Shown: positions 1-64,000 of the stretch, piece by piece
Layout of the letters: every line of letters starts with the position of its first letter
How positions within the stretch are numbered: the stretch's first letter is position 1
Assembly (NCBI GenBank): GCA_963737905.1
Contig: CAVTUQ010000039.1
Coordinates: 32,001-96,000, forward strand
Direction: 5' to 3'
DNA from: an uncultured delta proteobacterium
GTDB lineage: Bacteria; Desulfobacterota; Binatia; UBA9968
DNA: 64,000 nt
Made by a program: the position numbers and the translations under genes
The notes under the pieces: generated by a model
The model's database searches: none
The model's input: only the letters and a program-made list of their open reading frames with translations
What the model was told of the DNA's origin: nothing

Positions 1-211
1 CTTCAGGTGTGAGATTCGGAGAGGGTTGGCTTTGCTGGGAGCCCTGGCCGTAGCCTGGCCCGTAACCTTGACCACCACCCATCATTCCTTGTCCTCCTCC
101 GCCGTAACCTTGCCCCATCATACCTCCACCCATTTGGGCGAAAGCGTAAGATGTTAATGTGATAAGAAATAATGCCAGTGGAATGACAAGTGGCTTCTTT
201 TTGATGTTCAT
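1..211 (-). CDS. Secreted Met/Gly-rich protein, ZraP/Spy/CpxP-like periplasmic heavy-metal sensor or chaperone (runs off window edge)
   Basis: Manual translation, not in ORF track: MNIKKKPLVIPLALFLITLTSYAFA-QMGGGMMGQGYGGGGQGMMGGGQGYGPGYG...PNLTPE. Signal peptide ends AFA; GGAG RBS; sigma54 box upstream. Confidence 0.7.
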   Translation of the reverse strand, partial: MNIKKKPLVIPLALFLITLTSYAFAQMGGGMMGQGYGGGGQGMMGGGQGYGPGYGQGSQQSQPSPNLTPE

Positions 212-249
212 TGCTGCTCCGCATTAAGTTGATTTGGAAAATATAAACC

Positions 250-265
250 AGCAAAGCTAGTGCCA
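250..265 (-). promoter_or_regulatory. sigma54 (-24/-12) promoter
   Basis: Minus strand reads TGGCACTAGCTTTGCT, matching TGGCAC-N5-TTGCW, about 40 nt upstream of the ATG at 211. Confidence 0.75.
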
Positions 266-525
266 TCATTCCTGCGCTCCGTGTTTCTTTGCTTGCGCGC
301 ACTGTTTAGTCCGTAAGAAGTCGAGTTCATTAAATAAGGCCGCCACTTTTTCGAAGGCCAAAGGATATTTCCACATCACTCAGACCAATACGCCACAGTT
401 AGCACGCATTTTTGTCGCACTTTCGCCGGAGACGAAGCAATATGCTTTCCTCATATTTCGCTTCAATGACAAAATACCAGTGTTCGATTCTCATTCTTGC
501 AAATGACTCTATCCTCTAAACAGCT

Positions 526-3030
526 CTATAGCTTCATCTTGTTAAGCCGCAGCGCATTGGTAATCACCGACACTGAACTGAACGTCATCGCGGCGCTCGC
601 AATGATCGGACTTAACAAGAGGCCAAAGAAGGGATAGAGCGCTCCGGCCGCAATGGGAATTCCCAAGATATTGTAGATGAAAGCAAAGAACAGGTTCTGG
701 CGTATGTTCCGCATCGTTCCGTGGCTGAGCCGGCGCGCGTTGGCGATGCCTCTAAGATCACCTTTGACAAGTGTTATCCCCGCGCTTTCCATTGCTACGT
801 CAGTCCCCGTTCCCATCGCTATGCCCACATGCGCCTGAGCCAGAGCCGGAGCATCATTGATTCCGTCACCTGCCATCGCGACCATTTTCCCTTCCGCTTG
901 CAGACGCTTGACGACCTCGCCTTTCTGCTCGGGCAAAACCTCCGCTTGAATCTCATCGATCCCGAGCTTGCCCGCCACGGCTTCGGCCGTCGTGCGATTG
1001 TCCCCGGTGAGCATCACGATTTTGACTCCTTCCTTGTGCAACAGCTGGATCGCTTCGGGAGTCGAGTTCTTGATCGGGTCGGCCACACCGACCAGACCCA
1101 CAAGCTCGCGCTCGACAACGACGGACATGACTGTCTGTCCGTCACGGCGCAGTTCCTCGGCGCGATTCGACAACGCCGTAGGTCGCACACCCATTTCTTC
1201 GAGGAGCTTTTGATTTCCGAGCCCCACTGCTTTTCCGTCTACGGTACCCATCACACCTTTTCCCGTGACAGAGCGAAAGTCCGTTGCCTCAGTAAGCTTG
1301 ATGCCCCGCTCACGAGTCCCGTCAACGATGGCCGCGGCGAGCGGATGTTCGCTCCCTCGCTCGAGGCTCCCCGCCAACCGCAGAATTTCGTCTTCGTTTT
1401 TACCGCTCGCGGGAATCACCGACACGAGGCGGGGCTTGCCCTCGGTGAGCGTTCCAGTCTTATCGACCACAAGCGTGTCAATTTTTTCCATCACCTCCAG
1501 AGCTTCCGCATTCTTGATCAGCACTCCGGCTCCCGCCCCGCGCCCCGTGCCCACCATAATTGACACCGGGGTAGCCAATCCCAACGCACAGGGGCAGGCG
1601 ATGATTAATACCGCCACTGCATTGACGAGAGCATGGGCCAAGCGCGGCGCCGGCCCCACCAGCCCCCAGATCACAAAGGTGATGATCGCCACCAAAACAA
1701 CTGCTGGGACGAAATAAGAGGCAACGATGTCTGCCAACTTCTGTATCGGCGCGCGGCTTCGTTGGGCTTCGCTTACCATACGAACGATTTGAGCAAGGAG
1801 CGTATCGCTTCCTACACGCTCGGCCCGCATGGTAAAGCTTCCAGTCCCATTGACGGTTCCGCCTGTAATGCGACTCTCTTTCACTTTTTCTACCGGAATG
1901 GGCTCGCCAGTGATCATCGACTCGTCAACCGACGTGGTGCCGTCCAGCACCACGCCGTCAACCGGGATTTTTTCTCCGGGACGGACCCGAAGGCGATCAC
2001 CCGGCGTTACGCGCTCCAACGGAATATCCTCTTCGCTCCCATCGTCGCGTAGCAGCCGCGCTGTTTTAGGCGCAAGTCCGAGCAGCGCTTTGATAGCGCT
2101 ACTGGTTCGGCTGCGGGCTCGCAGCTCAAGCACCTGACCCAGGAGAACCAAGGTTGTGATGACCGCGGCAGCGTCAAAATAAACTGCGACCTGTCCTTCA
2201 GGCCCGCGGAACGATTCTGGAAATAGGTTCGGAAATATCGCCGCAATGAGACTGTAAACGTAGGCCGTTCCGACACCGATGGCGATGAGGGTGAACATGT
2301 TGAGACTACGATTAACGATCGATGCCCAACCGCGCTGGAAGAACGGCCAACCACCCCAGAGGACAACGGGAGTGGCAAGCGCTAATTGAAACCAGTTGAG
2401 AAAATGCGGTGAAAACCAGCGGTGAACCGGCTGGCCCGGAATAAATTCGGCAAGAGCGAAAAATAGCAGAGGGGCACTAATAACCGCGCTAATCCAAAAC
2501 CTCCTTGTCATGTCCACAAGCTCGGGATTCGCTTCCTCTTCCAGTGTGACAGTTCTCGGCTCGAGCGCCATGCCGCAGATCGGACAGGATCCCGGCTCCG
2601 GCCGCACAATCTCTGGATGCATCGGGCAAACATATTCGGTTCTGCTCGGAGAAAATGAGGTCGGGCTCTCCGGCTCCAGAGTCATGCCGCATTTGGGGCA
2701 AGGTCCAGGCTTGTTTTCGCGAACCTCCGGATCCATAGGACAGACATAGGCGACAGACTGTGCGTCGCGTTCGCCGTGCGTACCGCTGCTCCCGCTTCTC
2801 CCGGTTTTTTCCTTCCCCCTCGACGGGGGAAGGTCAGGATGGGGGTGCCACGATTCCGGATGCACACGTGTACCCTGCTCATTAGCGCTGGACTTCAGAA
2901 ACTTCTCAGGATCTTCTTTGAACTTTGCCAAGCAATGCTTGCTGCAAAAATAATAGACCCGCCCGTCATGCTCGTGCTTTCCCGCGGCGCTATTCGGTTG
3001 AACCTCCATTCCACAAACAGGATCAATCAT
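526..3030 (-). CDS. copA: Copper-translocating P1B-type ATPase with N-terminal YHS and two YxCPM metal-binding domains
   Basis: DPVCGM...YYFCS (YHS), YVCPMDP and YVCPMHP domains, [28 protein letters not shown] and YN motifs. Start moved to MIDPVC at 3030 because of the GGGAG RBS. Confidence 0.95.
2811..2848. repeat. REP-like palindromic element lying in-frame in the ATPase linker
   Basis: CCTTCCCCC-TCGAC-GGGGGAAGG perfect 9-bp stem followed by TCAGGATGGGGGTG; encodes [12 protein letters not shown]. Confidence 0.6.
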
Positions 3031-3082
3031 TGTTGAATCTCCCTGGGGCATAAACGACACTCCCAAACGATTTGTACCGCAT

Positions 3083-3745
3083 TTACTGCTCACTTTCTCG
3101 AAACGCACCCGCCGACATCAACTTTTTCCACTCGCCTTGTCTGGAAAAAAACATCGGCACGCTTTGCCGATAGGCTTCATAGGCGGCGCCGAATTTCTGC
3201 ACCATCTTTTCCTCTTCTTTTTTCGAAAGGCGATAATAAACCCACACGATAACGGGAAATAAAACCACTGTCGGAATGGTCGGCCAGTGAATCAACTGGC
3301 CAAAGACCGCAAGAAAAATACCCGTGTACTGAGGATGCCGGACAACGCCGTAAAGCTTGTCCGTCGCTAGCCGCCCTTCCTTGGTTGCAAGATAAATTTC
3401 CTTCCAACCCTCCGCGAGTAGAGAGATGCCGGCAAAAACGAAGGTGTATCCCACGATCATTTCAACCATGGCGCCCAGAGGTCCCCAGCCAAAGAGATAG
3501 GCCCAGAGGTGGCCGGTGTCGTGTGCCCAGGGAAGCTTTATTCCCAACCAGCCGGTCAACAGATAGATCGTCAGTGGAAAGCCGTACATCTCTGCGTATA
3601 GAGCGATGATGAAGGCCTGGACGAGACGAGCCCTTGTCCATTCTCTCCACCCTTTAGGCGCCACATAGCGGTAAAGGATCCATGAAGCTATCACCATCAT
3701 GATGATCGAAAGCTCCCAAAAACCGATGTCTGATCCCTGGTCCAT
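3083..3745 (-). CDS. Isoprenylcysteine carboxyl methyltransferase (ICMT/PEMT) family membrane protein
   Basis: [23 protein letters not shown] and EE...FG..YE.Y...VPMF motifs; several TM segments. Confidence 0.85.
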
Positions 3746-3882
3746 TGACGTGTCCTTATCCCTCAGCCCATGTAAGCGACAAAACGTAGTCGTATTCGCG
3801 TCCTTCGGGGATCGATTTCCAACAGCACTGGCCGGACGGCCACAAAAGGAAATCCATCTTCATTCAACCCGCTTCGACCGTA

Positions 3883-5139
3883 TCAGCGATCGAGAACCTC
3901 CTTTATCAACTTCAATTCATCCCGCATCAGTCTCGGCAGCAAGAAATTCTCCCGCACCTTTTCTCGCCCGGCAGCACCGAAGGCATTTCTCTCTTCTACA
4001 TTGTCCAACAGGTCCAAGACCTTGTTTGCACATCCCTCGACATCCTCAACCAGATACTCTTGATAGGCTTCCGGAAACTGCATGGGAATTCCGCCCGCTC
4101 GTCCGGCGACCACCGGTTTTCCCTTCCATAACGCTTCGGACACGACCAAGCCGAATCCTTCTCTGAGCGACTTTTGAATCACCACGTCGGCGCCGCGTTG
4201 AAACGCGTTCACTTCCATATTTCCCACTCCGGTGAGATTCGTGAACACGTACATGTCCTTGTCCTTTGCCGATTCGGCGTTGATAATTTCCAGCATGCGC
4301 CAGCCCTCCGGATCATCTCCGGCCATGGCGCCGATGAGCGCCAACTGGACTTCCGGTCGCTTTTCTTTTGCCAAACGATACGCCTTGATGACGCCCAACG
4401 GATCCTTCCATGGATCAAATCGGGAGACCTGAAGTAGCAGGGGGCGGTTAAGATCAACGCCGGCATTGGCCAGTGCTCGTTTGCAAACCTCCTCTGGAAG
4501 ATCCATGTTTTTTGTGCTCAGAGGATCGATGGCGGGAGGAATGAAGACCGCGTGTGCCGTATTCAGGTCCGGCGGGCAAAACTCTGTCATCGTAAAAACC
4601 ACGGCGTCGTATTCCTCGATGAAGGGCTTCAGAAAGTTCCATACACGGGGGTTAGGCTCCGAGCTATCGATGTGGCAGCGCCAGATCCAGCGCGCCCGGT
4701 TCGCTTTCGCAAAGTGTCTCAAAGCGGCGGGCTGTGGGTCGTGAACGACGTAAACATCATAGGCGCCTTCAATCATCTGGGCACAGGCACGGTCACGATC
4801 GAGATAGGTTCGCTTGATCGTCTCCGTGAGATCGAGATCTGCACCTTGCAGAGCATTATGAAACGCCTTCGTCACTTCGAAAAAAGGCGCGTCGCCGTGG
4901 ATAACTCTCCAATCTGCGTTCACTCCCATCGCATCCAGGATGGGAATTTCCGCAGCGAGAAGCTCGGCGACGCCGCCGCCGGCTGCGGTGGCATTGATCT
5001 GGCAAATTCGAATTCCCGCTAACGAATTCGCCAACCTTTCCAACTCATCGATCAAGGCATCACCGACCAAGGGACGGTAATTGTCCGGATCGGTCGACTG
5101 CGCGCAGCAGTGACGACCAACACTTACTTGTGGAAGCAT
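3883..5139 (-). CDS. GT4 glycosyltransferase, trehalose synthase TreT-like
   Basis: INATAAGGGVAELL, TKAFHNALQG, VHDPQP, WRCHID, QVSRFDPWKDP and KSLREGFGLVVSEALWK motifs. Confidence 0.85.
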   Translation of the reverse strand: MLPQVSVGRHCCAQSTDPDNYRPLVGDALIDELERLANSLAGIRICQINATAAGGGVAELLAAEIPILDAMGVNADWRVIHGDAPFFEVTKAFHNALQGADLDLTETIKRTYLDRDRACAQMIEGAYDVYVVHDPQPAALRHFAKANRARWIWRCHIDSSEPNPRVWNFLKPFIEEYDAVVFTMTEFCPPDLNTAHAVFIPPAIDPLSTKNMDLPEEVCKRALANAGVDLNRPLLLQVSRFDPWKDPLGVIKAYRLAKEKRPEVQLALIGAMAGDDPEGWRMLEIINAESAKDKDMYVFTNLTGVGNMEVNAFQRGADVVIQKSLREGFGLVVSEALWKGKPVVAGRAGGIPMQFPEAYQEYLVEDVEGCANKVLDLLDNVEERNAFGAAGREKVRENFLLPRLMRDELKLIKEVLDR

Positions 5140-6137
5140 AAGATCACCTCCCGCATAAACTTAGCTGTCTCTTCGGGCAAAGCAGTGTTAATAGACATCC
5201 CCGAGCCCAGTTCAAACCCGGCGACCTTCGTCAATCGAGGAATGATCTGAATGTGCCAAAGATAATAGCTCTTCTGTTCGTCCTCCACTGGGGCTGAATG
5301 AATGACGTAGTTGTAATCCGGGTCCCCCAGCGCTTCGTGAAGCGATTCGAGGGTCACCTTGAGCACATGGGCCAACTCCGGGAGATCTTCTTCGGGGACT
5401 TTACCAAAGCTCGGTTGGTGCTTTTTCGGTCCGATCCAAGTTTCAAACGGGAATTTCGATGCAAAAGGATGAAAGACCACGAACTGCTCGGTATCAATGA
5501 TGAGTCTCTCCCGAAGCGCGGTTTCATCCTGCAGAACGTCGCAATAAAGACACCGCCCCGTGTCATCATAGTAAGTGGTCGCCACCTCGTATTTTCGCCT
5601 GATATCCTTTGGAACTACGGGTGTCGCAATCACCTGCGAGTGCGGGTGTTCGAGCGATGTTCCCGCAGATTCCCCGTGATTTCGGAATATTAAAATCAGT
5701 TTTGCCCAGCCTTCCTCACGAAGACGGCGATATCTTTCTTGATAGGCTCTCAATACGTCGAGAATCTGCGTTTCCGGCAAAAGCGCGAGGGTCTGTTCAT
5801 GCTCCGGCGTTTCGATGATCACCTCGTGGGCGCCAACGCCTTCCATCTCGCGGTAAATGCTTCCGACCTTTTTGTGTTCGATTGTCCCACCCGGGACGAG
5901 AGCGGCGAACTTATTAGAAACGACCCTGACGGACCAAGGTGAACTTTCATTTTTTCGGAGAACAAAGATTTCAGGAGGAGTCGAAGTTTCGTTTCCTGGA
6001 CAAAAGGGACAGGTCGCTTTCGACCTTTCTCCCTCACGAGGAAAACCGTGTTTCACAAAGTCGTGGGGACGCTTCGCCCTCTCGGTCGCAAAGATCACCC
6101 ATTCTTTGGTTGTCGGATCTTGTCTAAGTGTGGGCAA
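5124..6137 (-). CDS. galT: Galactose-1-phosphate uridylyltransferase family (GalT-like HIT nucleotidyltransferase)
   Basis: ERAKRP, CPFCPGNE, GAHEVIIE, AGTSLEHPHSQ (catalytic HPH) and AGFELGSG motifs. Confidence 0.88.
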   Translation of the reverse strand: MPTLRQDPTTKEWVIFATERAKRPHDFVKHGFPREGERSKATCPFCPGNETSTPPEIFVLRKNESSPWSVRVVSNKFAALVPGGTIEHKKVGSIYREMEGVGAHEVIIETPEHEQTLALLPETQILDVLRAYQERYRRLREEGWAKLILIFRNHGESAGTSLEHPHSQVIATPVVPKDIRRKYEVATTYYDDTGRCLYCDVLQDETALRERLIIDTEQFVVFHPFASKFPFETWIGPKKHQPSFGKVPEEDLPELAHVLKVTLESLHEALGDPDYNYVIHSAPVEDEQKSYYLWHIQIIPRLTKVAGFELGSGMSINTALPEETAKFMREVILCFHK

Positions 6138-6170
6138 TGTTCTTTTCCTTGTTAACCGAGCGCTTTTTGC

Positions 6171-6317
6171 CTAATCCTTGGCATACTTCTCTGGCTCCTT
6201 CTCAAACTTCGCCTTGCATCCCGCAGAACAGAAGTAATAGGTCTTTCCTTTGTAGTCAGCCGTGCCGGCGGCTTTACTTTCGTCTACATTCATTCCACAA
6301 ATTGGATCCTTTGCCAT
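6171..6317 (-). CDS. YHS domain protein (48 aa)
   Basis: MAKDPICGM...YYFCSAGCKAKFEKEPEKY; GGAGGGAG RBS. Confidence 0.88.
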   Translation of the reverse strand: MAKDPICGMNVDESKAAGTADYKGKTYYFCSAGCKAKFEKEPEKYAKD

Positions 6318-6400
6318 TGTCGTCTCCCTCCTTGCCAACTTCATGTTCATTTGTCCGTGTATGCTCTCTGTTTTAGATTTTCTCTTTGGCCGCGCAACTC

Positions 6401-6916
6401 TCATGCAGACTTCCTCACGGCGATTTGATCTCCTCGAACATTCACAACATACGGTTCCAATGGTCTCGGAGGCGGTCCAGCTATGTTTTTTCCGTTGGGA
6501 TCATAATGGCCGTTATGGCACGCGCACCAAATGTGACTCAGGTCGAGCCGGTACTGAACGATACAAGCGAGATGGGTGCAAATTGCGGTAAAGGCCCTCA
6601 GATCTCCATCCGGAGTTCGAATCAAGATTCCCGGCTGGCTCCCGAACTTGAAGATCTGCCCGCTGTTGGCTTTTACGTCCTCCGGTTTGATTGACAGGGT
6701 CACAGCGCGAGCCGTTGACTCCTCTACTCTCGGCGGAACGATGTATCGTGTCACCGGGTATAGGGTCGAAACGATTAACGCGCCGGCACTGGTCCCCAGA
6801 AACCAGTTAAGAAGCTCCCGGCGGCTAACGTTCCACCCGCCGCCATCTTCCGTTTGCGTCGTCACACTACCAACGCTTTTTTTCTTCTGCCAAGATGAAC
6901 CCACGTTAAGTTTCAT
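6401..6916 (-). CDS. Tat-exported Rieske [2Fe-2S] protein (QcrA/PetC-like)
   Basis: SRRELL twin-arginine motif plus TM helix; CTHLAC and CACHNGHY boxes; GPPPRPL. ATG overlaps the cyclase stop (ATGA, 6913-6916). Confidence 0.88.
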   Translation of the reverse strand: MKLNVGSSWQKKKSVGSVTTQTEDGGGWNVSRRELLNWFLGTSAGALIVSTLYPVTRYIVPPRVEESTARAVTLSIKPEDVKANSGQIFKFGSQPGILIRTPDGDLRAFTAICTHLACIVQYRLDLSHIWCACHNGHYDPNGKNIAGPPPRPLEPYVVNVRGDQIAVRKSA

Positions 6917-7836
6917 TTGATTCTTTCCTGTATGCTTTCCGCCCGTGGCGGAAGCGACGAATCCGATTTCACTGTCTCCGCCCAAAGGACTTCATACACT
7001 CGGTGAAGTCCTGAGAACCCTTTCAAGCGCGCGAACCCAAGGAAGTGGATAGGAACCGACACCGGCGCCTGTTTGCGCAACTCCTGGGCTGCCTCTTCGT
7101 CAATAAAAATCCGATTACGTTCGGGGATCTCATTCAGTTTGCTGTTCTCACCCTCTACTTGCCTGAAACTCTCGGCCACGAGTCCCTGAAGACGAAAGGC
7201 TTTATTGATCGCTGCGCCATGACGGTCACCGGTGCCATCCATGAAAATTTCGCCATAGCTGATCCCCGCGCGCAGTTCCAAGCTAGGGGCGGGTGAAAGA
7301 TCCGGCGGCCGTTCGATGAAATCCCTCAACAGGCCAGTCGCTGTCTGACATGCACTCAAGACCGAGGGGAAAGTCATGAAACAACCGTCACCAGTGTTTT
7401 TCGTGAAAGTAGGTCCACGGGCGTTAGCCAGGGCTGAAGTACGCTCCTGCAAAATCTCTGCGGCATGCAGAGCTAATCCCTCGCCATAATGAGTCGCAAG
7501 ATGCGTGGAGCCCACCAAATCCACGACCAGAACCGCTTCGCTTATGGAAACCTCCGGGGTTTGTCTCCTGCGCATTCGTGATCGAATGACTCGGTATGCA
7601 AAAATTCCAACCCCCCCAAGGGCCAAGCCAAGCAACACCAAAAAGGTCCGCTACCGATAAAATGGTGTTGGTTCGAGCAGGCGCTCCATCGGCATTTCGC
7701 CGATCTGCTCCTCTGGCATCATTCGGCCGGCTCCCGGACTTTCCTGCGCCACCGCGCCAACGGACGACAACGCCACTACCACCGCGATAACCAGTATCCA
7801 CGAGACACCCAACCCTGTTTGATTCCGATTGAACAC
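6913..7836 (-). pseudogene. Membrane-anchored class III adenylate cyclase interrupted by one in-frame TAG at 7651-7653
   Basis: ORFs 7651-7836 and 6913-7641 are in frame (...PFYR*RTFLVLLG...). Signal peptide, Met-rich loop, TM helix, then VDLVGST, KNTGDG and DRHGAAINKAFR. Confidence 0.75.
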
Positions 7837-8030
7837 TAGCTTAGATCCTTCTTTCTCGATTCAAACTCTTCCCTACTAATCTCACCCCGCGCATAGCGCT
7901 GACGCGGAATCTCAAATGCCGAATCGGATTGAGACTCCTTGCCCTGACCCATCAGCCAGCGAACGGCAACGACAACCGCCACGACTATCAGCAGCCAAAC
8001 TAAAATCATCATGATCAGTCTTGCCTCCAA
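7836..8030 (-). CDS. SHOCT domain membrane protein
   Basis: TM helix followed by RYARGEISREEFE. Confidence 0.8.
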   Translation of the reverse strand: MEARLIMMILVWLLIVVAVVVAVRWLMGQGKESQSDSAFEIPRQRYARGEISREEFESRKKDLS

Positions 8031-8042
8031 AGTACTGTTGCT

Positions 8043-8498
8043 CTACGTCATTGCATGAGCCTTCGAAAACTTGACGACCCTGCTGGCCATGTAAGCTATT
8101 CCTGCGAGGTTGCACGCCAATCCGAACCAGAACAATTCAATTTGATATTGCGCCACCAAAGCGATCGCCCCGGCGGCACCCACCACCGGGAGGATGTTGG
8201 TCAGGTAATGCGCGCAACACGAAATCATCGCCGCAGTGGAGGTCGTCCCCGACACGGCGACGACTTTGCCTGACATGTCCATGTCCCGGATTGCGCTTCG
8301 AAGATAGCTGTAGAGTCCAATCTGTACGCCGAATCCAGCCGCCAGTGAAACAATAAAATACCAAAAGTCCAAAAATTGCCTGACGGTGAACTCCCAACCC
8401 GACACCGCGGCAAGAATCACAAAGTAGACCCCGAGCAGAGCCGCCATTGCACTAACTCCGAAAGCAACCGAACTCCAAATAATCCTAGTCCGGTTCAC
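8043..8498 (-). CDS. Membrane protein with CCAH motif (heavy-metal island hypothetical)
   Basis: About four TM segments; SGTTSTAAMISCCAHY; GTG start after GAGGGGA. Confidence 0.75.
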   Translation of the reverse strand: MNRTRIIWSSVAFGVSAMAALLGVYFVILAAVSGWEFTVRQFLDFWYFIVSLAAGFGVQIGLYSYLRSAIRDMDMSGKVVAVSGTTSTAAMISCCAHYLTNILPVVGAAGAIALVAQYQIELFWFGLACNLAGIAYMASRVVKFSKAHAMT

Positions 8499-8585
8499 CT
8501 TTTTCCCCTCTCTCGCTATCAAATAGACTTTCCACGCCAGGCCGATCCAATCGCGCGACATCCACGCAAATTTTTGCCGACTCTC

Positions 8586-8840
8586 TCAGCCCCATTTGCG
8601 TTGATAAAAATTGTAGATCGGCGTGTAGACCAGTCCCCCATAGACTCCATAAAGAAAACTCTCCACCAAACCGATAACAAAGCTCCCCACGGTCAACCAC
8701 TTGAAACCCGGCAACGTAATCTCCAGGAACTGCACCATATGAAAAGTTTCCGGGACGACCAGGCCGTACACCACGCAAACGACATAGCTAACCGTCGTAA
8801 AAGTCGCCAGTGACCACGTCAGAACGCGAATGTTCAGCAT
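8586..8840 (-). CDS. DUF5676-like membrane protein
   Basis: 84 aa, two TM segments, SYVVCV...LPGFKWL...GLVES...YN; GGAGGAG RBS. Confidence 0.7.
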   Translation of the reverse strand: MLNIRVLTWSLATFTTVSYVVCVVYGLVVPETFHMVQFLEITLPGFKWLTVGSFVIGLVESFLYGVYGGLVYTPIYNFYQRKWG

Positions 8841-8864
8841 ATGCTCCTCCAGTCATTCTTGTTT

Positions 8865-10052
8865 CTATTCAAAGACAGCCCTTTGATTATGACTGTCATG
8901 GCATGCCTCCAAGGTCATTTGCTCCTTCATGTGCGTGCACCAGACACAACTGCAATCCTCGTGATGGCAGTTCTTATCCTCCACCTTCATTCGCTTCAAA
9001 GCGTTCGCTAATATTACCGCAAGGGGATAAAGGGCATTCTTCAGGGGTGAAGGATCGTAGGCCTTCCTGAGAACGTCCCGCAGATCGGCTGTTCTTGCGA
9101 TCCGTCGCGCAATAAAATCATAGCCCCGATTTCCGAGGAACTCGTGGATCATCCGATTTGAAAGCGAGGTTCGGAGAAGCGCCAGGATTTCTTGCTTCCA
9201 AAGTTCGTCGTAGTTCGTGCCCCGAATGATGCTCTGGGCCGCCAAGAATCCGGACCTCATCGCATATCGCATTCCAAAACCGAAAAGTGCCTCTTGAAAC
9301 CCCGCTGACTCTCCGAGGTAAAGTTTTTTTCCTTCTATAGCGGTGGGACGCAGGAAGAAATTTCCATAGCCGCCGAATTCCTTCGCATTCCTCATCTCCA
9401 TCGGAACCAGCTTTCGGAATGTCTCTAAGGTCCTTTTAAGGTAGATTTTCTCGTTGCGAAAATCTCGCCCGATTACGGTCGCAAGAGTGGCTCGCCCCTG
9501 ATTAACCAGAAGATAAGCGTAGCCCTTCGGAGCAAGCCGGTCGTCTACGATTGCAAATGCTTCGTCTTCAAGATCTGTTTCAAAAACTACTCCCTTGGCA
9601 ATCAGGTCCGCCGCGCGTGGGCCAACTGCAATAATTCCTCCGCCATCTATGTTCCAGACCCGCGCGTTGAATTTAACCTTCACCCCTGCGGCTTCGGCTT
9701 GTCGCAAAAGGCCAAAATCCAAACATCTCTTTTCCCTTCCTCTTTCGACTAGGTAAAAAAGCGGCTCACGGGTTCGGATCTCGCGTCGCCGTAGATTCGG
9801 AGAAACAAAAATGCCGCCTCGATACGGTTCAAAACGAAAATTTACCTCCACGTTGATCAGCCTGAGAAAATCTTTCACGTCACTTACCGTCGTCCAGTTT
9901 TCTATTCCCTGAAAATCTCCATGAAAGCGATGACCAACCCCAGGAGCAGCCTCGTGCAAGGTGACGTCAATGCCCGCTCTGGCAAGATTGATAGCAGCGA
10001 CAAGCCCTGCCGGACCGGCCCCGATGACGCTTATTAATCCCGTACGGTTCAT
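8865..10052 (-). CDS. FAD-dependent oxidoreductase (geranylgeranyl-reductase-like) with C-terminal CHHEDCSCVWC tail
   Basis: VIGAGPAG Rossmann motif, APKGYAYL, GESAGFQ..FGFGMRYA. ATGA overlap with the cytochrome c stop. Confidence 0.85.
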   Translation of the reverse strand: MNRTGLISVIGAGPAGLVAAINLARAGIDVTLHEAAPGVGHRFHGDFQGIENWTTVSDVKDFLRLINVEVNFRFEPYRGGIFVSPNLRRREIRTREPLFYLVERGREKRCLDFGLLRQAEAAGVKVKFNARVWNIDGGGIIAVGPRAADLIAKGVVFETDLEDEAFAIVDDRLAPKGYAYLLVNQGRATLATVIGRDFRNEKIYLKRTLETFRKLVPMEMRNAKEFGGYGNFFLRPTAIEGKKLYLGESAGFQEALFGFGMRYAMRSGFLAAQSIIRGTNYDELWKQEILALLRTSLSNRMIHEFLGNRGYDFIARRIARTADLRDVLRKAYDPSPLKNALYPLAVILANALKRMKVEDKNCHHEDCSCVWCTHMKEQMTLEACHDSHNQRAVFE

Positions 10053-10471
10053 CTTATTCCGTTCGCCTTCTGAAGCTCCCGTATATAAACAACGATCTGA
10101 TCGATTTGATTCCGCCCCACCTGCGGCTGAGCAGGCATGGCTCCGAATAGCCAATGATGCTGGGGCACGCCTAAGGTCACGGCTCGAACAATCGAAAAAT
10201 CGCCGTGATGCGAGGGACCATAGATTTGGTTCACTAGGGACGGTCCTTTATCGGTCCCAGCCGCATTCTTGCCGTGACAGCTGACACAGTAAGCTACGAA
10301 CGCGGCCTCTCCCGTTGTCGCTTCCGCAGAAAGCTTCGAAACCCTAACCGTGCCTTGCTCATCGGCACGTTGCTGGATCAGATAACCCCCGCCGGCTATC
10401 ATGCCAACCACCGAAAGAATGATTCCAATAACAAGCGCAATTTGCCTCGATGTCCCCATATTCAAAATCAC
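10049..10471 (-). CDS. Membrane-anchored monoheme cytochrome c
   Basis: TM anchor, CVSCH, GPSL, HHW.FGAMP axial Met region. Confidence 0.88.
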   Translation of the reverse strand: MILNMGTSRQIALVIGIILSVVGMIAGGGYLIQQRADEQGTVRVSKLSAEATTGEAAFVAYCVSCHGKNAAGTDKGPSLVNQIYGPSHHGDFSIVRAVTLGVPQHHWLFGAMPAQPQVGRNQIDQIVVYIRELQKANGIR

Positions 10472-10480
10472 AACGGCTAA

Positions 10481-10816
10481 TCATACGCGACGGCGCACGA
10501 CAAGTTTCATCCTGTCGAAACCAACGATCTCGACTCGCTCACCCAAAGACATCGCCTCTTTACAGACGGCCTCCCAGATCTCGCCTCGGTAAAGCACTTT
10601 CGTCTTCTCTTCACTGCGTCGAAATACCGTTCCAACGGCACCCATCATTCCCTCGATACCCGTAGTTGACGGCTGGTGCATAGTCCGCCAAATCAGCCAG
10701 TAGAAAGCAGCAGACAAGAGGCAGACGCCAGCATACAAAATCAACGCTGCTTCCCAAGGGAAAAATAAAAACAGCGGCAGCGCGAAGATCGGCAACAGTA
10801 AAAGTATGTGACACAT
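10481..10816 (-). CDS. NfeD-like protein (TM segments plus C-terminal OB fold)
   Basis: MCH N-terminus, two TM segments, TGIEGMMGAVG...V.YRGEIWEA...GERVEIVG. Confidence 0.8.
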   Translation of the reverse strand: MCHILLLLPIFALPLFLFFPWEAALILYAGVCLLSAAFYWLIWRTMHQPSTTGIEGMMGAVGTVFRRSEEKTKVLYRGEIWEAVCKEAMSLGERVEIVGFDRMKLVVRRRV

Positions 10817-10890
10817 CGCTTTTTTCGTAAGTTCGCTCTGTTACCACGGTCGAACGACTTTGAGCTTCGCGAGCTCTCAAGCCCCGCTGC

Positions 10891-11043
10891 TTATCGAGGT
10901 TGATCCTCATCACGCTTGTTCTTACGAGCACCGTGGTCTCTATGCCCTCCATGTCCGCCACAACCCATGCCCGAAGAATGCATCCAGATAAAAACCACCA
11001 AAACGACGATCCAAAACCAGTTGTTCTGTAAAAAGTCGCCCAT
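10891..11043 (-). CDS. Small His-rich membrane protein, DUF2933-like (50 aa)
   Basis: Manual translation: MGDFLQNNWFWIVVLVVFIWMHSSGMGCGGHGGHRDHGARKNKRDEDQPR; GAGGAGGAG RBS; below the ORF-track cut-off. Confidence 0.75.
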   Translation of the reverse strand: MGDFLQNNWFWIVVLVVFIWMHSSGMGCGGHGGHRDHGARKNKRDEDQPR

Positions 11044-11089
11044 GACAGCTCCTCCTCTTCAACGCCCCTGCCCAGCCGCAACCATCCTT

Positions 11090-11500
11090 CTACTCCAGAG
11101 TCCAGCGGAACGTTCTCTCTTTAACTCCTGCGAGATCTTTAATAACGATCTCAATCCACTTTGCATCCGGCGATTTCTTCGGGAAGGTCAAAGTCACCTC
11201 TCGATGATGGCCACCGCCTTTGTTCTCGACCTTTGTCGGTGAGTAAGTTTTTCCCGTGCCATCCCGCAGCAGCGCTAACGTCTTAAAATCATAGCTGTCT
11301 AAACCAACCGAGTGCGTGTTGAGCGCCACTTGGAAGCGGGGACTCTCATTATTGCGCGGATTCACGTAGGTTACGGCCACAGTGACTCCTCCTCCCGAGA
11401 TGGTTTGCGTCGCGTCCGTCGTGCCGGCTGCGTAACTCTTCGCGCTACCCATGAACCCTGCCAAGAGAAATCCTGTAAGAAATAATCTCAGTGCTTTCAT
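11090..11500 (-). CDS. Secreted hypothetical protein (NTHSV, GGHH motifs)
   Basis: Signal peptide MKALRLF...SYA; His motifs; AAGGAG RBS. Confidence 0.75.
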   Translation of the reverse strand: MKALRLFLTGFLLAGFMGSAKSYAAGTTDATQTISGGGVTVAVTYVNPRNNESPRFQVALNTHSVGLDSYDFKTLALLRDGTGKTYSPTKVENKGGGHHREVTLTFPKKSPDAKWIEIVIKDLAGVKERTFRWTLE

Positions 11501-11656
11501 GCTCGTTTGCTCCTTATCGTCATAGTCCCGCAGACGGTTTGTTGAGGAAGCGGTTTCATGCCTTCTCGCGCCGGAAGAGACATCCTTCAATTCGGCGAAA
11601 AGGAATGACTTACCAATGCCTCGGCAAACCGGGCATCCGGAAAAACAAGAGGGATT

Positions 11657-12097
11657 TCAGACTAAGAAAACGGAGAGTAGAAGATAGCGAGAGCGTGACG
11701 GAAAACCAGGCGGTGAAGACGTAATGAACCAATCAAGATGAGGACTTCGCCCGCCCGTGATATTTTTACCAAGCGCAGCCACTCCACTTGAAACGGAAGA
11801 CTTTAATTGGATGGCCTTGCGCGGCTGTGTTAGAGAACTCGCGGAAGACGATTGTACGATCGCGTCAAATTCGTGATGAATTGTAAGACAATGTACTTCG
11901 CTGGCCAGTCCACCAGCAGAACGGCCGACAAAATCTGTCGACGGCTTTCGGCTTTCAAAACTGCCGCCTGCCGACTGTTCCTCAGCGCTTTCCCCCGTCT
12001 CTCTCAGGCAATCCTCAAAAGCCCACGCTACACCGGAGTAGGCGAATAAAACTGAGAGGTAGAGCATGCCGAGAGATTTAAGAAATCGACCCTTCAT
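11657..12097 (-). CDS. Secreted leader-type protein ending YLLLSVFLV; first gene of copper accessory operon B
   Basis: Signal peptide, AWAFEDC, VHCLTIHHEF, low-complexity linker; resembles 16435-16842. Confidence 0.6.
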   Translation of the reverse strand: MKGRFLKSLGMLYLSVLFAYSGVAWAFEDCLRETGESAEEQSAGGSFESRKPSTDFVGRSAGGLASEVHCLTIHHEFDAIVQSSSASSLTQPRKAIQLKSSVSSGVAALGKNITGGRSPHLDWFITSSPPGFPSRSRYLLLSVFLV

Positions 12098-12130
12098 ATT
12101 AATACGCGCGCCTCACAGCGATTGTTACTA

Positions 12131-12146
12131 AGCAAGATATCCGCCA
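12131..12146 (-). promoter_or_regulatory. sigma54 promoter candidate for operon B
   Basis: Minus strand TGGCGGATATCTTGCT with correct GG-N10-GC spacing, about 34 nt upstream of ATG 12097. Confidence 0.6.
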
Positions 12147-12297
12147 ACGTCAAAAGCCAGCGGAATGCTCAACCGTTACTGGATCTTATTGCGTCTTTTT
12201 TCTCAAGATTGACAAAGTCAACCCATTAGCTTTGCAAATTCAAGAAAACAAGGTTGATTCATCTGAATGATCGATTCGTCTATCCTTTCGCCGCCAG

Positions 12298-13725
12298 TTA
12301 TCCGGCATTGGCTGTCCCTGCGTGAACGTCAATCCCGTCCCGAGTAAGATCCTCCTCGCTTGCCTTGAGGGCAACGGTTCCCTGTGGATGTTCATACCAA
12401 CCAGGATCTTCGTCATAGCTTTTTAACTGATCGCGGACCTTCACGATCGTAAACATCCCGCCCATGGTGATGTAGTCGAAGGGCCCCTGGCCGCCCTTCA
12501 TAGAGATCGTATTGCGCGGATACGGCATGACCTCAGCCATCCCGCCCATATCCATTCCGGTTTGACCCATGCTCATATATGCCGGGAGCAGAGAGCGGAT
12601 TTTCTCGTCCAGGCCCTCGGTCTTAATGCCTACCATGTTGGGAAACTGATGCCCCATCTGGTTCATCACGTGATGCGTCATATGGCAATGCATGGCCCAG
12701 TCCCCGGGAGCGTCGGCGATGAATTCGATGTTGCGCGTCTGTCCGACTGCAACGAGAGCCGTGGTTTCCGGCCACTGGGCCGAAAGAGGAATATCTTCGC
12801 CGTCCGTCGCCGTGGTCCGGAAGTGGAAACCGTGGAGGTGGATCGGATGATGGTCCATCGCCCCCAGGTTGCCCAACCGGATGCGAACCTTATCACCGGT
12901 TTTGCACACTAGGGGACTGGTAGAAGGAAAGCTCTTACCGTTGATCGTCAAGATATTGAAGCCGCTGTCTTTTACGGTGTTTGGGCGCGCCGTTCCGGCT
13001 TCAATCACCCACTCGCTCAGCATCAGCACAAAATCGCGACCGACTCGATATTCAGGAGAGGGATTTCTGGGATGAATAACAAACATGCCAATCTGTCCCA
13101 TCCCCATCTGTGTCATCTCGTCATGATGGGAGTGATACATGAAGGTTCCGTGCTGGCGCAAAGTCCACTCATACTTCACTGTCTCACCCGGTTTGATGTA
13201 CGGTTGCGTCAGACCGCCGACGCCGTCCATTCCATTGGGGAGATAAACCCCATGCCAATGAACGGAGGTACCGACTGGCAACCGGTTCGTCACGTAGATC
13301 CGTATCCGTTCGCCCTCGACCGCCTCAATCACGGTGCTGTTCACGCGTCCGTTGTATCCCCAGCATTTAGCGCGCAGGCCCGAGTCAAAAGCATGATCGA
13401 CCTCTTCCGCAATCAAGTGGAAGACTTTCACGCCATCCATGACCCTAAACGGTAGCGTGCCACCGTTTGGGATCACGACCGGCTTGTAACCCTTTTCCGG
13501 TAAAGCTGGCGGCAGCGGTTTCACATCGATGGCTCCTCCGCTGTAGCTCTTCTCCCAATACGGGCGACCGCCCTGAGATTTCTGTTGTCCAGACGCAGGC
13601 TGATATTGCACCGAGCCGCTGCCATGGGTTGTTGCCTGGCTCTCCTTCCCCAACACCGCGACACCGCCCGCGATTGTAGCAGCGCCGAGACTGAGTATTC
13701 GCCGTCTGGAGATTTTATCAGCCAT
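12298..13725 (-). CDS. Tat-exported multicopper oxidase (copper-resistance type)
   Basis: SRRRIL Tat signal; HWHG, YHSH, HPIHLHGFH and HCHMTHHVMNQM copper ligands; Met-rich C-terminal region. Confidence 0.93.
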   Translation of the reverse strand: MADKISRRRILSLGAATIAGGVAVLGKESQATTHGSGSVQYQPASGQQKSQGGRPYWEKSYSGGAIDVKPLPPALPEKGYKPVVIPNGGTLPFRVMDGVKVFHLIAEEVDHAFDSGLRAKCWGYNGRVNSTVIEAVEGERIRIYVTNRLPVGTSVHWHGVYLPNGMDGVGGLTQPYIKPGETVKYEWTLRQHGTFMYHSHHDEMTQMGMGQIGMFVIHPRNPSPEYRVGRDFVLMLSEWVIEAGTARPNTVKDSGFNILTINGKSFPSTSPLVCKTGDKVRIRLGNLGAMDHHPIHLHGFHFRTTATDGEDIPLSAQWPETTALVAVGQTRNIEFIADAPGDWAMHCHMTHHVMNQMGHQFPNMVGIKTEGLDEKIRSLLPAYMSMGQTGMDMGGMAEVMPYPRNTISMKGGQGPFDYITMGGMFTIVKVRDQLKSYDEDPGWYEHPQGTVALKASEEDLTRDGIDVHAGTANAG

Positions 13726-13742
13726 TTCTTCTCCTCCGTACT

Positions 13743-15161
13743 TTAATTCCCTTCTCTGCCGTTGATCTTGACTGGCCCGGCTGTCCCTCCGGTCGGTAAT
13801 CCATTCGAGCTTGGCAGCCGACCGCTCAAAAGCTGCCCGAGGTCTCCCCGGGCCAGCCAGTAATCACGTAACGCTTCAATGTAGGCGACCGCCATCTCGA
13901 TCTGCTGTTCCCGCGCGCGCAATAGTTGAATGGGCCCGAGCTGCATCGCGTTGTATTGCAACTGGGACTCGTTCACGATTCGCTCATGGAGCGGCAATAG
14001 AATGTCCCGATAGTACAAGGCGCGATCCCGGAATCCTTCCACCCGATCTCGAACAGCGCGCGCCGTAGAGCGTACTCGCACCGCCAAGGCATAGTATTCC
14101 TGCTGGGTGCGCCTGAGCTCCGCCGCCGAACGCCCAACCCGGGCTTGACCCTGATCGAAAAGTGGAATGGGAAATTCCAGTACCGGCCCGACCTCCCATG
14201 CACCTTCGTTTCGTTCCGCGAACGGCCCGAAACCCAACTCCGGGATCAAAGCCGTTGTTCGGTTAAATCCCAACTGTTCGCCCGCGACGAGAATGCGCTG
14301 CCTCGCATGGGACAAATCAATGCTCCGGCTGAGCGCAACGCGTTCGATATCCTCGGTCGGCATCGGCTGCGCTGGAATGTCAGGCAAATGTCCGTCGCTT
14401 TGCCACTCGGTATTTCTTCCCCACAGCCCCATTAGATCGTTCAACTGTTCCCGGCTTTGGCGCACCGCGATCTCGGCGGACCTAAGCGCCAGCTTGCCGG
14501 CTTCTGTAAGGGCCCGTTCCCTGGCCAGGTCCAGATCGGTGATATTCCCAGCTTCATTCAGCCGGCGCGCCACTTCCAAAGATGCGTTCAATGCCTGGAC
14601 AATCGTTTGTCGCAGCTCCAGCATTTGTTCATTTGCCAGATGTAAATAAAAGGCGGCCCTGGCTCTCGCAGCAAAGTCGAGTACGGCACCTGTGACTCGA
14701 AGTTTCGCCTCATCAAACCGGGCGGCGGCGACTCGCTTGCGAAGCGGCATGTAAAAGATATCGAGAAAGTTCATCACCGTGACAAGTTCCAAATTCGCCT
14801 GGCCGCCAGAAGTCGGGAACTTAACTGCCGCCTCGAAGATCGGATTATTGAGGAGTCCGGCTTGCACCAGGTCTGCCTGCGCAACGCCCAGGTCCGAGTA
14901 GACCGCCTGGAGGTCACGATTGTTCAGCAACGCAACCTGGACCGCCTCATCGACAGTGAGCTTTGCCTTCAGCAACGAGTCAACTTTCGTGGCGGCTTCT
15001 TTATCCAGCTCGGTTCCGTTGTTCCAAAATATCCGGCTTGCGCTCCGCTCTTCCACCGTCGCTTTGACATCGTCAAAACCGGCGTTGAGTGCTACCGTCG
15101 CGCAACCGCTGAGCAGCACGAGCCCAACAACCAACCAGCCAGCATTTTTCAAACCTATCAT
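13743..15161 (-). CDS. TolC/outer-membrane-factor family lipoprotein
   Basis: LLSGC lipobox, AVQVALLNN.DLQ, PIPLFDQGQ, YNAMQ; two OEP repeats. Confidence 0.9.
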   Translation of the reverse strand: MIGLKNAGWLVVGLVLLSGCATVALNAGFDDVKATVEERSASRIFWNNGTELDKEAATKVDSLLKAKLTVDEAVQVALLNNRDLQAVYSDLGVAQADLVQAGLLNNPIFEAAVKFPTSGGQANLELVTVMNFLDIFYMPLRKRVAAARFDEAKLRVTGAVLDFAARARAAFYLHLANEQMLELRQTIVQALNASLEVARRLNEAGNITDLDLARERALTEAGKLALRSAEIAVRQSREQLNDLMGLWGRNTEWQSDGHLPDIPAQPMPTEDIERVALSRSIDLSHARQRILVAGEQLGFNRTTALIPELGFGPFAERNEGAWEVGPVLEFPIPLFDQGQARVGRSAAELRRTQQEYYALAVRVRSTARAVRDRVEGFRDRALYYRDILLPLHERIVNESQLQYNAMQLGPIQLLRAREQQIEMAVAYIEALRDYWLARGDLGQLLSGRLPSSNGLPTGGTAGPVKINGREGN

Positions 15162-15198
15162 CGGCGCATCTCTGTCCGGTGCTCAGCAGTTACTGGCA

Positions 15199-15660
15199 TC
15201 ACTTCTTCTCAATCTTAACGATCGTTTTCTTTGGAACGTCGATAGTGAAGCGAACCTTGTCCCCGGATTTCAGTCCTTCGAGAAGGGTAGGAGGATCGAC
15301 CTGATAACCCATCGTCATGGGTCCCATAAATCCCTTAATTTCTCCGTGCTCCACAACGAGTTGGTTGGCATTCGGAACCGTTGCCACGACTTTGCCCTCA
15401 CCCGCCACCGTCTGGTCCCCAGTCTGTGCCGACTGCTGAGCCTCATGGCCGCCTTGCTGGGCCGCCATGGCCGGCGTAGGTTGTGACGAGGGTAAATCCG
15501 ATCGCGCGTAGGCAAGCGTTTTCGACATCGGACGGGCGGGCGCTGCCATCGCCTCAGGATGAGCCGGATGCTCAACAGTCAACGGCGGGATTTGATAAGC
15601 CGCGCAACCCGTCAAAAGCGACAATGATAGAATTAATATGAAACAATTCTTGTTTTTCAT
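15199..15660 (-). CDS. CusF-like copper-binding lipoprotein
   Basis: LLTGC lipobox, HPAHP, and a C-terminal GKV...EHGEIKGFMGPMTMGY...LKSGDKVRF domain. Confidence 0.85.
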   Translation of the reverse strand: MKNKNCFILILSLSLLTGCAAYQIPPLTVEHPAHPEAMAAPARPMSKTLAYARSDLPSSQPTPAMAAQQGGHEAQQSAQTGDQTVAGEGKVVATVPNANQLVVEHGEIKGFMGPMTMGYQVDPPTLLEGLKSGDKVRFTIDVPKKTIVKIEKK

Positions 15661-15682
15661 GGCTGCTTTCTCATCGCGGTCA

Positions 15683-16360
15683 CTATTTGAGTTTCACGAT
15701 TTTAGTGACTGATTGGTTTTCGGTATCGAGCGTGAAACGAATTTTATCGCCTGATTTAATTCCTTTAAGGATAGATCGTGAGCTGACTTTGTACCCCATC
15801 GTCATCGCGTCCATGACACCCTTGATCTCGTCGTGCGTGATAACAACCTCCTGGTTTTGTGGCACAACGGCGATTATCTTCCCTACCCCGGTCACAAATT
15901 TGGCAATACCTGGGGGCCTTAATGAAGCGAGATAAGCCGAAAGATCGATCAGCTCTTGAACCGTCATCCGGTCGTTGTAAACGGGCATCCTGGAATTGCC
16001 GTCCGGGTCGCGGTCTTCTTTGGCTGCCCAGGCGCTCGGATTGATGGTGGACTCCGTGAAATACTCGAGCGGATGCATTGATCCCATCTGGCTCAACTCC
16101 GGGCCGTAATCGACGCCGGCAAAGTCAAAGTTTTCACCGCGCACTTCGTGGCAAAAATAGCACTCGAACTTGATAAACACCGCGCGGCCTTTGCCCGGGT
16201 CGCCCTTAGGCATCGTAAACCGCCAATTCTGAGGATGATGGGTGTGTAACTCTTCGTGATGGTTCCCTTTTTCTTGAGCCTTCGACGATGAGAAACACGC
16301 GAGTAACGAGAAGAGAACAATCGCAAACCAGGACGGACGCAAATCGGCAACCATAGCCAT
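15683..16360 (-). CDS. Cytochrome c - CusF fusion protein
   Basis: Signal peptide, His-rich HHEELHTHH, GDPGKG..F...CYFCH...GPEL...SRMP heme domain, then THDEIKGVMDAMTMGY CusF domain. Confidence 0.85.
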   Translation of the reverse strand: MAMVADLRPSWFAIVLFSLLACFSSSKAQEKGNHHEELHTHHPQNWRFTMPKGDPGKGRAVFIKFECYFCHEVRGENFDFAGVDYGPELSQMGSMHPLEYFTESTINPSAWAAKEDRDPDGNSRMPVYNDRMTVQELIDLSAYLASLRPPGIAKFVTGVGKIIAVVPQNQEVVITHDEIKGVMDAMTMGYKVSSRSILKGIKSGDKIRFTLDTENQSVTKIVKLK

Positions 16361-16434
16361 GCCTCACAAAATCATAGATAGGTTGGAACACACCCCTGCC
16401 GTTTCAGGCAGAGGAACGGCAAGATGAACGAAGG

Positions 16435-16842
16435 CTAGATTCTAAAAACGGAGAGAAGCAGGTGGGGTGAAAGGCCCACAAGGAAAGGATAACGGGGAAA
16501 TCTTCCGGCACTACTACTGATGAAATGGTTCTGAGCGTTCAGGGAGGTTTGTTCTGCGGATAAAGCCGAATGCGAAGCTAATTTAAGTTCGTGATCCCGC
16601 GGTTTCGGATCCGACTTCACCGATAGCGATGCAAGGGATTGGAGATCGAAGTGTAGCTGAGCACAATGAACCCGGGGCGCGGACTGATCATGTTCCGAAT
16701 CGCCATGATGCGAATCGGAAATAGCGCCATGATGATCTTCGTCCACCGTCTCGTGGACGTGGCGGAAACAATCCGCCCAAACCGAAGCTGGCCCACTAAG
16801 CAGGAAAAAGAGAGAAAACAGAGGGATCAAGAAGCGCCGCAT
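16435..16842 (-). CDS. Secreted His-rich leader-type protein ending HLLLSVFRI; first gene of copper operon A
   Basis: Signal peptide, ADCFRHVHETVDEDHHG..HHGDSEH, VHCAQLHF; resembles 11657-12097. Confidence 0.65.
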   Translation of the reverse strand: MRRFLIPLFSLFFLLSGPASVWADCFRHVHETVDEDHHGAISDSHHGDSEHDQSAPRVHCAQLHFDLQSLASLSVKSDPKPRDHELKLASHSALSAEQTSLNAQNHFISSSAGRFPRYPFLVGLSPHLLLSVFRI

Positions 16843-16855
16843 AGAGTTTCAGATG

Positions 16856-16888
16856 CGTCAGCATAACTGACGATGAAACCCGATTCAA
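16856..16888 (-). promoter_or_regulatory. sigma70-type promoter with an inverted repeat over the -10 box
   Basis: TTGAAT-17 nt-TATGCT on the minus strand; CGTCAG-N5-CTGACG at 16856-16872. Confidence 0.5.
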
Positions 16889-16914
16889 GTCGTTTGAAAA
16901 ACTCTTGAGTTCTT

Positions 16915-17193
16915 TTAGCTCGCTTTCTCCGCGACTATGGTCGAAAAATCTTTACGCGTGCCCTCAGGCGCTGGGAACGTCTGGTAGCGTGATTCCAGGA
17001 TGGTCCAACCGTCAAACCGTTCTTCTAACTCGTTCCGTCGAAAGAGACAGTAGTTATCCGGATCGAACATCCCTAGATAAGTCGTGCCCTCAATCAGCAC
17101 GTTGACCATTGCCCGGCCGGCGGGTTTGACGTATTCTTGGATGGCGGTTAAGAGTTGAAGCGCCTTCTCGTGATGGCACCGCCTACAACGCAA
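16915..17193 (-). pseudogene. C-terminal fragment of a TehB-like SAM-dependent methyltransferase
   Basis: IQEYVKPAG...F.RNEL...F.GW.IL...TIVA.K resembles the class I MTase C-terminal half; the SAM-binding N-terminal half is absent and there is no room for it before lgt. Confidence 0.55.
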
Positions 17194-17229
17194 AAGATCC
17201 GGAACATCGCGCTATCAAATTAAGATGTT

Positions 17230-18021
17230 TCAAGCTGTCGATCTAGCCGTGACAACTCCTGACTTGACCAATTGCCACAAGCCAACGAAGATCATCAACA
17301 CACCAAACCATTGCGCTTCGGTCAAGCCGAAGGCGAAGGCCGGATTTAACCGCCAGAATTCGACCACTAATCGCGCCAAGCCCGAGAGGGCCAGGTAGAG
17401 CCAAAAGATCGCGCCCGGTGCATACTCTTTTTTTCTAAGCGCCCACAGGATGCCAAAGATAACCGCCGATTCGAGAAATTCGTAGATCGGCGTCGGGTGA
17501 ACCCGCACGCCGGGGGGATAAGGAATGCCAGTGGAGGGGTCGACCCACCCGATGATTGCGTTGGTGTAAGCTACACCCCAAGGCAAATTGGTCACAGTTC
17601 CCCAATCGCCGTCCCCCGCTACGTGGCATCCTAGCCGTCCGATGCCATAGGCAATCGCCAGCGCCGGAGCCGCGATATCGGCGGCTTTCAGCCACGGGAT
17701 ATGGTTTTTCCGAACAACCCAACTAACTCCCAGCACGCCGCCCAAAAACCCGCCATACCACGTGAAACCGGCCCCGGTAAAAATATAGTCCCACGGCGAG
17801 CGGAGAAAATGACTCCACTCTTCGACAATAAAAAGAAGTCGAGCTCCAAGCAATCCGCCTATGGCGGCGGCGAACACCATCGTGGAAGCCAACTCCGGAT
17901 TGTAGCCCTTTCGTTTAAGCTCTGCTTGAACGACCCACGCAGCGGCAATCGCCGCCAAGGCCATGAATACACCGAAGCTATAAATAGTCAGCGGTCCAAA
18001 TTGAAAAAGAATCGGCAGCAT
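17230..18021 (-). CDS. lgt: Prolipoprotein diacylglyceryl transferase
   Basis: MLPILF.FG, GGLLGARL, GIGRLGC, LPWG, HPTPIYE and R..VEFWR motifs. Confidence 0.93.
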   Translation of the reverse strand: MLPILFQFGPLTIYSFGVFMALAAIAAAWVVQAELKRKGYNPELASTMVFAAAIGGLLGARLLFIVEEWSHFLRSPWDYIFTGAGFTWYGGFLGGVLGVSWVVRKNHIPWLKAADIAAPALAIAYGIGRLGCHVAGDGDWGTVTNLPWGVAYTNAIIGWVDPSTGIPYPPGVRVHPTPIYEFLESAVIFGILWALRKKEYAPGAIFWLYLALSGLARLVVEFWRLNPAFAFGLTEAQWFGVLMIFVGLWQLVKSGVVTARSTA

Positions 18022-18282
18022 CACGCTCCCCTGAAGCAGTCGTATAAGGAGGTTACCAAAATATGCTGAGAAAATCACATCACGGAGTCTTTTGATTCAA
18101 GCCATAGTACCACGCATCTCTTCTGCTGCCGTCCCTCTAGCCCTTCAGCAGCATTGTCAATCATGATTTTCTTTGTTACCAGTATCTGTATTTTGCCATC
18201 CCGATGAAGAGCCTGTTCGTTCCTATTCTTATAAGATTCAGTTCGCGCACAAACTGAAACAAGGCACCTCCAGCGCTAATTC

Positions 18283-18720
18283 GTGAAAGCCGTTATCCAA
18301 AGAGTGTCCCGAGCCGAAGTCAAGGTCGCCGACGCGCTCATCGGCAGAATCGGCCCCGGCCTTTGTATTTTTCTGGGCATCGGCAAAGACGATGGCCAAA
18401 GCAACGCCGATCGTCTTGCGGAGAAGATCAAGAATCTGAGAATTTTTGAAGACGAGAATGGCAAGATGAACCGATCCATAGAGGAAATGGGCGAAGAAGT
18501 CCTGGTCGTATCGCAATTCACCCTGTATGGAGATTGCAGGAAAGGCAATCGTCCTTCCTTTAGCGATGCGGCGCCACCCGACGAGGCGGAAAAATTGTAC
18601 GACTATTTCGTGCAGCGATTGCGCGGCGCGGGTCTCACCGTGGCGACCGGACAATTCAAGGCGCGAATGGCTGTCGCCTTGACCAACGACGGACCGGTCA
18701 CCTTTATCGTCGAGACCTAG
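18283..18720 (+). CDS. dtd: D-aminoacyl-tRNA deacylase
   Basis: MKAVIQRV, LRIFED..GKMN, VSQFTL, KGNRPSF, NDGPVT. Confidence 0.97.
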
Positions 18721-18727
18721 GAAAAAA

Positions 18728-19420
18728 ATGAACGTCGTCTTGTTTCAACCGGAAATCCCGCCCAATACCGGAAGCATCGCGCGGTTGTGCGCGGCAACGC
18801 TCACGCCGCTCCATTTGATCGAGCCCCTGGGTTTCAAGATCGATGACAAGCATCTGAAACGTGCCGGGCTGGACTACTGGGAATTCGTTGACCTTCGGGT
18901 CTACAGATCATGGGATGATTTCTTCACCCGGCATGCCACCAGAAATCTTCTCTACTTTTCCAAAAGAGCGAGCCAATCCTTCACCCGGACTCGATACCAG
19001 GAAGACGACTATCTTGTCTTCGGCCCCGAAACCCGCGGCCTGCCGCAGGAGCTTCTGGACGCCAATCCGGATCGCTCGTATCGCATTCCCATGATGGGTA
19101 CCGGGGTGCGCAGCTTGAATTTATCCAATGCCGTTTCCATCGTGCTCTACGAAGGACTCCGGCAGTTGGGGAAACTGGATCAAACAAGCAAACTTATTTG
19201 GAAATCACACAGAGTTGACTCGCGCAAAAACGCAAAGGCCGCCAAGTTCGGAGAAAAAGAACATTATCTTCTTGCGCTCTTGGCGTCTTGGTACGATGAA
19301 AGTTTCGAATCGTTCGTAAAGTCTGAATACCTCGTCTCAAAAGAGAGTTTTTCAAGGGCGACACTGCTGATCATGATCATCGGGTCTGACCCACAGGGTA
19401 CCCGTCCGGCGATCGCGTAA
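18728..19420 (+). CDS. trmL: tRNA (cytidine/uridine-34-2'-O)-methyltransferase; conserved part ends near 19180 and the ORF reads on through a repeat
   Basis: PEIPPNTG, LHLIEPLGF, RAGLDYW, FGPETRGLP, RSLNLSN, YEGLRQ. Confidence 0.92.
   Translation: MNVVLFQPEIPPNTGSIARLCAATLTPLHLIEPLGFKIDDKHLKRAGLDYWEFVDLRVYRSWDDFFTRHATRNLLYFSKRASQSFTRTRYQEDDYLVFGPETRGLPQELLDANPDRSYRIPMMGTGVRSLNLSNAVSIVLYEGLRQLGKLDQTSKLIWKSHRVDSRKNAKAAKFGEKEHYLLALLASWYDESFESFVKSEYLVSKESFSRATLLIMIIGSDPQGTRPAIA
19221..19293. repeat. Imperfect palindromic element of 8-9 nt units (CGCAAAG/CGCCAAG ... CTTGCG/CTTGGCG)
   Basis: CGCAAAAACGCAAAGGCCGCCAAG ... CTTGCGCTCTTGGCGTCTTGG. Confidence 0.5.
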
Positions 19421-19687
19421 GATTCGCGGGGAACATCTAGACAAAACACAAAAAGTGAGGACAAAGTTTGAAAAAAGTACCGGTTTCCACTTGACGCCCG
19501 CGCTTGTTTCTGGTCTATTTTGCATCCAGTTCGATCGGCCGGTTTGCCGATCCGGTCACTTCATCGATTCGTTCTACATAGCCCGGACTGGATCTTATTC
19601 AGCCGGCTTTTTATTTCGCCGATGGCAGAATGTTTGAAGACGAAAACTCAACGCGTTGACGCTCGTCGATTAGATTGAGGAGGAAAT

Positions 19688-21049
19688 ATGCATCAGTTAA
19701 AAGATGGAAAGAAAATTTCTTGGCTCGCTGTGTTCCTATCCGCGCTCGGGATCGTTTTCCCCACGCCGGCTCAGCCAGCCGATCAACCCGCAGGAAAGCT
19801 CGAAAAAGTGAGGATCGCCTACAGCGCTATTTCTGGCAGCCAACTCGTAGGGTGGATCGCCAATGACGCAGGGTTCTTTCGCAAGAACGGGTTGGATGCT
19901 GAGTTCATCTTTGTCGAGGGTGGGCCGCGGGCCGTCCAGTCCATCGCGTCGGGCGAGGTGCAGTTCGGCGTGGTGGCCGGTGCCCCTGTCATACAGAGTC
20001 ATCTTCGGGGTTCGTCGGTAGTCCTAGTGACGGGATTTCTTAACACCCTCGACTATCAGTTCATCGTTGACAAGAGAATCACCCGGCCGGACCAGCTAAA
20101 AGGCAAGGCTGTGGCAGTAAGCCAGCCAGGATCCTCGTCCGATTTCGCCATGCGCTATGCTCTGGATAAATACGGGCTGGAGCCAGGCAAGGATGTAACT
20201 CTGATCGAAATCGGCAGCCAGCCGGCGCGCTTTTCCGCGCTCGAATCAGGTAAGATCCAGGGGGTGATGATCGCGGTTCCGTTGACTCTCACGGCCAAAA
20301 AGATGGGCTTTAACGTCCTGGCCGATCTTCAGATGCTGGGGCTCGAATACCAATACACCGCAATGGCAACCACTCGAGAGTTGATCAAGTCGCGCCCCGA
20401 TCTCGTCCGGAACGTGGTGAAGGCCTCCGTGGAGGCCATCCACTATGTCAAGACCCATCGTAAAGAGTCCATAGAAATTCTTCGGAAGTATATGAAGACC
20501 GATGACATCGAGGCGCTGGCAGAAACCTATGAAGCCACCGCACTCGCCCTGATTCCCGAGAGGCCCTATCCGACCCTCCGCGGAATTCAGATTATACTTC
20601 AGGAACTCGGCACAAAAGACCCTAAGGCTAAGGCAGCCCGGCCTGAGCAGTTTGTGGATATGAGCTTTGTCAAGGAACTTGATGGTTCGGGATTCATCGA
20701 CCGGCTGTATAAAGCGACGCCGGCTGTTGCCAGCGCTGAAACTCACCCACCTCCTGCTCCAAGCACCACGGAGAAAGCAACGCAGACCGCTCAAAAGAAC
20801 GCGATTGTTTCCGACACCAAACAGAGAACGGAAAAACTAGCTCAAGCCCCCAAGACTTCTTCTTCCGCGTCAACGGAATATACAGTGAAGGCTGGGGATA
20901 CCCTCAGCCACTTGGCACTCGAATACTATGGGAATGCACGCAAATGGCGGCAAATTTACGAAGCTAATAAAGAAACTATGCCAAATCCAAATTATATATA
21001 CATTGGACAGAAGATTCTTGTCCCTGCCGATACGCCGCGAGCGGCGTGA
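19688..21049 (+). CDS. NitT/TauT (SsuA/NMT1-like) substrate-binding protein with C-terminal LysM domain
   Basis: Signal peptide, GFFRKNGLD, LKGKAVAVS..GSSSD, Pro/Thr linker, YTVKAGDTLSHLA..YYG...W..IY.AN...PNYIYIGQKI.VP. Confidence 0.88.
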   Translation: MHQLKDGKKISWLAVFLSALGIVFPTPAQPADQPAGKLEKVRIAYSAISGSQLVGWIANDAGFFRKNGLDAEFIFVEGGPRAVQSIASGEVQFGVVAGAPVIQSHLRGSSVVLVTGFLNTLDYQFIVDKRITRPDQLKGKAVAVSQPGSSSDFAMRYALDKYGLEPGKDVTLIEIGSQPARFSALESGKIQGVMIAVPLTLTAKKMGFNVLADLQMLGLEYQYTAMATTRELIKSRPDLVRNVVKASVEAIHYVKTHRKESIEILRKYMKTDDIEALAETYEATALALIPERPYPTLRGIQIILQELGTKDPKAKAARPEQFVDMSFVKELDGSGFIDRLYKATPAVASAETHPPPAPSTTEKATQTAQKNAIVSDTKQRTEKLAQAPKTSSSASTEYTVKAGDTLSHLALEYYGNARKWRQIYEANKETMPNPNYIYIGQKILVPADTPRAA

Positions 21050-21163
21050 CGACGATGGCACTCAGGGCTAGCTTCCCCGGGATAGTAAAGGGGTTCACGC
21101 TCGCTGCACTGCAAGTCTACACTTGACATAAGCAGTAAAGATTAGATAGCGTTCGCGCATTCT

Positions 21164-22349
21164 ATGCCCGGCCGGCCCTTTCTTCAGATACCAGGCCCGA
21201 GCATTGTGCCAGAGCGCGTTGTTCGGGCCATGTCCCAGCCCCTGATCGATCATCGGGGTCCTGCATTCGCAGCGCTGTTGCGCGAAGTTTTGCAGGGGCT
21301 CAAAGCGCTATTTCGAACGGCCGACGGTCATGTTCTCCTCTTCCCCGGCTCCGGCACCGGAGGATGGGAATGCTCTATTGTCAATACGCTTTCGCCCGGC
21401 GACCAAGTGCTGGGCTGTGTGAACGGTTACTTCAGCGACCTATTTTGCCGCACCGCCACCTCCCACGGTATCGACGTGCAGAGACTGGAGGCCGAGTACG
21501 GCGCGGGCGTGCCGGCCGATGCGATTGAGGAGCGCCTGCGTCGAGACAAGGACCATCGAATCAAGGCCGTTCTCGTAGTCCAAACCGAAACCTCCACCGG
21601 TGTCACCAGCAGCCTTGCCACGGTGCGCAAAGCCATCGACGCCGCGGCCCACCCCGCGCTTCTCTTGGCCGATGTGGTGAGCTCGCTGGGCTGCACGGAT
21701 CTGCGCTTCGACGAGTGGAAACTGGACGTCGCCCTGACCGCTGCTCAAAAAGGGCTCATGCTGCCGCCGGGTATGGCACTTCTCGCCGTGAGTGAAAAAG
21801 CGCTTGAGGCGAATCGCGCGGCCCGGTGCGCCCGCTCGTTTTGGGACTGGCGGCCGGTTCTGGAGAGCAATGCGGAAGGTCATTTTCCCTATACCCCGGC
21901 GACTGCCCTGTTATTCGGCCTGAGCGAAAGCCTAAAGATGCTCTTCGAAGAAGGGTTGGAGAATGTTTTCTACCGCCATGCGCGGCTGGCCGGCGCCTGC
22001 CGGAGAGGGATCAACGCGATGACTCTGCAACCTCTTCGCGCGCGATCCCGAACAATATTCTAATACGCTGACTGCGGTCTCAATGCCCGAAGGGTTTGAT
22101 TCCGACTCGTTCATCAATCATACCCTTTCGCTCGTCGATCTGCCGCTCGGCAAAGGTCTCGGCAAAGTCAAAGGAAAACTCTTCCGCATCGGCCACCTCG
22201 GGAGTATCAACGAGCTTGAGCTCTTGGGCGTTCTGGGCGGAATCGAAATGGCATTAAAAAGCTTCGGCGTGAAGTTGCCCCTCGGCGCTGGTCTGGCAGC
22301 GGCGGAAACTTTCCTGTTGGAAACCACCATCAAACGATCGCCTTTATGA
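21164..22349 (+). pseudogene. Class V PLP aminotransferase (serine/alanine-glyoxylate type), +1 frameshift at about 22031
   Basis: IPGP, IDHRGP, GSGTGGWE, ETSTGV, DVVSS, AQKGLMLPPG, PYTP; second part FRIGHLG. Removing one C restores ...QLFARDPEQYSNTLTAV. Confidence 0.85.
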
Positions 22350-23216
22350 AAATCGATCCGCATAAATGCGTTGCCTGTGGAAACTGTTTGCCGGTTTGCC
22401 CAATGGGCGCGATCTACATCGATCCGTCCATCAACCGGGCACGCATCAATGCGGATGAATGCGTGGAATGCTTTACCTGTTATCGAGGCATGTCGAAGGA
22501 ACATCTCAACCCCATGCTGGTACGAACGATCCGCAAGACCGCGCAATTTTTCCGGTTTCGTTTCGATCCGGAACCCGACATCTGCCCCACGGATGCGATT
22601 GTGCCGGAAGAGTTGAGTTGGCCGAGGGTCGTCCGACGCGCCTTCTCCGATCCTCAGGTGCCGCACGAGTCGACCGGCATTCATGGGCGCGGCACCGCCG
22701 AAGTTAAGACTAACGACGTCACCCACCGAGTGAAGGGAGGCGAGGCAGGCTTCGTAGTGGAGTTTGGCCGGCCGGGGATCGGCGCTCGCTTTCGCGACAT
22801 CGAGCGGGTCACATGGAGCCTTGGCCGAGTTGGGCGTGGAATTTGAAAGCAATAATCCCGTGACTTCGCTTATGACCGACCCTGCGCGGGGTCTTATCCG
22901 CTCGGAGATACTCGACGAGAAGATTCTATCGGCGATCGTCGAGATCAAAACTAGCCTGGAACAGGTGCCTTCGGTCTTGAGGAAAATCAGAGAGCTTTCC
23001 CGCGAGGTAAAGACGGTGATCAGCATCGGCGTCTCAACTCGCTGTGGCGGCGCCGGCGAGGAGCCATTGAAGGAGATTTTGGAGCGCGAGGGCTATCCGA
23101 CTTATCGGGGCAAGACTAATTTGGGACTGGGGCGAGTTACGGTAGTCTCGAGTTCCGAGTCTGGCGTCTCGATTTCAATCCGAAACCAGAAACCCGAAAC
23201 TCAAAACGCGCAATAA
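22346..23216 (+). pseudogene. Ferredoxin-domain (two 4Fe-4S) protein with an uncharacterised C-terminal domain, +1 frameshift at about 22811-22820
   Basis: CVACGNCLPVCP and CVECFTC...ICP; GRGTAEVKTNDVT, EFGRPG; continues ALAELGVEFESNNPVTSLM in the shifted frame. Confidence 0.75.
23146..23207. repeat. Heptamer-unit inverted repeat (TCGAGTT-like / CGAAAC-like)
   Basis: TCTCGAGTTCCGAGTCTGGCGTCTCG ... CCGAAACCAGAAACCCGAAACTCAAAAC; related copies near 24954-24995, 27941-28035 and 52654-52745. Confidence 0.5.
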
Positions 23217-23223
23217 ATCGCGT

Positions 23224-23928
23224 ATGACCAACACGCTTCACCGGTACAGCGAGCACTACGCCTTTGAAACGCCGCCGAACCCGGCTCCGGTCCGGGACGA
23301 CTATATCGTATTCGCCATGGCGAGCAGCGGGATCAACGATGACGATCTGGTCGAGAAATACCGAGCTTTCCTGCGCCTGGCGCTGCAGCACAATCCCGTG
23401 AATATCGGCGACGCCACCAAGGGTGGGATACTCCGTCCACGACAGGACTTGAACCCAAAAGCCCACTGGATGCGTAATCAACAACCCAATCCAGAAGAAG
23501 TCATCGCGGGCATCGAAGGCCACACGACCGTGGCGGCAGTCTTTGACAATTATGCAGACGTGAAGGCCTTTGTACACGATGTCCAATGCGCGAATCTGGG
23601 CGTATCGGTGAATATCAGCGCGCCGATTGACGATGCGGACCGTTGCTGCCGCGAGAACGGGATTACCCGCCACAGCGTGGAATATTCCTTGGGGTTTTGC
23701 GGCCGGGTGGACCGGTTGCCGGATGCCACCGTGCTGGAACTTTCAACCATGTGCGGCCACGGCATGCTTTCCGCCCAGTTCGTCGAGAAAATGATCGATT
23801 GGGTCAAAGAAAACCGCCGCACCCCCGCCGAGGTTTCACGTACGATGGCTCGCTTCTGCAGCTGCGGCGTGTTCAACATCAGCAGGGCCGAACGCATCCT
23901 TGATGAGGCAAGAACGAAAAACCGGTGA
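23224..23928 (+). CDS. Hypothetical Cys-containing protein, probable partner of the upstream Fe-S protein
   Basis: MTNTLHR, DDYIVFAM, HSVEYSLG, STMCGHGM, FCSCGVFN; starts 7 nt after the upstream stop. Confidence 0.8.
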   Translation: MTNTLHRYSEHYAFETPPNPAPVRDDYIVFAMASSGINDDDLVEKYRAFLRLALQHNPVNIGDATKGGILRPRQDLNPKAHWMRNQQPNPEEVIAGIEGHTTVAAVFDNYADVKAFVHDVQCANLGVSVNISAPIDDADRCCRENGITRHSVEYSLGFCGRVDRLPDATVLELSTMCGHGMLSAQFVEKMIDWVKENRRTPAEVSRTMARFCSCGVFNISRAERILDEARTKNR

Positions 23929-23973
23929 GATTCCCGTCGAGGGAACAAAAGGACGGGAAAGGAGAAAAAACAA

Positions 23974-24951
23974 ATGAAGCGCATATTCTTTGGTGTTCTG
24001 GTCCTGACCTTGGTTGGTCTTTGGATTCGACCGTCGATGGCGCAGACCGTTACGCTAAGGCTCGGCCATGTCGGTTTTCCGGGCTCTCTTTTCGCCATCA
24101 CGACGGATGAATATGCCAACCGAGTCAACGCCGCGCTCAAGGGAAAAGTGGAGATCAAGGTCTTCCACTCCAGCCAGCTCGGCAGTGACGAGCAGATGAT
24201 GAGGGGGATCAAAGTGGGCGCTCCGGAGATGGTGGCACCATCAACGGTCATGAGCACCGTGGAAGCGAAATTCGGCGTCTTTGAGATGCCCTACCTCATT
24301 GTCAGCCGAGCCCACATGAAGAAGGTAGCGGAGAACTCGCAAGTCCAGAAACTCCTCTTCCAAGGACTGCCTGCAAAGGGAATCAGAGTGCTCGGAGTTT
24401 GGGAGAACGGATTCCGCCACATCACCAACAACGTGAGGCCGATAGTGAAACCTGACGATCTGAAAGGGATCAAGTTGAGAGTGCCGGGCGGAGTCTGGCG
24501 GGTGAAGATGTTTAAGGAGTACGGGGCAAATCCTTCGCCCATGCCGCTCTCCGAGGTCTATTCGGCGCTCCAGTCGGGCGTCATGGACGCGCAGGAAAAT
24601 CCCTTCCCACAAATCGCGTCGGCAAAATTCTACGAGGTGCAAAAGTTTCTTTCTTTGAGCGGCCACGTGTACACTCCCGCCTACCTGGTGGTGGGGGAAG
24701 AATCCTGGGCAAAGCTGCCGAAAGACAGCCAGAACACGCTCTCGAAGATCGCCTGGGAGATGGGAGACTTTGCCCGCTCCGAAGGCGAGCGGCTGGATAA
24801 GGAGCTGATGGGCAAGCTTGTCCCACCCATGAAATCCAACGAGGTCGACAAAGATGCGTTTATTAAAGGCTCGGCCGGGGTCTACGAAGAATTTGGCAAA
24901 GAAGTACCGGGCGGGACTGATCTGATCAAGGTCATCCAGTCGCTGCGGTAA
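23974..24951 (+). CDS. dctP: TRAP transporter substrate-binding protein
   Basis: Signal peptide, SQLG, WENGFRHIT, DLKGIKLRVP, EVYSALQSGVMDAQENP. Confidence 0.95.
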   Translation: MKRIFFGVLVLTLVGLWIRPSMAQTVTLRLGHVGFPGSLFAITTDEYANRVNAALKGKVEIKVFHSSQLGSDEQMMRGIKVGAPEMVAPSTVMSTVEAKFGVFEMPYLIVSRAHMKKVAENSQVQKLLFQGLPAKGIRVLGVWENGFRHITNNVRPIVKPDDLKGIKLRVPGGVWRVKMFKEYGANPSPMPLSEVYSALQSGVMDAQENPFPQIASAKFYEVQKFLSLSGHVYTPAYLVVGEESWAKLPKDSQNTLSKIAWEMGDFARSEGERLDKELMGKLVPPMKSNEVDKDAFIKGSAGVYEEFGKEVPGGTDLIKVIQSLR

Positions 24952-25044
24952 TATCTAGAGATTCGAGATTCGAGTTCGAACACGAATTCAGAATTGTGCC
25001 CCCTGGCTATCCCAATGCGAAAGAACCACAAGCCATAATCAACC

Positions 25045-25560
25045 ATGGGGAAGATCCTCGACCGCGTGATTGAGCTACTCGAGTGGTGGGCGGTGGTTCT
25101 GCTCGTTCTGATGGTCGTATTGGTCTTTCTCGGGGTTTTCTTCCGTTATGTCGTCGGCGCGGCTCTCGCCTGGTACGATGAATTTGCTTCGTATTTACTG
25201 GTCTGGTTGACGTTTTACGGAGCCGTCGCCGCCTCCTATCGCCGCCGCCACATCGGATTCGAGACGTTCGTTATTCGTCTGTTGCCGAACACTCGAAAGG
25301 GGATCGAGGTGGTTGCCGAGCTCCTTATTCTGGGATTCCAAGTTGTGCTTTTCTACTATGGCTGGCTTCTTATGCGAAAGATGGGCGATGAGACCGCGGT
25401 CTCGCTGGCTTGGGTGAAAATGGGCTGGGTCTATAGCGTGTTTCCCATTACCGGCGGGCTCATGCTTCTCATCAGTCTCGACCGTCTGTTTCGCCTTGTG
25501 TTGCGCAAGGGAGATCAGAAAGGAGCCGAAGTCGCGTGGAGTGGCTCATCCTCGGAATGA
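25045..25560 (+). CDS. dctQ: TRAP transporter small permease
   Basis: Four TM segments, VFFRYV, W.DE...Y..VW, HI motif. Confidence 0.92.
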   Translation: MGKILDRVIELLEWWAVVLLVLMVVLVFLGVFFRYVVGAALAWYDEFASYLLVWLTFYGAVAASYRRRHIGFETFVIRLLPNTRKGIEVVAELLILGFQVVLFYYGWLLMRKMGDETAVSLAWVKMGWVYSVFPITGGLMLLISLDRLFRLVLRKGDQKGAEVAWSGSSSE

Positions 25561-26813
25561 TCGTTCTCCTGACGGTCATCAATGTCCCCATCGCTTTCGC
25601 TCTCTCGATTACGACGATTGTATTCCTTTTGGTGAACGGGACTGCGTCCCTCAGTGTGGTGCCCTTAAACTTATTTTCGGGATCGTCGAGCTTTCCCCTG
25701 CTCGCCATTCCCCTCTTCATCTTGGCCGGCGGCCTCATGGAGACTTCAGGGATCTCGCTTCGACTGGTCAATCTGGCCAACAGTATGGTGGGCTTCATCC
25801 GCGGCGGACTGGCGATGGTGACGGTGGTAGCGACTATGATCCAGAGCGAGATCTCCGGATCCTCCGTAGCGGATGCCGCTGCGATCGGTAATGTTGTGAT
25901 CCCGGCCATGGAGAAGCGCGGGTACCCAAGAGCGTTCAGCGCGGCCATCGTTTCCAACGCAGCGTCTGCCGCGATTCTGATTCCTCCCTCCATTCCCATG
26001 ATCATCTACGCCTGGATGGCCGAGGTGTCTGTGGCCAAGCTTTTTTTTGCAGGCTTTCTACCCGGTTTTCTAGCGGGCGGATGTATGATGGCTCTCAGTT
26101 ATTATTACGCGTGCAAGTATCGGCTCCCGGTTGAACAGAAATTTTCATTACGGTCGGTCGGAAAAACTACGGTACAAGCTTTCTGGGCGCTGTTTATTCC
26201 ACTCGTAATCTGGGGCGGAATCTTTCTCGGCATCGCCACCGCCACCGAAGTCGCGGCGCTGGCGGTGATTGCGGCATTCATCATCGGCGCGTTCATCTAT
26301 CGCGAGCTGCCTGCACGCGAGCTCGTGCGGGTCTTGAGGGACTCCACCGGGCAGACCGCGGTGGTCATGCTCATCGTGGCCTCCTCGGCGGTGCTCGGCT
26401 GGTTTCTCACCAGCGAGCAGATTCCGCAGAAGTTTGCTCGCCTCATGCTTGAGACAACATCAAACAAATACGCGATCCTTCTCTTTCTGAACATCTTCTT
26501 TCTTATTGCAGGGATGTTTCTCCATTCGGCCGCCGCGATCATCCTCATCGTCCCCATCGTGATGCCGCTGATCCGGCAAATTGGATTGGATCCGATCCAT
26601 TTCGGCATCATCGTGACCATCAACCTCGGTGTGGGTCAGCAGACCCCGCCCGTCGCGACGGTGCTGTTTACCACGGCCGCCATCGCACGCTTGCCCTTCT
26701 GGGAAGTTTTCAAAGCGGGATGGCCGTTCACCGTTGTTCTGGCCTTAGTCACTCTCCTGGTTACTTATGTACCATGGATCAGCCTCGGATTGGTCAACCT
26801 CGTCAATTGGTGA
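25536..26813 (+). CDS. dctM: TRAP transporter large permease
   Basis: LLAIPLFILAG, SGSSVADAA, LIPPSIPMIIY, TATE, GLDPIHFG, TPPV. Confidence 0.95.
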   Translation: MEWLILGMIVLLTVINVPIAFALSITTIVFLLVNGTASLSVVPLNLFSGSSSFPLLAIPLFILAGGLMETSGISLRLVNLANSMVGFIRGGLAMVTVVATMIQSEISGSSVADAAAIGNVVIPAMEKRGYPRAFSAAIVSNAASAAILIPPSIPMIIYAWMAEVSVAKLFFAGFLPGFLAGGCMMALSYYYACKYRLPVEQKFSLRSVGKTTVQAFWALFIPLVIWGGIFLGIATATEVAALAVIAAFIIGAFIYRELPARELVRVLRDSTGQTAVVMLIVASSAVLGWFLTSEQIPQKFARLMLETTSNKYAILLFLNIFFLIAGMFLHSAAAIILIVPIVMPLIRQIGLDPIHFGIIVTINLGVGQQTPPVATVLFTTAAIARLPFWEVFKAGWPFTVVLALVTLLVTYVPWISLGLVNLVNW

Positions 26814-27001
26814 TCGGCCCGCCAGCAGACTTCGAAGCGGAAAGAGTATGCAAAGGAGTTAGCCAAAAGGAGAATGCGGGCCGGCCGTTTGCGAATGCTA
26901 GACTTCAGGTCGGTGCTTGCCGCAATCACGCACCTGGACATTTGTCTGCCCTTGAAGTAAGGGGAAGATAAATCAAAAATCTCCAAAAGAAAGGAACCGT
27001 C

Positions 27002-27940
27002 ATGCCCACATTAATCACGGGATTGGGTTTAGTTGGAACATCCTACGCACAGCTCGCGCTGAAGCGCGGCGAGAGTATCGTCTTCTACGACGTGGCGCCA
27101 AGAAAAGATTTTCTGGCGCTCAAGCTCGGGACAGCAAACGTCACGGTGGTCCAAAGAGACGTACGTGATCTTCCGGCACTGGTGGAAACGATCCAAAAAC
27201 ACAAAGTGGATAAAGTCATCCATACTGCGGGTTTGATCGGCGGCAAAGTTGCGCAGCCGATCTACACCGGCATGCAGATCAACGTGATGGGGACCATCAA
27301 CGTGGCGGAGGCGGTGCGGTTGACCGGCGTAAAACGCCTCGTGCAAATCAGCACCTTCGGGATCTACGACCGGCGCGGAGGGGAACCCGGCCCCATCGAT
27401 GAAAGCTTTCACCGTGGGCCCGGCGAACCTTACGGCAATTCCAAAGTGGCCAAGGAATTGATGGTGGAGGCTTACCAGCGCCTTTATGGATTTGAATTGA
27501 TCGTTCTCCGCCTCGCCAATGTCTATGGCGTCGGGCACTTTGCTGGCGGCTCTGCCGGCGGCGAGATGGTGCAAACCATGCTGCAAACCGGCATTAAAGG
27601 CGGCGTCGCGAAAATCGCCCAGGAGCAGGCTCGTGACTTCGAATATATCTATTACAAGGACTTGGGTCGTGCCCTGGACAAGGCCGCGACGGCTCCCCTA
27701 ACAGCTCCGGCTACCTTGAATATCGGTACCGGCGTGGTCATTAAGTTCGATGATCTCGTAGCAACCGCGGAGAAACTGCTGCCCAATCTGCAAGTGGAAT
27801 TGATCCCGGGAACGCGGTCCCGAAGCGCCAAGCAACCCATGGTCATCGCCAAGGCCAAGCAGCTCCTAAACTGGGAGCCTGAATACAATTTGGAAGCCGG
27901 GTTCAAGGATTACATTAAGGAACTTAAAGAATTAGGTTAG
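27002..27940 (+). CDS. NAD-dependent epimerase/dehydratase (extended SDR)
   Basis: ITGLGLVG, HTAG, INVMGT.NV, YGNSK catalytic motif, R.ANVYG. Confidence 0.9.
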   Translation: MPTLITGLGLVGTSYAQLALKRGESIVFYDVAPRKDFLALKLGTANVTVVQRDVRDLPALVETIQKHKVDKVIHTAGLIGGKVAQPIYTGMQINVMGTINVAEAVRLTGVKRLVQISTFGIYDRRGGEPGPIDESFHRGPGEPYGNSKVAKELMVEAYQRLYGFELIVLRLANVYGVGHFAGGSAGGEMVQTMLQTGIKGGVAKIAQEQARDFEYIYYKDLGRALDKAATAPLTAPATLNIGTGVVIKFDDLVATAEKLLPNLQVELIPGTRSRSAKQPMVIAKAKQLLNWEPEYNLEAGFKDYIKELKELG

Positions 27941-28033
27941 TCCGGGTCCGCGTGGTTTTCGGATCTCGATTCGAGGTTTCGGGTTGTGAGAAGGTGCACA
28001 CTGACACCCGAAAGCGGGGCTTCTAACGTGTAA

Positions 28034-30515
28034 CTAGAAGGACAGAATGCCATTTTTACCGCTCTTGTATCCATTGTAGCGAATCGTGGCGCCGTCGGTC
28101 TCCAGAATGATGGCGCCATCCTCATCCGTGCGTAAAATCTCGGCTCCGACTTGACGATAGCGCGCAACCACCTCGTCGCGAGGGAATCCGAAAGGATTGC
28201 GGGATCCCACGGAAAATATCGCCAATGAAGGCCGCACCGCCGTCACAAATTCCTGAGTGCTGGAGCCGGCGCTGCCGTGTCGCGGAACTTTGACCACAAG
28301 GCTGCGAAGCTGCTCGGCTTTAGGCTGTAGCCGTTGCTCGTCGCGCTTGTCTAGGTCCCCCGCAAACAGAAATCGTACCTTACCGAACTCCAGCCGCAAC
28401 ACGACGGAGGCATCCTCCGCTCCGTCCGGCGGCGGATAGAGCACGCAAAGCTTGACGTCGTCGATGGCGCGACACGGTACCTGATCGCTCAGGGTAAGTC
28501 GTTTGACGTTCCCTTGCTCCAAGGCCTCTTCCAAATCATCGAAGCGGGTGGTTTTGCCTTTGCTTGGCCCGGACCAAAACTCCGCCGGCGCGAATTCCGT
28601 CGCCACAGACCGCATACCGCCATAGTGATCAACGCGCGGATGACTGACGAATAAGTAGTCTACCTTAAGAATTTTGCGGGAGCGCAGAAATGGACCGACG
28701 ATACTTTCACCGGTGTCAAAATCTCCCAACGCCGTCCCGCCGGCATCGATAATCAGCACCTTCGAACGGGGCAGCTCCACGACAGCGGCATCGCCCTGGC
28801 CGACGTTTAAATGAGTTACACGTAACGCTTTGCGGCCCCATCGTTCACCCCACCAATAAAAGGCGTCGGCCCCCAAAGCCAATGCGAATACGGCAACCGC
28901 CACAATCACAAACCGATTTCTACGCAAGAGAAAAAACGCGACAATAAATAAATAGAGCGCGGTTATCTCCAAGGCATTTGGCACGGGCACCGCAATGTTG
29001 GCGAGGGGAAGGTGTGAAAACAGCCTCACTAGCCAGAGGGTTGCCGACAATAGATACTCGGCCGGCCACACCAAAACAGCCGCAGCGGCGGGGAATATCA
29101 AAGAGAGAAAGCCCGTGATCAGCCCCAACGGCACAACGATAAAACCGACTAACGGCACAATTACGGGGTTGGAAATGAAATCCGGCTAAAGACAAATGAC
29201 CGAAATAGTGAGCGATCAGCGGCCCGGTGCCCAGAGTTGCAAAAAGCGGCACGGCCAAATGCAGGCTCCCTTGCCTTAGTTTATGCTTCCACCAACTCCG
29301 CTCCTGCGGCAGTTCGTCCCGGGGTCGCCGGGGCGACCTGTCTATCATTCTACGCATGCCCCAAACAATGAACAGCACCGCGAGAAACGAAAGCTGAAAG
29401 GAAATATCGGCAATGACAGCAGGCCAGATCAGCGCGATGAGCAGCGCGGCAAAAGTAAGACTGGCGAACACTTCCTCCTCACGGTCCAACAGAACCGCCA
29501 ACTCATAGACCCCGATCATGATCGCCGAACGGACCGTCGGCACCATGGCCCCGGCGATGGCGGTGTAAAAAGCCACCGCCAAAAAGGAGAGGAACGTCCC
29601 CACCTTCAGCAAATTCCAGCGTAAGAGGAGAGTGGAGCTGTACGAGCCGCCAAAACGAACCAGCCAGAAGACCACCAGCCCCAGCATGCTGACGTGAAGT
29701 CCGGAAATGGAAAGCACGTGGTTCACACCTGCAGCGGTAAACTCGTTGCGCATTTCCTTGGTGACAGCACCCATATCGCCGACCACCAGTGCCTTCATAA
29801 GAGCGCCGTTGTCCGATGAAAAGTGCTGATCGATATACCGGCGAATCTCTCGGCGGAGTGATTCGATAGCACCGCGCACGGGACCGGGCCTGCGGGCCAA
29901 CAGTTCGACCTCCTGGTCGTTTTCCAGATATCCAATAGCATAAATCTCTTGTCGCGCCAGGTAAGTCGCGTAATCGAACCCGCCCGGGTTCCCGCTGTTT
30001 CGCGGCTCTTGCGGCCGAATCCAAAAGCGTAAGCGATCGCCGTAATGCCATTCTTGTCGCACGCGTCGGATGCTCAACAAAAGGTCTCCCGAAATTTCTT
30101 CAGCCCCTGTGGGATGCCAGATTCGGTCGCATCGGACCAGCCATCGGCTGCGGTTCGGTAATTTCTCCGGCTCTCGCGCGAGCGTCCCTTCTAGATATAG
30201 GAGTGCACTATCGTTACCCAGCAGGCGGACGTGATTCGGCGGGAAGTCCGGGTGAAGCAGCTGCCAATGCCGGATGTAGCCAAGCGAAAGTCCCAAAGCC
30301 GCGCTGAAGAGCAAGAGTCCCCAGCGTCTTGTCGTCGTTTTGATAACGAGCAACAACGGGATGAGCGGAAGAAAAAAGAATTGAGACGGGATGACGAGCG
30401 GGAGCGCGGCTGCCGCCTGGCCTACCAGGAGGGATAATGTCGGAACCACCAGCCACACCAACGGGTGGCTGAGTCTCGCAACGGCAGTTGTCCTTGTTAC
30501 CGTCTCTCCGGACAT
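28034..30515 (-). pseudogene. comEC: DNA uptake channel ComEC/Rec2, +1 frameshift at about 29177-29180
   Basis: NPGGFDY, HVLSISGLHV, SFQLSF (competence domain); NVGQGDA, IDAGG, SHPRVDHYGG, KVPRHGS (MBL domain). Removing one T gives GFISNPVIVP. Confidence 0.9.
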
Positions 30516-30525
30516 CTGCTGTTCC

Positions 30526-32373
30526 TCAGTCCGACCTGGAGCAAAGGGATTGAAGGATTTCCCGAGCGGTCCTCTCGTTCATGGAGGGGACCTTAAGGAG
30601 CTGATCCAATGTTGCGGCTTCGATTCTTTTCATGCTGCCAAAAGCACGGAGTAAGGCTCGCTTGCGTGCTCCCCCGACGCCCGGAATCCCATCGAGAGCG
30701 GAAAAAAGCGTTTGTCGGGCCCGTAGTTTCTTGTGATGCGTGATGGCAAAACGATGCGCCTCGTCCCGCACTCGCTGCAGCAAGAAAAGCGCGTTCGAGT
30801 TGCGCTTCAGGATCACCGGATTGCTCTGCCGTGGCAAAAAGACCCGCTCTTCGGAGCGCTCGATTTCGACGCTGCGCGGCGCTGATTGCACGCGCATTTT
30901 CGCCAGCCCCACCGCTTCGACGCCTTTCACCCCGACTTCAGACATCGCCGCCAGTGCCATGGCAAGCTGGCCTTTGCCGCCGTCAACCACCACGAGATCC
31001 GGAAGATCCTCCTCTTTTTTGCCGCGCGCAAAACGCCGCTTCAACACTTCCAACATCATGCCGAAGTCATCCCCGCCGGAAGAGGCATCAATGCTCCGAA
31101 TCCGGTAATGACGGTACCGAGACTTGTCCGGCTCACCGTTGACAAACGTCACCATGGAACCGACGGCATGGGCGCCATGCAACATCGAAATATCGAAACA
31201 CTCGATGCGCTGCGGATAGTTTCTCAAACGCAGCTTTGACTGTAGCTCCTGCAGCATTTTCTCCCGGGCCTTCTCTTGATCGTGGCGCTCCGAAAAGCTC
31301 TGCCGAGCGTTTTCCCGGGCCATCTCCACCAGTTCGCTCTTAGCACCCCTCTGCGGGCTGAGAATACTGACTCGCTTTCCCTTGTTTTCCCTCAGGTAGT
31401 CTTCCCGGACTTCCCGGTCATCCAGCTCCACCGGCAGCAAGATTTCATCCGGGACAAAGCGATGGCCCTGGTAAAATTGCGTCAGCAACGCGCCCATGAC
31501 CTCCTCATCAGGAAACTCCAGGTCCTCCAGGGAATAGGACTGGCTGCCCGTTAGTTTACCTTGCCGAACGAACAGGGCTTGGACCTCAATAAATCCCCCC
31601 TCCCGATAAAGTCCAAAAACGTCCTGGTCGCTTCCCCAATGGGAAACCATGCGCTGCTTCTCGAGGGTTTTTTCGACGGCCTGAATCTGGTCGCGAATCT
31701 TGGCCGCCGCTTCGAACTCCAAAGCCTCGGATTTCTCCGCCATCCTTTGCCGCAATTCCGACAGCAGCTCGTCTTGCTTTCCCTCGATGAACAGGATGGC
31801 TTGGCGGACTCTTTCACGGTAATCGGTCTGGCTTACGGGCAAGACGCAGGGTGCCAGGCAACGTTTGATTTGATATTGCAGACAGGGACGGCTGCGGTTT
31901 TTGAAGTTGTGCTCCGTGCAATTGCGCAAAAGAAAATGCTTTTCAACAATGTCCAGCGTTTCGCGTGCCGCCACCGCCGACGAAAACGGCCCGAAATAAC
32001 GGTTGCCGTCCTTGACAATCTTTCGCGTCGTAAAAATTCTCGGCCAGGCGTGCTGCGTTGTTACTTTGATGCTCAGATAACTTTTGTCGTCTTTGAGGCG
32101 AATGTTGTAGCGCGGTTTGTATTGCTTGATGAGATTGTTTTCAAGAATCAACGCTTCTTTGTCGCTGCTCGTGACCAGGGTCTCAATATCGGCGACACGA
32201 CGCACGAGAAACTCGACTTGGCAGCGTCCATCCGGACTATAAAAGTAAGCCCGCACCCGAGCATGGAGATCTTTGGCTTTGCCGACATAAATAACTTTTC
32301 CCCTGTCGTCCCGCATCAAGTAAACACCGGGACGTGAGGGTAGATTGGCTATGTTTTCCGGGGTGATTGCCAT
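30526..32373 (-). CDS. uvrC: Excinuclease ABC subunit C
   Basis: LPSRPGVYLM, IYVGKAK (GIY-YIG), RIECFDIS, DGGKGQ, QRVRDEAHRFA, HhH motif. Confidence 0.97.
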   Translation of the reverse strand: MAITPENIANLPSRPGVYLMRDDRGKVIYVGKAKDLHARVRAYFYSPDGRCQVEFLVRRVADIETLVTSSDKEALILENNLIKQYKPRYNIRLKDDKSYLSIKVTTQHAWPRIFTTRKIVKDGNRYFGPFSSAVAARETLDIVEKHFLLRNCTEHNFKNRSRPCLQYQIKRCLAPCVLPVSQTDYRERVRQAILFIEGKQDELLSELRQRMAEKSEALEFEAAAKIRDQIQAVEKTLEKQRMVSHWGSDQDVFGLYREGGFIEVQALFVRQGKLTGSQSYSLEDLEFPDEEVMGALLTQFYQGHRFVPDEILLPVELDDREVREDYLRENKGKRVSILSPQRGAKSELVEMARENARQSFSERHDQEKAREKMLQELQSKLRLRNYPQRIECFDISMLHGAHAVGSMVTFVNGEPDKSRYRHYRIRSIDASSGGDDFGMMLEVLKRRFARGKKEEDLPDLVVVDGGKGQLAMALAAMSEVGVKGVEAVGLAKMRVQSAPRSVEIERSEERVFLPRQSNPVILKRNSNALFLLQRVRDEAHRFAITHHKKLRARQTLFSALDGIPGVGGARKRALLRAFGSMKRIEAATLDQLLKVPSMNERTAREILQSLCSRSD

Positions 32374-32658
32374 CGGGATTTGCCCAACACGATCGTTGGA
32401 AAAGAGCGGACCGCTGGAAATTGAGCATGAACGGAGTCGCCGACTTGACGGATCCGACCTGCCAAACTGGCACTGCCTAACTTCTCCAGCGGTGTCCACA
32501 TTTGCACTCGGGTGGACAATTTTCGCAATTTCCGCCCGTCTTTCACCGCCTTTTCAATCATAATGCGGCTAATCCATCGGGAGCAAATTGGCATGGCTTT
32601 TGGACTATTATCGTTTAACACCGCGACGGAAATTGACGAAAGTGAAACGGAGTATACC

Positions 32659-33072
32659 ATGTTCGACATTGAAAACCTGATGCACATCGGGGTCTTTAAC
32701 CAACTGATCCCCATCTGGCAGGTGTTTTTCTTTATCGCGAGTCTCCTGCCCTTTCTACTATGGAACCGTGTGAAAATCTGCCTCCTCGTAACCTATATGT
32801 TTACCTTCTACCTCGGCTTCATGGTTCAATGGGGAGACTACATCTCCACCACCGGTGCGATGCAGCCCTTTGTCCTTTATTCCCTCAGTGGTTTGGCGAT
32901 CGCGGTCTTCTTTGTCGCGACGATCTTCAACGAACAACCGGAAAAAACCAAAGTTCGCTGGGTTCGTTTCTCTCAGCAAGCGGATGACGAAGAAGGGCCG
33001 GCTCGGATGCGCCATTCGGACCCCGTGGAAGCCGCCATCAACGTAACTAATGTTTCGGACTCTGAGCGCTGA
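32659..33072 (+). CDS. Hypothetical membrane protein (about three TM segments)
   Basis: Hydrophobic segments; ACGGAG RBS before MFDIENL; near-match sigma54 box at 32589-32604. Confidence 0.6.
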   Translation: MFDIENLMHIGVFNQLIPIWQVFFFIASLLPFLLWNRVKICLLVTYMFTFYLGFMVQWGDYISTTGAMQPFVLYSLSGLAIAVFFVATIFNEQPEKTKVRWVRFSQQADDEEGPARMRHSDPVEAAINVTNVSDSER

Positions 33073-33121
33073 GAATCTCTCCCACGGTCAACTCTTTGTC
33101 GCTTCTGACTTCATTTCGACA

Positions 33122-35161
33122 CTAGGAACCAGGGCTGCGTGCCGCCAACGGATTACGCAGCCCGATTTCTTGTTCTTCCATCGCCCGAACTCGGTCGCGT
33201 AACTCGGCAGCCCTCTCGAATTCAAGGTTTTGGGCAGCTTTTTTCATCTCTTTCTTAAGCCTTTGAATTAGCCTTGGTAATTCTTTTGCCCCAAAATGGG
33301 CTTCCTTCTCGGCGGCCAAGGGAACGTCGACATAGTCGGCTTCGTAAATTTTCACCAGCGGCGACCCGAGAGATTTGATCACGGTTTGCGGCGTGATGTC
33401 GTGCTCCTTATTGAAAGCCGCCTGCAAACTGCGGCGCCGATTCGTCTCGCCAATCGCCGACTTCATAGAATCGGTGCTGGAATCGGCATAGAGAATAACC
33501 GTCCCGTAAACATTGCGCGCGGCTCGGCCAATCGTCTGGATCAAAGAGCGATCGGAGCGCAAGAACCCCTCTTTGTCGGCATCGAGTATAGCCACCAAGG
33601 AAACTTCCGGAAGGTCGAGTCCCTCTCGCAGGAGGTTGATGCCGACCAGCACATCAAAAACCCCCATGCGCAATTGGCGGATGATCTCGACCCGCTCGAG
33701 GGTCTCGATATCCGAGTGCAAATAGCGAACCTTAACGTTTAGATCTTGGTAGTAATCGGTAAGATCTTCCGCCATTCTTTTGGTTAAAGTCGTTACCAGA
33801 ACTCGTTCCCTCCGCTCGGCTCTTTTGCGTATCTCTTCAAGCAGATCGTCCACCTGATTGCGCGCCGGACGCACCACCACTTCCGGGTCCGTCAAGCCCG
33901 TAGGACGAATGAGCTGCTCCACAACGCCACCTCGGCTCTTTTCCAGCTCATAGTGCGCCGGGGTCGCAGAAACATACATCACCTGGTCCAGGCACGCCTC
34001 GAACTCGGCGAAATTCAAAGGACGATTGTCCAAGGCCGAAGGCAAGCGAAATCCGTATTCGACCAGGGTCTCCTTCCTGGAACGGTCGCCTCGATACATG
34101 CCGCCGATTTGCGGCACCGTGACGTGGCTCTCGTCTATAAAGAGCAGAAATTGGTTCGGAAAGTAGCTGAGCAACGTCGGCGGAGCCTCCCCCGGCTTTC
34201 GCCCGGTGAGATGGCGCGAGTAATTTTCGATGCCCGGGCAAAATCCCATCTCTTCCAACAATTCCAAATCATAGAGCGTTCGTTGCTCCAGCCGCTGCGC
34301 CTCCAAAAGTTTATGCTCCGCCCGCAACACTTCCAGTCGCTCCTTGAGCTCCAGGCGGATATCCTGTATGGCCTGCTTCATTCGATCTTCTCCGGTCACA
34401 TAATGGCTGGCGGGATAGATACAGGCTTTATCGACCCGCCGTTGAATTTTCCCCCGGATGGGATCGATTTCATGAATCGTTTCAATCTGCTCATCGAAAA
34501 ATTCAATGCGGAGCGCCGACGAATCCTCATAAGCCGGAAAGATTTCAACGATATCTCCCCTGACCCGAAAGGTGCCGCGGTGAAAATCAAAGTCGCTGCG
34601 CTGGTATTGAATATCGACCAATTTTCTCAGCATCTGGTCGCGTTGGATCCGGCCGCCTTCTTCGAGATAGACCATCATGTCAAAGTAGGCTTCCGGCGAA
34701 CCGAGACCGTAAATACAAGACACACTGGCGACAATCAGCGTATCGCTCCGCTCCAGCAGTGCTTTGGTCGCGGAGTGGCGCAACTTATCGATTTCATCAT
34801 TGATGGAGGCGTCTTTTTCAATGTAGGTGTCCGTCGAGGGCACGTAAGCCTCCGGCTGGTAGTAGTCATAATAGCTGACAAAATAGCGCACGGCGTTATC
34901 GGGAAACAGCTCGCGAAACTCGTTGTAAAGCTGTGCCGCAAGAGTTTTGTTGGGCGCCATAACCAAAGTTGGTTTGTTGATCCGGGCGATCACGTTGGCC
35001 ATCGTGAAGGTTTTGCCGGAACCGGTGACGCCCAGTAAGACCTGGTCTCGTTTGTTTTTCTGGATTCCCTGGACAAGTTTCTCGATGGCCTGGGGCTGGT
35101 CGCCCTGAGGTTTGAACTCGGAAACCAATCGGAACTGACCTTCTTGTCTATTGCGAATCAT
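33122..35161 (-). CDS. uvrB: Excinuclease ABC subunit B
   Basis: [44 protein letters not shown] domain. Confidence 0.98.
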
Positions 35162-35204
35162 TAGAAAAAAATACCAGCCCGCGGGGGATCGGACAAGCGG
35201 GCGG

Positions 35205-36224
35205 TTATCGGGCCCTGGTATCCTGTCCGGCGTAGAGGCGGTCGATGTAACCGCTGCGATCCAGTTGGGCAAGAGGCCCGGACTCGATGAAGTCGCCCGG
35301 CTTGGTTTTGGCAAATTTCGGATCCCCTTCAGCCAGATGATTGATCACGGCCTGAACTGCGCTTTCGACAGCGAAAGGTTTGGCGGGCATATCGGCTCCA
35401 TAATGCCACGATTCTTCCAATGCCTCGGGATCGCTAGTGCCGAGAAACTTTGCAAGGATTTTGTAGGTGTCCTCCTGCCGGGTTTTGAAGAAATGGATTC
35501 CACGGACGATGGCACGCACTGTACGCAACGTGAGATTCGGGTAGTTTTTCATCAGCGAGCGGCGGGTGGCGATGGTAGAGCCCTGGTATTCTATCTTCAG
35601 ATCCGACAGATTGACCAGGAAATTCATCCCGGCCTTTCGAGCGAATAGCGTTGCCGGCGGCGAAACCATCGTTGCCGCAACTCTGCGCGCGTCGAGAGCG
35701 ATCCACATCGCTTCGTTGGTTCCGAGATAGAGGAACTTGACGTCCTTATCGGGATTCAGTTTCAAATGTTTGAGCGCCGAACGGGCATTTTTCTCGTAAG
35801 CATCCCCTGGACGCTGCAGACCGATAATCCCTCCCACTAAATCCTTGGCGGTGCGGATTTCCGGGCGGCTCACCAGCGTCATGGCGGCGTAACGCGTCAG
35901 CCCGCCAAGCATGACGACCTCCTGGTTCCGAACCGACACCGGGATAAGCAAAAAGGCCGACATCGTAGCGAAATCAGTATCGCCCGAAATGAGCGCCATC
36001 GGCGACACAGCCCCGGCGGTCCGCACGACCTCGACCTGCAACCCCTCATCGCGGAACAAGCCCGCTTCGCTGGCTAAATAGGGAATCGAGTGGGTCACCG
36101 CCCGCGCCGCGTAGCCGATACGGATTTTGTCCTTTTCCGGTTTGCCCTGGGCGCCGGCGTTGACGCCGAGGCTAATCAGAGCCACCGACATCAGCAGGAT
36201 CAAAAAACGCAAACCGGATCTCAC
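35205..36224 (-). CDS. NitT/TauT-family substrate-binding protein (no adjacent permease)
   Basis: Signal peptide, [22 protein letters not shown]-terminus as in 19688. Confidence 0.85.
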
Positions 36225-36333
36225 CCTTTCGCCTCCGTTGAATTGCTACCGAAAACTCCCCATAGACTAGGCGACAAACAATAACAAGGACAATAATAGA
36301 ACTAAATACAGGAAAGCTCGAACCGATTAAGGG

Positions 36334-36603
36334 CTATGAGCTGCTGCCCGAACCGTTGCGGGTCAGTCCGCCAGGACGTACCGTCACAAGCCGGCCGGGC
36401 TGGCGAAACATGATCTGCGCGATCATAGGCGAGATGGGCTTGCCGAAGAGACAATAGCCGTGGCCATTTTGATTCTCTCCGTTGGCCCAGGCGGCGAACT
36501 CATCCGGTGTCGGCGTATGGCCGAGGTCAGCTGCGCAACGGCGCACGATGAAGCCCAGCATCATCTTCGTAGCGCTTTGCTTAGCACCGGGAGAACCATC
36601 CAT
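36334..36603 (-). CDS. Hypothetical protein (89 aa)
   Basis: Compact ORF containing LGHTPTPDEFAAWAN; divergent from the YkgJ-family gene. Confidence 0.6.
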   Translation of the reverse strand: MDGSPGAKQSATKMMLGFIVRRCAADLGHTPTPDEFAAWANGENQNGHGYCLFGKPISPMIAQIMFRQPGRLVTVRPGGLTRNGSGSSS

Positions 36604-36694
36604 GACCCCACTGTATAAAAAATATTCGCCAAGGTTGCAAGAAAATTTGCTAACTACTATTGGTTTGCATAGTATACTGCTAGTTTAATACGAT

Positions 36695-37252
36695 ATGGCA
36701 CCGCAAGACTGGCAAAGGTATCTTCAATTTCGTTGTACCGGTTGCGGCAACTGCTGCCGCGACACTATCGTTTGCATCACCGACGGCGACATCAAACGGA
36801 TCGTTGACGGAACGGGAAGGTCTCCCCTCGAGTTCGTCCGCTTTTATACCCATGAGGAAGTCTCAATGTCGACCCATGATCCGCTTTGGGTGAAGTTTAA
36901 CGACGAGAAAGCGGTTATGGCTCTCCGCTCGATTCAAGATCGCTGCGTCTTTCTCGACAACGAGACCAACCTCTGCACCATCTACGAGCACCGCCCGGTT
37001 ACCTGCCGGGATCATCCCTTCAGCGTAACTTTTTCCGATACCGGCGCAGTGGAAAAAATTTCTTTGAGTAAAATTGTCAAGTGCCCTCACGCATGGGACG
37101 GCAACATATCCCGCCGAGAATTACGCAAAGTGCAGACCTGGAACGAACGGCAAGAAGAGAATTATTTGAAGAAGGTTCGCGCGTGGAATCGTTGCAAGAC
37201 GCATCCGAAAACCCAACCGGCATTTCTCCGCTTTCTTGGCTTCTCGGTTTAA
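36695..37252 (+). CDS. YkgJ-family cysteine cluster (Zn/Fe-chelating) protein
   Basis: FRCTGCGNCCR, C.FLD, CTIYEHRPVTCR.HPF. Confidence 0.9.
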   Translation: MAPQDWQRYLQFRCTGCGNCCRDTIVCITDGDIKRIVDGTGRSPLEFVRFYTHEEVSMSTHDPLWVKFNDEKAVMALRSIQDRCVFLDNETNLCTIYEHRPVTCRDHPFSVTFSDTGAVEKISLSKIVKCPHAWDGNISRRELRKVQTWNERQEENYLKKVRAWNRCKTHPKTQPAFLRFLGFSV

Positions 37253-37401
37253 CGTCATTAATCGCGACACAGGCTTGCTTGCGCTGGACGCCACTCATCC
37301 TTACGCGACGGCTAATCTCATGCAGAGCTCGGACTGTGACAAAAAAGCGAGCTCAATTAGCTGATTAGCTCGCTTTTCATCCCGGGTGAACAGATGGATT
37401 A

Positions 37402-38337
37402 CTAATCAGTCATGTGGGTGGTCGCCTTCAAGTGTTTGTCGACGGTTGTATAGCCCTTCCATTGGTCAACCAGCCAATATCGGACCCCGAACTCGAAGCG
37501 GAGTTCTTTCATATCCCTGTCGTAAGGGTTGAAGTGTTGATGGTGCATCATCCCTGGCGGCACGTGCACCGCGTCGCCTTGATTCCAGTCATAGCGTTTC
37601 CCGCCGATCTCTGAGTAACCGTCCCCTTCCAGCGCGTACAGATAGGCTTCCGGGTGGGCATGGCTGTGGCTCTTGGTGTGCGCCAAATCAACGAAGATGG
37701 AACTGATCGCCACACCGGTAGCTTTAAAACCGTTCTGCTTGCCGCTTCGACCCATCAAAAAATAGGTCGCCCCATGCTTCGATTCGTCGGACTTCTCGTG
37801 CTGTTTATGATGCATGGAGACCCGCCTCCCGTCTTCCGGCCAATACTGGGACTCCTCCTTCGGGAAAGCCGATAAGACCTTCGGGTCGTTCTCACCGCAA
37901 TCTTCAAGCTGTTCCATTTTTCCCATATAAACATCGGCTTCCAGATGCCAGGCTAAACCAGACAGGTAACCCACAGGGAGCTTCCCGCTATTGAACAGCT
38001 GATGGGTGGACCGATATGGAATGTGAAAGACGGTTCCAGGGAAGAAGTCGTACCGCTTGTCGTCGAGAATCATGAAACCCTCGCCGCTTTCCACATAAAT
38101 CGCCTCCTCGCCATGAAGATGCTTGCCGGTGTGCCAGCCCACTGGGATTTCTGCGCGCAAAAGGCAGCTGCCGCCGGTTGGGAATCCGAGCTCAGGGGCG
38201 ATCATCAAAGCCGCCTTATAATCCTGACGAGTCCGTACCCATTTAAGATCTTTGCTCCGTGCGACCCGTGGCGCCTCGTCGACTTTCTTTAGATTGTTGG
38301 CCGATCGCTCTAACCAAGCGCTGTAAAAATCATTCAT
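37402..38337 (-). CDS. Bicupin (gentisate-dioxygenase-like) protein
   Basis: Two cupin motif pairs: KHLHGEE...HQLFN and HSHAHPEA...HHQHFN. Confidence 0.82.
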   Translation of the reverse strand: MNDFYSAWLERSANNLKKVDEAPRVARSKDLKWVRTRQDYKAALMIAPELGFPTGGSCLLRAEIPVGWHTGKHLHGEEAIYVESGEGFMILDDKRYDFFPGTVFHIPYRSTHQLFNSGKLPVGYLSGLAWHLEADVYMGKMEQLEDCGENDPKVLSAFPKEESQYWPEDGRRVSMHHKQHEKSDESKHGATYFLMGRSGKQNGFKATGVAISSIFVDLAHTKSHSHAHPEAYLYALEGDGYSEIGGKRYDWNQGDAVHVPPGMMHHQHFNPYDRDMKELRFEFGVRYWLVDQWKGYTTVDKHLKATTHMTD

Positions 38338-38602
38338 GCTTTCTCCTCCATTCAAAATGCATATACTCTTCCTTTATTTAGATTCCTAACGGAGGGCACC
38401 CCCTTTGTCAAATCTACGAGACGGTCAGGGCACCGCATTTGCGGCATCCAAAGCATTTGATTCCTCGGACTCCGGCCGCTCACGTGCACTCGCCCGCTTG
38501 GCCGGAATGATGTTTGAAATACCGAGACATTTCTGAGACATTTTACTAAATACTTGCATTGGGCATCGCTGTCGGTGCAGACTGGAATCGGAGGAAAGGC
38601 TC

Positions 38603-39721
38603 ATGGCAAAAGACAAGACAGCTGGGCTCGAGGGCGTTATCGCCGGAGATACGGCGATCGCTACAGTCGGTAAGGAAGGCAAAGGCCTCACCTACCGAGG
38701 CTACTCGATCTATGACCTCGCCGAACAATCGACGTTCGAAGAGGTCGCCTATCTTCTCATCTACGGTCGTCTACCCAAGCAGACTGAGCTGAACCTTTAC
38801 AAGGAAGCTCTCCGCCAAATACGTGGATTGCCGGTACCGCTCAAGACGGTACTCGAGCAAATTCCCGCAGATACTCACCCCATGGACGTGATGCGCACCG
38901 GTTGTTCGATGCTTGGAACTCTGGAGCCCGAAGGAGCTGCCCGCGATCAGACCGCTGTAGCCAACCGGCTGACGGCATGCTTTAGCTCCATGCTTCTCTA
39001 CTGGTACCACTTTCAAAAGAGCGGCAAACGGATCGAAACCACCACCGACGATGACAGCACCGCCGGCCACTTTCTCCATTTGCTGCACGGCAACAAGCCC
39101 GATGAGCTGCAGCGACGCGCCATTGATGTGTCGCTCATTCTCTACGCCGAGCATGAATTCAACGCATCGACTTTCACCGCCCGCACCATCACTTCCACTC
39201 TGCCCGACTTCTATTCCGCCGTTACCGGCGCCATCGGCGCCCTGCGGGGTCCGCTGCACGGTGGCGCCAATGAAGCCGCCATGGAGCTTATCGAGCGGTT
39301 CAACACACCCGATGAGGCCGAAAAAGGCGTTCTCCAACTGATCGGTGCGAAGAAACTTATCATGGGCTTCGGCCATCGCGTCTACAAAATTTCCGATCCG
39401 CGCTCCGACGTGATCAAAGGCTGGTCCAAAAAACTCGGCGCCGCCCACGGAGATGAGAAACTCTACCCGGTGTCCGAGCGCATCGAGCAGGTCATGCGAC
39501 GGGAGAAAAAACTTTTCCCTAACCTCGATTTTTACAGCGCCAGCGCTTACCACCTGTGCGGCATTCCGACCGCGATGTTCACGCCGCTGTTTGTCGTCGC
39601 CCGCATCACCGGCTGGGCGGCCCACATCATCGAACAACGTGCCGATAACCGTCTGATCCGTCCCAATGCCGATTACATCGGTCCCGACCCCCGGCCCTAC
39701 ATTCCCATCGCCAACCGATAG
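38603..39721 (+). CDS. prpC: 2-methylcitrate synthase
   Basis: [49 protein letters not shown]; adjacent to prpD. Confidence 0.93.
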
Positions 39722-39725
39722 TCTG

Positions 39726-41165
39726 ATGACCACCGCAGTTTCAAATATTCGCCCTGAACCAGATCCAATCATGGTCGATATTGCCGACTATGCAGCGAAC
39801 TATATTCCCGAGAGTAAGGAAGCCATCGATACCGCGCGCTACTGCTTCATGGACGCTTTGGGCTGCGGTCTGCTGGCCTTGCGTTTTCCGGAATGCGCCA
39901 AGCATCTAGGACCCATCGTCCCCGGGGCACTGTTAATCAACGGCGCTCGCATTCCAGGAACCGAATGGCAACTCGAACCGGTTCACGCCGCTTTTAACAT
40001 CGGCGCGATGATTCGTTGGCTCGACTTCAACGATACCTGGCTCGCCGCCGAATGGGGGCATCCGTCGGATAATCTGGGCGGCATCCTGGCTTTGTCGGAT
40101 TATCTGTGCAGAACCAAACAGAAATCGCTCACCATTGGCGATGTTCTTCATTCCATGATCAAGGCGCACGAGATTCAGGGAGTTCTCGCCCTCGAAAACA
40201 GCTTCAATCGCGTGGGACTCGACCACGTTCTTTTAGTCAGGGTCGCCACCGCTGCCGTGACCGGCGCCTTGCTTGGCGGTAACAAAGAACAAATCATCAG
40301 CGCCATCGCCAACGCCTGGACTGATGGCGGGAGTTTGCGCGTCTATCGCCACGCTCCCAACACAGGCCCGCGTAAGTCCTGGGCCGCGGGAGACGCCACG
40401 AGCCGTGGCGTCCGGTTGGCACTTATGGCACTCCGGGGAGAAATGGGTTATCCGTCGGCGCTATCGGCAAAGACCTGGGGATTTTACGATGTCCTCTTTC
40501 ATGGAAAAGCCTTGAGCTTACCTCGCCCGTTGGCTTCCTATGTCATGGAGAACGTCCTGTTCAAAATCTCCTTCCCGGCGGAATTTCACGCGCAGACGGC
40601 GGTGGAGTGCGCTATCAAGCTACATGAACAGGTAAAGAACCGGCTCGAACAGATCGAAAGGGTGATGATCATCACCCAGGAGTCGGCGATCCGGATTATC
40701 GACAAGACCGGCCCGCTGCACAATCCAGCGGACCGCGACCATTGTATTCAGTACATGACCGCAGTCGGATTGATCTTCGGCGAGCTCACGGCGGATCATT
40801 ACGAAGATAAGTTCGCCCGAGATTCACGCATCGATAGCTTACGCGACAAGATGGTCATCATAGAGGACGCCCGTTACTCGGAGGATTATCTCGACCCCGA
40901 TAAGCGCTCCATCGCCAACGCAGTCCAGGTTTTTTTCAAAGACGGATCGGTTACCGAAAAAATCGCCGTCGAGTATCCCATCGGTCACCGGCGACGCCGC
41001 GCGGAAGGTATTCCCCTTTTGGTAAAGAAGTTTAAATCAAATCTAGATTCGCGCCTGGCACCGCCATGGAGCCAAAAAATTCTCGATCTTTGTCTGGAGC
41101 CGCCAAAGTTGCAAGCCACTCCCGTGGATCAATTCTTGGACATGTTTACTGTCCAATTTGCATGA
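39726..41165 (+). CDS. prpD: 2-methylcitrate dehydratase
   Basis: [50 protein letters not shown]. Confidence 0.96.
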
Positions 41166-41199
41166 TCGTCCCAAGATTCGAATAATCTGGAGAAACAAC

Positions 41200-42081
41200 A
41201 TGAATTCAAGGCAAGTGCTTACACAGCTGCTCAAGCGTGACAAACTCTTGGTTGCCCCGGGTTGTTTCGACGGGCTATCCGCTCGTCTCGTAGAGGAGGC
41301 CGGTTTCGAGGCTGTTTACTTGAGCGGCGGCGCGCTCGCTCGCAGCATGGGAATACCCGACATCGGGTTGGTCACCATGTCCGAGGTGATCGAGAGGACG
41401 GGGCAAGTCGTTTCCGCAGTGCGGATACCCGTTATCGCTGACGCCGATACCGGTTATGGCAACGCCGTCAATCTGGTTCGGACGGTTCGAGAGTTCGAAC
41501 GCACCGGAGTGGCGGCCATTCATATCGAAGATCAGATCACGCCGAAACGCTGCGGTCATCTAGACGGCAAAGAGGTCATCCCGCTTGCCGAAATGGAAAA
41601 AAAATTGACAGCCGCGTTAGCCCGCCGCACGGATCCCGACTTTTGCATCATCGCGCGAACCGATGCGCGCGGTGTGCATGGCTTTGACGACGCCATCGAG
41701 AGAGGCCGGGCCTTTGCCCAACTGGGCGTGGATGCGGTGTTTGTCGAAGCGCCACAGTCGGAAGCGGAATTGGAAGAAATCCCCCGAGCCCTTCCCCAGA
41801 TCCCGCTGCTAGTCAACGTGTTCAAAGGCGGGAAAACCCCCATGCTTCCGGTCCAACGACTGCAGCAAATGGGATACCGGATTGCGATCTACCCGTCTGA
41901 AACCCAGAGAGCCGGCATCCACGCTATGCGAATGGCGCTCGGGTTGCTCAAACAAGAGGGTACGACTGAAGCGATGGACGCGGCGCTGACGACGTTCAAG
42001 GAGCGCGATCAAATCGTTGGCCTCGATGATTGGCAAAGACTCGAACGGCGGTACATGGCCGTTGACGGAGAGAAGTCGTAG
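41200..42081 (+). CDS. prpB: Isocitrate lyase/PEP mutase family enzyme, probable 2-methylisocitrate lyase
   Basis: DADTGYGN, IEDQ..PKRCGH, IIARTDA; follows prpC and prpD. Confidence 0.75.
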   Translation: MNSRQVLTQLLKRDKLLVAPGCFDGLSARLVEEAGFEAVYLSGGALARSMGIPDIGLVTMSEVIERTGQVVSAVRIPVIADADTGYGNAVNLVRTVREFERTGVAAIHIEDQITPKRCGHLDGKEVIPLAEMEKKLTAALARRTDPDFCIIARTDARGVHGFDDAIERGRAFAQLGVDAVFVEAPQSEAELEEIPRALPQIPLLVNVFKGGKTPMLPVQRLQQMGYRIAIYPSETQRAGIHAMRMALGLLKQEGTTEAMDAALTTFKERDQIVGLDDWQRLERRYMAVDGEKS

Positions 42082-42163
42082 TATCCTTAGGCTCGCCCAT
42101 TCGGAACCTTCGAGAAGTTCCTTAGCCTCTCGATGAGAATTTCCAGCCAACCCAAAGAGGATC

Positions 42164-42451
42164 CTAAATCGCATAAATATGAACCGAATCTTCCCCCGGC
42201 GCATGTCCGCGTGTAATCAGTTTTACGATGCTTCGGACGTTGCGGCTAACATCCGAGATATCGGCAACGGGAAACCCGTCCTTCACGTACCTCCCGATCA
42301 GCTTCTCATCACCCATACTGACAATCTGGAGAAACTCCCCATCTTCACCTTTGAAGTACCGCTCGGTTCCGGGAGCTGGGCTGTTCAATTCGTTCTGCAA
42401 AGAGGCCGTAATCTTTACACCAACAAACAACCGCTTTCCCGTCTCAGCCAT
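42164..42451 (-). CDS. Hypothetical protein (95 aa)
   Basis: GGGAG RBS; globular composition; no recognised motif. Confidence 0.65.
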   Translation of the reverse strand: MAETGKRLFVGVKITASLQNELNSPAPGTERYFKGEDGEFLQIVSMGDEKLIGRYVKDGFPVADISDVSRNVRSIVKLITRGHAPGEDSVHIYAI

Positions 42452-42640
42452 TGTCGCTTCTCCCTTGGGTACAATTCATAATTTAGCACGGTTGCGTTCT
42501 CTGTAAAGCGACCGGAAGACTCGCAGCGGCGGTGTCCCGTTTGCTTTACCGCTGTGACTAGACATTTTCTTGGCCATGAAATAATGAGTGGTGAGTTGAT
42601 ACCAAAAAACGGTACCCGTAAGAACCAAGGAGTTGTTCAC

Positions 42641-44140
42641 ATGAGCGCATCCATCGCTGTTTTTAACGTTCTGGAAACCACCATTGACGACATTCATGCC
42701 GCCTACAAATCCGGCGAACTCACCGCACGCAGCTTGGTGCAGACGTATCTCGATCGGATCGATGCGTATAACATGCGGGGCCCCGCCATCAACGCGATCA
42801 TCACCCTAAATTCCGAGGCTCTTCAGGAGGCGGATCGCCTTGATAGGGCATTCAAGGCCACCGGTTTTGTCGGTCCGCTGCACGGGATTCCGATTATCAT
42901 CAAGGATCAGGCCGATGCCAAAGGCATGCCGACGACCCTCGGGTCGGTTTTGTTCAAAAACTATTATCCGGATCGAGACGCCTTTGTCGTTGAAAAGCTA
43001 AAAAAAGCCGGCGCCATCATTTTGGCGAAAGCCACCCTGGGTGAGCTCGGCGGCGGCGACACCCATGGCTCCTTGTTCGGCTCAACCCGAAATCCTTACG
43101 ATCCCGAGCGAACCGCCGGAGGCTCCTCCGGCGGTTCCGGGGCAAGCGTCGCAGCAAACTTCTGCACGGTGGCAGTCGGCCAAGAAGGCTTTGCGTCGAT
43201 CCGGCGCCCTGCGACCTGGAACTCGATCGCCGGAATGCGGCCCACGGCCGGGCTTGTGAGTCGCAGCGGAGTCTATGCGGGATGGCCGTCCATCGCCGGA
43301 TCCTTGGGCCCCATGGCACGCACGGTCAAAGACCTGGCCACTCTTTTGGACGTCATGATCGGTTACGATTCGGAGGATCCTCTTACAGCAAGAGGCGTCG
43401 GTCATATCCCCGACAGCTTTACACAGTTGCTCGACAAAAACGGCATGAAAGGAGCACGCATCGGTATCCTGCGCGAGTCGATGGGCTACGACGCAGAGCC
43501 AGGCTCCGAAGACTTCGGTAGAGTCACGGAAGTATTCGACAAAGCCATCGCGGATCTCAAAGCCGCTGGCGCCGAGATCGTCGATCCTATCGTCATTCCA
43601 AAGCTCAAAGTGTTGCTCGCCAAACGCGCGGGAAGCTTCACCGATGAAGAAGAGTCGTTCACAAATTATCTAAGCAGAAGCGCGAAACCCCCATACAGCT
43701 CTCGCGAGGAAGCGAAGAGTTCACCGGATTTTGCCAAAGTCACCAAGCGTTCAAGGGAGCGATGGACAAGAGCCACGGCGGCGACTGCGCATTATGAGTA
43801 TCTCTTGGCACGAGAAGAATTGATGACTTATTTCCTCAAGGTCATGGCCGATTACAAGCTGGACGCCATCGTGCATAAAGCTGTGGAACATCAACCCACC
43901 TTCATCAAAGACGGAGTCAATCCGCCTTTTGTTGACCAAAAAGGCGCGCCGCATATCAACACGTTTCTCGTCTTCGTCCCTTCCATCGTCGTTCCCGCGG
44001 GATTCACCAGCGACAACCTGCCCGCCGGAATCACTTTTCTAGGCCGCCCCTACGATGATGGCAATATGATCAAATTCGCCTACGCCTACGAGCAGGCAAC
44101 CCACCATCGCCACCCACCGGCAAGCACAACCCCGTTATAG
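42641..44140 (+). CDS. Amidase signature family protein
   Basis: GPLHGIP..IKD, TRNPYD..R.AGGSSGGS, SIRRPA, LPAGI.F.GRP. Confidence 0.93.
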   Translation: MSASIAVFNVLETTIDDIHAAYKSGELTARSLVQTYLDRIDAYNMRGPAINAIITLNSEALQEADRLDRAFKATGFVGPLHGIPIIIKDQADAKGMPTTLGSVLFKNYYPDRDAFVVEKLKKAGAIILAKATLGELGGGDTHGSLFGSTRNPYDPERTAGGSSGGSGASVAANFCTVAVGQEGFASIRRPATWNSIAGMRPTAGLVSRSGVYAGWPSIAGSLGPMARTVKDLATLLDVMIGYDSEDPLTARGVGHIPDSFTQLLDKNGMKGARIGILRESMGYDAEPGSEDFGRVTEVFDKAIADLKAAGAEIVDPIVIPKLKVLLAKRAGSFTDEEESFTNYLSRSAKPPYSSREEAKSSPDFAKVTKRSRERWTRATAATAHYEYLLAREELMTYFLKVMADYKLDAIVHKAVEHQPTFIKDGVNPPFVDQKGAPHINTFLVFVPSIVVPAGFTSDNLPAGITFLGRPYDDGNMIKFAYAYEQATHHRHPPASTTPL

Positions 44141-44293
44141 CGGCATCATTATTGACGAAGCACGGACCTGATACCCCCCGGAGCCCGGTAGGCTCTGTGT
44201 TGGAAACCGCGGCAATTTTAGGAGCTGAACCAGTTCTTGTAGTGTTTCCCATCTTAATTAGATATAGTGCTTGTGTTTGGATAGGGCCTCCAC

Positions 44294-44602
44294 ATGAAGC
44301 TTACCCTAAGCGTTTTCCTCGCCATCGCGCTCCTTGTCACCGGCGTGCCGCAGGCCTCTTGTACCGAAAACAGCCCCAAGATTGCGGCCTACGCTGGAAT
44401 TGCGAACAGATCGATGTTTCAGGAAACCCCGGACAATTATATTGATGATCGGATTTTCGTATCTTTTTCATTAGCTTCTGCAGCGCGTTTAACTGATCCT
44501 TTCCCCATCGCCGCCTTTTTTAACTGGCAAGCCTGGGAAGAAAAAACCCTAATCAAAAAATATTTCAAAATCTACAAACTTACCTCCGCCTATCTTATTT
44601 AG
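44294..44602 (+). CDS. Secreted leader-type protein ending IYKLTSAYLI
   Basis: Signal peptide; C-terminus resembles those of the two copper-operon leaders. Confidence 0.55.
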   Translation: MKLTLSVFLAIALLVTGVPQASCTENSPKIAAYAGIANRSMFQETPDNYIDDRIFVSFSLASAARLTDPFPIAAFFNWQAWEEKTLIKKYFKIYKLTSAYLI

Positions 44603-44739
44603 AATCCGCTTTCGCTTCACTGGGTATTTTTATCCGCCCGGCACGAAGCCGAACGCCAAGATTCAGACTCGCATACGGCTTCGCTCACTAGGGCCGGTTC
44701 GATATTCAAACGGCCTGTGCTTTTACCAGGAGACTAAAA

Positions 44740-44844
44740 ATGGAAGATTTTCCAATTTGGCTAAAAATTACTATCTATGCCACCATCGGCTTGACGGTTT
44801 TATATACTGCGTGGGGCATCATTCATTCGATGTTGCAGTCCTGA
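44740..44844 (+). CDS. Small single-TM protein (34 aa)
   Basis: Manual translation: MEDFPIWLKITIYATIGLTVLYTAWGIIHSMLQS; CAGGAG RBS. Confidence 0.6.
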   Translation: MEDFPIWLKITIYATIGLTVLYTAWGIIHSMLQS

Positions 44845-44924
44845 TTCCAACCCTATACGTAGGCGATCCCGGCGGGAGTCAGCAGCGAATCTCCCGCCGG
44901 GAGCAAATTCATGCCGAGGAACGG

Positions 44925-45251
44925 ATGAAATTCTATCGATTGTATAGCGGCGACGACGGACAATCCCATTTCGAACAGCTTGATTCAAGCCAATCATCCG
45001 AATTCTTCAACGCCACGCGCCCCGCCAAGGGACTCCTCTTTAGAAACGATTTCGCTCCGCATATCGTCAATTGGCATCGGGCCCCATGGCGCCGCTGGGT
45101 GATTACAATATCCGGGAGTGTCGATATCGGCCTCGGCGACGGCTCTCGTATGACTTTTGCTCCCGGCGACGTATTTCTTGCCGAAGACACTACCGGCCAG
45201 GGCCACACGGCAACACCTCGCGATTGGGTCAGAGCCTACGTGGACGTTTGA
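44925..45251 (+). CDS. Cupin-like protein
   Basis: RLYSGDDGQSHF, WHRAP.R.WVI, GDVFLAEDTTGQGH. Confidence 0.8.
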   Translation: MKFYRLYSGDDGQSHFEQLDSSQSSEFFNATRPAKGLLFRNDFAPHIVNWHRAPWRRWVITISGSVDIGLGDGSRMTFAPGDVFLAEDTTGQGHTATPRDWVRAYVDV

Positions 45252-45349
45252 TAGTCCGTGTCCGCGGCTAACTCGTTCAGCCTTTGGCTCGTCCTTTGAC
45301 TTTACAAAACTCACAGTGTTAGTTTCCCCTTGTTTCTGAGGAAAAAGCA

Positions 45350-46357
45350 ATGGGCAGAAAATGCTTGATGATCGTTTTTGCCTTGGCGACGCTGGTCGCT
45401 TTGGGCAAATTAGGTTTCGCGCAAGACAAAATTCTTATCTCCTATGGGGGATTCAACGAGACCGCTGGACCCTTGTGGGTCGGGACGGAAAAAGGCTTTT
45501 TTAAAAAATACGGTTTGGACGTCAGTGCGATTCAAGTCCGCAACGGCCAAGTCAGTTTATCCGCATTGATGTCGGGAGATGTCCAGGCTTTTTGGCCCGC
45601 CATTTCCTCGGTCTTGAGCGGCGTCTCCGGGGGAGCGAAAATCGGCTGCGTCGCGTCGCCTTTCAATAGGATAGCGCGAGAGCTCATCGTGCGGAAGGAG
45701 ATCGATTCTCTCGCGGCCCTCCGGGAAAAGGTCTTCGGGGTGCAGAGCATCGGTGGAGGATTCTGGCTGCAGACGATGATCGTTTTGGACCGGCTGGGTG
45801 TAGACCCCGAGAAGAACAAGCTGCAGATGCGAGTGATCGGCGATGAACCGACGATTCTTCAGGCCCTTCTCGCATCGAACATTGACGCTGCGGTGATCAC
45901 CTTCGCCTCCGCAGCGGTTGCAAAAAGGGCCGGCCTTCGTTCGCTGGCAAACACGGCGAATCTCAAGGTTCCTTACCAAGGAGTCGGCATTTGCACGCGC
46001 AGCGATCGGGTTGTCAATTCTCCGGACGTCATCCTGCGTCTGGCAAAAGGAATGATCGAAACGGTGGCCTTCAGTCAAGACCCGCGCAATAAGCGCGAAG
46101 TCATGGCGGTACTCAAGAAAAACCTTCGCTTGAGCTCTGACGCGGACGCCGAGAAATCATACGATTCGCTCCGTATGGTGTCGACTCTCGACGTCGCACC
46201 CGACCCGGAGGCATGGAAGAATATTCAAAGGCTCGTCTCCCGGGTGACTCCGAAGGTCGCGCAGCTAGATGTCAATCAGATTATTAATGTTGGCTTCGTG
46301 AAGACACTTGAAGAAAACGGCTTCTTGCCTGAGACGAGAAAGAAGCTGGGACAATGA
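45350..46357 (+). CDS. NitT/TauT-family substrate-binding protein
   Basis: Signal peptide, PLWV..EKGFFKKYGLD; no permease nearby. Confidence 0.85.
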   Translation: MGRKCLMIVFALATLVALGKLGFAQDKILISYGGFNETAGPLWVGTEKGFFKKYGLDVSAIQVRNGQVSLSALMSGDVQAFWPAISSVLSGVSGGAKIGCVASPFNRIARELIVRKEIDSLAALREKVFGVQSIGGGFWLQTMIVLDRLGVDPEKNKLQMRVIGDEPTILQALLASNIDAAVITFASAAVAKRAGLRSLANTANLKVPYQGVGICTRSDRVVNSPDVILRLAKGMIETVAFSQDPRNKREVMAVLKKNLRLSSDADAEKSYDSLRMVSTLDVAPDPEAWKNIQRLVSRVTPKVAQLDVNQIINVGFVKTLEENGFLPETRKKLGQ

Positions 46358-46415
46358 AACTAAAGAAACGGAGTGTGAGCGAATCCCCAACGACTCATTG
46401 AATGGAGGACGGACT

Positions 46416-48134
46416 ATGCACGGCGGTAAAGCGATGGTTAAGATTTTTGAGCGGGCGGGCGTTGACTACATCTTCTCCTCCCCGGGAACCGAGTGGCCGC
46501 CGGTGTGGGAAGCGTTCGCCGAGTTCCAGGAGCAGGGGATCAATCGGCCACGGTATATTAATTGCCGCCATGAGGCGACGGCGGTCGCCATGGCTTCGGG
46601 CTACACAAAAATAGTCGGCAAACCACAGGCGGTCTTACTCCATGCCACCGCAGGACCCCTGAACGCGGCGATGTTCTTGCGCGCCGCCTATCAGGAGCGG
46701 GTGCCCATGGTAATCTGTTGCGGCGAAACCTCCGCCTTCGGCGAGGACGCCCGACTACCCGACCCCGGCAATCAGTGGATTCATGACCTCACGGACATCG
46801 GTGGCCCGGCGGAATTGCTCCGCCGTTGCGTCAAGTGGTGTGATCGCGTTACTTCTCCGACGATCCTGGTCCAGAGTATTGAGAGGGCGATGCAAATCGC
46901 CGTGGAACCACCCGCGGGGCCGGTGCTGCTGGGCGTGCCCTTTGAGTGCATGCTGGATGAAGTCTCCTTGCCCGAAGACTGCAGAGCGAACCGGGTCGTG
47001 CGCACGTTCGCGATCGACGATCAGGCTATCCAAGAAGCCGTGGAGATGCTCCTGCGCTCGGAGCGGCCGGTTCTCGTGACGGAGCACGTTGGACGGGACT
47101 CCTCCGTCGTGGGCCCCCTCGTCGAGCTTTGCGAATCGTTAGGCATTCCAGTGATGGAATCCTTCCGGCCGGCATTTTTGAATTTTCCTCGAACTCACGC
47201 TCTATATTTACCCTACGATGCTCGTCGCGTGGAATCCGCCGATTTGGTGTTGGTTGCCGACGCTGTGAGTCCCTGGTACCCCGCAAACAAGACACCGAAA
47301 CCCGGCACCAAAGTGGTTTTTTTAGGCGACGAATATCCGTACTCGCGGCTTCCCTTCTGGGGCTACAAGGTCGACTTGGCGCTAGTGGCTCCGCCCGCCG
47401 TAACTTTGGCGCGACTGATCGAGAGGCTCAAGGCATCGGAAGGGTTCGTCGCAAGCAAAGCTAAGTATCAGGAACGATTCCAACAGATCGGAGAAGAACA
47501 TGATAAGCAGGTGGCGTTTCTTCAGCGCGAAGCCATCGAGCACAGCAGCGATATCCCCGTGGATCCCCGTTGGCTGTGCCAGGCGCTCAACGAATCGATT
47601 CCCTCCGACGCAGTGATCGTGGAAGAAACGACAGTGCATCGGACGCTGATTCAGAACATGATCCCCCGCACTCAACCGATGTCGTACATCGCCCGTGTGA
47701 CCGGAGGGTTGGGGGTAAGCCTGGGTTACGCGCTGGGCGTGAAACTCGCCCAAAAAGAACAACCGGTCTTCGTGCTCATCGGCGACGGCGGCTTTCACTA
47801 CAATCCCGTGCCATCGTGTTTAGGGTTGTCTCAGGAATATGATCTACCGATCACTGTGGTTGTCTTCAATAACCAGCGGTATCTCTCCATGGAACGAGGC
47901 CTGCTCAAGTATTATCCGGATGGGGCCGCCAAAAAAACCGGAGTTCACTTTGGCGGCCCCATCATGCCTAATCCCGACTACCGTCTGTACGCGGACATCT
48001 ATGGAGGCTATGGGGTAAGAGTAAAAGATCCTAAAGAAATTCAACCGTCAGTTGATCGAGCCTTGAGACATAATATGTCAGGACGGTTAGCCGTAATCGA
48101 CGTGGTTTTGAGCGATTACTTGCCGAGACAGTGA
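46416..48134 (+). CDS. Thiamine diphosphate-dependent enzyme (acetolactate synthase/decarboxylase family)
   Basis: PGTE, RHE.TAVAMA.GY, GDGGF...VVFNN ThDP motif. Confidence 0.9.
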   Translation: MHGGKAMVKIFERAGVDYIFSSPGTEWPPVWEAFAEFQEQGINRPRYINCRHEATAVAMASGYTKIVGKPQAVLLHATAGPLNAAMFLRAAYQERVPMVICCGETSAFGEDARLPDPGNQWIHDLTDIGGPAELLRRCVKWCDRVTSPTILVQSIERAMQIAVEPPAGPVLLGVPFECMLDEVSLPEDCRANRVVRTFAIDDQAIQEAVEMLLRSERPVLVTEHVGRDSSVVGPLVELCESLGIPVMESFRPAFLNFPRTHALYLPYDARRVESADLVLVADAVSPWYPANKTPKPGTKVVFLGDEYPYSRLPFWGYKVDLALVAPPAVTLARLIERLKASEGFVASKAKYQERFQQIGEEHDKQVAFLQREAIEHSSDIPVDPRWLCQALNESIPSDAVIVEETTVHRTLIQNMIPRTQPMSYIARVTGGLGVSLGYALGVKLAQKEQPVFVLIGDGGFHYNPVPSCLGLSQEYDLPITVVVFNNQRYLSMERGLLKYYPDGAAKKTGVHFGGPIMPNPDYRLYADIYGGYGVRVKDPKEIQPSVDRALRHNMSGRLAVIDVVLSDYLPRQ

Positions 48135-48346
48135 TGACTCTACACAAGAGGGTGTATTATCGACTTCCAGGAGTAGAGTTCCGCCCCGGTGAGCATTATG
48201 TGAACTGCACAAGAAGCGGCTGATGGCGGCGACGACGTACGCCGACATTGCATTAGATTCGCTGCTCCGATAGTTTGACAATCTTACGCCTGTTATCCCC
48301 TCCTTGGGATTTTCCGGCTGCAACAAGCTCAGTTTCAAGGTCTAAA

Positions 48347-49621
48347 GTGCTCGATTCACTCCGTGGACGACTGTCCAATCTCTTTTACGGCTGGCGGATG
48401 ATTGCCGTGGGTTCGACCCTCCGGATCCTAGGAGGCGGCCTCTATTTCTATGGCTTCTCAGTATTCTTTTTACCTCTGAGCCAGGATTTGGGCTTGAGCC
48501 GAGCGGCCACCTCGCTGGTCTTTTCACTAGCGCGCGCACAAGGAGCATTCGAGGGTCCCGTTGCCGGCTATTTTATGGACCGCTTCGGTCCCCGTCCGCT
48601 GATGATCCTGGCAATCACGATGACCAGCGTCGGGCACATGCTGCTCTCTAGCGTCCACAGTTATTTTACTCTCCTCGTGGTCTATATGGGCGTGGTCTCG
48701 CTCTCGTTCCATGCCGGTTTTATGGATGCCCCTATGCTAATCGCCAACACCTGGTTTATACGAAAGCGAACTATGGCGATGGCTCTGGTCAGCGGATCCA
48801 TCGGCATTGGAGGGTTTATCTTTACCCCCTTGCTGTCCGCAGCCGTGCACGCTTGGGGATGGCGGCAAGCTGCGTTCGGATGCGGGGTTGTTTTCCTATT
48901 GATCGGTCTGCCCTTGGCACTCTTTGTCAGGCGCTCGCCGGAAAGCATGGGACTTCGCCCGGACGGCGACCCACCCATGGCGTCGCAAACGCAGTACCTC
49001 AATAAAACCCACGTCGTTGCCCATCAGGAAGTTAATTTTGCTCTCTCCGCCGCCTTGCGCACGTCGTCGTTCTGGCTCCTCACCGCCGCCACCGGGATTC
49101 GCATCGCGATTCTCAGTGCCATCAATGTGCACTACGTTCCGATCATGGTTTGGAAAGGATTTAGCGAACCACGCGCGGCGTTTTTTCTCGCCGCCCAGGC
49201 CTTCATGAGTTTGCCGTCCCATCTGTTATTCGGGTGGATAGCGGACCGGGTCAACAAGCCGCGGCTGATGGCCGCTTGTATGCTAACGGCCATGTGCGCT
49301 GTGCTTGTGCTTATATACGTCGATTCACAATGGGGCATCCTGTCGTTCATTGCGCTTTTTAGCGTGGTGGAATCCACATTTCCGGTATACTGGTCCACCG
49401 TAGGCGATTTTTTCGGGCGACAGAACTTTGCCAAGATTCGCGGTTCCATGAGCTTCATACAGACGTGGGGTGCTGTCCTCGGGCCGGTCATCGCCGGAGC
49501 GATTTACGACACCACCCACAGTTATGAATTCCTGCTCTGGTCAGCCATCGGACTCCTGTTGGTGGCGAGCTGCCTTTACGCCATGGTAGTCAAACCGGCA
49601 ATAGCGTCAACAACGCATTGA
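48347..49621 (+). CDS. MFS transporter (MCT/OFA-like)
   Basis: FYGW N-terminus, G..MDRFGPR motif A, about 12 TM segments. Confidence 0.92.
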   Translation: MLDSLRGRLSNLFYGWRMIAVGSTLRILGGGLYFYGFSVFFLPLSQDLGLSRAATSLVFSLARAQGAFEGPVAGYFMDRFGPRPLMILAITMTSVGHMLLSSVHSYFTLLVVYMGVVSLSFHAGFMDAPMLIANTWFIRKRTMAMALVSGSIGIGGFIFTPLLSAAVHAWGWRQAAFGCGVVFLLIGLPLALFVRRSPESMGLRPDGDPPMASQTQYLNKTHVVAHQEVNFALSAALRTSSFWLLTAATGIRIAILSAINVHYVPIMVWKGFSEPRAAFFLAAQAFMSLPSHLLFGWIADRVNKPRLMAACMLTAMCAVLVLIYVDSQWGILSFIALFSVVESTFPVYWSTVGDFFGRQNFAKIRGSMSFIQTWGAVLGPVIAGAIYDTTHSYEFLLWSAIGLLLVASCLYAMVVKPAIASTTH

Positions 49622-49697
49622 CCAAGTATTCTCTTCGTGGACGTGCGACGGATTCCGTAACCATTACCGGATATCACCGAAATCCGGGCAAATCTCG

Positions 49698-50642
49698 CTA
49701 AAGTCGCCACAGATCACGAAAGCAGATTGCCACCACCTGCTCATAAGGCACCGGGCCGGCGAGATGACCGATGGATTGAGCGAATCGGTTGAGCCCAGCG
49801 ACGGCCTCTTCATAAATGACAGGATCGTAAAAAGTTAAGTCTCGTTGAACGATCGTCGTAATCAGCTCGGCCGCCTCCAGGGGGAACTTGCGCCGCCCCA
49901 CCTCGGCGGCCAGGGTCGGATCTCCGCGCAGGGCTTTTTGTGTTTTTACAATGGCCCTGACCGCAGCAGCGACACTTTCCGCATCACGCTCAATTTGCAC
50001 TTCGGTTGTAGCCAGCCCGGCAAACGTGAAACGGCGGACATCGGCGGGATCATCGCCGCGCCGGACGTCGACGAGGATTTTTCCTACTCCCCGCCGAACC
50101 GCAGTTTCGCCACCCATAGCGTTCGCCCAAAAACCATCGATCTGCCCTTCCTCCAGGGCACGGGCAGCGAATACCCCGAAGGACACATCCCGTCCCTTGG
50201 CCCCCGGCAACTCCACGATCTGAAGATCCCTGTCCGGATCGATCTTTGCGTCGATGAGCATCTGGCGCAGAGCCAGGTCCGGCCCCTCTGCTGCCGTCAG
50301 ACGCAGCCCCTTGACTGCGCTCAGGTCGCCCCGCTGCGCGGCTAGATCAGCTCGGACGACGAGCAACCAAGGGGTCCCCTGCGAGAGTGCGACGACGAGT
50401 TTCGCCCCTTCCCATCGGGGGAATTCCGTCAGGATATCGTGTACCGAGCCGGCGATCATGGCATCCACCGCCCCATTTCGCAGCGCCTTGGTTGCCCCAA
50501 GCATAGGCACCAGCTCGATGTGTGCCTTCAACCCCTCCGCCTTGTAAAAACCCAGCACCTCCGCCGCCAGCGCTGGAAAACAGGTGTTGCTGACGAGATC
50601 TACCGCTGCGATGCGCATCTGCACAGCCATTCTCCTAAACAA
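49698..50642 (-). CDS. NitT/TauT/NMT1-fold protein without an evident signal peptide
   Basis: FPA.AAE.LGFYKAEGL, GLRL, IDPDRDLQIV; no hydrophobic N-terminus. Confidence 0.8.
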   Translation of the reverse strand: MFRRMAVQMRIAAVDLVSNTCFPALAAEVLGFYKAEGLKAHIELVPMLGATKALRNGAVDAMIAGSVHDILTEFPRWEGAKLVVALSQGTPWLLVVRADLAAQRGDLSAVKGLRLTAAEGPDLALRQMLIDAKIDPDRDLQIVELPGAKGRDVSFGVFAARALEEGQIDGFWANAMGGETAVRRGVGKILVDVRRGDDPADVRRFTFAGLATTEVQIERDAESVAAAVRAIVKTQKALRGDPTLAAEVGRRKFPLEAAELITTIVQRDLTFYDPVIYEEAVAGLNRFAQSIGHLAGPVPYEQVVAICFRDLWRL

Positions 50643-50704
50643 CCAAGGGAATAAGCCGAAAGTTAAAACCTGGATCTGACTCCCAACATGTGCCGCATTT
50701 GCCT

Positions 50705-52633
50705 TTATAGTTCATCATTGCCACCGACACCTTTCGCGAGACTTTCCAAAGTTTGCCATCGTGAGTAGCATGCCTCGAGTTCGTCTTTTACCGCTTCCAG
50801 GCGTTCCATGGCCGCGGTGATCTTGTCGCCCGGCTGGCGATAAAAATCTCCATCGCCCATGAGCCTGTGTAACTCCGACTGTTCCGCTTCCAAGGCTTCG
50901 ATTTTTGCCGGCAGTCCTTCCAGCTCCCGCTGTTCTTTGTATGAAGGTCGACGATTCCTATTGTTCCTTTTCTCCGCTACGGCGCCGGCAATGGCCCGCG
51001 GCACGCTGGCATGTTTTGGCATTTCTTTCAGGGGCGCAGCCGGTCGCTGTCGCTTCCAATCCTCGTATCCACCGGCATATTCTCCCACCTTACCTTTTTC
51101 CTCAAAAACCAAGGTGCTGGTCACAACGTTATCGAGAAAGGTCCGGTCATGGCTCACCAGCAGCAGCGTCCCTTGGTAATCTGCCAGCAGCTCTTCTAAC
51201 AGTTCGAGTGTTTCTACATCCAGATCGTTGGTCGGCTCGTCCAGCACCAGCATGTTCGCCGATTGCGTAAAAATCTTTGCTAGCAACAAGCGATTACGCT
51301 CGCCGCCGGACAACGCCTGCACCGGCGAGTCGATGCGCTGGGGCGGAAAGAGAAAGTCTTTCAGGTAGCCTATAACATGGCGGGACCGCCCCTGCACGGT
51401 GACATAGTCGGAGCCATCGGTCATGTTCTCGCGTACCGTCTTCTCGGGATTTAATTCGCGACGGTGCTGGTCGAAGTAGGCCAGCTTCAGGCGGGTTCCC
51501 ATGGCGATCTCCCCGCTGGTGGGTGCTATTTCGCCCACGATCAGCTTGAGGAGTGTGCTTTTGCCGCAACCGTTGGGGCCGATAATCCCTATCCGATCGC
51601 CGCGCAGGACCGTCGTCGATAGGTCGTGAATAATAACACGATCGCCATAAAGGAACCTGACTCGGCGCAAGTCGGCCACCAATTTACCGGATATTGCACC
51701 GGCGTCAAGGCCGAAGCGGACTGTGCCCTGAAATTCAAGGCGCTGGCTCCGCTCCCGGCGCATGGCCTGAAGGACTCTTACTCGCCCTTCGTTGCGTGTG
51801 CGCCGCGCCTTGATGCCCTGGCGAATCCACGCTTCTTCTTCCGCTAGCTTCCGATCGAAGTTAGCCGCCGCTCGGGCCTCGATCTCCAGCAGTTCCTCTT
51901 TTTTACTCAAGTAAGCCTCATAGTCTCCGGGAAAAGAATTTAACTTTCCTCGATCCAGTTCAACGATACGGGTGGCCAAATGTTTCAGCAGCATGCGATC
52001 GTGGGTGATAAAGATCAACGCACCGTGGTAATCGAGTAAAAAATCTTCCAGCCACGTAATCGCAGTGATGTCGAGATGGTTGGTCGGCTCGTCCAACAGC
52101 AACAGATCGGGTTCGCTTACCAATGCCCGCGCCAGCATGGCCTGTCTTCGAATTCCGCCGGAACAGCTGGCAAGACGCTGGTCCGCAGGCAACCTCAACC
52201 GGGTCAAGACCATCTCCACCTTCTGCCCGATGTTCCAGCCACCCAAAGCATCGATGCGCGCTTGCAACAGCGCCAGCCGCTGTAGTGACGTTCCCTCCCC
52301 CGCGCCGCCCACCTCGTCGGTCAACTGGTGATACTCCGTCAGCAACACGCCCAGTTCGCCCAGTCCTGCGGCCACCACTTCATAAATCGTCTCTTCCGTA
52401 TCCGGCGGCACCTCTTGCTCGAGATGCGCCACGCGCAGCGTATCCTCTCGCCAGATATCGCCTTCGTCCGGTGACGCCATCCCGGTAATCACCCGCAACA
52501 ATGTCGTCTTGCCGGCGCCGTTGCGACCGAGGAGACACACCCGCTCGCCCCGCTCGACTTGAAAATCAACATGGGCAAGCAACGGCAAATGGCCATAGGC
52601 CAGAGATATGTTATCGAGACGAAGGAGAGGCAT
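50705..52633 (-). CDS. uup: ABC-F family ATPase Uup
   Basis: Two ABC cassettes (GRNGAGKT, GPNGCGKS, LDEPTN twice), WIRQGIKARRTRNEGR linker, C-terminal coiled coil. Confidence 0.93.
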   Translation of the reverse strand: MPLLRLDNISLAYGHLPLLAHVDFQVERGERVCLLGRNGAGKTTLLRVITGMASPDEGDIWREDTLRVAHLEQEVPPDTEETIYEVVAAGLGELGVLLTEYHQLTDEVGGAGEGTSLQRLALLQARIDALGGWNIGQKVEMVLTRLRLPADQRLASCSGGIRRQAMLARALVSEPDLLLLDEPTNHLDITAITWLEDFLLDYHGALIFITHDRMLLKHLATRIVELDRGKLNSFPGDYEAYLSKKEELLEIEARAAANFDRKLAEEEAWIRQGIKARRTRNEGRVRVLQAMRRERSQRLEFQGTVRFGLDAGAISGKLVADLRRVRFLYGDRVIIHDLSTTVLRGDRIGIIGPNGCGKSTLLKLIVGEIAPTSGEIAMGTRLKLAYFDQHRRELNPEKTVRENMTDGSDYVTVQGRSRHVIGYLKDFLFPPQRIDSPVQALSGGERNRLLLAKIFTQSANMLVLDEPTNDLDVETLELLEELLADYQGTLLLVSHDRTFLDNVVTSTLVFEEKGKVGEYAGGYEDWKRQRPAAPLKEMPKHASVPRAIAGAVAEKRNNRNRRPSYKEQRELEGLPAKIEALEAEQSELHRLMGDGDFYRQPGDKITAAMERLEAVKDELEACYSRWQTLESLAKGVGGNDEL

Positions 52634-52750
52634 GAATAACTATGTACCGCAGGGATCGAGAATCGAGTGCCCTTTCCGGTTTCGAGTTTCAGGTTGAACC
52701 GAGAACCCAGGTGGGCTTATGAAACCTACTAACGCGTGACTCGACGGCCG

Positions 52751-55159
52751 TTAGGGTACCGAACCCGCTGCAAGCGTCTCGCTGGAAGGAAAGTCTCCGG
52801 AAGATTCCGACTCCAAGGCCAGCGCCAGTGCCTCGTCGACCGTTTTTAAGAACTCGAAACGAATACCCTCGCGTGCCGCGGTCGGAATCTCCTCCATGTC
52901 CCGTCGATTCAATTCCGGGAGCAAGACACAAGAAATTCCGGCTGTCTTGGCTGCCAGCACTTTTTCCTTAATTCCTCCTACCGGCAACACCAACCCCCGA
53001 AGACTGATTTCGCCCGTCATCGCGACATCCTTGCTGATTCGTCGGCCGGTGAGAAGTGAGACGATAGCAACAAAAAGGGTGACTCCCGCGCTGGGCCCGT
53101 CTTTAGGTATGGCGCCTGCGGGGATATGGATGTGCAAATCGTTCTTCCGGAAGATTTCAGGGTTGATGCCGAGCGTTTCGGCGCGTGATTTGACAAGACT
53201 CCACGCGGCTTGCGCGCTTTCTTTCATGACATCGCCGAGCTGACCCGTCAATTGCAACCTGCCGTCCCCGGGCATTTTAGTCGCTTCCACAAACAAGATG
53301 TCCCCACCAAAAGGGGTCCATGCCAGGCCCGTGGCTACGCCGGGTAGACTGGTGCGTAGCGCGATCTCATTGAAGAACTTTTGCGGCCCGAGATATTCCC
53401 GGATCGATTCCTTATCGATTGTCGTCTTTTCCTTGAGCCCCTCCGCCACCCTGGTCGCGACGCCCCGACAGACAGTTCCTAGCTCCCGCTCAAGTTGACG
53501 AACCCCGGCTTCACGCGTGTAGGATCGAATGATTTCGCGAATCGCATCGTCAGTAAAAGCGATGACATCGGTAGCCAGCCCATTTTCGGCAATCTGTCGA
53601 GGAATCAGATAATTTTTGGCGATCGCCAGTTTTTCCACCTCGATATAACCAGCCAATGGCAAGATTTCCATCCGATCGCGGAGAGGGGCCGGAATCGTAT
53701 CGAGCACATTCGCCGTCGCGATAAACAAGACTTGGCTCAAATCAAAAGGCACGGCAAGATAATGGTCTTGAAAAGTCGCGTTTTGCGAAGGGTCCAGGAC
53801 CTCCAGCAGCGCCGCCGATGGATCGCCGTGGAAACTGGCGCTGAGCTTATCGATTTCATCCAACATAAAGACGGGATTCTTGGTGCCCGCTTTCCGAATT
53901 CCTTGAATAATATTTCCGGGAAGGGCACCGACATAAGTGCGCCTGTGCCCCCGGATCTCTGCTTCGTCGTGGACACCGCCAAGACTCTGGCGCACGAATT
54001 TCCGGTTCATAGCCCGAGCGATGCTTTGCCCGAGGGACGTCTTGCCCACTCCGGGAGGACCGACAAAACACAAGATTGGGCTCTTCCCATGGGGCACGAG
54101 TTTACGAACTGCCAGAAATTCAACGATTCGCTTTTTTACTTTTTCCAAATCGTAATGATCCGCATCGAGAATTTCACGCGCTTTCGGAAGATCAATTTGT
54201 TCCTCGCTGGAAAGGCTCCAGGGAAGCTCCACCATCCAATCGAGATAAGTCCGTAGAGCTGAATATTCTGCGGCAATTTCGGGAATCCGCTCGAACCGAG
54301 TGAGCTCCCTGAGTACTTCCTTTTCCACCTCGGGCGGCATTTTTGCATCGTAGATTTTCTTACGCAGATCCTCGACTTCCTGGCTCTGGCCGTCTTCTTC
54401 GCCCAGCTCCTTTTGTATGGCCTTTAGCTGCTCGCGAAGGAAATACTGGCGTTGTGTCCGGTCCATCGATTCTTTAGTTTGCTCACCAATCTTTTTGCTC
54501 AGTTCCAGCAGCTCGATCTGATGCGCGAGCTTTTGTGAAACTTTTTCCGCGCGGGCGGCGGGGTCCAGAATCTCTAGAAGCTCCTGCTTCTCGGGAAGCG
54601 AGAAGTCCAATGTCGACGCGATCATGTCAATCAGCGACAAAGGATTTTCGATCCTTTCGATGGTGGTTTTTATTTCGTTCATCGGCTCAGGCAATAAGCT
54701 TAAAGCCTTCACGGCTTCCTGGCGCAGGTGCAAAATTCTCGCTTCGAATTGCTTCGATTGAGGTATCTTTTCTTCAATCAACGTCACGCGAGCTATAAAA
54801 AACGGATCCGTCTCGAGAAATTCGGCGATTTCAAAACGTTGGCGGCCCTGAATGATAATCTGGCGCTGGCCGTCAGGCAGACCGAACATGCGCAGTACAT
54901 CGGCGGAGGTGCCCACTCGAAACAGATCTTTCGAATGGGGTGCCTCTATCGCGGGATCTCGCTGGGCAATGAACCCCACAGAGAATTGTTGGCGGACCGC
55001 TTCCTCTATCGCTCGGACGCTAGCGGGGCGTCCAACCACCAGGGGCATAACCGTGGCGGGAAAGAGCACCGTGTTGCGCAGCGGCAGAATGACCAAGGCC
55101 CCGGCAGGAATAGTAAGGCGAGGTTTTGACTTAGGGGCTTCCTTCTCTTCTGCAGTCAT
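52751..55159 (-). CDS. lon: ATP-dependent Lon protease
   Basis: LON N-domain, GPPGVGKTS, RGHRRTYVGA, PKDGPSAG (catalytic Ser), GGIKEK (catalytic Lys). Confidence 0.97.
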   Translation of the reverse strand: MTAEEKEAPKSKPRLTIPAGALVILPLRNTVLFPATVMPLVVGRPASVRAIEEAVRQQFSVGFIAQRDPAIEAPHSKDLFRVGTSADVLRMFGLPDGQRQIIIQGRQRFEIAEFLETDPFFIARVTLIEEKIPQSKQFEARILHLRQEAVKALSLLPEPMNEIKTTIERIENPLSLIDMIASTLDFSLPEKQELLEILDPAARAEKVSQKLAHQIELLELSKKIGEQTKESMDRTQRQYFLREQLKAIQKELGEEDGQSQEVEDLRKKIYDAKMPPEVEKEVLRELTRFERIPEIAAEYSALRTYLDWMVELPWSLSSEEQIDLPKAREILDADHYDLEKVKKRIVEFLAVRKLVPHGKSPILCFVGPPGVGKTSLGQSIARAMNRKFVRQSLGGVHDEAEIRGHRRTYVGALPGNIIQGIRKAGTKNPVFMLDEIDKLSASFHGDPSAALLEVLDPSQNATFQDHYLAVPFDLSQVLFIATANVLDTIPAPLRDRMEILPLAGYIEVEKLAIAKNYLIPRQIAENGLATDVIAFTDDAIREIIRSYTREAGVRQLERELGTVCRGVATRVAEGLKEKTTIDKESIREYLGPQKFFNEIALRTSLPGVATGLAWTPFGGDILFVEATKMPGDGRLQLTGQLGDVMKESAQAAWSLVKSRAETLGINPEIFRKNDLHIHIPAGAIPKDGPSAGVTLFVAIVSLLTGRRISKDVAMTGEISLRGLVLPVGGIKEKVLAAKTAGISCVLLPELNRRDMEEIPTAAREGIRFEFLKTVDEALALALESESSGDFPSSETLAAGSVP

Positions 55160-55596
55160 GAAAGTTTCCTCAACTCGATGATGAGCAGTCCGTCCTGAAG
55201 CGAAACTTCTCCGAGCGCTAAGGAGTGTCTTCCCTCGATCAGAGCCAGGCGCCGTTCGAAACGTCCAAGCGGGATCTCCCAGATCTTTAGTTCCCCGTCA
55301 TTGCAGCATTTCGGCAGGGGCCGTTCGCCGGCGATCACGAGTTCGCGTCCCTCCAACCGCACGTTCATACGATCAGCCGTGACTCCGGGTAGAGCTGAGA
55401 TCACCCACAAGCTTTCATCGGTCTCGACGACGTTTACAGGCGGTTCCCAAGCGGGGCTTCTGCCGTGAGAAGAACGATACTGAACACCCGCAGCAATTTG
55501 CAAAAAATTCCTGTGGATTCGCTCCACTTGTTGAAGCAGGTCATTGGCTCGGTGCCACATCACAATATCCCAATGCCGGGACGCCATATCAATCAA
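55156..55596 (-). CDS. Hsp20/alpha-crystallin small heat-shock protein
   Basis: WEPPVNVVE, LPGV, L.I.GER, G.FERR, DGLL.I.L; overlaps the lon start. Confidence 0.9.
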   Translation of the reverse strand: MIDMASRHWDIVMWHRANDLLQQVERIHRNFLQIAAGVQYRSSHGRSPAWEPPVNVVETDESLWVISALPGVTADRMNVRLEGRELVIAGERPLPKCCNDGELKIWEIPLGRFERRLALIEGRHSLALGEVSLQDGLLIIELRKLS

Positions 55597-55892
55597 CCCT
55601 CAAGTCAAGAATAAAGTAATTCTCTATCAGACACTCATTCAAAAGCCTAGGATTCGAGAGCCGCGTTGTCAAGAAAGTGAACCCAAAGAGTGACAAAAAT
55701 GTCAGCCTGTCAACGCCATGGCAATCCGGGTGACAGCCGCGATTTGTACAATTCCAAATTTTCCCCAAATGACCGTATGGCGTGAGAGCGGGTGTGGGTG
55801 GCTTGATTCTTGCCCTCTAAGTTTAAGGCTTGGGTTGGTGACGCTCAAAAACTGGCCCCAGCCCCACGAAAGAACGAAGCCGACCCAGAAAA

Positions 55893-56129
55893 ATGATTTA
55901 CCTAGCTACTTACCATAAAAAAAGTGAGTTTCGGCCACTCTGCCAGAAGTCTAGAAGGCTGATCTTTATCGAAGCCGAAGCTAGGCTAGCCCTCGATAAG
56001 GTTATAGCACTGGTTAGAAACCTTACAGAAGGCAACTTCGAAGAATCAAGCGTTGAGATCATTGGTCAAAAGGCCTGGGACGCCGCAAAGATAAAGCATC
56101 CGCGAATCAAATTCTACAAACTGGATTGA
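55893..56129 (+). CDS. Hypothetical protein (78 aa)
   Basis: Stand-alone ORF with protein-like composition; no motif recognised. Confidence 0.45.
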   Translation: MIYLATYHKKSEFRPLCQKSRRLIFIEAEARLALDKVIALVRNLTEGNFEESSVEIIGQKAWDAAKIKHPRIKFYKLD

Positions 56130-56544
56130 AAAAGAGCAGGAGTGACGAATGTCCTTGGAGGAGAGCCCTGCATCGAAAAAAAATCTTGACAGCGACTTAT
56201 AAACGACCGATAATTTGTGTCCATAACTCTCCCATCGGTGACACGACAGCGAGCCTACAGGAAACTCCTACCCGTTAGGAAAGGCGAGTTAGCTCTCAAT
56301 TGTTTGCAGGTGTCAATAAAACGTCACCGAATGTCAAGAAAAAAATCATTCAAAAGCTCATTTGTTCCTTTCAGGAACCTATGGATCTAAGTTGAGTCAA
56401 CGCTTCGTTGGATCGACGTATTTGGCTTATGAACGATTGCGCACCGCCCATCCAAACACAAACATTCGAGCAGATTTTGGATCTATAGCCTTTTGAATTG
56501 CGCCCCTCACAGCGGGCGACACGGGAGGATAATCAAGAAGGTCT

Positions 56545-56934
56545 ATGAATGCCATGATTGTGGAAAACATAATAAGCTGGTTTCTGTTCGCTCTGGCCTC
56601 TACGTGCACCTTATCATTTGCATCTACCGTTTATGATAACTTTCTCAGCTGGAAACGACGGGAGCGCGACAGAAAGGCAACAACGAGGATTGTCTCTCTT
56701 GCAGATTCAAAGCCGAGCCCGCTCCTGATGGAACATTCGTTGCCCCGTGGCTATGATAGTCCCGAACTCTTCCGCGAGGATCTATGGATTCGAAGGATAG
56801 AGCATAGCCGTCGGGAACATGCCGCGATGGCGGCGTCACTCCCACAAGTGAAAGCGGGTCTCGGAGCTTCTGAAGACTATTCCAGGCGACTCTGTGAGAT
56901 GCTGGCTCACCACGCAAGGACCCGGCCCCGATAA
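56545..56934 (+). CDS. Hypothetical protein with N-terminal TM helix
   Basis: Hydrophobic N-terminus followed by basic residues; no motif recognised. Confidence 0.5.
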   Translation: MNAMIVENIISWFLFALASTCTLSFASTVYDNFLSWKRRERDRKATTRIVSLADSKPSPLLMEHSLPRGYDSPELFREDLWIRRIEHSRREHAAMAASLPQVKAGLGASEDYSRRLCEMLAHHARTRPR

Positions 56935-57267
56935 TCGTTTGGTTGTTATTCGTAAGTGATTATTCTTTGCGGGTGACCCCACCCGTGACCTCCACACTCC
57001 GCCTTCATTTTAGCTAGCAAAGCACCGTCAGCGCGTTCTTTTTTCCTGACGTCATTCATGTTTCCCGGGTAATGAGAAGCTAAGCCCTCGGGCGATTATC
57101 CTCGCACACCAATTCCCATTGCAGCAAACTCTCGGATATGAAAATCTCAGGAAGCTTAAGATCGAGCCTAGTTTTTGATGCCCTTTCTGCTTCCGGATTA
57201 TGCCTTTCATTTCGACTCTTCGATAATATTGGGTGTGTTCTAAAGCCGACATTGTAAGGAGGCCAAC

Positions 57268-58341
57268 ATGTCTGTCGATTTTGTCACCAACCAGGAGATC
57301 ATCCTCGCAGCGCGCCGAAATCTCACGCAAAACGTGTGGAACTACCTTTGTGGTGGGGCCGAGTCTGAAACAACGATGCGTCGGAACCGCTTTGGGCTAG
57401 ATAGCTTGGCCTTTCGGCCACGGGTCCTTGTCGACGTTTCCAAGATCGATACCTCGACGACCTTCCTTGGACACAGACTGAGAGTTCCGGTTATGTTGGC
57501 GCCGATCGGATCACTGCAAGTGATTACGCCGGAGGGTGGAGTGGCCGTCGCCAGGGCGGCTGAAGAGTTTGGGACAATCAACTTCGTCAGTTCCGTGACT
57601 CAACCGAGCCTAGAGGAAATCGCGGCTGCCGGCCGCAGTCCCAAGGTCTTTCAGCTCTACGTGCAGGGTGACTTGAAGTGGATCGAGAACCTCCTCCTTC
57701 GCGTTAGCAAGGCTGGTTATGCAGCGCTCTGCCTAACCGTGGATACCGCACACTATGGTCACCGCGAGCGTCAAATGATGGATCGTTGGTTGCCGCCGAG
57801 TCGGCGCGGCTCAGGTTATGAGTATCGCGCCGCCCTCACGTGGGAGACCCTGGATGCGATTAAAGAAATGGCAAATCTGCCGTTCATTTTGAAGGGTATA
57901 GCAACAGCCGAAGACGCAGCCATCGCAGTCCAACACGGCGTCAACACAATCTATGTCTCCAATCATGGGGGACGCCAACTGGACCACGGGAAAGCGACAA
58001 TCGAGATGCTGCCAGAGATTGTGCAGGCGGTTGACGGTAAAGCGCAGATCGTGCTGGACGGCGGCATCATGCGCGGCAGCGATGTTCTAAAGGCCATTGC
58101 TTTGGGTGCAACGGCTGTGAGCATCGGCAAGCTCCAGGGCTGGGGATTAGCGGCGGCCGGTCAAGCGGGTCTGGTCCGTGTTCTTGAATTACTAGAGAGC
58201 GAGATTACCACGACCATGGGACTCCTCGGCGTCACCCGTCTCAATCAACTTACTTCCATTCATTTGTGTAAGGTGCAACCCTTGGGGCCAACTCATGAAA
58301 TGAGTGCGTTTATCCATATGCCGGGTGGGCAACTCCTATAA
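57268..58341 (+). CDS. FMN-dependent alpha-hydroxy acid oxidase/dehydrogenase
   Basis: Y..GGA..E.T..RN, FQLY, LTVD, LKGI, VSNHGGRQLD, DGGI.RGSDV.KA.ALGA. Confidence 0.95.
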   Translation: MSVDFVTNQEIILAARRNLTQNVWNYLCGGAESETTMRRNRFGLDSLAFRPRVLVDVSKIDTSTTFLGHRLRVPVMLAPIGSLQVITPEGGVAVARAAEEFGTINFVSSVTQPSLEEIAAAGRSPKVFQLYVQGDLKWIENLLLRVSKAGYAALCLTVDTAHYGHRERQMMDRWLPPSRRGSGYEYRAALTWETLDAIKEMANLPFILKGIATAEDAAIAVQHGVNTIYVSNHGGRQLDHGKATIEMLPEIVQAVDGKAQIVLDGGIMRGSDVLKAIALGATAVSIGKLQGWGLAAAGQAGLVRVLELLESEITTTMGLLGVTRLNQLTSIHLCKVQPLGPTHEMSAFIHMPGGQLL

Positions 58342-58509
58342 TGCTCGGAGCCTATTCCATCGAACCTTTTACGGAATAAAATCTCTTGACACATGTCCCA
58401 CCCGTTTACTATATGCGATTACATCAGCAGCAAAGTAAGTCTTTCCGAGAACGAAACTTGCTGCGAGTTGAGGGAAGACATCCGAGCAGGCCGTTCACTG
58501 CAGGGGATT

Positions 58510-58743
58510 ATGATGGGGTTTCGAATTCTTTTTGATGAAGACAAGCTGAAACAGGGAATCTACCAACAAGAAGACGACCTTCTCTCACAAAGCAACGGCG
58601 TGGGGTGGCCGAAGGGCACCTGGTTTCAGAAACGTCTCCGCCAAGTCAGACAACAGCAACGAAGAAAACTCGCGGAAACCGACTTCGTATACGAATGCGC
58701 CTTGGGTACGATTATCGTTCGACAATCGAACGGCAGGGACTAG
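58510..58743 (+). CDS. Hypothetical protein with WPKGTWFQKRL motif
   Basis: AGGGGA RBS; motif shared with 62727-62918. Confidence 0.5.
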   Translation: MMGFRILFDEDKLKQGIYQQEDDLLSQSNGVGWPKGTWFQKRLRQVRQQQRRKLAETDFVYECALGTIIVRQSNGRD

Positions 58744-59151
58744 ACTAACCCGAATTTCCAGCTCTCAAGCCACAACGATTTCAATGTAACGATGAAGGTC
58801 ATCGGCGGATAGACCCGTGAGCCGAGCCTAGATCCTGGAAAAATTTTTCGCAGACCCGGTTCCCGACCTGCAGCGCGTTTCCGACGTCCAGGAAGCCTCG
58901 GCGCGCGCCGTGGAGGGCGATGCAAGCTCTGGGTCCGTCGCTTCCGAAAGTCGATCCAAAAACTCTTTTACGAAGGCTCAGAGTCTGAAGGTTTCTTGGA
59001 CAAAACTAAGCTCCGCTAACCTTTGCGTGCCACGCAATGGCCCGTAATTGCGAGTTGCCGGGTTGAACAACTATGTCCAACGTGGGCCTAACTACGGTTG
59101 ACAGACCACTGAAAACTGCCTTTTTTGTAGCTAATTTGCATCGGTCCTAAT

Positions 59152-59166
59152 CGGCATGTCCCTTGC
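59152..59166 (+). promoter_or_regulatory. sigma54 promoter candidate
   Basis: CGGCATGTCCCTTGC, about 37 nt before ATG 59204. Confidence 0.55.
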
Positions 59167-59203
59167 GTCCCCGGAAGTTTTACGCCAATCAAGGAGGATT
59201 GCC

Positions 59204-60001
59204 ATGACGAGAATGGTATCTAGGTGCTTGTTACTCTTCTTCTTGGTTTTGGGATGCACGTTGAAAAAAGAAGAGGCTCAGGCGCCAAAGGTTCCGGAGC
59301 CGACGCCCGCTCCGATCTCATCGACTCCTGTGGAGCCCCAAGCAAGCCCAGTAGCAACGCCCGCAAACCCAACGTTCACCAAAGAGGACATCCGGATGTT
59401 GCAAGCGCGACTGAAAGCGGCCGGCTTTTACGTGGGACCCATCGATGGGATACCCGGGCCGAAGACCAGATCCGGGATCCTTCGGCTGCAAGCAGCATGC
59501 GGGAGCCTCAAGGACCTGTTAGAAAATTCTGCGGCGGGAAATCAAACAGGGAAACTGGATAGTACGGGCAATAGTCGAAAGAGCGAAGACATCCGTCTGA
59601 TCCAAGTACGACTGAAGGATGCCGGTTTCGACCCGGGTCCGATCGATGGGGTTTCGGGATCTAAAACGACAGCGGCGATTCTACGCTTTGAAGCGGGCTG
59701 CACGATGCTTAAAAATTTGCCGCCGCATTTGGATGAGGCACCTCAAACCGCCGACAAAGCAATATCTCTCACTCGGGCGGAGATGCGCTATCCGACCGCA
59801 GCAAAATCGATCGGATTTGGCTCCGATACGGTGAGTGCGAGTGGAAATCAAACTCTCAGCAGCGAAAAGATTCGGCAAGAACAATTGCGCTTGAGGGACG
59901 CGGGCTTTGACCCGGGTCCGATCGACGGGATTCTAGGACCTAAAACCAAAGCAGCCATGCAGCGATATCAAAAGTCGCTCGCACTGAAAAATCCACGCTA
60001 A
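59204..60001 (+). CDS. Lipoprotein with three peptidoglycan-binding (PG_binding_1) repeats
   Basis: LVLGC lipobox, Pro-rich linker, three copies of Q.RL..AGF..GPIDG..G.KT; AAGGAGG RBS. Confidence 0.88.
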   Translation: MTRMVSRCLLLFFLVLGCTLKKEEAQAPKVPEPTPAPISSTPVEPQASPVATPANPTFTKEDIRMLQARLKAAGFYVGPIDGIPGPKTRSGILRLQAACGSLKDLLENSAAGNQTGKLDSTGNSRKSEDIRLIQVRLKDAGFDPGPIDGVSGSKTTAAILRFEAGCTMLKNLPPHLDEAPQTADKAISLTRAEMRYPTAAKSIGFGSDTVSASGNQTLSSEKIRQEQLRLRDAGFDPGPIDGILGPKTKAAMQRYQKSLALKNPR

Positions 60002-60027
60002 CTATCGACACACCGGCTCCCGAGCCT

Positions 60028-60153
60028 CTACATGGCCAGGCTTAGGAAGTAGGAACGATCGATGAAAACTACGATGCGCATGAGCGCGTAAAGCATCGCC
60101 ATGTATCCACAAAGAAGCCCGGCGATCGTCATCGAGACAAACAGCCTATACAT
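60028..60153 (-). CDS. Small single-TM protein (41 aa)
   Basis: Manual translation: MYRLFVSMTIAGLLCGYMAMLYALMRIVVFIDRSYFLSLAM; CGGAGGA RBS; sigma54 box upstream. Confidence 0.6.
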   Translation of the reverse strand: MYRLFVSMTIAGLLCGYMAMLYALMRIVVFIDRSYFLSLAM

Positions 60154-60199
60154 ATGAAGTTCCTCCGTTTGGTTGCTCAGGTATCGCTAAACTACAAGC

Positions 60200-60214
60200 G
60201 CAAGCTTGATGCCA
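60200..60214 (-). promoter_or_regulatory. sigma54 promoter
   Basis: Minus strand TGGCATCAAGCTTGC. Confidence 0.65.
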
Positions 60215-60399
60215 AGTGACTTTGCTACCTGGGACCTATAACAACCCTGCGGAATAGAAATGGAATTTTAGGAACGCCAGCTTGGCACAAGCTCAGAGGC
60301 AGAAGCGGAAGTCAACTTTATGATACAGGGGAGTATCCGAAATGACTCAGTCACAGTGGAGACAGTCTGGGACGGCCTGTCACACCTTACCCCAACTAA

Positions 60400-62079
60400 T
60401 CACCTGGCTACGGTGGTTTTGCGGCGACCGATAGCGGCTTCGGCTCGGGGACTGATTGCCCGCTGAACGGCGACGTTTAACAGCGCCGGCTGTCCAGAAG
60501 CGAAGGCACGCTGCAATGCTGGTTCCAGATCTTCAGCATGCTCCACAAACTCTCCGTACCCACCGAGTCCTTGAACCACCCGTTCGTAGCGCGTTTGCAG
60601 TAACTCGGTAGCGACAGGCCGGCCGTATAAACCTAGCTGGATTTGCCGGTCGATGCCCCAAGCGGAATCGTTACCTAATATCGCCACGATGTTGAGTCTG
60701 TGACGCACCGCCGTATCGAATTCCATTCCATTGAAACCAAAGGCTCCATCGCCGGTCAGCATGATCACCCGTGAGTCAGGGTAAGCTACTTTCGCAGCCA
60801 GCGCTGTGGGGAGCGACGATCCCAACATCCCTAGACTAGAAACGTAAAACCAACGCTTGGGCTTGATAGCGGGCAACAAAGACCGGGCGAAATGGCAAAA
60901 GTCTCCACCATCAAACACCAGGCAGTCGTCGGGACGCAGGATAGACTTGATGGTCTTGTGGACGAAGAGGGCATGCATCGGTGTCTCGGATCGAGCCAGA
61001 TTTTCTGCCCAGACCGACTGCCCAGCACTCACCTCGCGCAATTCATCCAGCCACGGAAGGTCCTTCCATGTGAAGCTGGCCGCTTCCTTCGTCATCTGAT
61101 CCAAAACACTGGTGACATCACCCACCATGCCCACGGCAACTCCTCGATTGCGGCCGATCTCCAAGGCCGAAGGATCGATTTGGACGATCTTAGCCGCCGC
61201 CGCTATGTGAGGCGGACGACAAAAACCAATGGTGAAGTCTTGCTTGCGCCCCAGAAGCAAAACAACGTCGGCCTCGCGAACCTTGGCGGCTGCTCGATTC
61301 AAGCCGCGCTCGAAAAATCCAAAGACATACGTGTGATCGTCAGATACCAAGCCCCGCGATTGCTCTTCCGTCAGCAACGGTAGATGGGTGGTTTCGATGA
61401 AGCGTTGGAGGGCCTCACCGGAAAGCGTATAACCGGCGGCGCTGCCAGCGATGATCAGAGGTTTCTTTGCCTGGTGCAGAAGCTCGATCGCCCGCCGCAC
61501 ACTTTCCGGATGGGCGAGCATCGACTCCTTCGCGCGGTATTCACCCGGTTCATGCAACACCACCTGCTCTTCGTCTAAGCTCTCTTCTTGTAGGTTGATG
61601 GGGATCGTCAAGTGAACCGGCCCGCGCCGGCCACTGAAAGCCAGGCGCATTGCCCGTCGGATAAATTCTGGAATCCTTCGCGCATCATCGACTAGAAACG
61701 AACCCTTGGTCATCGGCGCAGCCATATGCACCTGGTCGATCTCCTGCTGGCCCCCACGTCCCAAGTCATGGAGGTCGGCGCAGCCGGCAATGGAAATGAC
61801 GGGGCTTTCACTGTGCATGGCATTGGTCAGGCCGGGAATTGCATTGGCAAAGCCCGGAGTAGTGTACATGCAAATGCCGGGCTGTTCCGTGATGCGACCC
61901 CACGCGTCCGCCATATGGACCGCCGCCTGTTCGTGACGGGTATCGATGATGCGGAAGTTCTGATCCGCCATACTGTCTAACACCGGCAGAATATGATCGC
62001 CGGCCAAGGCAAAAATATTGGCCACCCCTTCGAGTTTGAGCGCTCTGCAGATTAGCTCAGCTCCAGTGATTCGACCCAT
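60400..62079 (-). CDS. ThDP-dependent enzyme (acetolactate synthase / 2-hydroxyacyl-CoA lyase-like)
   Basis: TRHEQAAVHMAD, GRRGPVHL.IP, GDGAFGFNGME...GNDSAWG. Confidence 0.92.
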   Translation of the reverse strand: MGRITGAELICRALKLEGVANIFALAGDHILPVLDSMADQNFRIIDTRHEQAAVHMADAWGRITEQPGICMYTTPGFANAIPGLTNAMHSESPVISIAGCADLHDLGRGGQQEIDQVHMAAPMTKGSFLVDDARRIPEFIRRAMRLAFSGRRGPVHLTIPINLQEESLDEEQVVLHEPGEYRAKESMLAHPESVRRAIELLHQAKKPLIIAGSAAGYTLSGEALQRFIETTHLPLLTEEQSRGLVSDDHTYVFGFFERGLNRAAAKVREADVVLLLGRKQDFTIGFCRPPHIAAAAKIVQIDPSALEIGRNRGVAVGMVGDVTSVLDQMTKEAASFTWKDLPWLDELREVSAGQSVWAENLARSETPMHALFVHKTIKSILRPDDCLVFDGGDFCHFARSLLPAIKPKRWFYVSSLGMLGSSLPTALAAKVAYPDSRVIMLTGDGAFGFNGMEFDTAVRHRLNIVAILGNDSAWGIDRQIQLGLYGRPVATELLQTRYERVVQGLGGYGEFVEHAEDLEPALQRAFASGQPALLNVAVQRAISPRAEAAIGRRKTTVAR

Positions 62080-62413
62080 TATCGCTCCTTTAGGTTTGCC
62101 GACGAAAAACTTTCCTTCTTATGTGCAATTGCTTCATCCTCTGTATCATACAATTGCGTAAAGACAGTCAAGCGTTTCCGGGGGTCATAATCACCATCGT
62201 GCGAACAGTCACAGAGCGAGCCTGTAGAGGGCACACGGCGAAACCGGTCAAAAAATCAATGCGGGGGAAAACATTCAATTAAAAGTGCAGGTCATCGCCT
62301 CATGCCGCGCGCGGCTTAATTCGAATCGCGACGGGGCATTTATGGACGCAGCGCGGTGGGCCCTACGACTGCCGAAGATCAAACTATTGCAGTAGAAAAG
62401 TTAAACAGTTTTT

Positions 62414-62554
62414 TTAGTCGCGCCGGAAGTATTGGTCAAAGGCCCACGACGCTAATACAAAACCAAAGAAGTAACCAACGAATTGTGTGAGTCCGGGCAC
62501 AGATTTCAGCATGTACCAGAAAGTCGCTAACAGCACTATGCCATACGTACCCAT
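62414..62554 (-). CDS. Possible small membrane protein or gene remnant (46 aa)
   Basis: Manual translation: MGTYGIVLLATFWYMLKSVPGLTQFVGYFFGFVLASWAFDQYFRRD; no clear RBS. Confidence 0.3.
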   Translation of the reverse strand: MGTYGIVLLATFWYMLKSVPGLTQFVGYFFGFVLASWAFDQYFRRD

Positions 62555-62726
62555 GGGCCATTCACGCAACCGTCAGCAAACCAGAGCTGCTATCGGACTG
62601 TTCTTGCTCGGGACGAGTAACTGAGGGGACCATTTTTTAACCGTGGGTGGCGGGCGCCTTAACGATCAAGCCGTTGGTCCTGCGCGCAGAAACTTGAAAA
62701 AGCTTTACCCGCAGGGTCGCGCTTGA

Positions 62727-62918
62727 TTAAGCTTTTTCGGCTTGCGAATCGCCGCCAGGTTTGGCCTCCATCGTCACGGATTCCTTCTGGTTGGTGCCAG
62801 GCTTGCGATGGGCTTCCTGCTCCCGTGCCCGCAACGCATTCAGTCGCTCCCGGAACCAAGTTTTCTCGGGCCAGGCCCAGTTATGATCAGAGTTGGGGTC
62901 GAACTCCGGCGGTTTCAT
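62727..62918 (-). CDS. Hypothetical protein with WPEKTWFRERL motif (63 aa)
   Basis: Directly downstream of a strong sigma54 box; motif shared with 58510-58743. Confidence 0.5.
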   Translation of the reverse strand: MKPPEFDPNSDHNWAWPEKTWFRERLNALRAREQEAHRKPGTNQKESVTMEAKPGGDSQAEKA

Positions 62919-62937
62919 GGCGATCTGAGGATTGCCC

Positions 62938-62953
62938 AGCAATCAGCATGCCA
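62938..62953 (-). promoter_or_regulatory. sigma54 promoter
   Basis: Minus strand TGGCATGCTGATTGCT. Confidence 0.65.
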
Positions 62954-63139
62954 TAGCCTTTAGTGCGAATTTCCGAATGATTTTTCAGGAATCGATGGAA
63001 TGACTGAACGAAAACCGTTACTTGCCTTTACTCGCCGCCAAATTTTGAACGTTCAGCCGAACCGCTATAAATTGGCAAAGAAACAGATGCGCCTGGAGGG
63101 CAAGTCGTCACTTTCTCCGACCACGAACAAGAACGCTGT

Positions 63140-63769
63140 TTATGAGAAACTCTTCCAATTCAGGAATGACTTATCGGAATAGAGCGCGTCAACATCCGAA
63201 GGAACTGTGATGCCGCGGCTTTTTAAATAATCGGCGATCGGCTTGAGAGGCAGGCCCACGGCGGCCAGATAGTCGCCGCGAATGGACTCGATCAAATTGC
63301 GACCTTCCCCTTGGATCGAATAGGCGCCCGCCTTATCGAGCGATTCGTCACAGGAGAGATAATGCTCGCACTCTTTCTCCGAGTAGTCGCGCATCTTGAC
63401 CGAGACTTCTTCGACGATCCTAAGACCCGGCCCGCCCAAATCATCGAGGATGGCGACGCTGGTAAAGATCCGATGGATTTTTCCTGAAAGCAAGCGCAGC
63501 ATCCGTTTCGCATCCGCTATTCCATCAGGTTTACCGATCTTGCTAAGGTTTACTAGAATCATAGTGTCGCTACCGACAACTATGCTTTCGGGATAATTTC
63601 TAGCCACCGATTGGGCTTTTCCTACGGCGAAATCGAGAACCTCCTCTGCAACGGATCGATCGCTTATCGAAAGTTCATCGAACTCTGGAGCGATTACCTC
63701 GAACGGCAGACCGAGAAGCGCGATGATCTCACGACGGCGAGGCGAGGTGGAGGCCAGGAGGAGTCTCAT
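63140..63769 (-). CDS. maf: Maf nucleotide pyrophosphatase
   Basis: LLLASTSPRRREI, GSDT, GKP, DKAGAYSIQG, VGLP. Confidence 0.95.
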   Translation of the reverse strand: MRLLLASTSPRRREIIALLGLPFEVIAPEFDELSISDRSVAEEVLDFAVGKAQSVARNYPESIVVGSDTMILVNLSKIGKPDGIADAKRMLRLLSGKIHRIFTSVAILDDLGGPGLRIVEEVSVKMRDYSEKECEHYLSCDESLDKAGAYSIQGEGRNLIESIRGDYLAAVGLPLKPIADYLKSRGITVPSDVDALYSDKSFLNWKSFS

Positions 63770-64000
63770 GAAAACAAAAAAGTCGTGTTCGTGACTCGTG
63801 AATCGTTACCGGGAAGCGCAAGCTCGGCGGGATCGAACCGCGCGCCGAGCGATCCGCCGTAGGTCCTGAGACACTGGACAACTTCATCGAAGTGGTTCAC
63901 GCGCACCATCTGCGCGCGTAGCTGCGCCGCCCCAGGGGAATCGCAACAGTACCACGCCAGATGTTTGCGCATACCAACGAAACTTCGGATCACGTTGTGT
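63766..64000 (-). CDS. tRNA-dihydrouridine synthase, C-terminal part (partial)
   Basis: MRKHLAWYC...GAAQLRAQM is typical of DusB C-termini; stop overlaps the maf start. Confidence 0.65.
   Translation of the reverse strand, partial: HNVIRSFVGMRKHLAWYCCDSPGAAQLRAQMVRVNHFDEVVQCLRTYGGSLGARFDPAELALPGNDSRVTNTTFLFS

Follow-up and report, generated by a model that had tools for sequence, protein, structure and literature searches.

Does the set of co-oriented genes between positions 21164 and 27940 of the window (the whole 64,000-nt stretch of contig CAVTUQ010000039.1 analysed here, from an uncultured soil bacterium of the Binatia) form an intact catabolic operon, and what reaction would its two-gene Fe-S unit carry out? 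The first gene (21164..22349, + strand) encodes a class V aminotransferase of the serine-glyoxylate/alanine-glyoxylate/BhcA-like group (PF00266) and is read as two ORFs, 21164-22063 and 22083-22349. It is followed on the + strand by the gene of an Fe-S subunit, here called F (22346..23216; Fer4), which occupies two overlapping frames (22346-22846 and 22764-23216), and by that of its 234-aa partner subunit, P (23224..23928). A TRAP transporter comes next on the same strand, with a DctP-family solute-binding protein that has a signal-peptide-like N-terminus (23974..24951; PF03480, TIGR00787), the small membrane subunit DctQ (25045..25560; PF04290) and the large membrane subunit DctM (25536..26813; PF06808), whose gene overlaps that of DctQ by 25 nt. 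The aminotransferase stop and the F start overlap by 4 nt (ATGA), and 7 nt lie between the F stop and the P start. Our check of ORFs and junctions thus confirmed the co-oriented genes with overlapping or 7-nt junctions of the preliminary description. The co-oriented SDR epimerase/dehydratase gene (27002..27940; Pfam Epimerase), which had been counted as a member of the pathway, is preceded by a 188-nt gap and has a counterpart in none of 10 relatives' loci (0/10). We therefore leave it out of the module.

The aminotransferase and F genes each carry one frame break in the window sequence, as true pseudogenes in a module decaying in its host organism might. The break in the aminotransferase gene comes from one extra base near 22028-22031 (placed at 22028 or 22031) and that in F from one extra base at 22813-22815. 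Contigs from four of four public runs have exactly one base fewer at each break, and one of these contigs is identical to the window over 270 nt across the aminotransferase break except for the extra base. The frames flanking the breaks are 79-92% identical to relatives and contain no further stops, and F is a single intact ORF of 267-284 aa in the loci of all nine primary relatives. The ComEC gene, 5 kb downstream, is split in a like manner, a pattern that points to indels introduced during assembly. Because the public contigs do not have the extra bases, both frame breaks are probably assembly errors and the operon is probably intact in life. Decay of the module is very improbable, and the frameshifted genes need not be treated as decayed.

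The N-terminal part of F is assigned as a 2x[4Fe-4S] ferredoxin domain with the two Cys motifs CxxCxxCxxxC(P) and CxxCxxC...CP; the rest of the protein is a conserved domain of about 190 aa that belongs to no family. Fer4 families match only residues 1-59 of the window protein, and a Fer4 match is found in 50 of 50 F sequences. When compared with solved ferredoxins, this part superposes over 54-62 residues with Z of 6-8 and rmsd of 1.6-2.3 Å, as expected for a 2x[4Fe-4S] ferredoxin. The eight ligands C8, C11, C14, C18, C39, C42, C45 and C80 are invariant in 50/50 sequences, so electron transfer by F appears to be retained. An insertion of about 35 aa had been noticed in the second Cys motif, and it is real: ahead of the last Cys-Pro it measures exactly 34 residues in 41 F genes, as against a spacer of 5 residues in another 36. 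Outside the Cys ligands, G114, R115, G116, T117, E119, K121, N123, G141, R142, P143, P171, S195, E199, K256 and G260 are invariant in the 50-sequence alignment, in which the motifs GRGT-E-K-N, GRP and N-P are invariant or near-invariant. The C-terminal domain matched nothing in Pfam, NCBIfam or PDB sequences and resembled no solved fold in fold searches, in line with its description as unassignable.

P likewise had no match in Pfam (0 families at E <= 1), NCBIfam or PDB sequences. Its AlphaFold2 model is well defined (pLDDT 91.7), and no match to it was found among solved structures (best Foldseek E 0.053, best VIA Z 4.5). The family is large, with 4403 homologues that fall into 555 clusters at 50% identity; the best 120 of the 4403 are 79-92% identical to P. 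In an alignment of 71 sequences, H6, R7, H150, C177, G178, H179, C212, C214, G215 and N218 are either strictly invariant or conserved to 90% or more. They make up an N-terminal MT-TLHR motif, His150, Cys177-Gly-His179 and Cys212-x-Cys214-Gly-x-x-Asn. Thus every Fe-S and partner motif that had been listed is conserved, those of P in 71 sequences and those of F in 50. P is presumed to be the catalytic or cluster-binding subunit. We infer that its Cys/His site holds a cluster; three Cys and a His could also ligate Zn, or either type of cluster.

The two genes travel together. Among the loci listed in a sample seeded with a P motif, the gene immediately before P on the same strand is F in 76 of the 78 evaluable cases; the 81 complete P genes listed comprise these 76, 3 at contig ends and 2 without F. 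The genes come from 74 loci in metagenome-assembled genomes of Acidobacteriota, Thermodesulfobacteriota, Bacillota, Chloroflexota, Alphaproteobacteria, Verrucomicrobiota, Asgard, Bathyarchaeia and Sulfolobales. We propose to define the F-P family by F directly upstream of P, by GRGT-E-K-N-D, GRP and K-x-N-x-G-x-G in F, and by N-terminal T-x-x-x-H-R, C-G-H and C-x-C-G-x-x-N in P. The window F and P contain all these motifs once the extra base is discounted.

F and P are also predicted to bind each other. Folded together without metal ligands, they gave a heterodimer with an ipSAE of 0.89 in 3/3 runs as against 0.00 for the best control; among 157 solved complexes 116 attain this ipSAE mark, and among 215 mismatched pairs only 2 do, a calibration that holds only roughly here because the complex was predicted from self-built alignments. 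The runs had at least 87% of contacts in common, and partner pLDDT was at least 85. In the predicted interface, F 15-19, beside cluster ligand C18, meets P 178-190 (the CGHG loop), and F 118-126, 142-145 and 250-264 meet P 1-9, 124-136, 147-162 and 210-214. The interface is thus predicted to gather the invariant motifs of both proteins, with the Cys/His loop of P packed on a cluster of F. These results agree with the earlier description of the pair as a two-subunit metalloprotein of unassigned chemistry: the genes are adjacent in 76/78 cases among the loci listed, the complex is predicted, the Cys/His and polar motifs are conserved, and neither protein maps to a characterised enzyme in Pfam, NCBIfam, PDB or fold searches.

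A standard di-cluster ferredoxin domain might also belong to a protein pair that is not an enzyme, such as a dedicated ferredoxin with its adaptor, which would transfer electrons or sense redox state for other enzymes or for control of the adjacent transporters. The very diverse neighbourhoods of F-P fit such an accessory, as does the fact that no substrate-like ligand can be inferred. However, about 20 invariant polar residues outside the cluster motifs are clustered at the predicted interface, as is usual for an active site. F and P also sit within catabolic operons that carry importers, and conservation is very high (79-92% identity among the best 120 of 4403). We consider a purely accessory role improbable; F and P probably form an undescribed enzyme.

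The aminotransferase bears on the kind of substrate. It scored 47 bits against PF00266 in the window (cut-off 21.5) and 63 bits in the intact orthologue of locus L019, which places it in class V, and it reads TAAQKG at what we take to be the family's Ser/Ala-x-Gln-Lys motif with the PLP-binding Lys. Both window pieces align colinearly with the NCBIfam model of BhcA, NF045640 (model positions 7-293 and 307-388), where they score 359 + 74 bits and the cut-off is 650. The L019 orthologue aligns with this model from end to end and reached 478 bits, so that L-aspartate-glyoxylate aminotransferase BhcA proper is ruled out by the equivalog cut-off. For an intact 394-aa orthologue in L013, the top solved match is the serine-glyoxylate aminotransferase 6pk1 (E 4e-101). 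The enzyme is accordingly placed in the wider serine/alanine-glyoxylate group, whose members use glyoxylate or hydroxypyruvate. It shares the class V fold type with BhcA and serine-glyoxylate aminotransferase but differs from BhcA in its sub-cut-off score, in being a second paralogue tied to F-P, and in its surroundings, where no other genes of the beta-hydroxyaspartate cycle were seen in the relatives' loci or the neighbourhood survey. In L014 and L017 an aldehyde dehydrogenase gene precedes it.

Among 41 related genomes of the Binatia, an orthologue of at least 67% identity is present in 15 of the 16 that carry P and in 0 of the 25 that do not; since the genomes are kin, as few as a handful of gains or losses may lie behind this contrast. 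The tally takes in two unpublished genomes (G006 and G012), in which neither P nor the orthologue was found. All that the 25 genomes without P have is a more distant paralogue (34-37% identity). As judged from this distribution, the window enzyme is a dedicated second paralogue, found only with F-P among the 41 genomes.

The transporter is of a kind that imports organic acids. All three components belong to TRAP DctPQM (PF03480 257 bits, E 2e-76; PF04290 101 bits, E 8e-29; PF06808 395 bits, E 6e-118), and DctP scored 229 bits against TIGR00787 (cut-off 175). The closest solved relative of DctP is 4ovs_A (E 1.5e-46), in which an Arg lies opposite the Arg of the KLRVP motif, a position that presumably binds carboxylate. 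Solved relatives do not pin the ligand of DctP, which counts against a carboxylate-oxidoreductase reading. In 7 of the 10 loci of relatives DctP is kept 3' of P, DctQ is syntenic, and DctM is syntenic with 86-92% identity. The linkage of a TRAP importer and a class V aminotransferase to the Fe-S pair therefore recurs in relatives, as the preliminary description had it for this locus.

We propose that F-P is a new flavin-free Fe-S oxidoreductase that acts on an imported small carboxylate in an operon with a serine-glyoxylate-type aminotransferase and DctPQM, and we give this reading about an even chance. The data show F/P gene order and co-inheritance, residue conservation, the lack of any known family, predicted binding and the kinds of neighbour; the redox chemistry, the substrate class and the order of steps are inferred. 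F and P would form an obligate heterodimer in which the ferredoxin domain, through its two [4Fe-4S] clusters, would serve as a wire. The inner F cluster would lie beside the Cys3(+His) site on P (C177, H179, C212, C214), where a third Fe-S cluster is most likely. A substrate pocket at the subunit interface would be lined by R115, T117, E119, K121, N123, R142 and K256 of F and by H6, R7, H150, N218 and R221 of P. There, the enzyme would oxidise or reduce the carboxylate brought in by the transporter at or adjoining C2, and the aminotransferase would interconvert the 2-oxo acid made or used by F-P with an amino acid. One example would be the conversion of a glycolate- or glycerate-type 2-hydroxy acid to glyoxylate or hydroxypyruvate. 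The earlier suggestion that the metalloenzyme acts after transamination gained no support for that order of steps.

The wider neighbourhoods bear on this proposal in both directions. Because neighbour genes were simple longest-ORF calls labelled via cluster representatives, the following counts are approximate. Carboxylate transporters occur in 46 of the 88 loci listed (TRAP 14, TTT 15, MFS 20), GntR/FCD regulators in 14/88, and enzyme families of 2-oxo or 2-hydroxy acids in 32/88; the latter include GlcD-type oxidases, LarA racemases, 2-hydroxyacid dehydrogenases, DHDPS/HpcH/RraA aldolases, HMGL-like proteins, TPP enzymes and aminotransferases. A sulfonate substrate, which had also been considered, has as its one pointer a single TauE-family neighbour (1/88 loci listed) and is not supported. 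Neighbour sets are heterogeneous, and no riboswitch was found in a search for one, which counts against the oxidoreductase reading.

Many of these neighbours would equally suit a non-redox Fe-S hydro-lyase. In such an enzyme, a three-Cys [4Fe-4S] cluster on P would be the Lewis acid and the substrate would be a sugar acid or else a hydroxy-dicarboxylate, for example tartrate, malate or hydroxyaspartate; the 2-oxo or 2-keto-3-deoxy product would pass to the aminotransferase or to aldolases, and the ferredoxin domain would be structural or only cluster-reducing. P has only three conserved Cys, and three-Cys clusters are typical of aconitase-type and serine or tartrate dehydratases. Oxidative sugar-acid routes are represented beside the pair by SMP-30/gluconolactonase-like lactonases, PQQ and GSDH sugar dehydrogenases, xylose-isomerase-like TIM barrels, DHDPS-, HpcH- and RraA-type aldolases, FAA-hydrolase-family proteins, threonate/tartronate-semialdehyde-type dehydrogenases and MFS transporters of galactonate/tartrate type. 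For aerobic carriers, moreover, no dedicated electron partner was found in the neighbourhoods listed. However, the invariance of eight ferredoxin Cys would be unexpected for a vestigial domain, and the Cys/His loop of P is predicted to pack on that domain. Redox partners lie near the pair in 15 of the 88 loci listed (a PadH-like NADH flavoprotein, a CooF/PadI-like polyferredoxin, a Prismane/CooS-family protein, aldehyde:ferredoxin oxidoreductase, a POR subunit), and loci of anaerobes place ferredoxin, flavoprotein and CooS-like genes beside F-P. P and F also show no Pfam match to known Fe-S dehydratase families. We regard a dehydratase as unlikely and retain the oxidoreductase as our working proposal.

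A broader form of the oxidoreductase proposal is more doubtful and is offered tentatively. F-P might found a new class of flavin-free Fe-S enzyme with an unseen catalytic subunit fold, present in more than 10 bacterial phyla as well as Asgard, Bathyarchaeia and Sulfolobales, in which a two-cluster ferredoxin wire supplies electrons to, or takes them from, a Cys3His cluster in a composite active site and 2-hydroxy-carboxylates of glycolate or glycerate type are converted to 2-oxo acids or the reverse. If this is true, F-P would take its place beside GlcDEF and LutABC as a counterpart linked to ferredoxin, and it could fill missing steps in the use of glycolate, glyoxylate or sugar acids by uncultured soil and sediment microbes.

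The lactate-utilisation complexes LutABC and LldEFG oxidise 2-hydroxy acids with multi-subunit, flavin-free Fe-S enzymes. Like F-P, they have no flavin domain, join a 2x[4Fe-4S] ferredoxin to a non-cluster domain in one subunit, and are encoded in organic-acid operons with permeases and GntR-type regulators. Unlike them, F-P has two subunits rather than three, the fold of P is different and unmatched, and no sequence kinship is seen. P matched 0 Pfam families at E <= 1 and F only Fer4-type families at E <= 0.1, with neither LUD (DUF162) nor CCG among the 25 commonest families listed for the alignment members, and on these matches the pair is not placed with the LUD- or CCG-domain Fe-S hydroxy-acid oxidases. 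HdrBC, GlcF and GlpC, modules in which a ferredoxin-like subunit supplies a Cys-rich catalytic Fe-S subunit, resemble the F-P design proposed here in that a di-cluster ferredoxin serves as a wire to a catalytic site and in an unusual set of Fe-S ligands. F-P differs from them in having neither a CCG motif nor a Pfam hit, in that P has only three conserved Cys plus His residues, and in a predicted active site common to both subunits. The two-subunit Fe-S hydro-lyases (L-serine dehydratase alpha/beta and TtdAB) share several traits with F-P: the subunit genes are adjacent, three Cys are on hand to hold a cluster in which one iron is free, an alpha/beta domain is ACT-like, and carboxylates are the substrates from which 2-oxo acids are made. 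No SDH_alpha/beta or Fumerase domain was matched in F or P by Pfam or NCBIfam or appeared among the fold-search listings, and F-P as an Fe-S L-serine dehydratase or a class I fumarase-tartrate dehydratase was rejected on the Pfam and NCBIfam results. Unlike these hydro-lyases, which have no ferredoxin domain, F-P carries one in which all eight Cys are invariant.

The module lies on the forward strand and opens with a class V aminotransferase gene read as two ORFs (21164-22063 and 22083-22349). It is followed by the Fe-S subunit gene, termed F, in two overlapping frames (22346-22846 and 22764-23216), and by an ORF for a 234-residue partner protein, termed P (23224-23928). Pfam and NCBIfam recognized the aminotransferase and the ferredoxin domain of F, with matches to the latter confined to residues 1-59; both collections were blank for the C-terminal Fe-S piece and for P. 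The aminotransferase stop and the Fe-S start overlap (ATGA), and 7 nt separate the Fe-S stop from the P start. Genes of a TRAP importer, DctP (23974-24951), DctQ (25045-25560) and DctM (25536-26813), come next on the same strand, and an SDR-type epimerase/dehydratase gene (27002-27940) follows in the same orientation after a 188-nt gap, each assigned by Pfam and NCBIfam. The genes flanking the module are housekeeping genes (Lgt, D-Tyr-tRNA deacylase, SpoU methylase, ComEC and UvrC), and the module is therefore bounded by them. ORF and domain matches also identified a 453-residue protein on the forward strand (19688-21049), in which an NMT1/THI5-like periplasmic binding domain is joined to a C-terminal LysM domain by a long low-complexity linker; NMT1-like genes also stand next to the F-P operon in three loci of other genomes (L013, L018 and L098). 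Rfam matched neither a riboswitch nor any other RNA family, whether in the window operon or in the loci of seven relatives, and in a scan for promoters and terminators shuffled sequence produced more matches than the real one. The public runs containing the region are soil metagenomes, with no RNA run listed among them.

We examined whether these genes are intact. Both Fe-S pieces form one intact ORF of 267-284 residues in the loci of nine related genomes, and the aminotransferase pieces share one frame wherever that gene is present (8 of those nine loci). Contigs from four public soil-metagenome runs were aligned to window positions 21164-23928. At both breaks (22028/22031 and 22813-22815), all contigs that span them are exactly one base shorter than the window. 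One contig from the best-matching run, covering 21974-22244, is identical to the window apart from the missing base. The Fe-S break was crossed by contigs of relatives that are 90-95% alike and by none from an identical strain. On the reverse strand, ORFs and domain matches place a split ComEC gene in two overlapping ORFs (28034-30515). The ORF at 28920-30515 carries DUF4131 and residues 1-183 of the Competence domain, and the metallo-beta-lactamase domain and Competence residues 191-268 lie on the ORF at 28034-29158. With this gene, three frame breaks fall inside 10 kb, which fits indel errors in the assembly. Because the contigs and relatives do not have the extra base and ComEC is split likewise, we read all three genes as intact. 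By this comparison the frameshifts are probably assembly errors, and it is very likely that all three genes are whole in the organism. That the aminotransferase and Fe-S genes are true pseudogenes, as the window frames taken literally would have it, is highly improbable.

Ten window proteins were compared by tblastn with ten relatives' loci, one of them from a same-genus genome with 5 kb of sequence past DctM. F and P were found in all ten, the aminotransferase in 8, the TRAP genes in 7 and the epimerase in none. The epimerase, which the preliminary description had counted in the module, is outside its conserved part; it scored under every NCBIfam equivalog cut-off (the top model, GalE, gave 92 bits vs 262) and is probably an independent gene. 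The order aminotransferase-F-P-TRAP is kept in most relatives. The gene before the aminotransferase encodes an aldehyde dehydrogenase in L014 and L017 and an Amidohydro_2 protein in L013 and L016. L055 and L061, two unrelated MAGs, likewise have this aminotransferase family next to F-P and a DctP gene. Among 41 related genomes, an aminotransferase orthologue (67-100% identity) was present in 15 of 16 genomes with P vs 0 of 25 without it, the latter having only a paralogue of 34-37% identity; these negative counts take in the unpublished genomes G006 and G012, and the co-occurrence may reflect few events because the genomes are kin. The top solved relative of the aminotransferase is serine-glyoxylate aminotransferase (E 4e-101), and the protein falls short of the equivalog cut-off for BhcA, the L-aspartate-glyoxylate aminotransferase (478 bits vs 650). 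Solved relatives of DctP are modestly similar (best E 1.5e-46) and do not fix its ligand. One Binatia-family genome carrying the locus L019 (G016:C367) also has a second, divergent F-P pair, L022 (G016:C227). Identity to the window proteins is 37% for its P and about 50% for its F. The second pair stands in another setting, beside a hexapeptide-repeat transferase and with no aminotransferase or TRAP genes, which suggests that subfamilies act on different substrates.

P has 4403 homologues at E <= 0.001 in a 90%-clustered collection. The best 120 of these are 79-92% identical to it and nearly all 234 residues long; those with names are called 'hypothetical protein', and the nearest bearing a taxon label are Candidatus Binatia. 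A search of 1.84 billion 50%-identity representatives gave 555 matches. Across 71 aligned full-length representatives (30-60% identity to the window protein), R7, G178, C212 and C214 of P are invariant, and M1, T2, H6, G9, D26, G126, S128, H150, G157, G160, M176, C177, H179, G215, N218 and R221 are kept in at least 90%. In 50 F proteins from many phyla, all eight ferredoxin cysteines are retained, as are G114, R115, G116, T117, E119, K121, N123, G141, R142, P143, P171, G182, S195, E199, K256 and G260. The genes, junctions and motifs reported in the preliminary description were confirmed, and from the two alignments every motif it flagged is conserved. F occurs in two forms. In the first, the last Cys-Pro is preceded by an insertion of constant length, 34 residues (41 genes, in Binatia, Acidobacteriota, Alphaproteobacteria and others), and the second has a 5-residue spacer (36 genes, mainly in anaerobes and archaea). 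By these counts and alignments, F-P is an abundant and strongly conserved family across Bacteria and Archaea that carries no name.

We searched for known relatives of both proteins. The 71 P proteins gave no consistent Pfam match, the commonest being a weak SHOCT-like one (10 of 71, best E 0.004), and the 50 F proteins matched only Fer4-type families. Searches of the PDB by phmmer and by profile matched F through its ferredoxin domain alone and gave no match to P. AlphaFold2 models were confident (pLDDT 91.7 and pTM 0.89 for P; 89.8 and 0.87 for F), and with a limit of E <= 0.001 Foldseek gave no PDB structure for either one, the lowest E values being 0.053 (P) and 0.030 (F). When 48,161 chains were compared by VIA-align, P was closest to a generic alpha/beta sandwich (best Z 4.5); for F, the ferredoxin domain reached Z 6-8 and the C-terminal domain Z <= 6.9, with generic ACT-like sandwiches. 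The ESM Atlas contained only clusters named 'hypothetical protein' and '4Fe-4S binding protein', and tblastn with P found nothing in a plasmid collection. Full-text searches of openly available papers, judged in part by titles and the opening lines of abstracts, brought up no paper on the pair among the matches listed, although it may have been published elsewhere. These absent matches do not prove a new fold for either protein. Judged from profiles and predicted structures, no characterised enzyme is recognisably related to F or P, in agreement with the expectation that neither would map to one.

The pairing of the two genes was measured in species-representative genomes, from which at least 80 loci were collected with a degenerate DNA pattern for two P motifs. 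The redundant loci L036 and L068 were left out, giving 81 complete P genes in 74 loci. F lies directly upstream of P on the same strand for 76 of the 81 among the matches listed, so that the proposed co-occurrence of the two genes holds in other genomes. Of the other five, three are at a contig end, and L062 and the second copy in L101 lack F despite room for it. In several genomes two F-P pairs stand in tandem. The two proteins were also predicted to bind each other, as the preliminary description had supposed, with an ipSAE of 0.89 in three of three runs vs 0.00 for the best of three controls. Among solved complexes 116 of 157 score this high, as do 2 of 215 mismatched pairs; these counts hold only roughly because our own alignments were used. 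At least 87% of contacts are common to the runs, partner pLDDT is at least 85, and no similar solved complex was found in the structure searches made. Apparent F-P fusions (L027, L052 and at least 5 longer database proteins) were not counted as Rosetta-stone evidence, because in at least 2 of the longer proteins a frameshift makes F run on into P and a 1-nt error at a stop/start overlap would mimic the others; P0166, in which P is fused to a Fer4_11 domain, falls under the same caveat.

The predicted interface is large, with about 320-334 residue contacts, and includes the conserved motifs. Residues 15-19 of F, beside the cluster ligand C18, pack on P 178-190 (the Cys-Gly-His-Gly loop). F residues 118-126 (GRGTEEvKTND), 142-145 (GRPG) and 250-264 (K-T-N-L-G-L-G-R) face P residues 1-9, 124-136, 147-162 (with His150) and 210-214 (Cys-x-Cys). 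This map suggests that electrons would pass from the outer to the inner cluster of F and on to a putative metal site on P, and that both chains may make a substrate pocket. By hhalign, P 109-168 matched F 203-267 of L013 with a probability of 4%, and two BLAST comparisons (E 1.6-2.0) repeated this weak alignment, pairing P '...LGVSVNIS...GITRHSVEYSLG' with F '...VVSLGVST...GYPTYRGKTNLGLG'. The weakly aligned strands are those paired across the predicted interface. As a hint only, the modelled heterodimer may be pseudo-symmetric and derived from ancient paralogous units.

Neighbouring genes at 88 loci were called with a simple ORF caller, clustered, and annotated by Pfam and NCBIfam on representatives; the counts come from this crude caller and a motif-seeded sample. 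A secondary carboxylate transporter lies within about six genes at 46 of the 88 loci (TRAP 14, TTT 15, MFS 20), a GntR/FCD regulator at 14, and at least one 2-oxo- or 2-hydroxy-acid enzyme family at 32. These families include GlcD-type oxidases (some of them 1000-residue GlcD-FeS-CCG fusions), LarA racemases, D-2-hydroxyacid dehydrogenases, DHDPS/HpcH/RraA aldolases, HMGL-like proteins, TPP enzymes, and class I/II and class V aminotransferases. Redox partners occur at 15 of 88 loci (PadH-like NADH flavoprotein, CooF/PadI-like polyferredoxin, Prismane/CooS-family protein, aldehyde:ferredoxin oxidoreductase and a POR subunit). Other repeated neighbours are amidohydrolases (9 of 88 loci), sugar-oxidising PQQ/GSDH dehydrogenases and lactonases. 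From this mixture of families F-P looks like a reusable catalytic unit set in many carboxylate pathways, and its substrate probably differs between subfamilies.

Two recurring arrangements were observed. In anaerobes (L030, L052, L055, L061, L063 and L069, and also L025 and L057), a trio precedes or follows F-P: a PadH-like NADH flavoprotein, a CooF/PadI-like polyferredoxin of about 160 residues, and a protein of 430-680 residues with a CooS-like N-terminus, matched in its longer members by Prismane/CO dehydrogenase PF03063 (E 6e-44). The trio may be a dedicated electron-supply module or a tie to CO/hydroxylamine-type chemistry. Dehalococcoidia MAGs (L067, L042 and L041) share a conserved cluster of an aldehyde:ferredoxin oxidoreductase, one or two F-P pairs, a LarA-family nickel-pincer racemase (440 bits to the LarA model, cut-off 460), a xylose-isomerase-like TIM barrel and two GlcD-type FAD oxidases. 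This compact 2-hydroxy-acid context would be well placed for experiments.

The central proposal of the preliminary description, a widespread and uncharacterised two-subunit metalloenzyme, stands. The chemistry and any part for the epimerase are unsupported, and the sulfonate substrate was rejected since evidence for it is wanting. We give about an even chance to F-P being a flavin-free Fe-S oxidoreductase that acts on an imported small carboxylate. A putative third metal site on P (C177, H179, C212 and C214) would exchange electrons through F. The imported acid would be changed at or next to C2, which would link it to the 2-oxo acid used by the aminotransferase; for example, a glycolate- or glycerate-type acid would go by way of glyoxylate or hydroxypyruvate to glycine or serine. 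In this scheme the direction, the substrate and the cluster type are what we infer. A non-redox Fe-S dehydratase acting on sugar acids or hydroxy-dicarboxylates would suit the aldolase, lactonase and sugar-dehydrogenase neighbours, but the invariant ferredoxin wire of F fits it poorly, and we consider it unlikely. It is less probable still that F-P serves as an accessory electron carrier or sensor.

The reaction of F-P can be tested directly: the pair totals about 500 residues, its binding is confidently predicted and its candidate ligand residues are known, and DctP and the aminotransferase are at hand to narrow the substrate. F-P is abundant and conserved, yet has no family name, solved relative or assigned reaction. 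It sits within carboxylate-uptake operons of dominant uncultured soil lineages (Binatia and Acidobacteriota) and of anaerobic sediment lineages, and naming its reaction would close a recurrent gap in their metabolic reconstructions.

LutABC and HdrBC/GlcF-type systems are modules of a ferredoxin plus a catalytic Fe-S subunit, and Fe-S hydro-lyases have a two-gene, three-Cys layout. Judged by domain content, F-P belongs to none of these groups, since Pfam and NCBIfam searches found none of the domains that define them. F-P shares with the hydro-lyases the two-gene, three-Cys layout, and in its proposed mode of action it works most like the LutABC and HdrBC/GlcF-type modules.
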